Below, in pieces: positions 1-64,000 of a stretch of DNA of 64,000 nucleotides. The DNA lies in contig OZ024752.1 in the NCBI GenBank assembly GCA_964016885.1, positions 28,954,001 to 29,018,000 of the forward strand, in the 5' to 3' direction. Every line of letters begins with the position of its first letter. Within the stretch, counting starts at the first letter, position 1. The DNA comes from Eledone cirrhosa. Its lineage: Eukaryota. Under the pieces are notes generated by a model. It ran no database searches. It saw only the letters and a list, made by a program, of their open reading frames with translations, and had not been told where the DNA came from. Both the position numbers and the translations under genes were made by a program.

Positions 1-1011
1 TTATGTGTGTGAATATATGTATTTATACATCTATATGAATATGGAACTCTTTTAGTCATGTCCGTCTGTTGGCATAAACCTATGTGTTTGTGTTTACGTA
101 TGACTACAAAAGATTTTCTTTTTAATTAGAAAATAATGTCTGACGCGTATCGTAAACGGAATCTCACTTATATTTTAGACACGTTTGTGTGTGTATGTCT
201 GTCAAAATGTTTTGATCTACTTATTTCATGTAGATTACTTCTGGGATTCAATCTTTTCAAATATATGTATTTCTGTATATCATATCTATAAGGTTCCTAG
301 CAATAATTAATTGTATATTTTATTTGTGTTTATATTTTCATTCTGTAAGTATTATAAACAATTTGTAATAATATTTATACAACTGTGAATAAAACTGTTC
401 TATCTTGTATTTATTCGACTATCGTTCGCAATTTGACCAAATTGTTAAGAACTTCTCATAGCAATCATTAGGTCCCATGGCATCTTGGCCAAGTGTCATT
501 TACCATTTTTCTTTATATTTCTCTTTCGTACATACTGCTTTGTAGACGCCGTATGACCGACCGAATGGTTAAAGAGTTCACTTCACAGTCATTATGTACC
601 AGGTTCGATCCCAACGCGGCGTGACATCTCGGACTAGTGTCTTGGGACTATCCATGCATTTTGGGGGAACTGGATTGACGGAAACTGTTTAGAAGCCTAT
701 CATATTGACTGTACTCAGCTTGGTTGAACTTTAAGTCAAAAAAGTACTTGCTTGGGGGCATCAAGGGAAGAGGGGCGCTAATTTTATTCAAGTTGGATGG
801 AACAAGTAACTGAGAGAGATGGAGAGCGGTAGACAGCGAAGGGAGAGAGAGGGGCGGGGAGAAAGAGAGAGAGAGGAAGACAGAAAATTTAGTGACTTGT
901 TGGGGTTAGCTATATAATTTCCCATTTGTAGATGATGAAGGAAATATTATCCGTACAGATTGCCTAGTTGTGATTCGTTTTAACAAAAAAATGATCTCAT
1001 TTATTGTTGTC

Positions 1012-1070
<59 letters not shown>

Positions 1071-1147
1071 GCCGAGACGTTTTATGTTCGGAAAAATTGT
1101 TCGTGAACCGATTTGTTCGTGATGATAGGTTTTCGTAAACTTAGGTT

Positions 1148-2550
1148 CCACTGTATGTAAAATAATTGTTTCTACTTTAGGCACAAGGCCAGCAATTACC
1201 CAGTGCATTACTGGTACTTTATTTTATCGACCCCGTAAGGATGAAAGGCAAAGTCAACCTCGGCGGGATTTGAACTCAGATCGTAAAGGGACGTAACTAT
1301 GCTGGAAAGCATGGCGTCCGACCCTCTACCGATACTGCCAATCCACTGCCAATCCACTGTATGTAAAATAATTGTTTCTACTTTAGGCACAAGGCCAGCA
1401 ATTACCCAGTGCATTACTGGTATGTAAAATAATACTTCCAGACAAGAAGTTTGTAAAGGGTAAAGATGAGTGACCATGGGATTTGCACCTAGAAACTTGC
1501 CTTCCGGGGCACAAGTCCGGGCAAGGTTGTTTGTGGAAGACCAGCAGTCACCCATACATACCAGTTTTCCCTCTCCATGCCTCTAATGTTGTCCAAGGGA
1601 AAGGCTATAGCCGATACAACTTAGCACCAGTGACGCTGCAATTCATTTCTACAGCTGAATAAACTGGAGCAGCGTGAAATAAAGTGTCTTGAACACAACG
1701 CATCACCCAATCCTGGAATCGAACTCACAACCTCACGATTGCAGAGAGAGAGGAGGGGACCTTTCTCCAGCTGAGTAAACTGGAGCAACGTGAAATAAAA
1801 TGTCTTGCTCAAAAACACAACATACAGCCAGGTCCGGGAATCGAACTCACAAGAAGTTCGGAGTATGTAGATTAATTTAAGCAGTGAAAATATAAAATGG
1901 TTTCAACATTTGGCACAAAGCCAGAAATTTGAAGAGACGGGGAAAGTCGATTAAATCTACCCCAGTACGTAACTGGTACTTTATTTTATCGACCCGACCC
2001 CTTCAGGATGAAAGGCAAAGCTAACTTCGTCGGGATTTGAAATCAGAACATAAAGGGCCGTAATTCTATGCCACGAAGCATGGTGTCCGACGATCTACCA
2101 ATACTGTCAATCCACCAAATATAATAATTGTTTCTACTTTTTGGCACAAGGCCAGCAATTACCCAAGTGCATTACTGGTACTTTACTTTATCGACCCCTT
2201 AAGAATGACAGGCAAAGTTAACCTCGGCTGGATTTGAAATCATAACGTAAAGGGTCATAACTCTAAGCTGCAAAGCATGGTATCCGACGCTCTACCGATA
2301 CTGCCAATCCACAGCCAAATATAATGCTTTCTTATATAGGCACAAGGCCAGCAATTTTGGAGGAGGGGAAAGTCGATTAAATCGACCCCAGTGCGTGACT
2401 GGTACTTTATTTTATCGACCCCGTAAGGATGAAAGGCAAAGTTAACCTCGACGGGATTTGAAATCAGACCGGTAAAGGGCCGTAACTGCATGCTTCAAAG
2501 CCTGTTGTCCGACGCTCTACCGATACTGTCAATCCACAGCCAAATATAAT
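1148..2550 (-). mobile_element. Cluster of tRNA-derived SINEs (major family, plus a second family at about 1480-1850)
   Basis: Repeated head TGGCAGTATCGGTAGAG...GAGTTCAAATCCC (A/B boxes) and core GCCTTTCATCCTTACGGGGTCGATAAAATAAAGTACCAG, head-to-tail. Confidence 0.88.
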
Positions 2551-2994
2551 AATACAGTTACTATAACAAGATGTATGTTTACAAAAAATTATATAATGTT
2601 TCAGTACATCTACAAAACTAATTATATTTGTTAATTAACGTTGTCGTCGTTGATTTAAAATTTTAAAATAGCTCCTAGGTGTATTGTTCGGTTGATTTGG
2701 TTTCTTAATTCTATTTATTGTTGGCAAATAGACAGTTAAACAATATCACATGGAAAATGTAGAAATGGCTAATCTCAGTCTTCTTTCCTGTTTTCTGAAA
2801 TCATACTAGAGTTTATCAAAGATCTCGGTAATTATTTTACTAAATAACAACAACAAAAAATTCAGTTTAGATATTAATTAATTATAGCTTTTATAAACAT
2901 GGCGGATAGTTTGGCTCAATGGGGTTGGGGGAGGGGGGGTTGTTTTGTTTTGTTTATTTGTTTTTTGCATTTTTCATCTTCTTTTTCTTCTTTT

Positions 2995-3465
2995 ACTCCA
3001 TCATCATCATCAATATGATCACCAATATAATCATCATCATCAACATCAATGTCGTCTTTATAGTCATTATCACCATCATCATCGTCATCATCATCATCAT
3101 CAATATGATCACCAATATAATCATCAACATCATCATCATCATAGTCATCATCATCATCATCAATATAATCATAATATAACATCAATGTCGCGTCTTCATA
3201 GTCATCATTATCATCATTATCATCACAACCATCAATGTCACCATCGTCGTGGTCATCATCATCATCATCATCACCAACATCAATGTCACTATCGTCGTGG
3301 TCATCATCATCATCAATATAATCATCACCAACATCAATACGTCGTCGTCATCATCAGCATCAATATAATCATCACCAACATCTATGTCACCATCGTCACA
3401 GTCACCACCACCACTACCATCAGCAGCAAGAACAACATCATATTTATCTTCATCTCATCTACATC
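2995..3465. repeat. Degenerate (CAT/ATC)n low-complexity tract
   Basis: Trinucleotide repeat; similar tracts at 10905-11185 and 45805-46085, and (TAG)n at 1014-1060. Confidence 0.9.
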
Positions 3466-4442
3466 GTAAATATTTTCATTGTATTCATTTCATACTTTTT
3501 ATCCCAAAATGTCAATAGAGATTCGAAGATGCATTAGGTATTGGATTGGCAGTGTGGGCAGAGCGTCTGACACCATGCTTTGCAGCATAGAGTTATGGCC
3601 CTTTATGTTCTGAGTTCAAATCCCGCCGAGGTTAACTTTGCCTTTCATCCTTACGGGGTCAACAAAATAAAGCACCAGTAATGTACTGGGGTCGATTTAA
3701 TCGACTTCCCCTCCCCTAAAAATTGTTGGCCTTGTGCATAAATCAGAAAGCATTTCACACTAAGGTTAGCTTTGCCTTTCATTCTTTCGCAAAATTTATT
3801 TATCATAACTTATTTATCATAACATAAAGACAAAATGTTTGTAATGACTTACAAAAACGTCCATTTCTCTGCAGATATTGGCAAATATCGGTATTAGGAA
3901 ATAATTCTAAAAAGACATAAACGTTAAGTAATGTAAACTACAAGAAACATTAAACATTAAATTTGATAACGTGTACTTCACTGGAAAAATTCTTAGAAAC
4001 ATAAAATATATCGTTTTGGACGAACTATAACCACGCCTCGAATAACCGTCATTAGCTATGGTACAACCTCTGTGCAACATTAAGACAGATACATTGATAC
4101 GTTTGCGAGTTTGCGACAGCCACAAAACACACACTGAATAAAATTATGATCATATGAATACTTTTTGTTAGCATGAAATATATTTCAACAAAAAATATTC
4201 TTATGTTTGAAACTTTATTGAGTATGAGTGAATTTTGGTTAATGCAAACTCGCAATTGTATCAATATTTCTGTTTCAGCGATGTTAGTAACAGAGGTGAT
4301 CTCTCATTAGATTACCAAAATGGCCGAGAGCTTTTTAAGCCAGATTAAGATAGATTCAACAAGATAAGAAGTGAACAAATCACACAACTATTGTAATGAT
4401 CAATACTTCAATGCTATTACTACCTACAATGAAATACGAAGA

Positions 4443-4490
<48 letters not shown>

Positions 4491-4789
4491 GCGTGTGTTT
4501 GTGTGTGTGTGTATACATATATGTTTTAGGTAATTCCGAAGGAAAAGCAAAGGAAAAAACTATTGTAATGATCAATACTTCAATGTTATTACTACCTACA
4601 ATGAAATACGAAGAGTATATGTATATATGTGTGTGTGCATGTGCGTGTGTGTGCATGTTTGCGTGTGTGTGTGTGCGTGTGTGTATACATATATGTTTTA
4701 GGTAATTCCGAAGGAAAAAAGAGTGCTCTATGTATAGAGTATAGAACAGAGCTATTTAATTAGAAAGTGAACAACACAAAATATAACTA

Positions 4790-4857
4790 CTCCATTACCA
4801 AAGGTTTCTGGATCCCAGACGATATTAATATACGTCTGGATCGGTCGTCAGACAGAG
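4790..4857 (-). ncRNA. Type I hammerhead ribozyme motif
   Basis: CTCTGT-CTGACGA-[stem II GATCCAGACG...CGTCTGGGATC]-GAA-ACC TTT GGT-A-ATGGAG; cleavage triplet GUA. Base of stem II is mismatched. Confidence 0.6.
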
Positions 4858-5052
4858 ACGTTATAGATAAAAAATATGAAATGAGATTTAAAATCTGTTA
4901 AAAATTGGAAGTGAGGCTGGAAAAATAACGGGAAATATACATAACAAAAGAAGGGTAAGAAAAATAATATATAAAAGTATATAGCAATATAGAAAAAGAC
5001 ATGTGTGCATACATATACACACACATACACACATTCAGATAAAAGTAAAATT

Positions 5053-5058
5053 TATATA

Positions 5059-5130
<72 letters not shown>

Positions 5131-5138
5131 TATATATA

Positions 5139-5236
<98 letters not shown>

Positions 5237-5487
5237 AACATACATATACACACACATATATACACATACACACACACACATAAATACATATACAGACATA
5301 CATACACACACACATATACTATATGTATGCATGTATATATACATATATATACACATGGCATAGACACAAGTGTATAAACACACTAGTCTGCAAACACATA
5401 CATACGCAAACACACACATATACATACACACATACACAAGCACACACACACACATATATATATATATATACCTATATATACATATAT
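5053..5487. repeat. (TA)n/(CA)n microsatellite complex; others at 9003-9152, 35385-35476 and 37000-37130
   Basis: Dinucleotide and tetranucleotide runs. Confidence 0.95.
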
Positions 5488-5729
5488 AGGAACCAGTAAG
5501 ACCCCGACGGCTGAGCTCAAGCTGTTTCGACGGCTAATTCTAATTAGCCGTCGAAACGGCTTGAGCTCAGCCGTCGGGGTCTTACTGGTTCCTATTACCC
5601 ACTCTACTACCCCAAGTATTGAGTACTTTGGTGCGTTATGGTCCACCTGGTTCCTTACCACATTTCCTTCGTTATACATATATATATATACATACATATA
5701 CATATACACACATATATATATACATATAT

Positions 5730-8700
5730 ATCTTGGTTGTCCATCGTAAACGATGATGACATCTTTACTTTAGTTCCCGTCTGTCATGGGCGCGAAGGTG
5801 GCTGTGGAGGTCCGGGGTCAGTGGGGGCAGGGGAAGAGACAGGAGTCGCTTGGGGAAGCTGTTGATGCCTTTCTCCTCCTTTCACGGGCCTCAGTGATCT
5901 CTGCTCGTCTCTTCTCTTCAAAAGAGTCTTTGGCGCGTCTGGTAAGGGCTCGCCACTCAGTCCTGTCCTGGGCATGAGACTCGAGTTGTTTTGGCGCGAT
6001 TCCAGTGTTGTTGATACTGGACTTCACGCAGTCTTTGAACCTCTTGAGAGGCCTGACCCGCTTTCGTTTCCCCGAACAGAGTTCCCCATACATCAGTTGC
6101 TTCGGAAGCCTGTGATCGTCCATCCGGATGACATGTCCCACCCATCAAAGTCGGCTCTTCAGTATCATAGCTCCGACACTAGTTGTCTCAGTCATGTCAA
6201 GAACTTCGATGTTGAATACCTTGTCCTGCCATTTGATGTTCATGATTGACCGCAGGCTGCGAATGTGGAACCTTTCCAGCTGCTTCAGGTGCCTTCTGTA
6301 CAGGGTTCATGTCTCACATGCGTAGAGGAGGCTGGTGAGAACAACGGCCCTGTACACCTTGAGCTTGGTGGACTGCCTGATGTTGTGCTAGTTCAGGACG
6401 CGTGTCCTCAGGCGGCCGAGGGCGTGACTGTTTTTGCAGATTCTGGCGTTTATCTCCTTGTCGAGGCTTCCATCGCTGCTGATGACACTGCCGAGGTACT
6501 TGAAGTCGTCCACCGTCTTTAGCTGGGTGCGTCCGATGGAGATGGAAGGAGGGTGGGCGACGGAGGCAGGTGCAGGCTGGAACAGGACCTCAGTCTTGCC
6601 ATGGCTAATTGTGAGACCGAAGAGGCAGGAGGCCTCCGCGAACTTGTTGACGATGAGCTGGAGGTCAGACTCCCTGTGGGCCATGAAGGCACAGTCGTCA
6701 GCAAAAAGTGCCTCCAGGACGATCCTCTGCACGGTCCTTGTCTTGGCCGTCTCGACTTCTTCGGCCTTCTTTTCCCACACTTATCCTGCATTCTGCGTAG
6801 CGCTGCTTGGGTCTGCCTCTGGAGGTGCTTGAAGCGGTCGCGCTTCGAGGTGGAGGAGCTGTCATTCTGCCACTCAATGAAAGCCCTCCTCTTCTCGTCC
6901 AGGAGTTGTCTGATGCGCTCATCGTTTTCATCAAACCAGTCTCTTCCTCGGCCCGATGGTTGCCTTGGCTGACTCTGTCACCAGCGACCTGAACTGGTCC
7001 CACTGTTGAGTTGGGATCCGGTCAGTGGTACACGGACAGTCAGCCGGCCGTCCAGGTCTTCCGCGAACGCATCACGATGCTCTGGCTTCTTGAGTCGTGC
7101 GACGTCGAAAGCTGGCCTACAGACTTTCGGAGTCTTGCGATACGTCGGGGTGATGTGCAGTGACAGGATGGTCCTGACAAGGCGATGGTCGGTCCAACAC
7201 TCTGCACCACGCATGGCCCTGGTGATTCTGACGTCACAGATGTCCCTCCTGTGGCATATGGCAAAATCAATCAGATGCCACTGTTTGGATCTGGGGAGCA
7301 TCCATGTCGTCTTGAACTTGTCTGCCTGGCGGAACAGTGTGCTGGTGATGGTGAGGTCGTTCTCGGCGCAGAAACTCAACAGTATGAGGCCGTTAGAGTT
7401 CAGCTTCCCTGTGCCGTGAGGTCCCAGCACGCCTCACCAGTTGCTGCTGTCAGACCCGACTCTTGCGTTGAAGTCCCCAATAGGATGAGTTTATCGCTTG
7501 GGGGACACCCTTCACGAGTGCGTTGAGTTCCCCGGGGGGCGTACGCGCTGATGACTGTGCATGCCGAGATGGGCTGAGAGGGAATCGGAGCTTCATCAGC
7601 CGCTCACTCACAGGTGTAGGGAGGTCTGGTAGCTGCTTGCAGAATGAAGTCCTGATGGCCAGGCCTACCCCGTGGATTCTGTCCTCGTCCTTTGCATTGC
7701 CCTTCCAGAAGAAGGTGTAGCCTCCTTTCGGTTCTGCTACTGAACCTTCTTCGGCAAGTCTGGTCTCGCTGAGGGCAGCTATGTCGATCCGGTAGCGAGC
7801 TAATTCCCTCGCTATGAGGGCAGTTCTTCTCTCTGGCCTCAAGGAGGATTCCCTATCTATGAGGGTGCACACATTCCATGCACCAAGAATCAAGTTCTTC
7901 TTTCTATTATGTTGGTTTCCATCGCTTGCAAGGGTAAAACCGCCAGTCGCGATAGACTGGACGGCTTTGTGTGGGACGAGCATTTGGTTAGGGCTCCTTT
8001 TATCGCCCCCTACCCTCGTGCGAGGGTGAGCAGTGCTCCCCTGAAAAGGGCTGCTCAGTCGCCCGGTGGAATGCCTGATCTCCTCTGTCATCCCAGGGTC
8101 AGGAGGAGAACGACTTGCGCATCCAGGCCGCCCACGTGTGGGTTTGAGACTGGCAACTCCCAGAGGTTACCTCCACCTGTTACCTCCGCCTCTCGTCCAT
8201 CGCCGCAGGGCTTTGGGAGTGAACGCTAAAGAAGAAACCTGTGCCGGAAAGGTTTATAGTGGGAGGGCCAGTGCACAGTGACGGTCCCACTCACTCGGCC
8301 GCAGAAGCCAGAATCCGGTGGTACGGAGAACCGTCATGACCAGGGACTTCCTTCGCTGCAGTGGATGGCCACGATGTCTGTAGTGCCTTGCCGTGCCCTA
8401 GCGCTCCACACCGCTTGCTGTCGCCGCCTTCGTGACTGTTGGGACGATGTTGTCCTCCTCCACTCACTCCGCCGGGTCCAGTCTTCGCATGCAGGGCAGG
8501 CATCCCCTATCTAACTCACCGAGGGTTTCAGACCCGTCCGGCTACCCTCAACCTGGTTCGGCCCGCCAGCCAAGGCGGTTTACCAGGGTGTGGCCGCTGT
8601 CGAATGCTACAGCTTCTTGGGGCCACATGTGAGAGCTGAGTGTCAGGTGGGACCTAATGCAGGACGAGCTGTCCTGAAAAGGGCATGGCTACCCCCACCC

Positions 8701-8745
8701 CCTACAGAGCTACATGCCCCATGCCCCTCCCTGACACCCCAGGAA
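5730..8745 (-). mobile_element. RTE-clade (BovB-like) LINE with intact 5' UTR, frameshifts and a large internal RT deletion
   Basis: AP endonuclease motifs (GAWNVCTL, DIAALSETR, CWTDHRLV), RT remnant LFADD and FKYLGS, C-terminal GHVIRMDDHRLPKQLMYGEL. GC-rich island inserted in a TA/CA tract. Confidence 0.93.
8547..8740 (-). ncRNA. Candidate HDV-like self-cleaving ribozyme at the 5' end of the RTE element
   Basis: P1 GGGGTGT (8740-8734)/ACACCCT (8591-8585) with G1-U wobble; P3 GGC/GCC; P1.1 CC/GG; P4 CCGCC/GGCGG; J4/2 GCCGAA; imperfect P2 CTCACATG/CAGGTTGAG. Order matches the nested double pseudoknot. Confidence 0.6.
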
Positions 8746-9065
8746 TATACACACGTATATACATACACATACACATGTACATGTATATATACATATTTAC
8801 ACATTTTTGGAAGGCCGTTGACTCTTATCAGTTCTTCCGCCCTTCGTCAGGTTTTATTTTTTGTCCTGCGGGGTGTCCAAAATCACCCTCCTCACCAAGT
8901 AAACTTGGTGGGGTTGTCAGTTTAGTCGCCGACGACCCGACCATGCGACAGGTTGTGAAGGTTTACATGTTACCAGTAGCACTCAAGAGTGACCTGACAT
9001 GAACATATATATACATATATATATATATACATACATATATATATAAATACATACATATATATATA

Positions 9066-9151
<86 letters not shown>

Positions 9152-9154
<3 letters not shown>

Positions 9155-9372
9155 AGATGTCAACATGAATGGTCCTGTTATTTTTATCTAAAGACAATTT
9201 TTCCAATTCCACCGCGCCCGTCCCTTCAATCTATCTAATTTCTCATTCTTTGTTCTGATGAAGGACTAGCGTCTGAAACGTTCAGACCCTCTTCCTGCTA
9301 TTTCAAGCGTTAACCTAATATATTCCTTGTATATACTGTACCGATTGTGTTATTTCTGTTTACTTTTTACAT
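9152..9372 (+). mobile_element. Short non-coding element (Penelope pLTR/retrozyme-like, family A) with hammerhead core, between (TA)n tracts
   Basis: CTGATGA-A-GGAC TAGC GTCT-GAAAC-GTT at 9255-9282. Homologous to 34390-34660 (+) and 36300-36575 (-). Confidence 0.65.
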
Positions 9373-9496
9373 ATATATATATATATATATAGTAATAATA
9401 TATATATATATAGTAATAATATATATAGTAATAATAATAATAAAATTGAAGGGTAAAAGCAGCGATTCTTTGCTTAAACTTTAATCTGTTATTTTA

Positions 9497-9533
<37 letters not shown>

Positions 9534-9788
9534 TTAGTTAAGCAAAACAAGACCCCAAATTTCACAATAATGTCTTCCTTGTGAAATTTGTGGTCTTGTT
9601 TTGCTTAACTAATGAATATTTCCAGCTCTGTGCACCTTACCTCTGCATGAACCCAGCTACCTAGCTGCCTTCCACTGCATATTGCACATTGAGCACATGC
9701 CTCTATGCTTTGGCTTCTAACTAATTCACCAATCTCTCTTCTCCTCTCCTATCTCTATCTCTCTCTTTAAGATTGGTTACTCTTGAAC

Positions 9789-9835
<47 letters not shown>

Positions 9836-10077
9836 AATAGGATGTCGCTTCAAGCATAGCTTTATACAATATGTATAAATATTTCGTATCTCCAAAGAAA
9901 TACGGTTTTAGGAAGCCGTAGCTATGCAAACACCGAGGGGCTAACGCAAGACGGTCCCTCCCACTTGTATATATATGTATATTTATATATAGGTGTATAG
10001 GTGCAAAAATTGTGTTCGTAGGCGGTATGCCGGGTGAGCATTCGATGCTCGCGCAGAGCAGAATATAATAGTATAGG

Positions 10078-10126
<49 letters not shown>

Positions 10127-10391
10127 CGAATAACGAAACGAAATTAAATTTCGTTTCGCTTCTAACTCACTTTTGTATGACTGACGCTTAAACAATTAAG
10201 TTAAAGTGTACATCTATATATGTATACGGAAGTATTAGTATGCATATAAATACACATATGTATACATATGTACATGTACCGAGCTTTTCAAAGTGTCTAG
10301 TGAAAAGCTCGGTACATGTACATATGTATACATATGTGTATTTATATGCATACTAATACTTCCGTATACATATATAGATGTACACTTTAAC

Positions 10392-10465
<74 letters not shown>

Positions 10466-12159
10466 GATGAAAAAAGAAGGCCGAATTCCAATATATTTCT
10501 TTAATATTCCATAAATACACAATACGTATTTCTATGGCCGGCTTGCGTCATCAAATCTTAACACAAGACACTCGGCGATGACAGTGTAATGAACATAAAA
10601 TATTAAAAAGATTTAGTTCAGTCATCCTTACTGGGTTATGGCAAAATATAACCAAAGAAATTATACGGAGGTGACCTGTCCAACGACGCAATTACGTAAA
10701 ATAAACAGACATCGTGGAAGGGCGTTGGGAGCTAGAGATTGGTGTGTCTTGAAGAGAAACACCATATCTGACGATCTTGGCCTTGCATGAGAAGAATTTG
10801 TGGTCTTCTCGGGCCTCGTACCATAGACATGTATACATGTGGGGGGGGGGGGTACATAAACATATAGAGAGAGACATGTGGTGGTGGGCTTATGTCCGAT
10901 GTGATATATTGATGATGGTGATGGTGATGGTGGTGATTGTGATGATAATGATGATGATGGTGATGGTGGTGATGGTGATGGTGATGGTGATGATGGTGGT
11001 GATTGTGATGATAATGATGATGATGGTGGTGATGGTGGTGATGGTGATGGTGATGGTGATGGTGATGGTGATGGTGAATGGTGATGGTGGTGATTGTGAT
11101 GATAATGATGATGATGGTGGTGATGGTGGTGATGGTGATGGTGATGGTGATGGTGAATGGTGATGATGGTGATGATGATGATGAATCTAAACTATTTACT
11201 GATGTAGTAAATAAATTTTTTAAAAGTAACATTTAAATTATTTTTTGTTTTTGTTTTTAAAGTAATTAGCTAATTAAGTTATTATCATTATTGGTCGGAC
11301 GCCATGCTTTGCAGCATAGAGTTACGTCCCTTTGCGGTCTGAGTTCAAATGCCACCGAGGTTAGCTTTGCTTTTCATCCTCACGGGGTCGATAAAATAAA
11401 GCACCAGTAACGTACTAGGGTCGATTTAGTCGAGTTACCCTCGACCAAAACATTGTTGACCCTGTGCCTATGTCAGAACACACTGCTACTACCACTACCA
11501 CATCAAACATGTGAATGGCTTTATTAATTAACAAGAAATATACCTGACCTAGTGCTGAATATGACGAGTGAAAAGTAATTGATAAATTACATGCATTTTC
11601 CATTAATTTGTTTGTTTGTTGGTTGTTTTAGCGAAATATTTCAGGTGGGATAACTTGGTAACTATATTTTAGAGTTCTCTCCCCTGAAAAAAATAAATAT
11701 ATACACTTTTGCAATTATTGTATTAGAAAAAGGCGGTGGATTGGCAGTATCATTAAAGCGTCGGACAACATATTTCATAGCATGGATAGATGTACGTCCC
11801 TTTACGTTCTGAGCTCAAATCCTGCCGAAGTTAGCTTTGCCTTTCATCCTTACGATGTTGACAAAATAAAGCACCGACTTTCCCCTCCCTCAAAAATTGT
11901 AGGCCTACTGTCTAATTCAGAAACCATTATATCATAGAAGGAAGATTGGAAAGCGGTTCACAGAATCGTTAATGTCTCTGATGAAAAGATTTGCAGTATT
12001 TCGTTTTGGTTCGTTATGTTCTTGAGTTCAAGTCCTGCTGGGGTTTATTTTGCTTTTCATCTTTCTGATCTAGATAAAATAAAGTACCAGTCAAATGTTG
12101 TATATATATATAACATGTTATCCATGTGCAACCTGCAGTATTCTTCTCCCCATTTTTTC

Positions 12160-12226
<67 letters not shown>

Positions 12227-12990
12227 CATGTATATATATATATATATGTGTATATATATATATGTGTGTCTATGTGTATGTATGTGTGTGTGTATTTCGT
12301 TTTTGTATTTGCTTTGCAAGATTCTTGATATGAAATTGTGTGTTAAAACAGATATTGTTATACTTTGGGAGGGCCATGTTGTCAATAAAAACACACATTC
12401 CAGTTGAGTTTCGCTTCGCTTTTATCATATATTAGGTAACTAATACATACTTTGTTTAGTTTAATAACCAGACAGTGATTTAATGATTTAATTATCATAT
12501 TTAATTGTCCAGACGCTTTCATTACACACCCTGTAACCTTCTCAATAACTATTCTTGCTCCTCTGTATTTGTTCTGCATTTTGATATTATTCTATTTATT
12601 CATCGGAAGATCTGAGATGAGTATTCGGACGGTCCATTTGAGATGTTCAGTCCAGTGTTTTGTGAAAAATAGGTAATGTTAAAATCTGTGTAGAGTTGAA
12701 TATAACAAAAAGCAAATAAGAACAACAATTCACATCTGTAGCCATTTCACTTAGACAACTTCCTATGGCCTCTTCCGTGTACAGCTCAGACCAATAATAA
12801 CAAAAACACCATTCAATTTTGTACATTTTATTTAATTTTAATACAAATTATTCTACTTTGTAACATGAAACGTCAAACATTCAATGTATAGACGTCTTAC
12901 ATTTGAACACATAATAGATGTTATATAATTATTAGATGTAGGAATACCAAAAGCAGAAAATAAATGTAGCCACAGTTAATTGTTATAAAT

Positions 12991-13403
12991 CAGAGGTTCT
13001 CAAAGTGAGCGCTACTGCCCCTGGGAGGCAATGAGAAGGTCCAGAGGAGCACTGGGGCCTAAGGGGACAATAGAGATGATATAATAGTATATTAAATATC
13101 AAATGATATATATATTTATATAAATATAATAAAATAAAAAATACATATTTATTTATACATAGTATATATTATATTATTTATTATATATACTATAAAATAA
13201 AGTACCAGTAATGCACTGGGTATTTGCTGGCCTTATGCCAAAAGGAGAAACAATTATTTATTATATATAAATTAACAATGTTATTTGTTATATATTATTT
13301 ACAATTTGCATATAGGCAGGTCTCTCTGGAAATAGGGCTGGAGGACACTGAGGGTATTACGTAACCGTGAGGAGGTGGCAGCCCAAAAAATTTGAGAACC
13401 TCT
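12991..13403. mobile_element. hAT-like MITE; partial relative at about 45050-45210
   Basis: TIR CAGAGGTTCTCAAA / TTTGAGAACCTCT. Confidence 0.65.
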
Positions 13404-14142
13404 TACAAAATCAAGTAAAATACTCCTATAGACAGAAAAAGTGACCAGCAGCCACAACAAAGAATCAAACACTGTACTGCATAGTGACTGTTGGCCACTT
13501 ATTTTCCATCTATAGAGGTACTCTACCTGATTTTCTAACCTACTACTTTGTCGTCGTGTATATTACTATTGCAAATCCATTGAAGCATGGAGGCTTCATT
13601 TTTTTTCCAATCTTCGCAGGTCCAAGCCAAAATCAGTTCTGTGTTAGCGAATCATGGTCCGCCAACCTACTCCCTCACAAAGGGACAGCCCGTCCTACCC
13701 ATGCTAGCATGAAAGATGGACATTAAATGATGATGATGATGTTGATTTCTTATAACAATCGACTGTAGCTACAGTTATTTTCTGTGTTCCGTATTCCTAC
13801 ATCTTTTAAGAATTTCAAATCTAACCAGCGCTTCGATTCTTTATATTTACATTGTTGTAGTTACTCTCAGTTCTCAAATAATCTTCCCCTAACTCGCTAA
13901 TCAATTTTTCAGATTTTTTTCCACCACCCCGCAATATGTAAACTGAATGACTAATTCTAGTTTTTGAAAAAAATCAACAAAGACAACCTAGAAAAATTCT
14001 CAACTTTCCAACCACCCTAACCCTACAATCAGCAAACCCGCTTATTCTACACCCACCCCTATTATTTATGACCTGAGAGTATGTAGTTTGTTTTATAAGT
14101 ATTCGGCAGAATGTAAGCAGCAGGTTGCATAGAAGATATTCA

Positions 14143-14375
14143 TCAGATATTAATTTTGAAAAGCTGTTGGATGTTTACTATTCTTCCTTTGAAGAAATAA
14201 AAGTTTACTAATCCACGAGGAAGGTTCAAATCAGCCAATACCATTAACATCTTACCAAACCGGGAGGCTGGGTTATGATTCTTGCTTTGAGTGCTTATAT
14301 ACTGCGACAATGAAACATACAGCTGTTCTAAATAAGCTTCAGCACGACACTCCTCCAGGAAATTTAATTCTTTCA
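14143..14375 (-). CDS. NR2E5: NR2E5/HR83-like exon 7 (last): ligand-binding domain helices 9-12 and stop
   Basis: Acceptor gttctttcag, 233 nt to TGA. Contains PASRFGKMLMVLADL (RFGKLLL-type motif) and ends GRIVNIQQLFKINI. The seven exons sum to 1128 nt = 375 aa + stop. Confidence 0.88.
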
Positions 14376-15582
14376 CTGAAAGAACAATGAAACCATGTGT
14401 CTGTATTAGAGATTGTTTTATAGACATTTAGGTGAAAGTAAGAGAAAACGAAATACAATGACTGGGAGAAAGAAAACAACGAAGGAGATGGATCCTCTTG
14501 CTCATTTGCTTTCACTTGAAACAGTTAGAACATGTGTTGAGGGTTCAAATTACTTGACAGGTGTTGCGAGGATGATGTGTGTAAAGTCTGTCTCAAGCCT
14601 GGAGGCTCATCAGGCCAGTGTTCATATCAGTTTATGTGGTGTTAAGCGACTGAGAGTACATGACTTCCCCCTGGACAGGACGCCAGTCCATCACAGGGTT
14701 AAACTCCCAGCTATTGTTGGTACTCATTTTCAGCTGAGTATACTGGAGTAACATGAAATGAAGCAACACACAGCCCAGTCCAGGAATCGAACCCATGACA
14801 TTGTGATCATAAGTCCAACACCCTTACCACTGGGCCATTTGCTTCCACTGAGGATGATATGTATAGACCCATAATTCCTGATAGAATATACATACATACA
14901 AAAATGAGTATTTGTTAGGAGCTGAATATAAATTCACTTGATAAGTTTTAGTGCAGTGCATGAACACGCACATGCACGCATACACACACATGCATGTGTT
15001 TGAGTGTGTAAATTTAGTGGAGGATTGACAATATCTGTTAAGCATCAGACAAACTTCCCTGCTGTATTCAATTACGGCTTTCTATATTCTGAGTTCAAAT
15101 CCCACCGAGGTCAACTTTGTCTTTCATCCTTCAGGAGTCAATAAAAAATAGTTACAGTTAAGTACTGGGTCAATATAATAGACTTTCCCCTTCGACCTTG
15201 TGCTAATGTTAGAAAAAATTATTTGTACAACTGTATCTCATGTTAGAATTCTTCTTCTTCGCCACTTATTCCTGAGAGGGTCGTGGGGACAGAATCCTCC
15301 AGCTGGTCCTGTCTCCAATTGATCCAATTGGGTCCCCAAGCGAGACCAGCCAAGCTCATGGATGTTATCCAACCATCTTGCTTGGGGTCTACCCCTGGGT
15401 TTCCTGCCGATTGGATTGACGTGTAAAATCTGTCCAGCAATTCTTTCCTGAGACATTCTGACATGCTCCTAGTATCAGAGCTATGATCTCTCAAGGAGAA
15501 GTAACAGCTCTACTCGAAGCAATTCTCTGATCTCCAAGCTACGCACTCTATCCAAAAACCCTATCATCATCATCATCATCAC

Positions 15583-15865
15583 TGTTTTACGTCCGTTCTT
15601 CCACGCTAGCATGGGTTAGACGAGTTGTCCTGTTGTGGGCAGTGTCTGGTCGGCTGACCATGCCTTGCTCATACAGGAACTGATTTGGCTTGATTTCTAC
15701 AGCTGGATGCCCTTCCTAACACCAACCTCATTTACAGTGAGTGCTGGGTGCTTTTTCGTGGCGCCTACACGTCCACTTTACAGTGTGGGCTGGATGCTTT
15801 TTTGCCGTGGCACCTCCACGACCACCTTGCGGTGGGGGGTGTGAGGGCATATTGTCTATATGCTA
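15583..15865 (-). mobile_element. Solo 3' UTR of the RTE-type LINE at 54061-55395
   Basis: Near-identical reverse complement of about 55088-55385, including the (GAT)n tail. Confidence 0.85.
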
Positions 15866-15900
15866 TATTTAACATTTTAAAAAGAAAAAAAACTACTTAC

Positions 15901-16015
15901 TTCGCCGTAGAAGCAGAATAGTTTCCAGTGAAATCATTTCTACATAATCAACATTTAGAAGCTGTCCTGACATTAGAAAATGTTGAAGCTTTTCAATATC
16001 CTCTTTCTCAAACAT
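15901..16015 (-). CDS. NR2E5: NR2E5/HR83-like exon 6: ligand-binding domain helices 7-8
   Basis: Acceptor aagtttcag, donor GTAAGT. 115 nt, phase 0-1. Encodes MFEKEDIEKLQHFLMSGQLLNVDYVEMISLETILLLRR. Confidence 0.85.
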
Positions 16016-16288
16016 CTGAAACTTTAAACAAACAATAAATAATAAAGTGATGCCATTTATAGAAATGAAATTTAAAAACAAATATAGTAAAGGTTTTCTT
16101 GTTCAGTACATGCTAATGCTAGGCAGTGAATTGGCAGAGTTGTGAGAGCGTCAGATAGAATGCTTTGCAGTATTCATTTCCACAGTCCAGTCCTGGAGTC
16201 GATGCTCAAATTACCAAAAAATTCTAACACAAAGTGTTTTATTTTGATAAAATATTAAATGAAAAATGTTCAAAGGATGTAAACTTAC

Positions 16289-16503
16289 GTTTTCTGTCTG
16301 ATTATTGTCAATATACATATCTAATTTATTAGAATCCATTTGCCATTGTGAGAGACTCAGTAAAAAGAGACAACTCCAGCTATGTTCCAATAATATCATT
16401 TGATTGGCTGGTTTTAACAAGAAGAGAATTTGGTTTGATAAGGCGCGCTGCAATGTCAGTGAAAGCACTTTAGAACTGAGTTCAAACAACGAATCCCATG
16501 AGT
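16289..16503 (-). CDS. NR2E5: NR2E5/HR83-like exon 5: ligand-binding domain helices 3-5
   Basis: Acceptor ttattttctag, donor GTAAGT. 215 nt, phase 1-0. Contains LLKPANQMILLEHSWSCLFLLSLSQW, a diverged form of the LBD signature (DQxxLLxxxWxELFxL). Confidence 0.87.
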
Positions 16504-17377
16504 CTAGAAAATAAATAAAAGAGAAGAATGACGAATAAGAAAATAAATAAAAGAGAAGAATGACGAATAAGAAAATCATTGTCTTTCTTCTTCATGTCTT
16601 AAAGATATTAAATAGAGGAAATAGGGAGTAATTTAGATTAACAAACTTACGCAATAATCATTCTTTACATTAGCATATTATATGTGTTCAGTTTATTTAA
16701 TAAAGAAAACATACTAACAAGAAAGAAACTAAGAATCTATATGAAGTTTCTTGGTCAGGCTTCTGCCTACTAATGTAATCCAGTACAATCTGCTTCGTGG
16801 TCAAGTGGTCAGCAACTAAACCAGCTCCCCCACCAGACCCTGGTCTGGTTGGGACAGGTTTCTGCCTGTTACTGGTACCATGTACCCAGTACAACCTGCT
16901 TCATGGTCAAGTGGTCAGTGATTAAACTTACTCCCCCCATCTCTGTAGTGTTAACCTGTATAGTTATCATACACAATATAGACCAAGGAAGACCTGGAAA
17001 GAGGTGGTGAGAGCTGATCTCAAATCACTGAGACTCACAAAAGAAAGGGGCCATGCTGAGAAGGACCCATTGAACCCATTCAAGCATGGAAAAATGGACA
17101 TAAAAACGATGGTGATGATGATGATGAATATAAAGTTAAATCAAAATATAGAAAAATGGACATAAAAATGATGATGATGATGATGAATATAGAGTTAAAT
17201 CAAAATATATAAAATAAAAATTTTAACATTTATAGACACTTAGTTTCAAACTAACTCTAAATTAAAATATTAAAAGTATTTCCAATCTATAATCAATATA
17301 GTTAAGTTAGTATTTGGTGCAGGCAAGATTCCTTTGCAACAAATCATAAAATAAACAAAACTTACAATTATTCTTAC

Positions 17378-17704
17378 CATTTTTTTCTGCTATTTGAAAT
17401 GGCAGCATAGCTTGTTGGAAAGGAAAATTTAAAGTTTGGTTGAAAAGGGAACAAGAAAAACGATGCAGCTGTTGAGATCTTGGAGCAACTGGTCGGAAAG
17501 CACTAATGTACTGGGCTGTATCTTTGTACTCTTTTGTTGAAGATGAAGCAACTCTTTTGTTGTTATTGAAGAAAGAAATGCTTGTTTCCTGTTGAGTTAA
17601 TTTCTTATTACTTCTAAGGGTTTTGTTTGATTCACTGGTTTGGTTGATTTCAGTGTACTTGTCACAAGATTTGTTCTTCCGGGGTCCTCTTTCTTCTTGA
17701 ACAG
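17378..17704 (-). CDS. NR2E5: NR2E5/HR83-like exon 4: T-box and hinge (not in ORF track)
   Basis: Acceptor gttattgtag, donor GTAAGA. 327 nt open frame, phase 1-1. Begins (A)VQEERGPRKNK and ends MLPFQIAEKN. Confidence 0.88.
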
Positions 17705-17735
17705 CTACAATAACAGATTTTAATTACATCATTAA

Positions 17736-18209
17736 CCCTTTAGTCACCAACTCGGCGAAAACCAGCTCTAGTTCTACAAAATAGTCATCAATTTTAAAGG
17801 TTTCGAATTTATATTAAAATATTCCAACATAATTTTATATAAGAACCTTACATTAAGTTATTATCTTAGTAATGAAATAATGAATAATTTTAGTAAATCC
17901 CTCAAAATTCTTCATTAACCCTTTAGCATTTAAACAGGCCATATACAGCCAGAATTCTGTTACCTTTTTCTGTTCAAACCGGCCATAACCAACTGCTTAT
18001 ACTTATGTTAAGGTATTTGTTCTCAAAATAAATGTCAAAATCTCGTAGATTCGATATTATGTGAGATAATTATGTGAAATAAAGTGTTTACTATGAAAAT
18101 ACAATAGTAAATATTGAATAATGGAAAAGCTAAAAGGTTAATAATCAAAATACCTTAATTAATTAATTAAAATACAGTGTATTTCATTAGAAATGCAGTC
18201 ATGATAGGG
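17736..18209. mobile_element. piggyBac-type MITE containing a nested second MITE (17919-18137)
   Basis: TTAA|CCCTT...AGGG|TTAA termini on the outer element and equivalent TTAA-flanked termini on the inner one. Confidence 0.8.
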
Positions 18210-18339
18210 TTAATAAGCTTATATTTATAGAACTTCATTAAAAAATAAATATAATATTACTAAAGCAATGCTATATATGTTAAGCATGCTGTAGAATATA
18301 GCTGAAATGGTCGGTCTTATTTGAGTGGTGTGCACACGT

Positions 18340-18935
18340 TTGGCAGTGTAATTAATTAAAGTTACTTGGGGAAAAGTTAAAGTTGACTAAATCAATTCCA
18401 GTACTAGACTGGCACTTTATTTTATCAACTCCGGAAAGACAAAAGGCAAAGTTGACCTTGGCGGGATTTGAACTCAGAATGTAAAAAGCCAGAAGAAATG
18501 CTGCATTGACATTTTATCCAAACTCTACTAATTGTGCCAATCCATTTCTCTAAATAATGGTTTCTGACTTATGCACAAGGCCAGCAATTTTGGGGAGAGG
18601 GGAAAGTCGATAAAACAACCGCAGTGCATTACTGGTGCTTTATTTTATCAACCCCGTAAGGATGAAAGGCAAAGCTAAACTCGGCGTGATTTGAACTCAG
18701 AACGTAAAGGGCCATAACTATATGCTGCAAAGCATGTTGTCTGATGCTCTACCAATACTGCCAATCCACCAGCCTCACCGCTCTAAGTAATGATTTCTAC
18801 TTTAGGTACAAGACCAGAATTTATTTTTTAGGGAGAGGGGTTGAGTCGATTAAATCAACCCCACTCAACTGGTATTTTATTTTATCAACCAAGGAAGAAT
18901 GAAAGGCAAAGCTGACCACAGCAAGATTTGAATTC
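18340..18935 (-). mobile_element. Three tandem SINEs of the major family in NR2E5 intron 3
   Basis: Same core motif three times. Confidence 0.85.
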
Positions 18936-18981
18936 ATTAACAAACAATATTAAAAATGTATGATAAAAATGAAATAATCAC

Positions 18982-19074
18982 CATCTTTATTCATTCTAAC
19001 TTTGAAACATTTCTGAAGACGGCAATATGGGCACCAGTTCCTTCTAGTCTTGTCAACTTGGCATTTACCTTTCG
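18982..19074 (-). CDS. NR2E5: NR2E5/HR83-like exon 3: second zinc finger (not in ORF track)
   Basis: Acceptor tttttcaattag, donor GTGATT. 93 nt, phase 1-1. Encodes (A)[30 protein letters not shown]. Confidence 0.93.
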
Positions 19075-19196
19075 CTAATTGAAAAATACAAAAATGTGGA
19101 ATAAAAGACTATGTTTTGAGCATACATCTACCTAAACAACTTAATTTCTATTTCAAAATTAAATTTGCAAAATTTATTAAAAAAAAAATTATTTAG

Positions 19197-19659
19197 CCCT
19201 TTAATCTGGCATTTAAACTGGCAGTATCCGGCCAGAATTCTCTCACCTTTTTCAGTTTAAACCGGCTGCTCATACTGATATTAACCCTTTAGCATTTAAA
19301 CCGGCTATATATGGCCAGAATTCTCTCACTTCTTGTTCAAACTGGCTGTATCCGGCCAGAACTCTCTCACTTCTTGTTCAAACCGGCTGTAACTGGCCGC
19401 TCATACATACATTAAGGTATTCTTCTCAAAATAAATAACATCAAAATCTCATAGATTTCATATTATGTGAGATAATGCCTTTACTGTGAAAATACAATAG
19501 TAAATATAGAATAATGTAAATGCTAAAGGGTTAAGATATTGTTCTGAAAATAAATATCAAAATCTCATAGATTCGATATTATGTGAGATAATTATGTGAG
19601 CTAAGGCCTTTACCGTCAAAATATAATAGTAAATATAGAGTAACATAAATGCGAAAGGG
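19197..19659. mobile_element. piggyBac-type MITE with a same-family copy (19285-19530) nested inside
   Basis: Inner TIR CCCTTTAGCATTTA/TAAATGCTAAAGGG flanked by TTAA. Confidence 0.8.
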
Positions 19660-20489
19660 TTAATTTTATTTCAAAACAATATGCTTGCTTTCAAACTCAT
19701 GTCATATGTAAAAACTTTCCAGCATTAATTTCGTTGAATTTTTAACTCAATTATAGTCAACAAATTCATAAGTATAAAATCTAAAATATATTTTTTTTAA
19801 ATTTAATTATAACAAAGTTAGTGTTAAGATACGAAACCACAACATGCCTTTTAAAAGTGTGGTATGTTATCCACTATAAACTTCCACTCATATTCACATC
19901 AAACAATGCATGCATGAGGGGTCCCGTAATTCCCAAGGGAGCCGTAGGGCCACTGTATTAACATACAGCGTTTCTGGGGCATTTTTAAACCTGGCAGAGC
20001 CCATCTCTGCGCCAGGTCTGAATACAGCAGATTTCTTCCAGAGAAGAACAGAGAGACTGAGAGAAAGGTGAGAAAGAGATATAGAGGAAGAATCGACCCC
20101 AGTACTTGGTTGGTACTTTTTTATTAATCCTAAATGGATGAAAGGCAAAGTTGACCTCAGTGGAATTTGATCTCAGAGAGTCAGAACAAATGCTGCAAAG
20201 CATTCTATCCAACATTCTAACGACTCTGCCAATACCTACAAGAGGTTCCAATGTGGAACTCAGTGAGGTTTGAAATCAGAACACAAGCAAAACAAATATC
20301 TGACACTCCCAAATACTCTACCAAATTGACCACCTGAATATATCACAGGATTTCTGAAAAGTCAATTATTTCTATTGTCCACAAAATTAATGATAAACAT
20401 TTTTCTCCCAATCCTTGGCACCCCTCCTTCTCGTTCTTTCATACTCTGATTCTTAAATTCAGCGTTAAATAAATTACTAATTAACAAAG

Positions 20490-21122
20490 CATGTGATGGA
20501 GTTCCACTGAAGCAGGTATAGAAGTTCAAGTATCTCAGGGCCGTGTTCACAAGTGATAGAAGGCAGGAGGCTGAATTAAGTGTAAGAATTGCAAAAGCTG
20601 GTGTAGAAATGCGCCAGTTTCAGCATTCAGTAATCAGAAGGGAGGTAGGTGTAAAAGCCAACCTCGCTATCTTCAATTCGGTTTTCATGCCAACCTTTAC
20701 CTATGGTCATGAATCTAGGGTAATGACCGAAAGAATACGATCAAGAATACAAGCGGTTGAAATAAGATTCTTCCGAAGAGTCTTTGAAGTAACATTACTC
20801 GATAAAGTGTGTAAATCGGAGATCAGAGAGTTACTCGAGGTAGAGTTGCTACTTCTCCCAATTGAGAGATCGCAGTTCCGATATTATGGGCATGTGCTTA
20901 GAATGTCTCAGGAAAGAATTGCTAGACAGATTTTACAGACAAAACCAACCAGCAAGAGACCCAAGGGTAGACCCCAAGCAAGATGATTGGATAACATCCA
21001 TGAGTTTGGCTGGTCTCACTTGGGGATACAGCTGGATCAGTTGCTTCTGACAGGACACGCTCGAGGGAGTGTTTCAGAACAGTGCCCCCACGGCCCACTC
21101 AAGAATAAGTGGACGAAGAAAA
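20490..21122 (+). mobile_element. RTE LINE 3' fragment; related pieces at 15245-15560 (-) and 22466-22620 (+)
   Basis: FKYLRAVFTSD, YGHESRVMTER, YYGHVLRM, RPKGRP motifs; (GAA) tail. Confidence 0.85.
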
Positions 21123-21969
21123 AGAGAAAATATTATTCAAACTTAAAATGATCATTTAAGAGCAATTGCTTTTTATCTAAATTGAAATTGTTAGTATATC
21201 TAACGCTCCATTCATATGGTTCTAGTAAGTAGACATTAATTTTTTTAACAATTTCCCAATTTTTTTTATATCTTGTCGTAAAAATTGTAAGGTAACAAAA
21301 TATCTTAATAGCTGAAGCCTTATTGTAGTTTTTAGCATACTTATTGTTTTGTTTTCTTGTTGTTTTCGTACGTTCAATAGATTTGATATATATATTAGAG
21401 AAATACTTGACATTTTAGAAACAATGCTCATTTAATGTGCACTTGAAGTTCATTATACCCAAACAAATAATGACATGTATATTTCCTTTCCTTTAACCCG
21501 TAATTCCTGGTGGAATCGGAGGGGCGCCGTACTGACATTCAGTGTTTCTTTGGTATGTTTTTAAAAAACCTGGTGGAACCCATCTCCTCTTCAAATCTAA
21601 ACAAAGCCGATTTCTTCGAGAGGAGAGAGAGTGATAGGTAGGAAGTGAGAAAGAGATATAGAGGAAAAATCGACCCCAGTACTGGACTTACACTCTATCG
21701 AAAGGATGAAAAGCAAAGATGCTCTAATGACTCTGCCAATTCGTTACTTGACATGTAATTTACATGTACATATATTGCCGATTTTAGAGATACAGACCCA
21801 CAACAGTTTCCTCAGATTCCGCATTTGACGTTTTAGAGAAGCCAATTCGTGAAGATGTTTGGTAAGCATTGGAAACATAAATGTCACTAGTATTAACAAC
21901 CACACAGATACTTTCATGCATTTTTTTGTTCACCATTTTAATAATTATTCAACATTCTACCCAATTTAC

Positions 21970-22110
21970 CTATACAATAATACACCATCTTTCGACGAAT
22001 ACTCCTTTTAAAAAAACAGCTACAGCCATCACAGCAATAAACTCCATAATGTTTTCCGTAGCTTTTGTCTCCACAAACTTTACATGACACCGGAACCGGA
22101 AGTGTTCTTC
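21970..22110 (-). CDS. NR2E5: NR2E5/HR83-like exon 2: first C4 zinc finger of the DNA-binding domain
   Basis: Acceptor ttttctttccacag, donor GTAAAT. 141 nt, phase 1-1. Encodes (G)[46 protein letters not shown]; the CDGCSC P-box region is typical of HR83/NR2E5. Confidence 0.93.
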
Positions 22111-23106
22111 CTGTGGAAAGAAAATGGACTCGCAATAAATGAGCGGCTTCGAATAATTTAACGTCTGCAATGACTTTAATTCTTATTTATATTGAACAAG
22201 GATTTATACAATATTGATTTCTAATTTAGGCATAATTAAATCAACCCTAGTACTTGACTGGTATTTTATTTTATCGACCCCAGAAAAGAGAAATGCAAAG
22301 TTGACTGCCATAAGATTTGAATCATCATCACCAGATACCAGATCTGTTCTAGACGATCACTGCTCTCTAGTCCATCTTGTCAGTGATGAAGACGAGGTCG
22401 CTCTTTCTTGTCCTATTTTCGTTGACGTGTTTGTTCAGTCGTTCTTTATCTTCCATAGATTTATGGTTGGATAACATCCATGAGTTTGGCTGGTTTCACT
22501 TGGGGGGCCCAGCCGCATCAGTTGGAGACTGTTGCTTCTGACAGGACCCGCTGGAAGAAGTGTTTGACGACTCTGCCCCCCCCCCCCCTCTCTCTCGGGA
22601 ATAAGTGGACGATTAAGAAGAATGTAAAGAGCCAGAACAAATACCGCAATGCCATTTAATCCGACGTTCTGCCAATCTACCACTCTAGGAGAGGCAGAAC
22701 CATACAATATTGCCAGTCACATCTTGATAGCATCAATAAAAACAAACAAAAGTATGTATATTATTTAATTGTGTAACATATAATCATAAAATACTAACAC
22801 CAAGCCACACAAACCTGTTTCTGGTAAAAAAAAAAACCTACAATTTTTAGTAACACTAGCAGAAAAACTACCCTCGGGTGGTTTTCTGCTAGCATGTGTA
22901 GTGTGTAAATAATAAATAATTGTTTCTACGTTATGCACAAGACCAGCAATAACCCAGTGCATTACTGGTACTTTATTTTATCGACCCCGTAAGGATGAAA
23001 GGCAAAGTCAACCTCGGCGGGATTTGAACTCAGATCGTAAAGGGACGTAACTATGCTGGAAAGCATGGCGTCCGACCCTCTACCGATACTGCCAATCCAG
23101 TGTAAA

Positions 23107-24051
23107 TCTATATATATAAAACTGTGGTTGTCTATCGATTTTTGGCACACATCTCCTCTTAGAATCTCTCACGGAATTGCACCGAAATTGCTATACTTGT
23201 ACATTGAGCCCTAGCGAAGACATCGGAAAAAAAATATTTCAAATTGACCCACCCTATGTGACGAAATCGAATATAATGTATCGATTTTTGAGCGTAAGTT
23301 ATCAGTTATTTCCCTTTGTTCTGTTTACATTGAGCGTCTTACGTAAAAAATTACGCTGGCTTTCTCAGCGTTTAAAATGACATTAACACAATACACGAAC
23401 AGACAGTTGTCGAGCCAGCAAAATATTGACCTGCAAAATTCATCAGTTCGAACACTAAGCTTCCGTTTTGCTTCATTTCCATTTAAAAGCCTTTTAAAAC
23501 AATATTTTTACTTGAAAACAAGTCTATTTAAAGACTACGTAAAACAAGCAAATATTTCGTAAAAAAAAGCAAAAATTATATAAGTTTATTTAAAATATAT
23601 GTATCTGTAAATTTCGTTAGGCGTGCAGACAGACAGTCGTGCAGAGAGGTGATATAGTCGTGCAGACAGACAGTCGTGCAGAGAGGTGATATAGGCGTGC
23701 AAACAGATAGTCGTGCAGAGAGGGGATATAGGCGTGCAGACAGACATAACTGATAATTTGGTTACGCTAATGTTTTTCTCTGCGTTGCAGTGTTTACATT
23801 TTCGATCTTTGTTAATAAATAACCAGTGCAGTTTCTATCCCCAGCATCCTCTTTTGTTATAACATTCGGGTTATCGTTATGTTTTCTTAACTTCATAAGG
23901 CATATTGTTGGTTGAGGGAATATTAATCAAAAACACCACATGCAAGTCTGCACAGTAGACACTACAGTTTTTAAGCCAAGAAAGAAACTTAACATTGTAA
24001 CTTTAACACAGCTACTGAGCGACCCCGAGCAACGCCGGGCTTTACTGCTAG
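23107..24051 (+). mobile_element. Non-autonomous Helitron-like element, copy 1
   Basis: 5' A|TCTATATATATAAA; 3' hairpin CCCGAGCAACGCCGGG then CTAG|T; internal 37-bp minisatellite. Confidence 0.8.
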
Positions 24052-24054
24052 TAA

Positions 24055-24952
24055 TCTATATATATAAAACTGTGGTTGTCTGTCTGTCTATCGATTTTTC
24101 GCACACATCTCCTCTTAGAATCTCTCACGGAATTGCACCGAAATTGCTATACTTGTACATTGAGCCCTAGCGAAGACATCGGGAAAAAAAAATTTCAAAT
24201 TGACCCACCCTATGTGACGAAATCGAATATAATGTATCGATTTTTGAGCGTAAGTTATCAGTTATTTCCCTTTGTTCTGTTTACATTGAACGTCTTACGT
24301 AAAAAATTACGCTGGCTTTAACAGTTGTCGAGCCAGCAAAATATTGACCTGCAAAATTCATCAGTTCGAACACTAAGCTTCCGTTTTGCTTCATTTCCAT
24401 TTAAAAGCATTTTAAAACAATATTTTTACTTGAAAACAAGTCTATTTAAAGACTACGTAAAACAAGCAAATATTTCGTCGTTAGGCGTGCAGACAGACAG
24501 TCGTGCAGAGAGGTGATATACGCGTGCAGACAGACAGTCGTGCAGAGAGGTGATATAGGCGTGCAGACAGACAGTCGCGCAGAGAGGTGATATAGGCGTG
24601 CAGACAGACAGTCGTGCAGAGAGGTGATATAGGCGTGCAGACAGACATAACTGATAATTTGGTTACGCTAATGTTTTTCTCTGCGTTGCAGTGTTTACAT
24701 TTTCGATCTTTGTTAATAAATAACCAGTGCAGTTTCTATCCCCAGCATCCTCTTTTGTTATAACATTCGGGTTATCGTTATGTTTTCTTAACTTCATAAG
24801 GCATATTGTTGGTTGAGGGAATATTAATCAAAAACACCACATGCAAGTCTGCACAGTAGACACTACAGTTTTTAAGCCAAGAAAGAAACTTAACATTGTA
24901 ACTTTAACACAGCTACTGAGCGACCCCGAGCAACGCCGGGCTTTACTGCTAG
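24055..24952 (+). mobile_element. Non-autonomous Helitron-like element, copy 2 (head-to-tail)
   Basis: Same termini; near-identical to copy 1 apart from indels; separated from it by TAA. Confidence 0.8.
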
Positions 24953-27277
24953 TAAATAATAATGAAATTATTGTGTACAGTGCTCAGGTGCACTACAACT
25001 CATCAAAAGTGTATGTATAGCACATAAGGTAATGTACAACTGTGAGGAAAATGAACAGTGCATGAGTCATGATATACACGTGTGCATGTGTATGGAAGGG
25101 GAACATCAGGTGTAGTTTTGGCGAATTTCGAGAAGCATGAGGGTTTTAAAGGATGCAGTGTCTCGGCAGCTAACAACTGACACAGGCAGTTTGTTCCATG
25201 CTTCAGCAACTCTATGTTTCCAAAAGTCATGGGAGCCGTGCTGCTTTCTGACTTTGTAGGCAAGTCCACGTGTGTTAGACACATGGAGATCAAAAAGGTG
25301 CTTAGGGTTGTTGTTGGCGAGATGGTTAATAACTTTGTGGGTGTTTACCAAGTCCATTGCCTGACGGAGTTTCAATGAATCCCTGCCCAGGGAAGCAAGG
25401 CGTTCAGAGTATGGTAGGTGACTGATGGAGGGTATGCGCTTGGTTGCACGTCTGAACAGTTTCCAGGAGGTCAATGTTCTGAGCAAGATAGGGGTTCCAG
25501 ACTGATGATGCGAATTCCAAGTGTGATCGTACCATAGTTGTATACAGCTTTAAATAGATGGCTGGAGAGCGGCTAACAAAGGTCTTGCTGAGTGATGCCA
25601 AGACACCCTCGGCCTTCTTGACAATCTTAGAGACGTGCTTTGTCCAACACAAATCACTGCTGACAGTAATGCCCAGGTCACGTTCACAAGAGGACTTCTT
25701 GATATCAGTGTTGTGGAGGGAGTATGTGGACGCTGGATTTTTCCTCCCAAAATGCATGGTGGTACACTTGTCCACAGCCAGCTTCAGTTGCCAGTCTGTG
25801 ATCCATTGCTGCATTGTGTCCAGGTCTGATTGTAGGAAAGAGTTGTAGATTTCAGGATCAGTCCTTGATGTCATCTGCATATTTCAGTACCGTGGCATTC
25901 TTTAAGTTGGCATCTATGTCATTAATATATGCCACAAACAAAAGGGGACCAAGAACAGATCCCTGTGGTACACCAGATGACATCTGATATGGTGAAGAAT
26001 GTTGTCCTAGAACCGTGACTACCTCTTTTCGGCTGAGAATGAAGGATTTCAACCAGTTAAAAAGATCATCCCTCACAACCATTGCAGAGAGAGTTTCGCC
26101 ATAAGTCTTTTGTGTGGCACAGAATTAAAAGCCTTAGTGAAGTCAAGGTAAACAACATCCACCCATGAACCACTGTCAGTGATCCGGGTAATGTCTTCAA
26201 GGAACTCAATAAGCTGATCACAGCAGCTGGAGTTAGGGATAAATCCAAATTGCGAGGGCCAGAGGCTGTGAGAGCTCCAGAAGTTCCAAAGTGTTTCTGG
26301 CACAGGATTCCATCAGTTTGGCAATACAGCTAGTAAGACTGACTGGACGATAGTTGACAGGTGACGTGTGGTTGCCCTTTTTCCACTGCTCCGGAGTAGC
26401 ACCATTGTTGAGACAGTATTGAAAGAAGAAAGAAATCTGGTACAAAAGGAAATACCCGCCACATTTGAGAAGCAGGTATGTAACACCATCAAGACCAGGG
26501 GAGGCATAGTTGCGCTTATTCTTAAGGTGACGTCGCAACATTGCAGGTGTAAATTCCATAGTTGTTATGCAATTTGATGGTGGAGATGGTACATTCTGGT
26601 TTTCAACAGTAAAAATGCTTGCATAGCACTCAGCAATGAGTTCTGCGCATTCTTTGGGATCGTCAGTGATCTGGCTTGTGTGGGGATTGCGAAGAGGACC
26701 AACTTGAGAGTGAGGTCTCTGCTTTGAATGTACATATTTCCAGAACACCTTACTGTCAGGATTGGTTGCTATGCACTGTTCAAATTCAAGCACTGCCTTT
26801 TTTGTCACTTGCTTGAGATGGTTGGAAGATTTATTCCGCTTTTTTCTGTTAGCATCTGATTTATGCAGTTTATATTCCCGTTCAGCGTTCCGACATTCTT
26901 TCCTGGCAAGTCGGACCGCTGAAGTTTCCCAAATTGCACTTTTGGGGTGGGTTTTTTTCTGCTTACGTGGCACTGATGCTGCACATGCTATCCATATTGA
27001 GTCCAGGATGCTCTGGAGTATAGTATTCACATCTCCAGAGTTATAGAACTCATGCCAGTTTGGGCGCTGTAGCTCAGTGCAGTACAGGTTCCAATTTGCT
27101 TTCTTCCAATGAAAGCAAGCAGATTGGAGATGGCTCTGATTTTTGTTGCTGCCCGCAAGAGCCAGATTGGCAATGATCATAGCATGAACAGAGTCGCCTA
27201 GAGGTTCCTCAGTAGTACAACTGATAACCACTTCAGGAGTAGTGGTGAAGATCAGGTCCAAAGTATTGTCACCTCTT
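24953..27277 (-). mobile_element. CR1-clade LINE, 5'-truncated and frameshifted
   Basis: YRPVSLTSCIAKLME, DVVYLDFTKAF, GVPQGSVLGPLLF, YADD, ERDLGI, RSHLEFASSVWNPY; (ATT)n-like tail. Confidence 0.9.
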
Positions 27278-27899
27278 TAAAACCCACGAAATTTAGCACA
27301 TAAATTATGTAATATTCATTCATTATTTATTTAAAGTATTTAAAGGTCGGTGGATTGGCAGTATCGGTAGAGGGTCGGACGCCATGCTTTGCAGCACAGT
27401 TACGTCCCTTTACGGACTGAGTTCAAAACCCGCCGAGATTAACTTTGCCTTTCATCCTTAAGGGGTCGATAAAATAAAGTACCAGTAATACACTGGGATA
27501 ATTGCTGGCCTTGTGCCAAAAGTAGAAACAATTATTTATTTAAAGTAATCCAACTTATTTTACAAACAGGGTAAAAAAAAATATATTCTGGACGCAATCC
27601 TGCACACCTTCCCTTATTATAGGGAGCGATCGGGGCCACTCGTATTGCGGTGCGGCTTGTATCACACACAGACACACTATAGTTAAGATTTAAAAAATAT
27701 TTAAAAATTATTAAATAAAATAGTCCTTTCCTCTACTTTCCAATACAGCCAGCTCTGCCCTTCTTTACCCCTTCCCCTTTTTTCTCATTACTTAATTTTG
27801 TTTTTATCTTTTGTACAGTGGGTTTTCTTAAAGGGGTAAGTTTTACTGATCAGGGATTTTGTGGTAGTTTCTGGCTTTTCTACCACTTAAATTGCCTTT

Positions 27900-29680
27900 T
27901 AATAAAATAGTCTGTATACCACAATAGATAGACAACCAAACAGAGGTACAGTTCACCATAGCTAGCAATAAACTTAAACAGGTAGAAGAACAATAAACTA
28001 GGAAACAGAACAGACCGGAGTTTCCAACAACTTGGAAGAAAACCTGCAGGGAGCCTACTTAGTGCACAAGGAATGGTGAGGTAGTGGGTACAGACAAATC
28101 TGGTAGAATGTCAATAGACAGTATGCCAAACTACATCAAGGCTAAGCAACCCTACCTCATCAACACCACAGAAACATGAGGAAAGAGAAAGGATCCTCAA
28201 TGCTCACATGATGCTGTGGACTGACATCCTAAAACCAAGTAGATGCACAGCCAATAACTTCCAAGCCTCTAACAATGATATACCATCCCTGTATGGACTC
28301 CGCAAAGATCATAAAGCAGCTAGCGACCCTATGACAGGATCACCAACAAGACCTGTATGTGGAGCCAATATAGCTAGCAACTACAGGATTTCCTACTTCC
28401 TTTCTATGATTGTGCACCCCATAATTAAGATGTGCCCAGATGTGTGTGACAGCACAGAGGACCTCCTCAGCAGAATCAATGACTGCAACTACACCAAAGA
28501 CCTGACAAAATGTGTAATAGGCAGCATGGATATAATGTCCCTGTACCCATCCATTGACATTGATTTAGCTGTGGAAAAATGTCTGGAAATAATCAGTGAG
28601 AGTGAGGTAGAGTTCTGTGACATTGACACGGATGAACTGGGCCTCCTACTTAGACTTACATGTGACAGAGAATATCTTGACAACAACTTAGCAGCTTCTG
28701 CCCAGTTGACCAATAAGTGGTAGACCCACCAACCATAACTTTGATTGCAAAAAAAACACCGATAGGAAGATGGAATGGATGGACCAAAGCCATACAGATA
28801 CCAGAGAACAACGATCAGGTGAGAAAGATGATCGCACATGTGAAACTACCCTAAAGGGCCACATGTTCAAATTTAATAAGAAACATGCACCCAAGACAAA
28901 GGAGCAACCATTGGCATCTGCATAGCTGGTGATATTGCCAACCTATATATGGTTTAGTAGGAAATGAGACTCAGAGAATGCCTAGCAGAGAACTCCATAG
29001 CCCTCATCATGTACTCTCGTAGATAACATTAATAAAGTAATAAAAACACCCCCACAAGAGAGTACCAGTAAACCTGAATTAGAAACTAACACCATGGAGA
29101 GCATCCGGCAGACAACCAGTATTAGACACTGAACTCTGGTTACTTAATATAAACGAGAAAACCCAAATCCTCCATTCACATTATGTCTCCAAATACCTAA
29201 TACACGAAAACTCAGTGATGTCTAATAGTACTAAGTTTAATATCCTGATCGCAGACTTAGTAAGAGTGATGTAGAATGTGTCCCACATGTGCGATCCAAC
29301 TGAAATGGAGAAACAGTACAACACTTCAAGACCCTCATAGGACATGAAAGGGATTTGCCCACTGTACAGGAGCAAATCATGGAATAGCATAGATAGGACT
29401 AGACAAAAGATAGGGAAAGCCAACTATTGGTGTGACAACCAGAGATACCAGAGTGTTATTTTTGTGGATGCAACCCCTGGAGGTGAATTAGCTAACCAAT
29501 TTAGAAAGGCCCTAAGAAAGACCTATTTAAATATTAAAGTGGTAGAAAAGCCAGGAACTACCATAAAATCCCTGATCAGTAAAACGTACCCCTTTAAGAA
29601 AACCCACTGTACTAATAAGAAATGTGTTATATGTAGAATAAGTCCACAAATAAGTTGTAAAACTAGAAATGTAGTTTTTA
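27900..29680 (+). mobile_element. Decayed Penelope-like element (RT, thumb and Cys-rich linker; truncated before the GIY-YIG domain)
   Basis: PSLYGLRKDHK, PTRPVCGA, SMDIMSLYPSID, FVDATPGGEL, IKVVEKPG and CTNKKCVIC..SCKTRNVV motifs, with multiple stops and frameshifts. Confidence 0.8.
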
Positions 29681-31054
29681 TCTTTCTTTTTCATATTTAT
29701 GTAATTATCAATGGGGTTTTTAAGCCAACTGTGTGTATTTGTAATAAATAGGGAAGCATTTTCGATGTCTTCATGTTAAATAAAAATGACTGCATAAAGT
29801 GCTCCTTTTACAGGCTGTCTTAAAAAGAATGATTTTTTTTTTCAATTTGAAGCTACTGCACAACAGTATTTTGATGTGTGGCAATATTTCAAACTTGCTG
29901 AACGGCAACATTTTGATGTATGTAGTGCCAATGCAGTGAGTGTGCAGCTGCACAGCTTAGAGGAATCATTACTTTGTGGGTTGGTTTAAATGGTTTTATT
30001 TAGACAATGTGAAATAAAGAGTATACTGTGTGAGGAGTAATCCTCTAGAACTCAATTGACTCATATATAGGAGGTGAAATATACTTGATTTCTTTCATTC
30101 TAAAATTAGCTGGTGTGTTTAGTGACTAAATGCGAAGTAGGATTATCTCTGAACCGTGTCACAGAAAAACATATGCCCTTGTAAAAAGAGCTAAACAGTC
30201 AAAAGATGAGTATTTTCCTTAAAATTCATAAAGACAATTCAAAATTTTAACCAAGTTGTTTCTTTCTTTCGTTACCTAATAATCCTTGCTCTTTCCCTCC
30301 TTTCCAATGCTACTTTCTTTTTCTATATATTTGACTAAATATTAAATTCTTTATTATTTTTATGTAATTTTATCCTAGGAATCTATTTGAGTATTTTAAA
30401 ATAAAATGTAAGAATAACATTTTTTTAAATGGTAATACAATTTTTATCTCCCTTTGACCAGTTTTTAGGTATTATTATAAAGTTATCTCCCTTGCATTAA
30501 ACCATTAATATCATTAATTCTATATAGCAATAGTAGCGACATCAACAACTAGCAATATTTAAATTACACCTTTAAATTACAATATGCATTTAAGTTTTTA
30601 ACATCGTTTCACGTATATTTAGAAATAAAACAAGTAAAAATGACTTAAATTATGTTGATGTTTAATGTTTAAAATTCATAGGATTGTAAATGTGCTGCTG
30701 CTGATGCACACCCTTAACTGTTTATTCGATTTTATCGACTCCCAGTATTTATCGATCTCGATTTGTTGAACTGCTACCGGACAAACAGGCAGACAGATAC
30801 ATGCGCGTGCGCATACATACACATGAACATATATACAAACACACGGGCACACACACGTGATGGGCTTCTGCACAGTTTCTGTCTAGTAGATGCCACACAG
30901 TGGAATCGAACGACGCCGAAATCACGAAGCTGCGAAGTGAGCTTCTTGGTTTACGAGATAAATTTTATTATATCACATATTTATGTAAAAACAATAAGTG
31001 GAAAAAAAAGAACTCAATTGTTGGCAACTCTCTTATCGATGTATTTTTTTATCA

Positions 31055-31655
31055 GGTGATACCTCCGAGGGTACTTGGTTATTCCTGTGTTTTAGCCTCG
31101 CTATCACCCACGGCAATGCTGCGAATGTGCTGTTTGTTGATTTGCCTAAACGATTATTAGAGGGAGGCTCCAGCGAACCTTGTCGTGGTGTGTGTGATTG
31201 AGTATGTGTGGCTTCTATCCCCCTCCTTCTTTTTTCTTCTTTAAAATTTTTTTTCTCTTTAAATAAAAATGTTATTCATAGTTGCACAAACAACATTACA
31301 AATCGTTTGCAATTCCTTCAGAATGAAAATATGCAGAGCATATAAATAAATTTATAGTAGAATAACATAACAAATATGTTTTAAATATATACATAAATAA
31401 CATTACAAATGCCTCGGTAGCACTACAAAGGACGATACAATGAAAGATATATTCCTTCAATGCTACAATATTAAAGAAAATGTAAAGGGAGGGGTGAACA
31501 ACGTCGCGAGTACTGGGCAACCTCTCTAATGATTTTTTTAGGCAAGTCAGCGCACTCGCCGCGTTGCCTCGGGTGATGCGCTGAAACAGCCAAGCACCCT
31601 CGCGAGATTCGCCAGTCACCTCTATTAGACGAGTCGCCAGTTTCTCGCGACCTCG
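31055..31655. mobile_element. Two tail-to-tail 3' ends of CRE-like elements (+ at 31055-31270, - at 31300-31655)
   Basis: EGTWLF..SLAITHGNAA (+) and EGAWLFQRITRGNAASAL (-) resemble the QRxSxAxQRGNA terminus. A third piece lies at 40665-40745 (-). Confidence 0.6.
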
Positions 31656-32539
31656 TTTTTTTATTTTTATTTTGCTACATTTATATATGTGCGTTTGTGT
31701 GTGTGAAAAGATTCAGGACCCCGACGGCTGAGCTCCGGCCGATTCGACAGCTTGATCCATATATATATATATAATATTGAAACGAAGTCATCGTTAGAAC
31801 CGATGTATCTCCGACCGTTTTCTCACTCATTCAATGCTTTAATTAAACCAGCATCATTAAGATACCAACCAGAAAGGAAAGCAGGGTGCACATTTATACG
31901 TTAAATAGTCAGAAAAACGATTTTGTGTGGGTAGAGAATTTAATTTTGTGCGTGCGTGTGAGAGAGAGAGAGAGAGATTATAAACCTTTTAGATCATTTC
32001 AAAACGTGATACAAACACGTGTAAAACAGCGACGATAAAACAGTTTGTTTATTTTTTAAATAGATACAACTGAAAATTGCTGTTTTCGTAGCTGCGCCTA
32101 AGAATAACATTCGAGGACTTTATAGTTAAAATAATCACCAGTTTTTGTTTGATAAACAATTCCTTTATCACTATTATTGTGTTGTGTAACAACACAACAC
32201 AATAATAGTAGTGATAAAGGAATTATTATTGTGTTGTGTAACAACACAACACAATAATAGTGATAAAGGAATTGTTTATCAAACAAAAACTGGTGATTAT
32301 TTTAACTATAAAGTCCTCTTCTGTACAAGGCCAACAATTTGGGGGGGGGGGGGAAGTCGATTAAATTGACCGCAACACATTACTGGTACTTTGTTTTATC
32401 GACACTGTAAGGATGAAAGGCAAAGCTTGACCTCGGCGGGATTTGAATTCAGAACGTAAATGGATGTAACTCTATGCTACATAGCATGTTGTCCGACGTT
32501 CTACCGATACTGCCCTTGTTACGCTTATAATAAAATTAA

Positions 32540-32800
32540 AAGCACTGGAAGCCGTCTACTGCAACTAGCAGCAGAATGAGAGTATTCCCAGTTCTGTGAG
32601 TCGGGCCGTAGTAAGGCTGATGAGGAAAGACTAGAACAAGAGGGGTGTCATTGAAAATTTCCGTCCCATAACTCTGCTAAACATAGGGTTAAGATTTCGG
32701 CTAAGATGCTAGCAACGAGGTTAGCGCTTGTCATCGAGAGTCTTGTAGGGGAGGCGCAGACGTACGCAATCCCGACCAGATCCCTACACGACAACCTCCA
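32540..32800 (+). mobile_element. Tx1/L1-like RT fragment
   Basis: NFRPITLLN and LATRLALVIESLVGEAQTYAIPTRSLHDNL motifs. Confidence 0.65.
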
Positions 32801-33007
32801 GAGAGTAGAGTGGTTTAGGATTGGTGGGGTTCCTGAGTTACCTCTGAGTGGTACTCCCCCACTCTACGCTATTCGAAGAAATTGATTTGCTATATTTTTC
32901 TTATTGCCCCTTTTTTACTCGATTTTTAAGTAAAGCCCCACTGTCCATGTTTTTTGTATTGTCTTCTATATGTCGGCCCTTGTGGCCAATAAAGAAATTA
33001 TTATGGT

Positions 33008-34020
33008 GGTGGATTGGCAGTATCGGTAGAGTGTCGAACACTATGCTTTGTGCCATATTACGGCCCATTACGTTCTGAGTTCAAATCTCGCCGAGGATAA
33101 CTTTGCCTTCCATCCTTACAGGGTCGATAAAATAAAGTACCAATCACGCACTGGGGTCGATTTAATCGACTTTCCCCTTCCCCAAAATTGATGGCATTGT
33201 GTCTATATAAGAAACCGTTATTGCGGTGGATTGGCAGTATCGGTAGAGAGTCGGACGCCATGCTTTGCAGCATAGAGTTACGGTCCTTTACGGCCTGAGT
33301 TCAAATCCCGCCAAGGTTAACTTTGCCTTTCATCCTTACTGGGTCGATAAATAAAGCACCAGTAACGTACTGGGTCGATTTAATCGACTTTCCACTCTCC
33401 CCAAATTGCTGGCCTTGTGCCTATACTAGAAATCATTATTATTTGGCAGTATCAGTAGAGGGTTGGACGCCATGCTTTCTAGCATAGTTACGTCCCTTTT
33501 CGGTTTGAGTTCAAATCCCGTCGAGGTTAACTTTATCTTTCATCCTTACGGGGTCGATAAAATAAAGTACCAGTAATGTACTGGATAATTGCTGGCCTTG
33601 TGCCTAAAGTAGAAACAATTATTATTACAAATACTGTATGGCACCTAGAGCAAGTCTCTTCTACAATAGCCTCATGGTCTCGGATTGAACAGTACGTGAT
33701 CATTGGTAGGCGGAAACTGTATGAAAGACCATCGTGTATATACGTGTGTGTGTATGCGTATGTAACACTGTATAAATATATATATATATATATAATGTGT
33801 GTGTGTGTGTCTATGTGTATCTATGTATGTATGTGTATGTATAATTGTTTCTACTTTTGGCACAAAGCCAGCAATTACCCCAATGCATTACTGGTACTTT
33901 ATTTTATCGACCCCGTAAGGATGAAAGGCAAAGTTAACCTCGGTGGGATTTGAACTCAGAACGTAAAGGGCCGTAACTCTATGCTGCAAAGCATAGTGTC
34001 TGACGCTCTACCGATACTGC
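33008..34020. mobile_element. SINE cluster: three tandem plus copies and one inverted copy (33840-34020)
   Basis: Same head and core. Further copies at about 3540, 11293, 11732, 22915, 27349, 32320 and 40406. Confidence 0.88.
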
Positions 34021-34389
34021 TATGTATAATGCTAACCACGTTGGTGTAGATAGTAATTAGTATTATATCTGTATAGAATAATATCTGTATTAAATTCTAT
34101 AAAAGTTAAAATGTTTACGCCCTATAGAAATATAAGTGTTCAAATGAAATGACTAAATAAGATTTCTCTGGAGATTAAAGAGACGATTAAACGTGAAAGG
34201 AAAGTTTTTAGAATTATAACTAAAAGTATATAACAGTCAGTAATGCTTTTCTCTACATATTGTTTATGTTATTCCACTTCATTCAAAATTGTTTAATTAT
34301 AAATTCTGTGGGCGTATGTGGGTCACACGAATACACACACACATTCTTGAGGTTTGCCAACATATTTACGTACGTCATCACACACGCTT

Positions 34390-34655
34390 TTCTATAAAAA
34401 ATATATATATCATACACAAAACGCCAGCATCAACAGATTTCCAAGAGATGGCAACATGAATGGACGTACTATTTTTCTCTAAAAACATTTTTTTCCAATT
34501 CCACCCCGCCCGTCCCTTCAATCTATCTAATTTCTCATTCTTTCTTCTAATGAATGACTAGCGTCCGAAACGTTAAGACCCTCTTCCTGCTATTTCTAGC
34601 GTTAACCTAATATATTCCTTCTATATACTGTACTGATTGTGTTGTTATTTCTTTT

Positions 34656-34660
<5 letters not shown>
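34390..34660 (+). mobile_element. Family A hammerhead-bearing short element, copy 2
   Basis: TCTT-CTAATGA-ATGACTAGCGTCC-GAAAC-GTT-AAGA at 34543-34578; ends in (TA)n. Confidence 0.65.
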
Positions 34661-34705
<45 letters not shown>

Positions 34706-34860
34706 CGAAGGAAGTGTGGTAGGGAACCAGGTGGACCATAACGCACCAGAGTACTCAATACTTGGGGTAGTAGAGTGGGTAATAGGAAAAACATTATTTC
34801 TGGAGTCCAGAAATAGGTCTCGAAACGGCTCGAGCTCTGCCGTCGGAGTCTTAAACCTTT

Positions 34861-34895
<35 letters not shown>

Positions 34896-35375
34896 AATAT
34901 GGACGAGGTGTCAAATTTTCATTTCATTTATTGAGGTGTGACGGACGTTTCACGATTGATCAGCTCAAGGTTCAATTTGTGTCGATCGAGCCTGACTCTG
35001 GAATCAAAAGCTCATAACCCGTCTGACCTCTGTTAACGTAATCAGAAGTTTGATGAGCTTTTAATTCCAGAGTCGGGCTCGATCAATACAGGTCGTACTT
35101 TGAGCTGATCAATCGCGAAACGCACGTCACACCTCAATAAATGTAATGAAAATTTGACACCTCGTCCATATTATTATTATCATTATTACACTCTGCTTAG
35201 TACAATACCAAAATACATACTGGAAGACTACGCATCGAGGGCTCACTTTTTAAAATGAATATCCGAAGAGGAATGGAAGGGAACCAGAATTAAGTAAAGT
35301 ACTCAATACTTTAGTAGAGAAGCTACTTATTATTTCATATAGACATGACGTCTACACCTCCAGAACTATTCCTTC

Positions 35376-35479
<104 letters not shown>

Positions 35480-35711
35480 ATATACACGGGTGTGTATGAT
35501 TGTGTATAGAAGATAATATTAATAAAAGGAATTTCAACTTTGTCTGATTTACTCGTTTTATTTACAATCGTTTAAAATTTATAATGGTATTAGAATGAAA
35601 TAGTATGGTAGAATATTAAATGTTAAGTGTTAATTGAACAAGTACTTTCATGCTTTCGCAATCTTCAGTTCATAATGTGTGGTGACAGTCAAGTTTGCAA
35701 TTTTCACATTA

Positions 35712-35750
35712 TGAACCTGAAGATTGCGAAAGCGTGAAAGTACTTGTTCA
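35712..35750 (+). ncRNA. Minimal type I hammerhead ribozyme with palindromic helix III
   Basis: TGAAC-CTGAAGA-TTGC GAAA GCGT-GAA-AGTACT-T-GTTCA. An inverted copy lies at about 35635-35672 on the minus strand. Confidence 0.7.
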
Positions 35751-35944
35751 ATTAACACTTAACATAACATTTAATATTCTACCATACTATTTCATTCTAA
35801 TACCATTATAAATTTTAAAGGATTGTAAATAAAACGAGTAAATCAGACAAAGTTGGAATTCCTTTTATTAATATTTATATATATATATATATATATATAT
35901 TAATTCAAAATATTAACAAAATAGATATTCTTGTGATCAATTAT

Positions 35945-36009
35945 ATTTTATTATACATATTTCAGAGGTACTGAGTTAAGTTCAACAGTACGTCCTCATC
36001 AGATAAAAT
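35945..36009 (-). ncRNA. Type I hammerhead ribozyme motif
   Basis: ATTTTAT-CTGATGA-GGACGTACTG...CAGTACCTCT-GAA-ATATGTAT-A-ATAAAAT; 7-bp stem I. Confidence 0.65.
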
Positions 36010-36178
36010 AAGATGATGCATGACATACCCTGACATAGTAGATGGTTAAGATTCAGTCATGGTAGTACCATGACTGAATCTTAACCATCTACTATGTCAG
36101 GGTATATCCAGGAAGCTTCAACTGTTAAGGTTGTCTTTTTTCCGGGTATGTCAATATTTATTTACAAAACAAATCTGT

Positions 36179-36240
36179 ATTTTATCTGATGAAAGCGCAC
36201 CATAATTTTCCTTGGTTGCCCTTGAAATATATAATAAAAT
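36179..36240 (+). ncRNA. Type I hammerhead ribozyme motif
   Basis: ATTTTAT-CTGATGA-AAGCGCACCA...TGGTTGCCCTT-GAA-ATATAT-A-ATAAAAT; palindromic helix III, 7-bp stem I. Confidence 0.68.
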
Positions 36241-36299
36241 AAATATGGTTTTATAAATATAGTTTCCATTTATTAATATATTATATATATATGTGTGTG

Positions 36300-36575
36300 T
36301 GTAAAATGTAAACAAAAATAACAACACAATCGGTACAGTATATGGAAGGGATATATTAGGTTAACGCTTGAATTAGCAGGAAGAGGGTCTTAACGTTTTG
36401 GACGCTAGTCCTTCATCGAAAGAAAGAATGAGAAATAAGATAGATTGAAGGAACAGGTCAGTTGGAAATTGGAAAAAATGTCTTTAGATAAAAATAACAG
36501 GTCCATTCATGTTGCCATCTCTTGGAAAACTTGATACTGGCGTTTTGTGTATGATTTCTTTTTTTTAGAAAAGTT
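36300..36575 (-). mobile_element. Family A hammerhead-bearing short element, copy 3
   Basis: Reverse complement of the 34390-34660 element; degenerate core TCGATGAAGGACTAGCGTCCAAAACGTTAAGA at about 36388-36420. Confidence 0.65.
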
Positions 36576-36997
36576 GATGATGGAGCACGTCTACCTATTT
36601 ATATATTCTTTTTCTATTCTCCCTTCTTACCTTTTCTTCGTTTTGGTGTCATTCTTCTTTGCCTGCACGTTGGACTACAGTCCATAATATTCTCTTCTAT
36701 TTTACTATTTCTCTGCTTTCTATATTTTTTCTCCTTTGGCTATGGCCTCGCGCACCGTTCTCTCTCTTCTTTGTCAGTTGATGGACTTGGAATACTTTTT
36801 TGTCTTTATTTGTGTAATTTGACGAAAGTCATAACTTGTGCTCTTTGTTTCTGCCTGTATTTTTACGTCCCAGTTTGCACAGGGATGAATAATATTAACC
36901 TAAATAATCCGAAACTGTGGTGATTTTCAGAGGTTGACTGAAGAGCTGGGACTGTTCTTTTTTCCATTGTTTTTTTTTTATCCTGTGCATCCCCTCT

Positions 36998-37109
<112 letters not shown>

Positions 37110-37299
37110 TGTATGTATGTATGTATGTATGTGTTGCACGTATGCATACATACATGTGTATCGGCGCATACATAATCATACATTCAAAGGCCACTTTCAA
37201 TATGGCTATTTTGCAAGACGCCAAACGTAAAACAATAATCAGGGTTACATTCAGTTTGTTTTTGTTTGTAACTTTTTAAAATATTTTTATTGTATCGAT

Positions 37300-37800
37300 T
37301 GCCGAGGGGACGGCAGGACAATCTTCCCGTTCCGTGGAGGTGGCCCTTCATCTAAGGTGCCACATATAACACCTTCTCTAGCGGTAACCTGCTGCGTTCT
37401 GATACCAGCCCAGACATCGCTGCCCGCCAGGCCGGAGAGGGCAAACTGTCCAAGTATCGGCAGCTCTCTGATAGGTTTGTGGTGGAGATTTTCAACGTTC
37501 TTGGCCCCCGGACCATATCTCTCCTCACTACTATCTGAGCGGAGTTGCTTACCCGCAAATGCGAGCCCTGCGAGGTGGTGTGGCTGTCCAGCGCATCTCC
37601 CTCACTCGGGACCGTATATGAACATTTGGGAGGTCGGGGTAGTTCAGGTTTATGTCAGTTCAGGTTTGAGGGGCCCGGAGCAGTTCAGGTTTGAGAGGCC
37701 CGGGGCAGTTCCTGGGGAGGGGGCTGTTTGACAGGGCATTCACCCCCACCCACCCCTGATAAGTCCGGCCATGCCTTTACTTTCCTATGGGGCAATGCCT
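37300..37800 (-). mobile_element. GC-rich retroelement-like fragment, family uncertain
   Basis: GC-rich island with short broken frames; no diagnostic motif recognised. Confidence 0.3.
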
Positions 37801-39445
37801 TCTCAGTCCTGTCGACTGGGACCACGAGGCGGACTAACACTTATGTTTCATTTCTGCTGGTGGCATGTGGAATGGATTTACTTGCATTTTGTTAGTTGTT
37901 TATTATATCACTGCGAGAGAGAGAGTGTGTGTGTGTGTGCGTGTGCGTGTGTGTGTGCGTATGTGTGCAATAGGCTTGTTTCATGTTTACATTTATGTAA
38001 ACCAGGGGTATGCAACATATTCCATTGGCGGTCCACTTTTGAACATTGTAACAACTATTAGGGGCATTAATATCTATTAAGCACTATTCCAAAGATTCAC
38101 CACAACTTCTTTCTATAGGGAAATTATAACACACATAACCCTATCAGTGAAGCCCTTTAGTATGAAGCGAAGGCGGTTAGTAGTTATCGTTGGAAGAAAT
38201 AACACGAATAACTGGTTTACTTTTGATATAAAAGATTTACTTCACTTCATAAATGAACAAAGAATAGGTTACGAAGAGTTATAACGATTGAAGATGTTTT
38301 TGACGTTGCTTCATTATGCTGGTGTAGTCTGAGACCAGAAGAGAGAAAGAGAGAGTAAAGGTAAGGTCTGTAGCAGTCTGTAGACCCCAGTGGTCTGTAG
38401 TTAGAGGTAAATGTTTTACATAGCTATTCTCTCGAGTACTGCTCCGAACTCCCTTTCTTGCTTGGTCTCATACAGGCTATTTATACCTCTCGTTTTCTGT
38501 TTCCCGTTTCGAGGGATCGCCTACGCATGAACTTGTTGACGTCAAAAAGGAGATGACCCGGAATTTGATCTTTCTGTGTCACCCAGGGTTCAAGGTGTGG
38601 ACAGATTTCGCCACAAGTATAGTGACCTATACTAACAGAAAATTGTATTACGGTTACGAAAAAAATTCTAAATAAGCCTACAAGGTAAAAATTAAAAACG
38701 GTCATCGTGGGCCACTCTGATTGGATTGTGGCCCGCGGGCCCCCTGTTGGACGCCCTTCATCTAAAACCTTCCATCATAATTTTATGTAGGAACTTGTGT
38801 TATGCTCCAAATACCAGTTTGACTCTTAGCATTGTCTACCACATGAAAGCAAATAAGCAATACATTATTGGAAAGTACAAAATATCATGTTGATTTTATT
38901 TTTTGATCAGTTTAAAATATAATTTATCAAACTTGAAAATTAAAAAACTTAAATGTTAAAATTCGAAAAAAATATTTAAAATAACAACACTACAGATATT
39001 TAAAAACGAAAAATGAAGGAAAATTGCTTCATGATGGTGGTGTAGTCTGAGACCAGGAGAGAGAGAGAGAGAGTAAAGCTCTGTAGCAGTCTGTAGACAC
39101 CAGTGGTCTGTAGTATCTTCTCTGGGGTCACAGAAGAATGGGAGGGGAAAGGCAAGGGCTCTGGGGGTCACAGAAGAATGGGAGGGGGAAGAGGAATGGT
39201 GGTGGGTTCTAGGCCTAGGGGTGCAATGGTGTTGGGGCTGCAAAAGCATTTCCTGAATCAGATTAAATATTGAAGTAAACAACAGCTGTTTGCTTGGGAG
39301 TGTCCGCTCCTTTGTCTTCACAACCAGTCAAGCATAACTTCTCTCTAGATTATATACTAGCTACGAAGCCTAAAGAATTCAGATGGTAAAGTGTGTACTG
39401 TCTGCCAGTGTGACCCTCAGCTTATCAAATTATACTTTAAACTAG

Positions 39446-39656
39446 GGCAAGCATGTCAAACTGAGGGCCACATGAGTCACATATGTGTTGCCTGAGGGCC
39501 ACACACAACTAATTGCACACATTACAACAATGTTTTTTTTTTATTTTATATTACGAAGATAAAACATGCTCGTGCTGTAAAAACCTTTGTGCGGGCCGCA
39601 GGTGTGCTTGTAAAGGGTTGCATGCGGCCCGCGGGCCGCATGTTTGTCATGCCCCG
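39446..39656. mobile_element. Degenerate hAT-like MITE; similar remnants at 38003-38759 and 61170-61320
   Basis: GCATGTCAAAC / GTTTGTCATGC inverted ends with GCGGCCCGCGGGCCGC subterminal motif. Confidence 0.5.
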
Positions 39657-39999
39657 AACTACGGTACTTGTATAGTGACCACTACTGCCAGTAAGTTGAG
39701 CACTCCAGTAACTCAATGTCACCGTCTCTCTCGCTCTCACCTTCTCTCACAGTTACTTTTGAAAAACCATCTCAGACAAAAGAAGCTAACAGCACACACA
39801 CGCGGCCACATGTATTTTGTATGTACATACAGATACATCAGATAGAAATACATACATATAATCAATTAATTATTGCTAGTAACCTTTATAAAGATCAAAT
39901 TAATTTCAGAGTTCATGAAATAAGGTTAAAGAGTGTACTCAATATAAGAAGGTACATAATTATTTCTTATGTCTCAGGTCCCAACACAAAAAAAAAAAA

Positions 40000-40400
40000 A
40001 CTCCCACTGTCACTGCTTCCGTCTCTCCCCATCTCTCACTATTGTGAGCAAATGGAGGCCCATGCGTTGGCCGTCCCGCGGCCCCGGCGGACAGAATAGA
40101 GAAGGCGTTTTCCCGGAGGGTGGTGAAGGAAACGCACTGGAAGAACCATTTCAGCTCGCCAGGTAGCCAACTCTATGCCGATGGTGGTGAGCCGGGAGGT
40201 GGCCCTAGGGCCAAGTACATCAGAAGTCTCCACTGCTACGGGCTCGACGGCAAACTTGTCGGAGAACGATAGATATTTGGAGATTGTACCCTCCTCGGCC
40301 CGAAATGCAGCAGAGCTTGGGTTAGTCCCAGACTGCACCAGGTTACTGCAGGAGAATGTGTCGCTGCATGTGGTATCCAGATGAGGGGTTTACCACCTTT
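40000..40400 (-). mobile_element. CRE/R2-group non-LTR element 3' fragment (restriction-like endonuclease)
   Basis: GKPLIW/DTTCSDTF...AAFRAEE...SKY...PVAVETSDVLGP motifs; poly(A)-like end. Interrupted by a SINE at 40406. Confidence 0.7.
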
Positions 40401-40759
40401 ATAAATATAATTGTTTCTACTTTTTGGCACAAGGCCAGCAATTATCCCAGTGCATTACTGGTACTTTATTTTAACGACCACGTAAGGATGAAAGGCAAAG
40501 TTAACCTCGGCCGGATTTGAACTCAGAATGGCAAGGGCCGTAACTCTATGCGTCAAAGCATGGCTGCATGAAAATATACAATCAAGGGTGAAAAAAAACC
40601 CCATCAATTCAACACACTAAATGCCTCAATCGGTCACACACCACAAGGGGTCATAGAGAACCTTTTGAGGCAACACTCTTGCAGCAATACCGTGGGTGAT
40701 GGCAAGGCTAGGGCGCCGAAACAACCAAGCACCCCGGCGGGCATGTGTGGTGTGTATGA

Positions 40760-43700
40760 AGTGTCTGACTGTGTGTGTGTGTGTGTATGTGGTCTCTGTG
40801 TCTGAGTGTGTGTGGTGTCTGTGTGTGCCTATGCGGCGCCTGTGTGTGTCTATGTAGTGCCAGTCTGTGTGTCTATGCAGTGCCAGTGTGTGTGTCTATG
40901 TAGTGCCATGTGTGTGTGTGTGTCTATGTAGTGCCAGTGTGTGTGTCTATGTAGTGCCAGTCTGTGTGTGTCTATGTAGTGCCAGTGTGTGTGTCTATGT
41001 AGTGCCAGTCTGTGTGTGTCTATGTAGTGCCAGTGTGTGTGTGTCTATGTAGTGCCAGTCTGTGTGTGTCTATGTAGTGCCAGTCTGTGTGTGTCTATGT
41101 AGTGCCAGTCTGTGTGTGTCTATGTAGTGCCAGTCTGTGTGTGTCTATGTAGTGCCAGTGTGTGTGTGTCTATGTAGTGCCAGTCTGTCTGTGTCTATGT
41201 AGAGCCAGTCTGTGTGTGTCTATGTAGTGCCAGTCTGTGTGTGTCTATGTAGTGCCAGTCTGTGTGTGTCTATGTAGTGCCAGTGTGTGTGTCTATGTAG
41301 TGCCAGTCTGTGTGTGTCTATGTAGTGCCAGTCTGTCTGTGTCTATGTAGTGCCAGTCTGTGTGTGTCTATGTAGTGCCAGTGTGTGTGTGTCTATGTAG
41401 TGCCAGTCTGTGTGTGTCTATGTAGTGCCAGTGTGTGTGTCTATGTAGTGCCAGTCTGTGTGTCTATGTAGTGCCAGTCTGTGTGTCTATGTAGTGCCAG
41501 TCTGTGTGTGTCTATGTAGTGCCAGTGTGTGTGTGTCTATGTAGAGCCAGTCTCTGTGTGTCTATGCAGTGCCAGTCTGTGTGTCTATGTAGTGCCAGTC
41601 TGTGTGTCTATGTAGAGCCAGTCTGTGTGTCTATGTAGTGCCAGTCTGTGTGTGTCTATGTAGTGCCAGTCTGTGTGTGTCTATGTAGTGCCAGTGTGTG
41701 TGTGTCTATGTAGAGCCAGTCTCTGTGTGTCTATGCAGTGCCAGTCTGTGTGTCTATGTAGTGCCAGTCTGTGTGTGTCTATGTAGAGCCAGTCTGTGTG
41801 TGTCTATGTAGTGCCAGTGTGTGTGTGTCTATGCAGTGCCAGTCTGTGTGTCTATGTAGTGCCAGTCTGTGTGTGTCTATGTAGTGCCAGTGTGTGTGTG
41901 TCTATGTAGTGCCAGTCTGTCTGTGTCTATGTAGAGCCAGTCTGTGTGTGTCTATGTAGTGCCAGTCTGTGTGTGTCTATGTAGTGCCAGTCTGTGTGTG
42001 TCTATGTAGTGCCAGTGTGTGTGTCTATGTAGTGCCAGTCTGTGTGTGTCTATGTAGTGCCAGTCTGTCTGTGTCTATGTAGTGCCAGTCTGTGTGTGTC
42101 TATGTAGTGCCAGTGTGTGTGTGTCTATGTAGTGCCAGTCTGTGTGTGTCTATGTAGTGCCAGTGTGTGTGTCTATGTAGTGCCAGTCTGTGTGTCTATG
42201 TAGTGCCAGTCTGTGTGTCTATGTAGTGCCAGTCTGTGTGTGTCTATGTAGTGCCAGTGTGTGTGTGTCTATGTAGAGCCAGTCTCTGTGTGTCTATGCA
42301 GTGCCAGTCTGTGTGTCTATGTAGTGCCAGTCTGTGTGTCTATGTAGAGCCAGTCTGTGTGTCTATGTAGTGCCAGTCTGTGTGTGTCTATGTAGTGTCA
42401 GTGTCTGTATGTCTATGTAGTGCCAGTCTGTGTGTGTCTATGTAGTGCCAGTGTGTGTGTGTCTATGTAGTGCCAGTCTGTGTGTGTCTATGCAGTGCCA
42501 GTCTGTGTGTCTATGTAGTGCCAGTCTGTGTGTGTCTATGTAGTGCCAGTGTGTGTGTGTCTATGTAGAGCCAGTCTCTGTGTGTCTATGCAGTGCCAGT
42601 CTGTGTGTCTATGTAGTGCCAGTCTGTGTGTGTCTATGTAGAGCCAGTCTGTGTGTGTCTATGTAGTGCCAGTGTGTGTGTGTCTATGTAGTGCCAGTCT
42701 GTGTGTGTCTATGTAGTGCCAGTGTGTGTGTCTATGTAGTGCCATGTGTGTGTCTATGTAGTGCCAGTGTGTGTGTCTATGTAGTGCCATGTGTGTGTCT
42801 ATGTAGTGCCAGTCTGTGTGTCTATGCAGTGCCAGTGTGTGTGTCTATGCAGTGCCAGTGTGTGTGTCTATGCAGTGCCAGTCTGTGTGTGTCTATGTAG
42901 TGCCAGTCTGTGTGTGTCTATGTAGTGCCAGTCTGTGTGTGTCTATGTAGTGCCATGTGTGTGTGTGTGTCTATGTAGTGCCAGTCTGTGTGTGTCTATG
43001 TAGTGTCAGTGTCTGTATGTCTATGTAGTGCCAGTCTGTGTGTGTCTATGTAGTGTCAGTGTCTGTGTGTCTATGTAGTGCCAGTGTGTGTGTGTCTATG
43101 TAGTGCCAGTCTGTGTGTGTCTATGTAGTGCCAGTCTCTGTGTGTCTATGCAGTGCCAGTCTGTGTGTCTATGCAGTGCCAGTGTGTGTGTGTCTATGTA
43201 GAGCCAGTCTCTGTGTGTCTATGTAGTGCCAGTCTGTGTGTCTATGCAGTGCCAGTGTGTGTGTGTCTATGTAGAGCCAGTCTCTGTGTGTCTATGTAGT
43301 GCCAGTCTCTGTGTGTCTATGCAGTGCCAGTCTGTGTGTGTCTATGCAGTGCCAGTCTGTGTGTGTCTATGCAGTGCCAGTCTGTGTGTGTCTATGTAGT
43401 GCCAGTGTGTGTGTGTCTATGTAGAGCCAGTCTCTGTGTGTCTATGCAGTGCCAGTCTGTGTGTCTATGTAGTGCCAGTCTGTGTGTGTCTATGTAGTGC
43501 CAGTCTGTGTGTCTATGCAGTGCCAGTGTGTGTGTTTATGTAGTGCCAGTCTGTGTGTCTATGTAGTGCCAGTCTGTGTGTCTATGTAGTGCCAGTCTGT
43601 GTGTCTATGTAGTGCCAGTCTGTGTGTGTCTATGTAATGCCAGTCTGTGTGTCTATGTAGTGCCAGTCTGTGTGTCTATGTGGTGTCTGTGTGTGTGTCT

Positions 43701-44255
43701 ATGTAGTGCCAGTGTGTGTGTCTATGTAGTGCCAGTCTGTGTGTCTATGTAGTGCCAGTCTGTGTGTGTCTATGTAGTGCCAGTCTGTGTGTGTCTATGT
43801 AGTGTCAGTGTCTGTATGTCTATGTAGTGCCAGTCTGTGTGTGTCTATGTAGTGTCAGTGTCTGTATGTCTATGTAGTGCCAGTCTGTGTGTGTCTATGT
43901 AGTGTCAGTGTCTGTATGTCTATGTAGTGCCAGTCTGTGTGTCTATGTAGTGCCAGTCTGTGTGTCTATGTAGTGCCAGTCTGTGTGTCTATGTAGTGCC
44001 AGTCTGTGTGTCTATGTAGTGCCAGTCTGTGTGTGTCTATGTAGTGCCAGTCTGTGTGTGTCTATGTAGTGCCAATCTGTGTGTCTATGTAGTGCCAATC
44101 TGTGTGTGTCTATGTAGTGCCAGTCTGTGTGTCTATGTAGTGCCAGTCTGTGTGTCTATGTGGTGTCTGTGTATGTGTCTATATAGTACATGTGTGTATG
44201 TCTATGTGGTGTGTGTGTATGTGGTGTCTCTGTGTGTGTGTGGTTCCTGTGTATA
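40760..44255. repeat. 3.5-kb minisatellite, 22/24-bp unit CTATGTAGTGCCAGTCTGTGTGT(GT)
   Basis: Direct tandem units without spacers, degenerating into GT-rich sequence at both edges. Confidence 0.97.
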
Positions 44256-44531
44256 TATATAGTCATATACTGGGGTGGTATTTTCGGGCCTTAAGGGTAG
44301 AGCTGTTACCTTTACAGGGTTGCTAGGACCTCTGTAATAAGTGCGTGAATCTAAGAGGGATATATGTTGAATAAAATCATAATTAACTGATCCTCCTGGA
44401 TTTTTCTTTTACCCCAAAGCCGGGAACTTTTAAGCACCCCGGTATGTGTGTCGCATCGATAGATAAGTCGCATCGGTTGATAAGTCGCACCCGCTTTGTG
44501 TTTATATTTCCCCTCCATTAGTTAATATTTC

Positions 44532-44715
44532 GGTGGATTGGCAGTATCGGTAGAGGGTCGGACGCCATGCTTTCCAGCATAGTTACGTCCCTTTACGATC
44601 TGAGTTCAAATCCCGCCGAGGTTGACTTTTATTTCATCCTTACGGGGTCGATAAAATAAAGTACCAGTAATGCACTGGGTAATTGCTGGCCTTGTGCCTA
44701 AAGTAGAAACAATTA
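44532..44715 (+). mobile_element. Young SINE copy with target-site duplication
   Basis: Flanked by ATTAGTTAATATTTC on both sides; nearly identical to 1163-1345 (-) and 22915-23098 (-). Confidence 0.9.
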
Positions 44716-44867
44716 GTTAATATTTCAAGCCCAGTACAAAATTCGTGACTTTCTTTCGCGCTCGACTTTTTTTTTTTTTTCGTTTTCTTTTTAAGAGATT
44801 AAAATAAAACTGCGACTTAAAGTGGGTGCTACCACCCGGGGGAGGGGGGTAAGATGATATAAAAGTA

Positions 44868-45030
44868 CCGTATTTCCCGGCGTCGAAGTCACTACTTTTT
44901 TCCAAAAATAAGTCTCAAAAATCTACCATGCATCCTGGAGGTCGAAGGTTATTTTTTTTTTCAAATTTTTGGTTGTCAAAATTAGGGTGCGTCCTCGAGA
45001 ACGAAGCGTCTTCGGCGCCGGGAAATATAT
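44868..45030. mobile_element. Tc1/pogo-like MITE
   Basis: Inverted ends TATTTCCCGGCGTCGAAG / CTTCGGCGCCGGGAAATA after TA. Confidence 0.55.
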
Positions 45031-45251
45031 TAGATATCAAATAATAGTATATATTATGTTATTTATCATATATAAATTAACGATTTTATTTATTATATAT
45101 TATTTACAATTTGCGTGCAGACAGATCTCTCTAGGAATAAGGTTGGGGTGCTGATGGTATTACGTGGCAGTAAGGGAGGCTGAGGGCGGTGGCCCAAAAA
45201 GTTGGAGCACGGTAACTAAAGGCGAAAAAAAAATCTATGAAAATTACTTAC

Positions 45252-45255
45252 CCAT
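45252..45255 (-). CDS. NR2E5: Nuclear receptor NR2E5/HR83-like, candidate coding exon 1 (only ATG+G coding)
   Basis: Minus strand reads tttccATGG|GTAAGT (perfect donor 45251-45246). ATG G joined to GA AGA ACA CTT of the 22110 exon gives M-G-R-T-L-P in the right phase. Non-repetitive sequence lies upstream (45260-45760). Confidence 0.7.
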
Positions 45256-48200
45256 GGAAACTGGTGAAAAGCACAACTTTCTTTCTCGCTTGATCAATGT
45301 AACAAAAGGCATTGAAGAAAGCTGCTATTTATATTAAATACTACCACAATAAACATCGATTTTTTTTTATTCAAACCAGCCCTAAAAAATAAAAATAAAA
45401 TAATTATCTTTATTATATTCGTTCAGATTTAACCTGACAAGCGATCTGTCAAACGTCGCCGCAGTCACAAACAAACAGCAAGAATATCACAGAGCAATGT
45501 TAGTTCAGACGGCATCTTGAGTCACAAGAGGGAAGCTAACGACCAACAAGCATAAAGATTAGTCATTGATCTCGATTGCTTGCTTTAAGACAGTGTTTGC
45601 AGGTTTGCAGGTGAACTTGTATCTAAGTTGATTCTCAACAGTTTTTCTCCCCCGTTTTCGTGTTGATTCAGTTGGTGTCCCTGCTTCCTATTGACAGCAA
45701 TAAACATATATTTAGCGATTTGATGTCTGTTGTTAACCCTGCAGCGCAACCAAACACCCCACCACCAACAACAACCACGATTTGTGCATCTCGCATTATT
45801 AAAAATGGTGGTGGGGTGTGGGTGATAGCGGTGGTGGGGTGTGGGTAATAGTGGTGGCGGCGGCGGCGCTACTGGTGGTGGTGATGGTGATGGTAGTGGT
45901 GACAGTGATGTTGGTGGTAGTGGTGGTGGTGATGCCGGTGGCAGCGGTGGTGATGATGTTGGTGGGTGATGACTGCGACAACGGTGGTGGTGGTGGTGAC
46001 GTCGGCGACAACGGAGGTGATGGTGGTGAATGTGGTGGTGATGGTGACGGTAGTAGTTCTGTTAATGGTGGTGGTGATGGACGTGGTAATGAGAATGGAA
46101 CAAAGAATTATTATTGTTTACGTTATATATATAAAAAATAAAAATAAAAACTGTCCATAGATCAATAAGTAAGGTGATTTCAAAGAGGATAAGTTAGCAA
46201 TATGTTCGGAATGGTTTAACGATTGATATCGGGCAGGAAATATCCGAATAAATAGATGAACACTTAAAACAAACAAACAAAAAAACTCTTCCTATAAAAC
46301 CATTATTGGATTTCGCTGGATCAATACCACCGTTTCTTAAAGCAATAAAAGGTTTCTCTAATGTTTGGTATGGTAATGAATCAATTTGGGGATTAAGTGG
46401 ATCTTGGGGTTAACTAATACATAAATTGAACTTTATAATTCTTAATAATCACATAACATAACCGTATATATATATATGTGAAGACGGCGTTTTTATGGCG
46501 TTGGGTAAAAAAAGGTCCTGTGTTATTTATTCGTTCTGAGTTCAAACACTGCCAACTTTTCTTTTCACCCTTTCGGTGTCGATAAATAAAGTACCTATCC
46601 AAGACTGGAGACCACTTCTTCTTTTCTCTCTCTCTCAAAGAAATTAGCTGTGGTTAGACTTGGATAAGTTGGTTCTGCCAGTTTTAAATGACCCAAATAC
46701 ACTATATCATGCTGAGCCTCCAGCAACTCCAACAAGAGTTGGGTCCACAAGGCAAGGCCCTCACACGTGTGTGTGTGTGTGTGTGTTACAACATATGATA
46801 AATGCAGCTCAGAATGAGAAAATAAAGTGCTAAAGGAATGACAAGATAGTATGAGTTAGTTAATCTGTAATAAAAACACTTGCAGTTTGGGATTTTGGGT
46901 ATGTTTAAGCTATTATATTATAACTGTTGTTATTGTGTTGGTGGTCAACTTTGCCTTTCACCCATTTGAGGTCGATAAAAATGTACCGCCAGGTTTAAAA
47001 TGCCATAGAAACGCTGTATGTCGACTTGGTGCCCCTAAGACTCCATCAGGAGTTATGGGACCATCCATGCATACATGCATATTGTATAGGCCAAGGTTAG
47101 CTTTGATTGAGCACACCAACAGCATTTAAGTATTTGGTTGAATGACAAGATATGTATCACTGCTCTGTTGTTCTGGTAATATCATGCCTTTAGCAATCTG
47201 AAGACTATACAGCACGCCTCAGTGTGCAAAGTATTATATGTCATATGGGGTTACAATGGGTCAGCCTGGATATATTCCATCCTCTTGCTGTCCAGTCTGT
47301 TTATGTATGCCTATTGTCGTTGATATTTAATCCCAGTTCAGCTCTGATCTAGCAGACCTACAATCAAATGCCTTCCAGCCGTGACCTGTCTTTTTCTCTA
47401 TGTTCAATAAATTGAGGTGCGTATTATCCAATATATATCCCTTTGCTAAGACAGTAGGGAGTTTTATGAAAGAAATTTGGCCATGCTGGAGCTTCTACAT
47501 TGGCTGTATGACTCAAATGGTGGCCACAGTAGAGTCAGGCTTGATGGACCAGATGTGTTGCCTAGCTGCTCTTCCTCTGGAGCTAATGAGGCTATTGATG
47601 CTGAAATTATTTCAATGTATATGGGTGATTTTTTTTATATGCTTTGCCTAGACTGAGAGGGAAAGATAATATTTTAGAATGCTATTGTATGGGTGTTTGG
47701 AAGTGAATTTTCATGTATTGACCAAAACACATGTCCAGGTGCAATTTAGTATTTTTGTATTGATGTGTAAATAGTTTGTCTACAATCAATGACAGGTTTC
47801 AGGTAGAGCTATCATATTCAAGGTTGGACTGAATATTTTGATTGTACACCATTTTAACACATGCTTCCTTGAATTAAGAGAATTAAGTGATCTTATTTGT
47901 ATGTATGGTCCCGTAACTCCCGATAGAGTTGTAGAGACACCGTATTGACATACAGTGTTTCTTGGGCATCTTAAGCCTGGTGGAGCCCATCCCTTTCCAG
48001 GCCTGAGTACAGCATATTTCTTCCAAAGATAGAAAGTAAGAGAGAGGAAAAGAGAAAGAGATATAGAGGAAGAATTGACTCCAGTACTAGACTGATACTT
48101 TTTTTATTGACCTCAAAAGTATGAAAGGCAAAGTTGACCTTGGCGGGATTTGAACTCAGAGAGCATACAGCCAGAACGAGTACCATAAAGCATTCTATTT

Positions 48201-48560
48201 GATGTTGTAACGACTCTGCCAATTCGCTGCCTATGATCTTATGTGTAGGTGATGATAATTCAGCCAGAGGAAAAATATTCTATCTTATTGTAACTGGTAG
48301 TTAAATAATAGAACTGAACAATATATATTTTTTACTGAAAATAAATTAAAAAGCAAAAATTGGAGGAGTTGAACTCAATTTACAATTATAACTATGAGTT
48401 AACTCTGTCCTTTTCTGTTAAAGATATTGAATTATTTGTGTTATGAAATATTCTCATGGCATTACTGTACAATATAGGTCCCATCAATTTACTTTCATCA
48501 AATACTTCAGCTTCTGTAATACTGAAATATGAAGATGCTACTCATTGCTATAACTTTTAA

Positions 48561-48781
48561 CCCTTTAGCATTTACATTATTCTATATTTACTATTGTATT
48601 TTTGTGGTAAAGGCTTTATCTTACATAGTTACCTCACATAATATCGAATCTATGAGATTTTGATATTATTTATTTTGAGAACAATACCTTAATGTAGGTA
48701 TGAGGGGCCAGTTATGGCTGGTTTGAAGAGAAAGAGATGAGAGATTTCTGGCCAGATATGGCCGGTTTAAATGCTAAAGGG
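48561..48781. mobile_element. piggyBac-type MITE; related family at 50218-50701, 55870-56090 and 58270-58380
   Basis: TTAA target duplication and CCCTTTAGCATTTA TIRs. Confidence 0.8.
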
Positions 48782-48799
48782 TTAAAAGAAGACTATATA

Positions 48800-49312
48800 C
48801 CTCTGTCGCCAATGTTGAAGTCCTTGAACGGGCAGAGGTCAACAGCGTCGAGGCTATGCTACTGAAGTCCCAACTACGTGGGCAGAGCACATCTCCAGGA
48901 TGAAGGATCTTCGCCTGCCCAGGATCACATTGTTCTGCAAACCTTCCACTGGTGATTGTAACAGGGGGAACTAAGAAAGCAATACAAGGCTGTTTGATTT
49001 GAAAAATCTCTTGGTGCCTATCATATCAACTATAACTGGTGGTCCACTCTAGCTGAGAACCGTGATGCATGGCGTCTCACCATCAACCATGCTGTTTCCT
49101 CCTTCGAAAACACTTGCAGAGCCACTCTCAAGGACAAAAGACACTGGAGGAAGAACCACAACACCAAGTCATCAACCCTTGACCAGACCTTCAGGTGCAG
49201 CCGCTGCAGACATGCCTGCCTGTCTTACATTGGCCTAAACAGCCACAGGCATGCCTGCAGTCAATGTGGACCGGCCCCTTCATAATCTTCATTTATGAAG
49301 TCAAGCCATGAC
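48800..49312 (+). mobile_element. Decayed RTE (BovB-like) 3' fragment
   Basis: NVEVLERAEVNSVEAMLLKSQLR.. and C-terminal CSRC..CLSYIGLNSHRHAC zinc-finger remnant. Confidence 0.75.
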
Positions 49313-50907
49313 ATGCCTCTGTTAACTAAAGCACTCTCAACAAATAACAAAATCTAACGCTGTGCAGGATTTCTTTCAGATTTATACCATCTTAAGCTAC
49401 ATTATCTAATGTTACCTTCCTTTTCTTTAAGATTTCAGAGAAATTTGCTTGCTATTTCAACAAAGTCAATTAACCACAAATAAATTCTTCCTCTGATTAG
49501 ATTTTGTTTATATTCAAGAGTTCTTTTGTTACAGTATTCAAAGGATGAAAGTATTGATAATGGACATTCCAGTAAGTTTCTATTATTTTACCTCCTAAAA
49601 AGAAAACCTACATTTTTTGTTGAACAAATTGCCTAAAAAAAAACAAATTCTAACCATAACAATGTTAAGAATTTCCTTGCATTGAGTTAGTATTAGTCTG
49701 ATACAGAAAGTCAGTTGCATCCCCCACCCAAACACCTTAACAAAACAAGCTGATCCTTACATAGTTTGAAACAAAAACAAAAAAATCTTCTGCAGCTGTT
49801 AAACAAACTAACTGCTAAAAATAATAAAAGAATTTGGAAGAATTTTGGACAACCAAGGATAGGGTGTAATATAACTCATTTTCTTATTCTTTATCTGGTG
49901 TTCGAGGCATAGCTTAAAAAATGTTTTTACATAAAATTATGATGAAATATTTGAGATAAATAGAAACATTTTAAAATAAAGTTATATACTGTAGAACCTG
50001 AGGCGGTTTATGCAGTTTGGTCTCCAAAGGTTTAGGGGAATTCTTTTGTTAGTAAATTCTCAAAGTTTACTGAAAGCATTGTTGTATAAGTAAAGGGAGG
50101 AGGATGTGGGTCTATTGAAAATCACTATAATACAGAACATAGAGGAAAATATATATTTAGTTAATACTTCAGATTTAACCAAACAGACTAGTTAAATTAT
50201 TTCAAATCTAACATTAACCCTTTTCATATCAACTGGCCCAAAACAACCAACTTATTTCGAAAGTTTTCTGATTAAATTAAAACCTTCCAACACAATTTTA
50301 CATTTGTTATGTTAGAAATACCTTCTTAATGAAATAATAATTCTTTCTAACATCGACACAAGGCCAGCAATTCGAGGAAGGGGGAATGTCAATTATGTTG
50401 ACCTTGATACTTAACTGGAATTTAATTTATCAACCCTGGAAGAATGAAAGGCAAAGTACACCTCGGCTGGATTTGAACTTTAATGAAATAATAAATACAT
50501 ATAAAAATGAGAAAACTCATTGTAGAACAACCATTAAAACAGCTAAATGTTGCTTGCTTCATCTCGATCAGAAACATTTAAATAATTAATAATAATTTAT
50601 AAATAATCATTTAAATAATTAATAATTTTAGTAAATCTCTCCAAATTCTTCAATAACTAATTCAAATAGTGTATTTTATTAGAAATATGGTAATGAAAGG
50701 GTTAACTGCAAATGTCAAAACTACTATGATGAAATGGGTGGTGTTTGACATTTTTATCAGCTAACTTTTCTGACAGTCATTAGGCATCTTATGATTTATT
50801 TACATAGCTTCTTGAACACACATATCTATAGCTTCATTTTTGTTGTTATGGTGCCAGAATTTATACATTTCCAACAGCTCTTTATTATTTGTTGTATCAG
50901 CTCTGTA

Positions 50908-51222
50908 GGCAGCAAATTGGCAGAGTCATTAGAATGTTGGATAGAATGCTGTGGTATTCGTTCCAGCTTTTTTCTCTCTGAGTTCAAATCCTGCCGAGGT
51001 CAACTTTGCCTGTTATCCATTTAAGGTCGATAAAAAAGTATCAATCAAATACTGGGGACAATTCTTCCTCTATATCTCTTTCCTTCTCTGGAAGAAATCT
51101 GCTGTATTCAGACCTGAAGAGGAATTAAGCTCTGCCAGGTTTGAAAAAGATGCCCAAGAAACACTATATTAATACGGCACCCCTACAACTCCTTCAGGGG
51201 ATATGGGGCCATGCATGCATAT
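50908..51222 (+). mobile_element. SINE subfamily with same core but different 3' tail; also 19905-20235 (-), 21490-21745 (-), 47900-48232 (-) and 52033-52335 (+)
   Basis: Shared tail CTCTATATCTCTTTC..GGAAGAAATCTGCTGTATTCAGACCTG..ATGCAT. Confidence 0.8.
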
Positions 51223-53210
51223 CATCAAATCTAGCTTATTTATATCATTGTTTGGTATTGAAACTTATTGTTTAGTCCCAAATCAGAACTGATTGAGCAA
51301 ACCTATGATCAAAGATGTTTCAGCTTTTTAAAGACAGTAGAATGTGATTAAATAGAAATTTAGTTGTTACTTTTAGCAAGTCAGGTCATTAGATGGATTC
51401 TCATTAATTGGTTCATATTCTAAAGTCTGTCTTGAGCCCGGAGGCTCATCAGGCCCAATGCATATCCCAGTTTCCATGGAATAAAGCAACTGAGAGTACA
51501 AGACTTCCCCCTGGACAGGAGCAATGTGAAACGAAATGTTTTGCTCAAGAACACAACACACAACTCTGTCCAGGAATCGAACCCATGGCATTATGAGTGT
51601 AAGTCTAACACCCTTACCACTAGGTCAGACACCTCCAAATTGGTTTACATTGGAACCTATATATTATTACAGCAAATCATAGGAATATTAACTATTTTTC
51701 ATCCTAAAGGTTTCTGGTATCATAATTATTTTTGAAAGATGGCTACCTCTGAAGTAGATTAGCATATATAATTGTTTCAATTAAACATTGCATTAGTTGT
51801 TTTATGATATAATGTTAATGTATTGCAGTTTCACTGGTTTATATTCCAAAACATAGAATGAAGAGTTTTCAAGATTGCTTCAATGTGTTGAAAAGAGTAA
51901 TTTACTGTCTTACCAAATTCAGCAGCTGGAACTATTTTCAGTAGACATAATTTTTTTGTTTTTTTAACTCTGTTGACACAACATAGCTCTCAGCAAGTCA
52001 CCCAATATTTAACAAATCCTTACAATAAGCTAGGCAACGAATCAGTAGAGTCATTAGAACATCGGATAGAATGCTTTGCAGTATTTGTTCTGACTCCGAG
52101 TTCAAATCCCGTCAAAGTTAACTTTGCCTTTCATCCATTCAAAGTCGAAAACAAACGTACCAGTCAAGTATTGGGATTGATTCTTCCTCTATATATATCT
52201 TTCTCACCCTCTCTGGAAGAAATCTGCAGTATTCAGATCTGAAGAGGGATGGACTCTCAGGTTTTAAAATGCCCTAGAAATGCTGTATATAGTGCCCCTA
52301 TGATTCAGGTTTACAGGACATACAATACATACATACAATAGTGAAGCTAAGCTATACAACAAAGAACCAATATTTAACAAATCCTGACAATAAGCTATCC
52401 ATTTATGACTAGTAGACATTATACAATGTGACATCAAACATCTCATTACTAACATTGTAACAGCTTGTGCTAAACTTAAGATGGTGAAGTATAATTTGAT
52501 GGAGGCATGGCTGTTATTTTTGGTAGGTGAAGCAACCACATAGATATGTTTTTAGCCAACATATTTCACCTTTTCTGTAGAAAAGATACTTGATTCTCAA
52601 TGGTTCAGTCTGGATGGATGGAAGGATGGTTCCATAACTCCTGGGGGAGTGAAAATTAGAATAAGCTTTATTATTGTGCAATAGGTAGTATATTACAAAT
52701 CAATACTTAGATACTAATAACATTCTACATGCTGTAAAGTGGTTGGTGATAGGAAGGCATCCAGCCATAGAAAGTTTGCCAAACAAAGGGTTGGGAGGAT
52801 CCTTTAGTTATGTCTAGGACATGACAACTTCTCCTCTGTACTTGATAATGACCATACATAAAGGGATACAGACTTTCTCGGCCTGTCTGGGATGTCAGTA
52901 GCCCTGCTTCAGTACTGACCCTTTGCAAGCAGGTAAAGCCGACATTAGATGATGATTAATTCTTAAACATAAGTTGGTTATAATAGAAAAAAGGAACGGG
53001 TTGTCGTGAGCTTACTTAAGAAATACTACTATCTGGCAAATACTGTATCTTTCTCAACTATTTGTTTAAGAATCCAGAGTTGAGAGACAATTTGGACAAT
53101 CAATATAGTGATTATAAAACAAAATTATCAATGAGACAAAAATAGATATATAATAAAATAAAAAAGAACATTTTATTTTCAGAAATGTATTCAAGTTAAG
53201 AAAAATATTG

Positions 53211-53864
53211 CTATGATTTAGAAAAATTTTTTTGCATAATTTCCCTGTAAAAAGTAAAGATTTCATCTGAAGCTGCTCTGCAGGCTATCAGAGCTGAATT
53301 GAACTTTGTTTTATCAAATAAACCAGAGGTATGTATAGCAAGAACATTTTTAGACACACTTTCAAATACAAACATCATTGATATAGGTGCTGAACTTTCT
53401 TCTTTTATTGTTGGGTCCAATATGAGTTGATCATTTTCTGTGAAGACACAAGATACAGCTGCTATCATGAAGTTCATGTTAATACTTGCATCTAATAATG
53501 CAAGACAAACTACATTTATTGCACATGCTAATACTGATCCTGAATTTTGTAATTCTTGAACAGTAATATTGACAGAAGAACGTGGATGTAAACAAGCCAA
53601 GATTGCTGTCTCACAAGTGCTGCATATTAAATTTTCTTTTAATTTCTCAGCACAATTTGCAATCCCTGACTTAGGTTTATATACAATTTCTACTGTGGCT
53701 TGGTTGATTTGTTCTTTTGCAATTTTTACTTCAGCTGGGCCATATACTGAGGCCATCATGGAAGTATCCCCACAACTGAGACTAGCTGAACCATCTGGTC
53801 GTGACAAAAGACTCAGTTCACAAGACATTTTCCGCAACTGCTGTTTTTTTATTTCTCCATTCAT
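53211..53864 (-). CDS. EXOSC5: Exosome complex component RRP46 (RNase PH domain), single coding exon
   Basis: 217-aa intact ORF with LLSRPDGSA, ASVYGPAEVK, HPRSSVNITVQ and LACAINVVCLALLDA motifs. Acceptor ttttttag lies 9 nt upstream of the ATG (exon starts 53873). AATAAA at 53172-53177. Confidence 0.95.
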   Translation of the reverse strand: MNGEIKKQQLRKMSCELSLLSRPDGSASLSCGDTSMMASVYGPAEVKIAKEQINQATVEIVYKPKSGIANCAEKLKENLICSTCETAILACLHPRSSVNITVQELQNSGSVLACAINVVCLALLDASINMNFMIAAVSCVFTENDQLILDPTIKEESSAPISMMFVFESVSKNVLAIHTSGLFDKTKFNSALIACRAASDEIFTFYREIMQKNFSKS

Positions 53865-54060
53865 TATGAAATCCTAAAAAATAGATAAAAATTAAATAAT
53901 GTTAAATTATATGAAATATTTGAATTAAATATAATTAAAGTGAATTAGTAAAAAACAACTCAATTCTTCACCATCATCATTTTACACCAGTTTTTCTCTG
54001 CCTGCATGGGTTAAACAATTAATGTAAGAAATTATTCAAAAGGGTATTAAAATGCAACAA

Positions 54061-55395
54061 CATAGTCATAGTCCTGCAGGCAATAACGGAGGAGTTTAAG
54101 ACCGGATGCCCATGGGAACTCCTGTATGCTGATGACCTCGCACTCATAGCTGAATCTATGGTAGAACTAGAGAATAAATTCCAAACCTGGAAGCAGGGAC
54201 TAGAGAGAAAGGGCCTCAAAGTCAACATGACAAAGACTAAGGTCCTTGTAAGTAGACGAGAAAACAGAACCCAGATCCCCTCAGGGAAATGGCCTTGCTC
54301 AGTATGTAGGAAAGGTGTAGGTAGAAACTCCATTCTCTGCCCCAAATGCAAACAATGGGTACACAAGAGATGTAGCGGGATCTCAGGAAGCTTAATTAAG
54401 AATGTAGGATTCACATGCAGCAGCTGTGCTGAAACAGCAAGCAAACAGCCACAGGAAACAAGTACCACCAATCTCTGGGAGGGCCCTGTAGAAACAGTAG
54501 ACAGCTTCTGCTACCTAGGTGACCGAATTAGCAACGGAGGTGGGTGCTCAGAAAGTACAATAACTAGGGTAAGAACGGGATGGAAGAAGTTTAGGGAACT
54601 ACTACCACTGCTAGCTGCAAAAGGCTTCTCCCTCAGAATGAAAGGCAGACTGTATGATGCGTGTATCCGAACAGCAATGTTGCATGGTAGTGAGACCTGG
54701 GCGCTGAAGGTGGAAGACTTACGTAGATTAGAGAGAAACGAAGCCTGCATGCTCCGATGGATGTGTAACAGTAATATACGTGAACGACAAAGCATAAAGG
54801 AATTGAGAGAGAGACTGAGCATAAGAGGAATCAAATGCTGCGTGCAGGAGAGGCGGTTACGCTGGTATGGACATGTGATGCGTATGAAGGATGACAGCTG
54901 CATAAAAAGGTGCAGAGCACTAGAAGTTGATGGAAACCGCGGAGTGGGGAGACCCAAGATGACTTGGGATGAGGTGATAAAAGCCGACCTTACCCAACTA
55001 CACCTCTCAAAGTCAATGACACACGACCGTGACTTCTGGCGTCACGCAGTAATACAGGGTACCCGACCTCCCATGGGTACATGCTGAAGCATATAAACAA
55101 TATGCCCCCCCCCCCTCCACCGCAAGGTGGCCGTGGAGGTGCCACGGCAAAAAAGCACCCAGCCCACACTGTAAAGTAGACGTGTAGGCGCCACGAAAAA
55201 GCACCCAGCACTCACTGTAAATGAGGTTGGTGTTAGGAAGGGCATCCAGCTGTAGAAATCAAGCCAGATCAGTTCCTGTATGAGCAAGGCATGGTCAGCC
55301 GACCAGACACTGCCCACAACAGGACAACCCGTCTAACCCATGCTAGCGTGGAAGAACGGACGTAAAACGGTGATGATGATGATGATGATGATGAT
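54061..55395 (+). mobile_element. RTE-type LINE 3' fragment with Cys/His finger insert after the RT core
   Basis: LLYADDL, PCSVCRKGVGRNSILCPKCKQWVHKRC, FCYLGD, RRLRWYGHVMRM; open 309-aa frame; (GAT)n tail. Confidence 0.9.
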
Positions 55396-56189
55396 AGTAA
55401 GATAAGTGCCCTACCCTAGATATACCTCTCTAATCCTCAAGCCTTTCTTAACAACAACCACATTTAGTGTAGAATTGGGTGATATTGCTATGAGACAGGT
55501 CTGGCCAGTTGGCCATGCTATACCTTGCACATAGCAGGACCATGTTTTGGCTGGGTTTTTATGGCCGCTTGATGTCCTTCCTAAGCAAAAACCATGCTTA
55601 CAGAGTGGGCTGAACTGGGTTGTTGGTTCAGGTCTCCTGTCATAAGTCGTAGCGCCAGAGGTCTCGGTCCAGTGTCATGTCCATCAAGAGGTTCAGCTGT
55701 GCCAAGTCAGACTTTATCATTTCATCCCATGACTGCATCTTCCAAGACACCCTGCAACTTCGAGCGTACTGTACCTTTTTATATAATTGTCATCCTTCAT
55801 GCGCATCACATGTCTATACGATCATTTTTACTAATATTTTCAAAATGAGAACAATTTAGCTGTGTGATTTAACCCTTGATACCAACCCAGTCAAAACTAG
55901 CCTTGGTTTTATGAAAGAAAACCACCCATTTCAAATAATTCCTATATAAATTTATATCTTCCAAGAACCATATTTTAAGTTATTATATTAGCAATGAAAT
56001 AATTAATAATTTGAGTAAACCCTTCAAAATTCTGCATTAATTAATTGAAAGAAAGTATATTTTATTCTAAATATGGTAATGAAAAGATTAAATAAAGAGT
56101 TCAGTTCAAAATTCCAAGATCATCAAACACAACAGACCCCTGAAGAAGACCTGAAACATGAATAAAACTGCCAAGATGAATAAACTAAT

Positions 56190-57875
56190 TTATAATCAGA
56201 GAGCAAATTGATCTAGACGAAATGCAGTTTGGGTTTGTGTCAGGTAAAAGTACCACAGACGCCCTTTTCCTTGTACGACAACTACAGGAGAAGTACCTAG
56301 CTAAAAGTAAACCCCTATACTTAGCTTTTATTGACTTGGAGAAAGCCTTTGACAGAGTCCCCCGCGGCATTATCTGGTTGATGAAACTAGGGGTTGATGA
56401 ATGGCTTGTGAGAGCTATACAAGCCATGTATAAAGAAACAGTCAGCAAGGTTAGAATTAACAACGTATATAGTGAAGAATTTAGCGTAAAAGTCGGTGTC
56501 CATCAGGGCTCTGTCCTTAGCCCCCTCCAATTTATTATTGCCCTTCAGGCCATAACAGAGGAGTTCAAGACCGGCTGCCCATGGGAACTTCTCTATGCAG
56601 ACGATCTAACGCTCATAGCTGAATCGATGGCTGAACTAGAGAAGAAATTCCAAACATGGAAGCATGGCCTAGAATCTAAAGGCCTTAAAGTTAATTTGTC
56701 TAAGACTAAAATTCTAGTATGTAGGAAGGAAAATAGGGCACAGGTCCTCTCTGGGAAATGATCATGCTCAGTGGAAAGGAGAAGGCAGAAATTCCATTTT
56801 ATGTCCCAAATGCAAAGTATGGATGCATAAAAGATGTATTGGGATCTCAGGTAAGCTATCTAAGAACGTAGATTTTATATGTGGCCGGTGCTCAGGTGCA
56901 ATAAGTAGCAAGCGCCCACAGGATACTAGCTCCCTCTATTGCCCAGATGGCTCTATAGAAATAGTGGACACCTTCCGTTACCTGGGTGACAAAATCAGCA
57001 GTGGTGGAGGGTGCTCAGAAAGTACAGTAGCCAGAGTCAGAATGGGATGGAAAAAGTTCAGAGAGCTTATACCACTAAAAATGAAAGGCAGACTGTATGA
57101 TGCCTGCATACGAACAGCTATGTTACATGGCAGTGAGACATGGGCATTGTGTGCAGAGGATCTGCGCAGACTGGAGAGGAACGAAGCATGCATGCTCCGC
57201 TGGATGTGTAATAGTAATATACGTGAACAACAAAGCATAAATGAACTAAGTGAGAAATTAGGTATAAGAGGGATCAGATGCTGTTTACTCAAGAGAAGAC
57301 TACATTGGTATGGTCACGTGATGAGCATGAAAGACAACTGTATAAAAAAGTGCAGGGCGATCAAAATTGACGGAAGTTACGGAGTAGGCAGACCCTGAAA
57401 AACCTGGGGCGATTTGATAAATTCCGACCTTACACACTTACACCTCTCTAAGACAATGTCACTGGACCGAGTAATACAGAAAACCCGCCTTGCCTAAGTA
57501 CAAAGCGAAACATACAGTCAGTAGACACCTCTTAATCAAATATACACCCCTCCCACTACCCCAACTCCCCCACCCCTTCCTCTGTAAAGTTATGTTGGTA
57601 CCACAACATCCAGACCTAAATAAATGAGGTTGTGTAGGTGTCACGACAAAAGAAACACACAGTCCACGCTGTAATGTGGCCGTATAGTTAACACGGTAAA
57701 AACCTCCCAGTCCACACTGTAAACGTGGTTGGTGTTAGGAAGGGCATCCAGCCGTAGAAAACCTGCCAGACAGCCCCATACAAGCGAGACGACCAATCTT
57801 GCCTCAAGTGGGACAATTCCCATCTAAACCCATGCTAGCGTGGAAGATAGATGTTAGACGATGATAATGATGATA
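56190..57875 (+). mobile_element. Older RTE-type LINE fragment of the same group
   Basis: QFGFVSGKSTTDA, FIDLEKAFDRVP, GVHQGSVLSP, YADD, with stops and frameshifts; 3' end shared with 54061-55395. Confidence 0.9.
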
Positions 57876-58643
57876 CATGCAATACCCATATATGTTTGTC
57901 TGTATGCAGTGTATCCTGTGCCAGGTATAGGGTTCATTTCATTGATTACACTTTTTACTAAGAAATATATGGCCTCATGCCAATTAAGGGAATCAATATT
58001 ACAAGGAATACAATACAACATGCCTGAATCAATAACACTAATCACATGCATGGTATCTATTCATGTGAAAAATTCAACAGACTTTTTGTCTGAATCAAAA
58101 GATTCAGTATTTATTATTATTTGAATATGATGCTGTCAGAGCCAAGAAATCTGTACAGTTGATATACAGTTGATATACATTCTAAATTGACATAAACTGA
58201 AAAGGAAGATTGAAAACAAAACCCATATTAGTGCAGTTTTCACATGATGTTTTAGAGATAACCATTTAACCCTTTTGTTACCAACCCACCAAAACTGGCT
58301 CTGATTCTATCAAATAAAATTACCTATTTAAATTAAAATCTTCCAATATAATTTTATATAAGAACTATTACATTAAGTTATATATATGTTTAAACTAAAA
58401 TAAAACTATTTCAGTCATATTACACTATAAACAGCTCAAATATTGTACAGACTAAAAACTATATTTGGTAGAACTTCATTTATCTAAAAGTAGATTTAGG
58501 TGTAAAAATGTACAGTATATTAAAAGTAAGCATTGCAAGCAAAAAATACATTTTAAAATAAACATAATTTCACCTACAAACTCCTGTATACACACACATG
58601 CATTACTGTTTATTATGAAGTCGATATTACTGATTTTTCAATA

Positions 58644-60157
58644 TCTCCTTATAATATATAACCAGCAATTACTCTGTTTGTCTGTCTGTCCGACAGTGGA
58701 AACACGTGCGCGTGTGCGAATGTTTTTTGCGCACGCGTAGAGAGAGAGTGAGAGTGAAAGAAAGAGACAGACTACGAGAGGGAGAGAGAGAGAGTGAATA
58801 GACGCTAAAACACGTGTGCGCGTGCGAATGTTTTTTGCGCACGCATAGAGAGAGAGTGAAAGAAAGAGACAGACTACAAGAGGGGGATAGCGGGAGGGAG
58901 AGAGGGGAGAATTGAGGAGTGCTACAGAAACATATATACATTTCTGTGTGTGTGTAATATATATATATATATACACACACACAGAAATATATATACATTT
59001 CTGTGTGTGTAATATATATATATATATATATACACACAGAAATATATATACATTTCTGTGTGTGTAATATATATATATATACACACAGAAATATATATAC
59101 ATTTCTGTGTGTGTAATATATATATATACTAGCAGAAACCCACCATCTGGGCGGTTTTCTGCTAGTCTATATATATAAAACTGAGGATGTCTGTCTGTGT
59201 GTGTGTGAGTTTGAATCCCTAAAACTCGAGAAGCACCCAACCGACTGTTTTCAAACTTTACACATGTAATAGTTGTTTCAGGGAGTGTTCTGAGCAAAAA
59301 AAATTTCAAATTTTCAATGCCTTAGGGACCGCATTAGGCGATTTAGCGATATCTCTCTATAATTCTTAGTCTTTCTCTTTTTAGATAGATACATACATAT
59401 AACGTCGCGCCCTTATAATTGTTTCTACTTTAGGCACAAGGCCAGCAATTACCCAGTGCATTACTGGTACTTTATTTTATCGACCCCGTAAGGATGAAAG
59501 GCAAAGTCAACCTCGGCGGGATTTGCATTACGGCCGTCACTTCCCTGAGGATGTCTGTCCCTGTGTGTGTGAGTTTGAATCCCTAAAACTCGAGAAGTAC
59601 CCAACGGACTTTTTTCAAACTTTACATGTGTATTACTTATGTTTCAGGGAGTGTTACGCACATAAAAAATTTCAACTTTTTCATCCCCAAGGGCCCGCAT
59701 TAGGTGAAAAACTGCGTTTTTTCATGTTTTTAGGCGTTACGTCAGACTGATTTCCTTGAAATTGTAACTATGTATTAGTCAGTTTCTTCTTCATACTGTG
59801 AGCAAAGAAAATCCAACTTTTTTATGGCCTAGGGCCCGCATTAGGTGAAAAACTTCATTTTTTCAGCTTTTTAGGGCTTTTGGAGGGCGTTACGTCTAGC
59901 CGATTTTCCCGAAATTTCGAGGCATATTATGCACATTAAAAAAATTCATTTTCTTGATCCCCTAGTGCCCGCATTAGGTGAAAACCTGCATTTTTCCTGC
60001 TTCATCGAGGAAAATCTTAAAGATTATCCAGCCATCAGTGTATTCGGTTTATTTTCTTTACATATTGTCCAGGCATACAGTTTTTCCACGATTAGGTCTG
60101 TTGGCGGCCCGCGTTCCAAAATACCTTATCCCGTGCAACGCCGGGTACCACTACTAG
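58644..60157 (+). mobile_element. Two abutting Helitron-like elements (58644-59165 and 59166-60157)
   Basis: TC starts and hairpin+CTAG ends (CCCGTGCAACGCCGGG..CTAG at 60154-60157). The second shares the TCTATATATATAAAACTG start with 23107 and contains a SINE piece at 59415-59525. Confidence 0.65.
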
Positions 60158-61117
60158 TATATATATATGGTATCAAAAAAAATATATACACACTTCAACA
60201 GCATTCTAATCAATATTGATGTACAGGTAATGAAAGTGTGTATACATTTTTGGCGGACACTTTGTATTGGTAATGGGTGTTAAAAACATTTAATTAATAC
60301 TTTCTTCTGTATCTCTGGTTGTGTCGTTTGCTCTGTCCATTTAATCAAGTAATATCTAGCTACACCGAGTCTTTTAAACTCCTCTTCACTAAACCACACA
60401 TTTAAATTCTCTCACACTTGCCTTGTTTGTTAATCCTTGCAGTCTAATGAACACCTCACACTACACACTTATTACTCTGTTTGTGGTTTCACAGCTTCCT
60501 ACTTCCACACTATCCTGTGAGTGCGCCTATGTGAATTATTATACGCGGATATGTATTGCATGCATGCAATATGTATATAAAGATAAATGTGAAGAATCGC
60601 AGCTTAGTTAAAAATAAAACAAGCGATAACAGCATGTATAACAACTGAATATTCATAAATACCACTTTTATTCCCTTAATATAATGATCGTATGCATACC
60701 ATCCATTATATACAATGCGTGTTCCTGTTCTATCTATAACTGGCACTATAACGGTTTTGTATCTACCAAATACACTTCCTGTCATTAACGTGTACATACG
60801 CAATGAATCCAGTGACTCAGACGAGATATTTTAGTTTTCCTATTTGAAAATATCAATATTAATTGATTTCCGTCATCGTAAATTCACTTTCATTTTCGCC
60901 GTACTAATACCAACTATATATATATAAAGAGATGCGGAGATACAGAGTGGGTCGGTATTTTATCTCTCTATATATATCTATATACAGTGTGTGTGATCCC
61001 GCTGAATAGATACATAATTAAAAATGAAATTGACGATAGCCCAAACGAATACGTTTCTTTTAAGCGAGGGACTGATATTAAATATGTTTCGTAATACACG
61101 TGCTTTTATAATGAAAT

Positions 61118-61155
<38 letters not shown>

Positions 61156-63026
61156 AGAAACGTTTAAACCATTGACGGGCAAACTGTGGCCCTCGAGCCG
61201 TTTGGCTTTCTAGATGCCACACCAAATTTCAAAATTGCCTTGAATCTTTTTAGGAGTGCAGCCCGGCCCATCTTACCTCCCATGCGGCCCTTTACTAGAA
61301 AATAGGTTGCCTCTTGCCCGTTTTAGATGAAAATTACATTACAAATGTAACCAAAATTGAGCATGTGGTTAAAGAATTAGTTTTCATATGGAGTGAAATG
61401 TTCATCCTTGCAAAACAATAAAATATATTGAACGCTTCATATCTATGTTAAGATAATTTCATTTTAAAAATCTTTGTAGTAAAAAAAATAAATAATTTAG
61501 ACATATTCGTTTCCACAATGCTTTATTTGAATTTGTGAAAGTACACACATATTTGTCAAGAATTATAAATATGTATATGTGTGTGTGATAAACAGGGGAA
61601 ACTCCAGAGTAATAAGACTCACTTAGCTTTAAGAAATATATATATATATTACACAAAATTGAAACGATGTTTATTGAGATAAAAGATTTTTTTTTTTGTA
61701 ATTTTTCTTCCCTTAATTATGTTTTAAACATAATCAGAGGAAGAAAAATGAATCAAATTACGACCGCGTACCCAATCTGAAACATAGGTGATGGTGGTTG
61801 ATTCAAAAAATCTATTAGCAGATTTGTAAAGTGCAATGTTTAAAGAATTATATATATATATATGAAACATTAAAAAGTGGAGGACGCCTGTTTCGAAACT
61901 AAAATAATATAGTGAATGTCTTATTTGGGGCCGAAATATAATTTAACAATATGGGGTAAATTATAGGATACGTAAAAAATTACAAAATACCCCAATTAAA
62001 ATCCACCGCCTTTCTTCCCCAAACTCCAGTATGCAAAATTAATAAAAATTAATTGCACTACTTTTCTTGCATTTTATCCCGTCTTGTATTGATTTATTAA
62101 ATTCTTATAACGATGCCGTTATAATATAAGACAAATAAAAGTATCAGTAATTGATAAGATTAAATTCCTTCCTGTTCTACAAATTTGTGATTTAAAGAGT
62201 CAAGTATCGATTTAATTGACTGTATAATAATCGTTTTCCTTGTACTGTACCAAAAATATAGTATATTAATTATTTCAGGAGTATTTAATTTTGTTTTGGA
62301 TCCTTTTCGATTTTGTTTTAAAGATCTAATTATTTATCATAAGAAAACGTCCCAACAAAAACGCACGCGGAAAAGATTTTACAAAACAGTATTGAAGAAA
62401 TTGTAATTGAGTCTAATTCAGACAGAATCGATATTTTGTTTTCCTTCTCTATTAATAACTTCTATATACAAATAGAATTCAAACTTTTTTTTTAATATAC
62501 AACTTTATCTAAATTTAAATTAGTAATAAAAAAATTTCCACAAGAAATTTAACAACTTTGCACATTGATGAGTAAAAAATGTTCTGAAGGCCAAAGATGT
62601 GCGAGTTAAAGTATCGAGAACAATAAAAAATACTAATCAGAAAGTGATCCGATTATTTACTTGATTTTAACATTCACTGATTATTAAAAAAAAAAAACAG
62701 CCAGGAATCGTAATACTTTTTCGGCGAGTTTATTTTACTTTCCAAAATAAAAGCTGCCCTTTGTTATAGAATTTCATTGATTTTTTAGTTTTCCTGATTA
62801 CATTAGCAATAATTTCTTCCAAGATGTTTTATAAACCCTTAATTACTTCCTTTTTTTAGTTTATGCTACACCAGCAATTTTGAAAAAGAAACGGTAAATA
62901 TTACAAGAGGAATTATAAAATTTATATAACAAAAGTATAAAGCTAAAAATGAAGATATTTACTTGGAAAAACGATGAATGTCACATATATTTTCGCTTCG
63001 GATAGATTCCTAAGAATTGTACTTAC

Positions 63027-63120
63027 AATGGTTTTATAAATCTCGTATTCAGTATTCGATTAAAAGATCCACGCTTGAACATCCACAAAGATGACTTGCG
63101 ACTCCTCATAGCTTCTCATT
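63027..63120 (-). other. Candidate 5' (UTR) exon of EXOSC5; upper boundary unknown
   Basis: Perfect GTAAGT donor at 63026-63021 in a non-repetitive stretch. The EXOSC5 coding exon has an acceptor and so needs an upstream exon. Confidence 0.35.
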
Positions 63121-63704
63121 TTCGTATCGTTCAATGATGAGAGTTTATTAACAATAAAGTTTTTATTTCATCAAAATTTTATTAACATTGCTGAAAAATA
63201 TGCGTATACAAAAAATTATATTAGATAAATTCCATCATTAAAATTTCAACTCTGCATTTAGAAAACTCAAATTTTTTAAATTAATCCTCCGCCTAGTAGT
63301 GTAGTTCATATACTTTACAAAATTTTAGGGATGTGTTAAGGTTAAAAATATTTTTAATTCGAATACTTAGTTTGGCGTATAATTTATTATTGATAGAAGT
63401 AATCATAAGTATTTTACTTTGCTTTGTTTTTCGAAAAAGAATAACAGTTTCATAACGATGACGTAGCCACGCGGAGTAATATTTCATTTTTTCCATATCA
63501 CAGTATCCGCGCCTGGTGTTTAAGGTGCGGTACTATCGTTTTAGCGAGCACTATATTAAATCGAGTAGGATACTTAAGAACCCCTCTTAAACTAACATAT
63601 TTCCTCATTTATTTCTAAAATCAAACTAAAACCTACGATCTTTCTCCTTCCTCTGAAAACTTTTATTTACATTTTTTATCAAAAATACTCAAATATCTTA
63701 CACA

Positions 63705-63754
63705 ATGTCTAGAAGAGAGAGATCGTACGATTCTGGTCGCGCAGACAGGAAAGG
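63705..63754 (+). CDS. Candidate first coding exon of an unidentified plus-strand gene continuing beyond the window
   Basis: ACA-ATG context, MSRRERSYDSGRADRK(G), then GG|GTAAAG donor-like site. Locally CpG-retaining and non-repetitive. No homology recognised. Confidence 0.35.
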
Positions 63755-64000
63755 GTAAAGTATTTCTCACATATTCTTTTCCAACCAGTCGTTTAAATGT
63801 TTATTTTATATATTTTAAGGTATTTTTAATGTTTGCCTCATATCGTATCGTTTTTACATATAATAAATATATATGTGCGTATCTATATACATACATATAT
63901 AGACGTATGTTTGAATGAATGCATGTATGTATACATATAATGGTAAAAGTGAGTAATGTGCCAAGGGTAGATAACTCGTTAGGGTTTTTTTGTGAGACTG

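What the first reader, a model, noticed from the sequence alone, without database searches (positions are those of the whole stretch)
35515..35875. 360-bp fold-back palindrome with a hammerhead in each arm
Seen: arms of about 165 bp are near-perfect inverted copies around a roughly 25-nt loop, flanked by microsatellites. The right arm has an intact minimal hammerhead (stem I TGAAC/GTTCA, GAAA-tetraloop stem II, palindromic AGTACT helix III) followed by AATAAA. The left arm has the antisense copy with one C missing. Inference: either transcription direction yields a ribozyme plus its own antisense, so long-hairpin formation would compete with ribozyme folding. The layout resembles inverted pseudo-LTR products of Penelope integration.
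Basis: partly seen in the sequence, partly recalled or inferred. Interest (0 to 1): 0.75.

Follow-up and report, generated by a model that had tools for sequence, protein, structure and literature searches.

The report
Head-to-head stub of a Penelope retroelement
This hairpin is an ordinary, promoterless stub of a Penelope-like jumping gene, two short copies of its ribozyme-bearing end joined back to back, one of over a thousand such joints in this genome; the family's copies suggest that both ends of a DNA cut were likely used to copy one RNA up to its predicted start, and sometimes only up to the ribozyme's predicted cut.

Summary
Real, and of a known kind. The arms (window 35515-35706 and 35705-35874) are two 5'-truncated copies of the pseudo-LTR of a Neptune/Nematis-type Penelope-like element (RT, Zn-finger linker and GIY-YIG in longer copies), inserted in (TA)n. 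The 25-nt loop is element sequence; the left arm carries the known 35-nt tail, the right does not. The genome holds 5,584 exact hammerhead cores and 1,029 head-to-head joints at one position, so this is no one-off artefact. The left hammerhead has a private deletion and neither arm has the promoter: the 'ribozyme versus antisense' layout is a by-product, not a device. What the family adds: 60 of 100 arms begin within -3..+12 of a predicted transcription start 31 nt after a TATA box; intact pairs are tail plus no-tail in 27 of 28 and 43 of 47; arms share alleles; a smaller class begins at the predicted ribozyme cut (unclear). Inverted pLTRs, tails and minimal hammerheads are published, and this scan reported the same patterns on other DNA.

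The parts
35385..35426 (.). (TA)21, left part of the likely target microsatellite
   Evidence: family 3' ends abut (TA)n in most copies
35426..35477 (-). (AG)25, read as (CT)n after the tail; likely expanded from the element's CT/ATCT seed
   Evidence: the same (CT)n or (ATCT)n follows the tail in many copies and a short seed sits before the ORF start
35478..35514 (-). tail (+198 to about +234), the 5'-UTR continuation of the pLTR towards the ORF; present on the left arm only
35515..35706 (-). left arm: pLTR copy from +6 to +197 (+1 = predicted transcription start)
35635..35672 (-). left hammerhead with one C of the CC at the stem I/core border deleted (private change); predicted impaired
35680..35704 (-). 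unpaired centre: element positions +8..+32 of the left arm, followed by the 2-nt microhomology at 35705-35706
35705..35874 (+). right arm: pLTR copy from +33 to +196, no tail, with a private 5-bp duplication near 35761-35772
35712..35750 (+). type I minimal hammerhead motif; predicted cut between 35745 and 35746 (element +73/+74); activity untested
   Evidence: motif rules from PMC4209133
35828..35833 (+). AATAAA inside the pLTR (about +155); role untested, copies end at +197 or after the tail, not in poly(A)
35875..35900 (.). (TA)n, right part of the likely target; no target-site duplication can be read in it

Best explanation
The palindrome is a 5'-truncated, head-to-head insertion of the pseudo-LTR of a Penelope-like retrotransposon in a (TA)n repeat, likely made when both DNA ends at the cut primed reverse transcription of the same uncut RNA and the two cDNAs were joined near the RNA's predicted 5' end. 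Shown: family membership, tail on one arm only, shared template alleles between arms, clustering of 5' ends at +1, microhomology at this joint. Inferred: +1 is the transcription start (TATA box 31 nt upstream; an ORF-bearing copy starts exactly there); the two 3' ends (+197 and the tail end) are the two internal RT start sites found in vitro for the anole element PAc, one used per DNA end, perhaps by a dimer; the cDNA 3' ends are joined by microhomology or a template jump. The hammerhead is a passenger here: this template was not cut, the left copy has since decayed, and the insert has no promoter.
For: Upstream RT and GIY-YIG (RVT_1 3.5e-07, GIY-YIG 1.8e-06 and 1.5e-05). pLTR + tail run into the ORF start in 5 of 25 ORF-5' loci, L172 starting at +1. 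1,029 joints at +1; 44 of 77 loci and 63 of 100 arms have an adjacent head-to-head partner. Tail + no-tail in 27 of 28 (p=1e-7) and 43 of 47 (p=1e-9) intact pairs. Arm-to-arm divergence 4.0% vs 6.4% for shuffled partners (lowest 5.7% in 2,000 shuffles); shared minor alleles 151 vs 49. No polarity at the joint: tailed arm longer in 24, shorter in 15, equal in 4 of 43 (p=0.20); 3 of 66 joints have a centre of 1 nt or less without microhomology, which a fold-back cannot give. PAc nicks and extends both strands, starts at two sites that bound the tail, and is a predicted dimer (PMC11167929).
Against: Most joints, including this one and the commonest +1/+4 type, are also compatible with fold-back self-priming. 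Shared alleles could come from two RNAs of one source locus, or from later conversion between arms. PAc showed no difference in start site between top and bottom strands, so the strict one-tail-per-pair rule is not explained by that paper. The transcription start is predicted from motifs and copy ends only; no RNA reads were available. No target-site duplication can be read. The samples come from the start of contig C1 or from the first listed matches, not at random.
Confidence: 0.72

Rival explanations
1. Single-ended priming with fold-back: one cDNA, primed at the tail end, folds back at its 3' end, copies itself, and the endonuclease resolves the hairpin short of the tail (self-priming as proposed in PMC3846280; tail by EN-mediated resolution as in PMC8557442).
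For: Explains shared alleles and one tail per pair at once. The commonest joints can be drawn as 3- to 5-nt-loop hairpins, and this locus as a 25-nt loop with 2-nt pairing.
Against: No fixed longer arm (24 vs 15); joints with both arms reaching +1 or +2 and 0-1 nt between them (L007, L051, L115); long pairs truncated hundreds of bases apart with 0-5 nt of microhomology; solo copies of both 3' types exist.
Confidence: 0.2
2. The locus is a functional RNA switch or hairpin-RNA gene in which long-hairpin formation is selected to block the ribozyme.
For: The whole insert folds at about -249 kcal/mol and removes the hammerhead stems; read-through transcripts would be dsRNA.
Against: Promoterless; private decay in both arms; neutral-like mutation of the motif in copies; over a thousand equivalent joints.
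Confidence: 0.03
3. Assembly artefact (fold-back chimera) or a MITE with terminal inverted repeats.
For: No independent read was shown to span this particular joint.
Against: Arms differ at 5 places and in the tail; joints vary between loci; 8 contigs of public run X1 carry a head-to-head joint of this family (table 7); the sequence continues into an RT ORF in other copies.
Confidence: 0.03

Closest known systems
Canonical EN+ Penelope-like insertions with an inverted 5'-truncated pLTR and one-sided tail (Arkhipova et al. 2013, PMC3846280, passages and Discussion read; Craig et al. 2021, PMC8557442, passages read)
   Same: Head-to-head inverted pLTR, 30-40-bp tail on one arm, microhomology joint, TATA/Inr in the pLTR, (TA)n target, CX2-5CxxC linker and C-terminal GIY-YIG.
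   Different: Here the insert is only the two pLTR stubs; counts show strict tail/no-tail pairing and 5' ends piled at the predicted start, which those passages state only qualitatively or not at all.
[quoted passage not shown]
   Same: Type I motif in the pLTR, 5-bp helix I, extra base after position 9, palindromic helix III; that paper also saw pairs on opposite strands 100-700 bp apart.
   Different: Helix II is only 3 bp plus a GAAA loop, the usual G10.1-C11.1 pair is absent (U on both sides), the cut follows U; no activity data.
PAc, the Poseidon element of the green anole (Frangieh et al. 2024, PMC11167929, parts 1-2 of 4 read)
   Same: Two 3' end points bounding a tail at the pLTR-ORF border; AT-rich targets; uncut RNA as main template.
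   Different: Different clade (Zn-finger linker present); ORF starts after the tail, not within the hammerhead; a minority of genomic copies begin at the predicted cut, whereas no such RNA ends were found for PAc.
Animal non-LTR retrozymes (bioRxiv 10.64898/2026.07.22.740005, passages read)
   Same: Non-coding hammerhead-bearing sequence derived from a pLTR.
   Different: Not tandem monomers from cut site to cut site; copies run from +1 to the RT start sites and belong to the autonomous family.

Membership tests
EN+ Penelope-like element (family of origin) | Single ORF with RT and C-terminal GIY-YIG endonuclease | tested here: met
   Pfam RVT_1 and GIY-YIG above cut-offs in L179, L031, L021; ORF 3' end joins the arm sequence in 6 of 30 loci
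EN+ Penelope-like element (family of origin) | pLTR at both ends, the 5' one continuing into the ORF | tested here: met
   pLTR + tail precede the ORF start in L169, L172, L179, L182, L186; pLTR follows the stop codon in L031
EN+ Penelope-like element (family of origin) | Inverted 5'-truncated copy with 30-40-bp tail on one side | tested here: met
   window itself and 27 of 28, 43 of 47 intact pairs
EN+ Penelope-like element (family of origin) | Retained spliceosomal intron | not tested
   no RNA reads to map splicing
Neptune/Nematis clades | CX2-5CxxC linker before GIY-YIG, DKG motif, CCHH in the endonuclease | tested here: met
   read from translations: C-x4-C-x2-C in L016 and L021, DKG in L031, CxxC inside GIY-YIG with two downstream histidines; features from PMC8557442
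Neptune/Nematis clades | Placement in an RT phylogeny (Neptune versus Nematis) | not tested
   no reference sequences in hand; the label Neptune is from motifs only
Minimal type I hammerhead of PLEs | Conserved core, helix I of 4-5 bp, extra base after position 9, palindromic helix III | tested here: met
   right arm; left arm lacks one C
Minimal type I hammerhead of PLEs | G10.1-C11.1 pair and covariation in helix II | tested here: not met
   U flanks helix II on both sides; no compensatory changes among the first 100 of 7,038 matches; no Rfam match. Indirect constraint: 0 of 16 subfamily-variable sites fall in +40..+79 (p=0.012)
Minimal type I hammerhead of PLEs | Self-cleavage | not testable with these tools
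   only the indirect footprint of copies starting at +73..+75
MITE | Short terminal inverted repeats with TSD, no RT link | tested here: not met
   whole-length inversion with variable centre, asymmetric ends, RT ORF in longer copies
Non-LTR retrozyme | Tandem monomers delimited by hammerheads | tested here: not met
   no head-to-tail hammerhead arrays in the 77 loci; copies are solo, inverted pairs or ORF-linked

The most novel reading that the evidence does not exclude
The thousands of stubs of this family are a fossil record of the Penelope RNA's two 5' ends, the transcription start (+1, major) and the hammerhead cut (+74, minor), each copied twice from one RNA by both ends of the DNA break. 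That would be population-scale genomic evidence that a minimal PLE hammerhead cleaves in the germ line and that twin priming at two fixed sites makes the inverted pLTR and its tail.
Probability: 0.5. Interest if true: 0.65.

Novelty: new member of a known kind. Interest (0 to 1): 0.36.

Why it matters
The locus itself is dead repeat DNA. The family matters as a test set for two open points in PLE biology: how inverted pLTRs and tails arise (PMC8557442 names this as needing an in vitro system), and whether minimal hammerheads cut in vivo (PMC4209133 notes the lack of in vivo evidence; PMC11167929 found no RNA ends at the cut). It gives exact predictions: RNA starts at +1, RT starts at +197 and the tail end, a cut at +73/+74. 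Over a thousand short palindromes from one family are also a potential source of dsRNA when read through.

Tried and rejected
Rfam at gathering thresholds: 0 matches in the window. Sequencing runs: no RNA holder listed; contigs and RAD reads show the family and one joint type but no piece spans the locus. ORF start directly after tail plus 30 nt or less, using L031's 5' end: 0 matches; L031 proved 5'-truncated. A-to-I editing of the template: rejected, A>G 3.05 vs T>C 5.66 per 1,000 on the sense strand. The apparent conservation of the hammerhead was dropped because that sample was selected on the motif; the 3'-selected sample shows none for private changes. Covariation search for helix II found none. 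Joints between a +1 arm and an arm starting at +53..+82 did not give a clean cut-site peak: by hand 11 of 50 at +72..+74, 10 at +70, 9 at +78, 12 upstream of +68. The outer inverted pair 34387-34701 / 36268-36573 is not part of this structure: another family, 85% identical, 3' ends facing inwards. Paper searches listed no paper that pairs 'twin priming' with pLTR or reports copies starting at a PLE hammerhead cut; Arkhipova 2006, Evgen'ev and Arkhipova 2005 and the supplements of PMC4209133, PMC11167929 and PMC8557442 were not seen and may hold such statements.

Full report
Observation. The palindrome is present as described. The arms align over 165 and 171 nt with 3 substitutions, a 5-bp duplication on the right and one C missing on the left; the longest exact inverted stretch is 55 nt against at most 18 in 500 shuffles. 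The right hammerhead lies at 35712-35750 and the left, on the minus strand, at 35635-35672. Rfam found nothing at gathering thresholds.

What it is. The window lies at G000:C12:28954001-29018000 in a 3.0-Gb genome. One arm matched 47 places at 86-100% among 40 scored candidates. The exact 31-nt hammerhead core occurs 5,584 times and an exact 25-mer near the 3' end 7,284 times (controls 0). In 6 of the first 30 loci the arm continues upstream into a shared ORF end. [quoted passage not shown] Downstream, pLTR plus a 35-nt tail plus a short (ATCT)n(AT)n lead into the ORF start in 5 of 25 loci chosen for the ORF's 5' part. So the arm is the pLTR and the tail is its 5'-UTR continuation. I number from the A of ACAGTTG (+1), which lies 31 nt after the first T of a TATATAAG box. 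In these terms the window holds a left arm +6..+197 with tail and a right arm +33..+196 without, joined through 2 shared bases; the loop is element sequence. Neither arm has the promoter.

How common. 1,029 places have two arms joined head to head at +1; 1,312 exact matches include the promoter side. Of 77 loci built from the first 100 core matches on C1 (6 overlapping duplicates dropped), 44 have an adjacent inverted partner; of 100 arms chosen on their 3' end, 63 do. Eight contigs of run X1 carry such a joint, the joints differ between loci, and the window's arms differ by private changes (family reads restore the missing C in 234 of 269 and 182 of 207 reads). An artefact is therefore unlikely, though no independent read was shown to span this joint.

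5' ends. In the 3'-selected sample 40 of 100 arms start at -3..+3, 20 at +4..+12, 18 further upstream and 22 at +13..+160. L172, an ORF-bearing copy, starts at +1. The simplest reading is that +1 is the transcription start and that stubs are complete copies of the RNA's first 200-235 nt. This is inferred; no RNA data were available.

3' ends and template. Pairs with both 3' ends intact are tail + no-tail in 27 of 28 and 43 of 47 in a nearly independent set (L135 is new to but); binomial p 1e-7 and 1e-9. In 45 pairs the arms differ by 4.0% against 6.4% for shuffled partners and share 151 minor alleles against 49, including alleles private to a pair. Both arms thus come from one template or one source locus. 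The tailed arm is longer at the joint in 24, shorter in 15 and equal in 4 of 43 pairs (p=0.20), and 3 of 66 joints have a centre of 1 nt or less without microhomology. These facts favour two primed ends over an obligatory fold-back, but most joints fit either. Frangieh et al. (PMC11167929, parts 1-2 read) found that PAc nicks and extends both strands, starts at two internal sites that bound the tail and is a predicted dimer, but saw no strand difference in start site. Arkhipova et al. (PMC3846280, passages and Discussion) read such palindromes as self-priming on an antisense template.

The hammerhead. It meets the minimal-motif rules of PMC4209133 (parts 1-2 read) except the G10.1-C11.1 pair, has a 3-bp helix II, shows no covariation and folds weakly alone. 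Source elements seem to keep it (0 of 16 subfamily-variable sites in +40..+79, p=0.012) while copies lose it at the background rate. The predicted cut is at +73/+74. Five of the 22 arms starting at +13..+160 start at +73..+75 on inspection (0.35 expected, Poisson p=3e-5; a uniform null that ignores microhomology). Of 10 symmetric joints near the cut, 4 use the helix III palindrome and, by hand, 4 have both arms at exactly +74. In the first 49 of 88 listed short joints, the longer arm starts at +72..+75 in 29, at +66..+71 in 10 and at +76..+82 in 10; microhomologies compatible with a +74 end were used 12 and 5 times, equally long ones that need uncut RNA 0, 0, 0 and 3 times, and ends without microhomology peak at +74 (6 of 32). 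By hand 6 of 16 (TA)n-flanked starts lie at +72..+75 (3 of the 16 loci are also). Against: the commonest type is also an ideal 4-bp, 5-nt-loop hairpin, and one search shows equal peaks at +70 and +78. I put a real cut-site class at about 60-65%. The window's own copy runs through the cut on both arms, so its template was uncut.

The long hairpin (about -249 and -235 kcal/mol) abolishes the hammerhead stems on both strands, so the competition is physically right. But the left motif is damaged, the insert has no promoter, and it is one of more than a thousand; a by-product is far likelier than a device.

Known and new. Inverted pLTRs, one-sided tails, junction palindromes, microsatellite targets and opposite-strand hammerhead pairs are in print. 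Five paper searches listed nothing on strict tail pairing, start-site-limited stubs or copies starting at the cut; older Arkhipova papers and all supplements were not seen. This scan has reported each of these patterns on other DNA, as unchecked AI notes. Verdict: new member of a known kind; the locus is ordinary, the family statistics are useful. Interest 0.36.

Noticed in passing
window 34891-35177: A second palindrome (136-nt arms, 87%) beside (TA)n with a hammerhead-like core lacking a clear helix II in each arm, followed by AATAAA; likely a stub of another PLE family.
   Followed up: partly
window 34387-34701, 36268-36573 and 9152-9403: Three copies of another pLTR-like family with a hammerhead-like core, each ending at (TA)n; two of them face each other around the finding but are only 85% identical, so probably separate insertions.
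   Followed up: partly
window 5486-5595, 9527-9619, 10194-10397, 32113-32318, 36022-36108: Five more short palindromes, most next to (TA)n; no hammerhead core found in them by a loose scan; 5589-5716 matches 34661-34788.
   Followed up: partly
L031, L004, L016, L019, L021 and others: Unrelated palindromic stubs are nested in the (TA)n runs that flank this family's copies, so microsatellites act as repeated landing sites for several families.
   Followed up: no
window 33014-33584, 1995-2356 and about 20 other places: Abundant 200-nt SINE-like repeat with a tRNA-like B-box, partly in tandem.
   Followed up: no
window 40840-44211: Minisatellite of about 139 copies of a 25-bp unit with strong strand skew.
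   Followed up: no
window 25404-27276 (-) and 28118-28723 (+): Broken ORFs that read like a LINE RT and like a PLE-type RT fragment (recalled resemblance, not scanned).
   Followed up: no
L107, L113, L061, L125, L029, L081: Junction inserts of 11-36 nt are templated copies of the neighbouring +1 region, a sign of repeated template jumps or polymerase-theta-type joining.
   Followed up: partly

What the first reader, a model, noticed from the sequence alone, without database searches (positions are those of the whole stretch)
35900..36290. Two divergent hammerheads pointing outward around a perfect 81-bp palindrome
Seen: minus (35945-36009) and plus (36179-36240) hammerheads share an identical 7-bp stem I and core but have different stem II sequences that each still pair. 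Between them is a perfect 40-bp-arm palindrome (36025-36105, 1-nt loop). Inference: structure conserved while sequence differs argues for real selection on the ribozyme fold. The perfect centre looks much younger than the arms, suggesting fold-back/template-switch repair or fusion of two subfamilies.
Basis: partly seen in the sequence, partly recalled or inferred. Interest (0 to 1): 0.72.

Follow-up and report, generated by a model that had tools for sequence, protein, structure and literature searches.

The report
Two-family Penelope retroelement end chimera
The two outward-facing hammerhead motifs are the ribozyme-bearing ends of two related, high-copy Penelope-like jumping genes that are joined back to back at this one spot, likely by two successive insertions into a TA repeat, so this is an ordinary transposon scar and not a selected double-ribozyme device.

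Summary
Observation confirmed: type I hammerheads at 35944-36010 (-) and 36178-36241 (+), and a perfect 40+1+40 palindrome at 36025-36105. They are not diverged arms of one element. The left arm and the palindrome belong to family A, the right arm to family B. Both are abundant Hydra-clade Penelope-like retrotransposon (PLE) families whose parent copies, carrying an RT/GIY-YIG-type ORF, were found in this genome. The locus is an inverted A end, a 40-bp A fold-back stub and a B end, joined at non-homologous positions; the junction is unique in the genome. Both arms are as young as the centre, so 'young centre, old arms' fails. Stem II covaries between subfamilies (7 of 9 pairs change on both sides), so selection on the fold is real, but it acted in the transposon lineages and not at this locus; a read-through RNA here is predicted to bury both cores. 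Head-to-head PLE ends with hammerheads are published, and this scan reported them before elsewhere in this genome. Useful by-product: arms stop at a conserved initiator-like base, often with an extra G, hinting at a capped sense RNA template. No RNA data; cleavage untested.

The parts
35876..35899 (.). (TA)n tract at the left end; inferred insertion target of family A
   Evidence: sequence; A and B copies elsewhere end in (TA)n
35896..36065 (-). Family A pLTR arm without the ~100-nt tail, running from base +2 of the inferred RNA start to the family's inner 3' end
   Evidence: 99.4% over 168 nt to the 5' pLTR of ORF-bearing copy L150; end positions as in other copies
35944..36010 (-). Type I hammerhead of family A; predicted cleavage 3' of 35952; helix III self-complementary 8-mer, predicted to need a dimer
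36025..36105 (.). Perfect 40+1+40 palindrome: the 5' end of the A arm and its fold-back stub
   Evidence: the same turning point in 89 strand matches genome-wide
36066..36105 (+). 40-bp forward stub of family A (+3 to +42 from the inferred RNA start)
   Evidence: similar stubs joined to foreign DNA in L016, L145, L187, L188, L189
36105..36106 (.). Non-homologous A/B junction with 1 shared T, or a TA remnant; unique in the genome
   Evidence: 1 match at up to 2 mismatches; 1 match for A-stub-plus-B
36106..36282 (+). Family B pLTR arm without tail, from +4 (or +3) of the inferred RNA start to the inner 3' end
   Evidence: 96% over 136 nt to the 5' pLTR of L099, which carries a 741-aa ORF
36178..36241 (+). 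Type I hammerhead of family B; predicted cleavage 3' of 36233; helix III cut to 6 nt by a deletion seen in 1 of 218 hammerhead contexts
36283..36302 (.). (TA)n/(TG)n tract at the right end
   Evidence: sequence

Best explanation
The locus is made of the hammerhead-bearing ends (pLTRs) of two related Hydra-clade Penelope-like retrotransposon families joined head to head, and it likely arose when one short insertion landed on or beside an earlier one in a shared (TA)n tract. Shown: family identity of each piece, parent copies with ORFs, a unique non-homologous junction, both arms young. Inferred mechanism: the element's GIY-YIG nuclease cuts (TA)n and the RT copies the element RNA from one of two fixed internal start sites about 100 nt apart (tailed and tail-less ends) towards the RNA 5' end, an initiator-like A about 65-85 nt upstream of the hammerhead core. 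Copying from both sides of the break gives the usual palindrome, with one tailed and one tail-less arm. Here the A cDNA likely reached the RNA start, turned back and copied about 40 nt of itself (the perfect palindrome), and was then joined to a tail-less single B arm whose own 5' end is at B's RNA start. Alternatively B arrived second and replaced the rest of A's right arm. The ribozyme fold was kept by selection in the active elements and is predicted to work as a dimer, perhaps protein-assisted; the two copies here would be passengers. I put the identity at about 0.95 and this two-step history at about 0.6.
For: Family A: 86 matches from 40 scored of 1012 candidates, covering only query bases 1-209 apart from the window itself and one weak hit; most are full A/A palindromes. 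Family B: 50 matches from 40 of 496 candidates. Parents: a B-type hammerhead lies 220-261 nt upstream of the ORF start in 17 of 30 loci found with the ORF N-terminus. L099 has a 741-aa ORF, and related ~740-aa ORFs have hammerheads on both sides. L150 is a whole but broken A element with both pLTRs and an inverted 5' piece. The AlphaFold model (pLDDT 90.6) matches telomerase RT best (Foldseek E 1.4e-9), and the Hydra motifs are present. One-tail rule: 23 of 24 B pairs (29 loci), 16 of 17 complete A pairs (20 loci), 17 of 17 complete pairs (30 loci); the window has two tail-less arms, which fits two events. 5' ends pile up within 6 nt of the initiator-like A in 17 of the 43 arms ending between -50 and +63 (59 arms examined, 16 ran further upstream; p 2e-11 against uniform). 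Single B arms with no same-family partner are common (12 of 30, 6 abutting TA), and so are A arms with a short stub joined to foreign DNA (5 other loci). Head-to-head junctions at the RNA start: A/A 89 and B/B 113 strand matches, direct A/B 0, A-stub/B only this one. In vitro, a PLE protein cuts and extends both strands and starts RT at two sites that define the tail (PMC11167929).
Against: The order of events cannot be read from one sequence. No target-site duplication can be seen in (TA)n. No RNA data exist for the start site, cap or cleavage. Pfam did not recognise the ORF, and the PDB sequence search gave only a weak retron RT hit (E 0.022). No tree with reference PLEs was built, so the clade rests on motifs. 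The A/B pattern searches needed exact motif matches and a gap of 30 nt or less, so they miss diverged chimeras. The within-family test for selection was significant for A (p 0.01) but not for B (p 1.0). Genome searches score only the best 40 candidates, which favours young copies.
Confidence: 0.65

Rival explanations
1. One insertion event used two different RNAs: an A RNA primed on one side of the break and a B RNA on the other, possibly held together through their self-complementary hammerhead helix III.
For: Both arms stop at their family's RNA start and are equally young. Helix I is identical and the A and B family helix III 8-mers pair fully with each other (duplex -3.2 kcal/mol, the same as B/B). 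L016 and L188 also join an A arm plus stub to another repeat's outward-facing end. The Anolis PLE protein is predicted to be a dimer (PMC11167929); L1 insertions made from two RNAs are reported (PMC11702581, passages).
Against: No direct A/B head-to-head junction against 89 and 113 same-family strand matches; no A partner among 30 B arms that start at +1. The window breaks the one-tail rule seen in nearly all single events. The helix III duplex is very weak.
Confidence: 0.15
2. An A palindrome and a B palindrome inserted side by side, and a later deletion removed A's tailed right arm and B's tailed left arm.
For: It explains two tail-less outer arms directly. The region is a pile of palindromic repeats in TA tracts, and long palindromes are deletion-prone (general knowledge, recalled).
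Against: One deletion end would have to fall exactly on B's centre. Stubs joined to foreign DNA cluster at 30-56 nt (5 of 6 other cases; the sixth is 94 nt), which suits short fold-back synthesis better than random deletion, although the sample is small and partly selected by the query.
Confidence: 0.13
3. One reading: one old palindromic element whose arms diverged under selection for two working ribozymes and whose centre was recently repaired.
For: The arms are distantly homologous (about 75% over 67-73 nt around the hammerhead) and both stems pair.
Against: Each arm is 96-99% identical to a different family. The junction is not at homologous positions. The whole-locus RNA is predicted to pair each core with the antisense of the other on both strands. 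The plus-strand helix III carries a private shortening. The junction is single-copy.
Confidence: 0.02
4. The junction is an assembly error between two repeats.
For: The junction is single-copy and lies in very repetitive DNA.
Against: Both joined ends fall on family-typical positions, and similar stub junctions occur at other loci.
Confidence: 0.04

Closest known systems
Hydra-clade C-terminal EN+ Penelope-like elements (Craig et al. 2021, PMC8557442; passages and section 11 read)
   Same: RW[K/R], DKT and CxCx5C motifs, no CxxC between the GIY and YIG halves, CxxC and CxH near the C terminus, canonical hammerheads, insertion in (TA)n, inverted 5'-truncated copy with a one-sided tail
   Different: The units here are about 4 kb, with 1.3-1.9 kb between stop codon and 3' hammerhead, against 'generally <3 kb'; the tail is about 100 nt against 30-40; copy number is very high (10,062 candidates for the N-terminus); this locus joins two families
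[quoted passage not shown]
   Same: Type I, long helix II, short palindromic helix III predicted to act as a dimer, pairs on opposite strands 100-700 bp apart, many families with covariation
   Different: Helix I is 8 bp; a conserved C.C mismatch at stem II position 4 (171 of 190 copies); the first stem II pair is A-U or G-U, not G-C
Adineta vaga Penelope inverted pLTRs with palindromes at the junction (Arkhipova et al. 2013, PMC3846280; passages read)
   Same: Head-to-head inverted pLTRs, 18-38-bp palindromes at the 5' end, TCACT initiator-like motif, optional tail
   Different: That paper proposes self-priming on an antisense template; the junctions here fit a capped sense template better (inferred)
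Anolis Poseidon PAc in vitro system (Frangieh et al. 2024, PMC11167929; parts 1-2 of 4 read)
   Same: Both strands cut and extended, two internal RT start sites that define the tail, uncleaved RNA as template
   Different: Different clade; start sites lie in the ORF there but in the 5' leader here, next to TA-like sequence
Animal non-LTR retrozymes (bioRxiv 10.64898/2026.07.22.740005; part 1 of 5 read)
   Same: Short non-coding hammerhead-bearing repeats related to PLE pLTRs
   Different: No head-to-tail tandem of hammerhead units here; the pieces map directly onto pLTRs of ORF-bearing elements

Membership tests
Type I hammerhead, PLE minimal/dimeric kind | Core CUGANGA, GAAA and UH with helices I and II | tested here: met
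   both motifs
Type I hammerhead, PLE minimal/dimeric kind | Covarying helix II | tested here: met
   10 sequences that I chose to span subfamilies: 7 of 9 stem II pairs change on both sides, 95.6% of cells paired; 176-185 of 190 copies paired at each of positions 1-3 and 5-7; related sequences are not independent events
Type I hammerhead, PLE minimal/dimeric kind | Short self-complementary helix III | tested here: met
   197 of 218 hammerhead contexts, with several different palindromes
Type I hammerhead, PLE minimal/dimeric kind | Self-cleavage | not testable with these tools
   no assay; no RNA run listed
EN+ Penelope-like element | Single ORF with telomerase-like RT | tested here: met
   732-742-aa ORFs with YRDD in most copies seen; best fold match TERT; Pfam blank
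EN+ Penelope-like element | C-terminal GIY-YIG endonuclease | tested here: inconclusive
   Motif pattern VY...YVG...R..H conserved (invariant Y622, Y635, G637, R646, H650); the domain was not folded or searched on its own and no profile hit was obtained
EN+ Penelope-like element | Direct pLTRs with hammerhead flanking the ORF | tested here: met
   L150 for A; L061 and L099 for B; 9 related loci visible (output cut; 20 loci examined)
EN+ Penelope-like element | Inverted 5' copy with a tail at one end only | tested here: met
   for the families; the window copy itself has no tail
EN+ Penelope-like element | Retained spliceosomal intron | tested here: inconclusive
   A donor-like motif about 40 nt after the start is conserved (16 of 41 ORF-start contexts), but a crude acceptor search found AG in only 8 of 41; no RNA
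Hydra clade | RWK motif, DKT, CxCx5C linker, no CCHH, CxxC and CxH near the C terminus | tested here: met
   read by eye from the alignment against the definition; RWR in these families, RWK in most homologs; L099 lacks the last linker cysteine through a short deletion
Hydra clade | Insertion in (TA)n and canonical hammerhead | tested here: met
Hydra clade | Phylogenetic placement with reference Hydra RTs | not tested
   no reference sequences were fetched; supplements of PMC8557442 not viewed
Neptune/Nematis clades | CCHH finger with two cysteines between GIY and YIG; CX2-5CxxC linker | tested here: not met
   my first guess was dropped
Non-LTR retrozyme | Head-to-tail tandem units each with a hammerhead | tested here: not met
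   no direct repeat of either arm in the window
MITE / TIR DNA transposon | Fixed terminal inverted repeats with symmetric ends | tested here: not met
   ends are asymmetric (one tail), centres vary from copy to copy, parent encodes an RT

The most novel reading that the evidence does not exclude
A single PLE insertion complex carried RNAs of two different families, paired through their self-complementary hammerhead helix III, and wrote one into each side of a (TA)n break. The hammerhead would then act as an RNA dimerisation signal for two-sided reverse transcription, and chimeras like this one would record mixed dimers.
Probability: 0.08. Interest if true: 0.7.

Novelty: new member of a known kind. 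Interest (0 to 1): 0.27.

Why it matters
The locus itself matters little: it is one scar among many. The family data around it bear on an open question, how PLEs make inverted insertions. Arms of both families stop at the same initiator-like A. The base before it is G more often than background where the genome has C: 9 of 23 junctions not abutting a partner arm against 16% background, p 0.008; by eye 26 of 77 listed junctions after setting aside 23 of 100 that a partner arm explains. For L1 such an extra G is read as a copy of the mRNA cap (PMC11702581). If it holds here, PLE palindromes come from two cDNAs made on a capped, unspliced, uncleaved sense RNA rather than from antisense self-priming, and same-family pairing is nearly absolute. 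These high-copy Hydra families give ready material for that test.

Tried and rejected
Rfam at gathering score: no match in the window. Pfam on ORF pieces and whole ORFs: nothing above cut-off; a scan of the whole alignment was not obtained. PDB sequence search: nothing significant for the single protein, retron RT at E 0.022 with the profile. A genome search with the A hammerhead alone returned nothing (the tool skips very common words, so this shows nothing), so the A set for 5' ends came from a query that includes the tail; one of its 30 loci is the query's own source. No RNA holder listed. Contigs of three runs from one sample did not bridge the A/B junction among the pieces shown; the tool says a hole proves nothing, so this is not used either way. 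The intron acceptor test was inconclusive. Neptune-type assignment rejected. Homologous recombination between A and B rejected: their homologous donor-like motif lies 40 nt downstream of B's junction. MITE and retrozyme readings rejected (membership table). Literature searches listed no paper, by title or abstract start, on two-family head-to-head PLE insertions or on a cap-derived G in PLEs; most listed papers were not read and subscription journals are missing, so this is not proof of absence. Supplementary files of PMC8557442 and PMC4209133 were not viewed and may already list these families or hammerheads.

Full report
Observation. The region reads as described. The arms 36025-36064 and 36066-36105 are exact reverse complements around one G, and a hammerhead scan of the whole window finds the two named motifs with the predicted cut sites, plus a third at 35712-35750. 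Helix I is 8 bp and identical in the two; stem II differs but pairs in the same pattern; helix III is a short self-complementary stretch. Motifs with a helix I of 7 bp or more occur 2 times in the window and 0.005 times on average in 200 shuffles. Rfam has no match at gathering score.

Two families, not one. The window lies in a 3.0-Gb genome; the named relatives of the element protein come from the octopod Argonauta hians. A search with 35900-36280 matched other loci only over its first 209 bases, apart from one weak hit (86 matches, 40 of 1012 candidates scored), and most of those loci are full palindromes with the left-arm sequence on both sides. I call this family A. The right arm, 36106-36285, has its own set of copies (50 matches, 40 of 496 scored), family B, which also forms fold-backs. 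A and B are distant homologs (about 75% over 67-73 nt around the hammerhead). The window joins 40 nt of forward A to the start of B at positions that are not homologous, and this junction occurs once in the genome at up to 2 mismatches.

Parents. Locus L061 shows a B end followed by a leader and an ORF start. Searching with that N-terminus gave 150 scored of 10,062 candidates; 17 of the 30 loci fetched have a B-type hammerhead 220-261 nt upstream of the start codon. L099 has a 741-aa ORF and is 96% identical to the right arm over 136 nt; related ORFs of about 740 aa have a hammerhead on each side. L150 is a whole, broken A element: inverted 5' piece, 5' pLTR 99.4% identical to the left arm, ORF remains 48-60% identical to the L104 protein, and a 3' pLTR. 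The L104 protein folded with pLDDT 90.6 and its best structural match is telomerase RT. Pfam did not recognise it. The alignment shows RW[K/R], DKT, a CxCx5C linker, no cysteine pair between the two halves of the GIY-YIG motif, and CxxC and CxH near the end, which is the published definition of the Hydra clade (PMC8557442). No tree was built.

Age. Among 87 A arms and 86 B arms, median divergence from the majority is 1.8% and 1.7%. The window's A arm differs from the majority at 1 site and its B arm at 4, all variants shared with other copies. Two of 17 A palindromes tested are 100% identical over 340 bp. A perfect 40-bp centre is therefore expected (probability 0.23-0.48), and the 'young centre, old arms' inference fails.

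Selection on the fold. Across 10 hammerheads that I chose from different subfamilies, 7 of 9 stem II pairs change on both sides and slid controls collapse. Over 190 copies, positions 1-3 and 5-7 pair in 176-185 and position 4 is a C.C mismatch in 171. Helix III is self-complementary in 197 of 218 contexts, as described for dimeric PLE hammerheads (PMC4209133). In family A, variants shared by 3 or more arms avoid the structured part (1 against 17) while singletons do not (32 against 53; p 0.01); in B the same test was not significant. So the fold was selected in active lineages and copies decay after insertion. At this locus a read-through RNA of either strand is predicted to form a long hairpin that pairs each core with the antisense of the other, and the B helix III has lost 2 nt (1 of 218 contexts).

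How the shape arises. Each family has two fixed outer ends about 100 nt apart. Same-family pairs almost always have one of each: 23 of 24, 16 of 17, 17 of 17; these sets overlap in part. This matches the published one-sided tail (PMC8557442, PMC3846280) and the two RT start sites and two-strand extension shown in vitro (PMC11167929). Inner ends pile up at one base, the A of a motif resembling an initiator that is kept in all subfamilies viewed: 17 of 43 arms ending between -50 and +63 stop within 6 nt of it. A has a TATA-like box 31 nt upstream; B has none. 220 B arms begin at this base or the one before it under a filtered exact pattern, and the base before it is G in 9 of 23 free junctions against 16% background, as a copied cap would give (precedent for L1 in PMC11702581). 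I infer that the template is a capped sense RNA and that palindrome centres mark its 5' end. This is inference; no RNA run was listed.

The chimera. Head-to-head junctions at the RNA start gave 89 strand matches for A/A and 113 for B/B, none for direct A/B, and only this locus for an A stub followed by B. Both ingredients are common separately: B arms with no same-family partner (12 of 30, 6 abutting TA) and A arms with a 30-56-nt stub joined to foreign DNA (L016, L145, L187, L188, L189). The window has two tail-less ends, which single events rarely show. The simplest history is two insertions into one TA tract. Co-insertion of two RNAs and later deletion remain possible; the A and B helix III sequences can pair with each other, which keeps the bolder reading open at low odds.

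What is known. PLE hammerheads, opposite-strand pairs 100-700 bp apart, inverted pLTRs with junction palindromes and (TA)n targeting are all published. Papers seen: PMC4209133 parts 1-2 of 4; PMC8557442 passages and section 11; PMC11167929 parts 1-2 of 4; PMC3846280, PMC13282606 and PMC11702581 passages; bioRxiv 10.64898/2026.07.22.740005 part 1 of 5; no supplements. Earlier notes of this scan describe the same head-to-head pattern elsewhere in this genome; none matched this sequence.

Verdict. Real, explained, and mostly ordinary: a one-off junction of two Hydra-clade PLE ends. New member of a known kind; interest 0.27.

Noticed in passing
window 35515-35875: A neighbouring palindrome of a third family, with a hammerhead at 35712-35750 (+) that has a different helix I, a GAAA-capped stem II and a 6-nt palindromic helix III; the left-arm copy has a 1-nt deletion next to the core. 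Found in 7 other fetched loci.
   Followed up: partly
window 34435-34684 and 36282-36531: Two 86% identical copies of another repeat face each other around the whole cluster, each ending at a TA or TG tract; probably separate insertions.
   Followed up: partly
window 34891-35177: An older palindrome (85% arm identity) between TA tracts with no match among the fetched loci and no hit in the type I hammerhead scan.
   Followed up: no
window 34702-34865: A repeat present in 35 fetched loci, beginning at a TA tract; not classified.
   Followed up: no
junction lists: A frequent A/A and B/B junction is what two cDNA ends, each with one extra C, would give by pairing over three bases with a central T.T mismatch; read by eye, untested.
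   Followed up: partly
L150:1623-1631 and L061:4695-4703 region: A splice-donor-like motif about 40 nt after the inferred start is kept in A, B and related subfamilies; if it is used, the hammerhead and both RT start sites might lie in a 5' intron.
   Followed up: partly
L102, L118, L096, L105: Other hammerhead families with different palindromic helix III sequences, some in arrays spaced about 310 or 480 bp apart.
   Followed up: no
L099-L118: Many uninterrupted ~740-aa Hydra-type ORFs with asparagine-rich stretches, suggesting recent activity of these families.
   Followed up: partly
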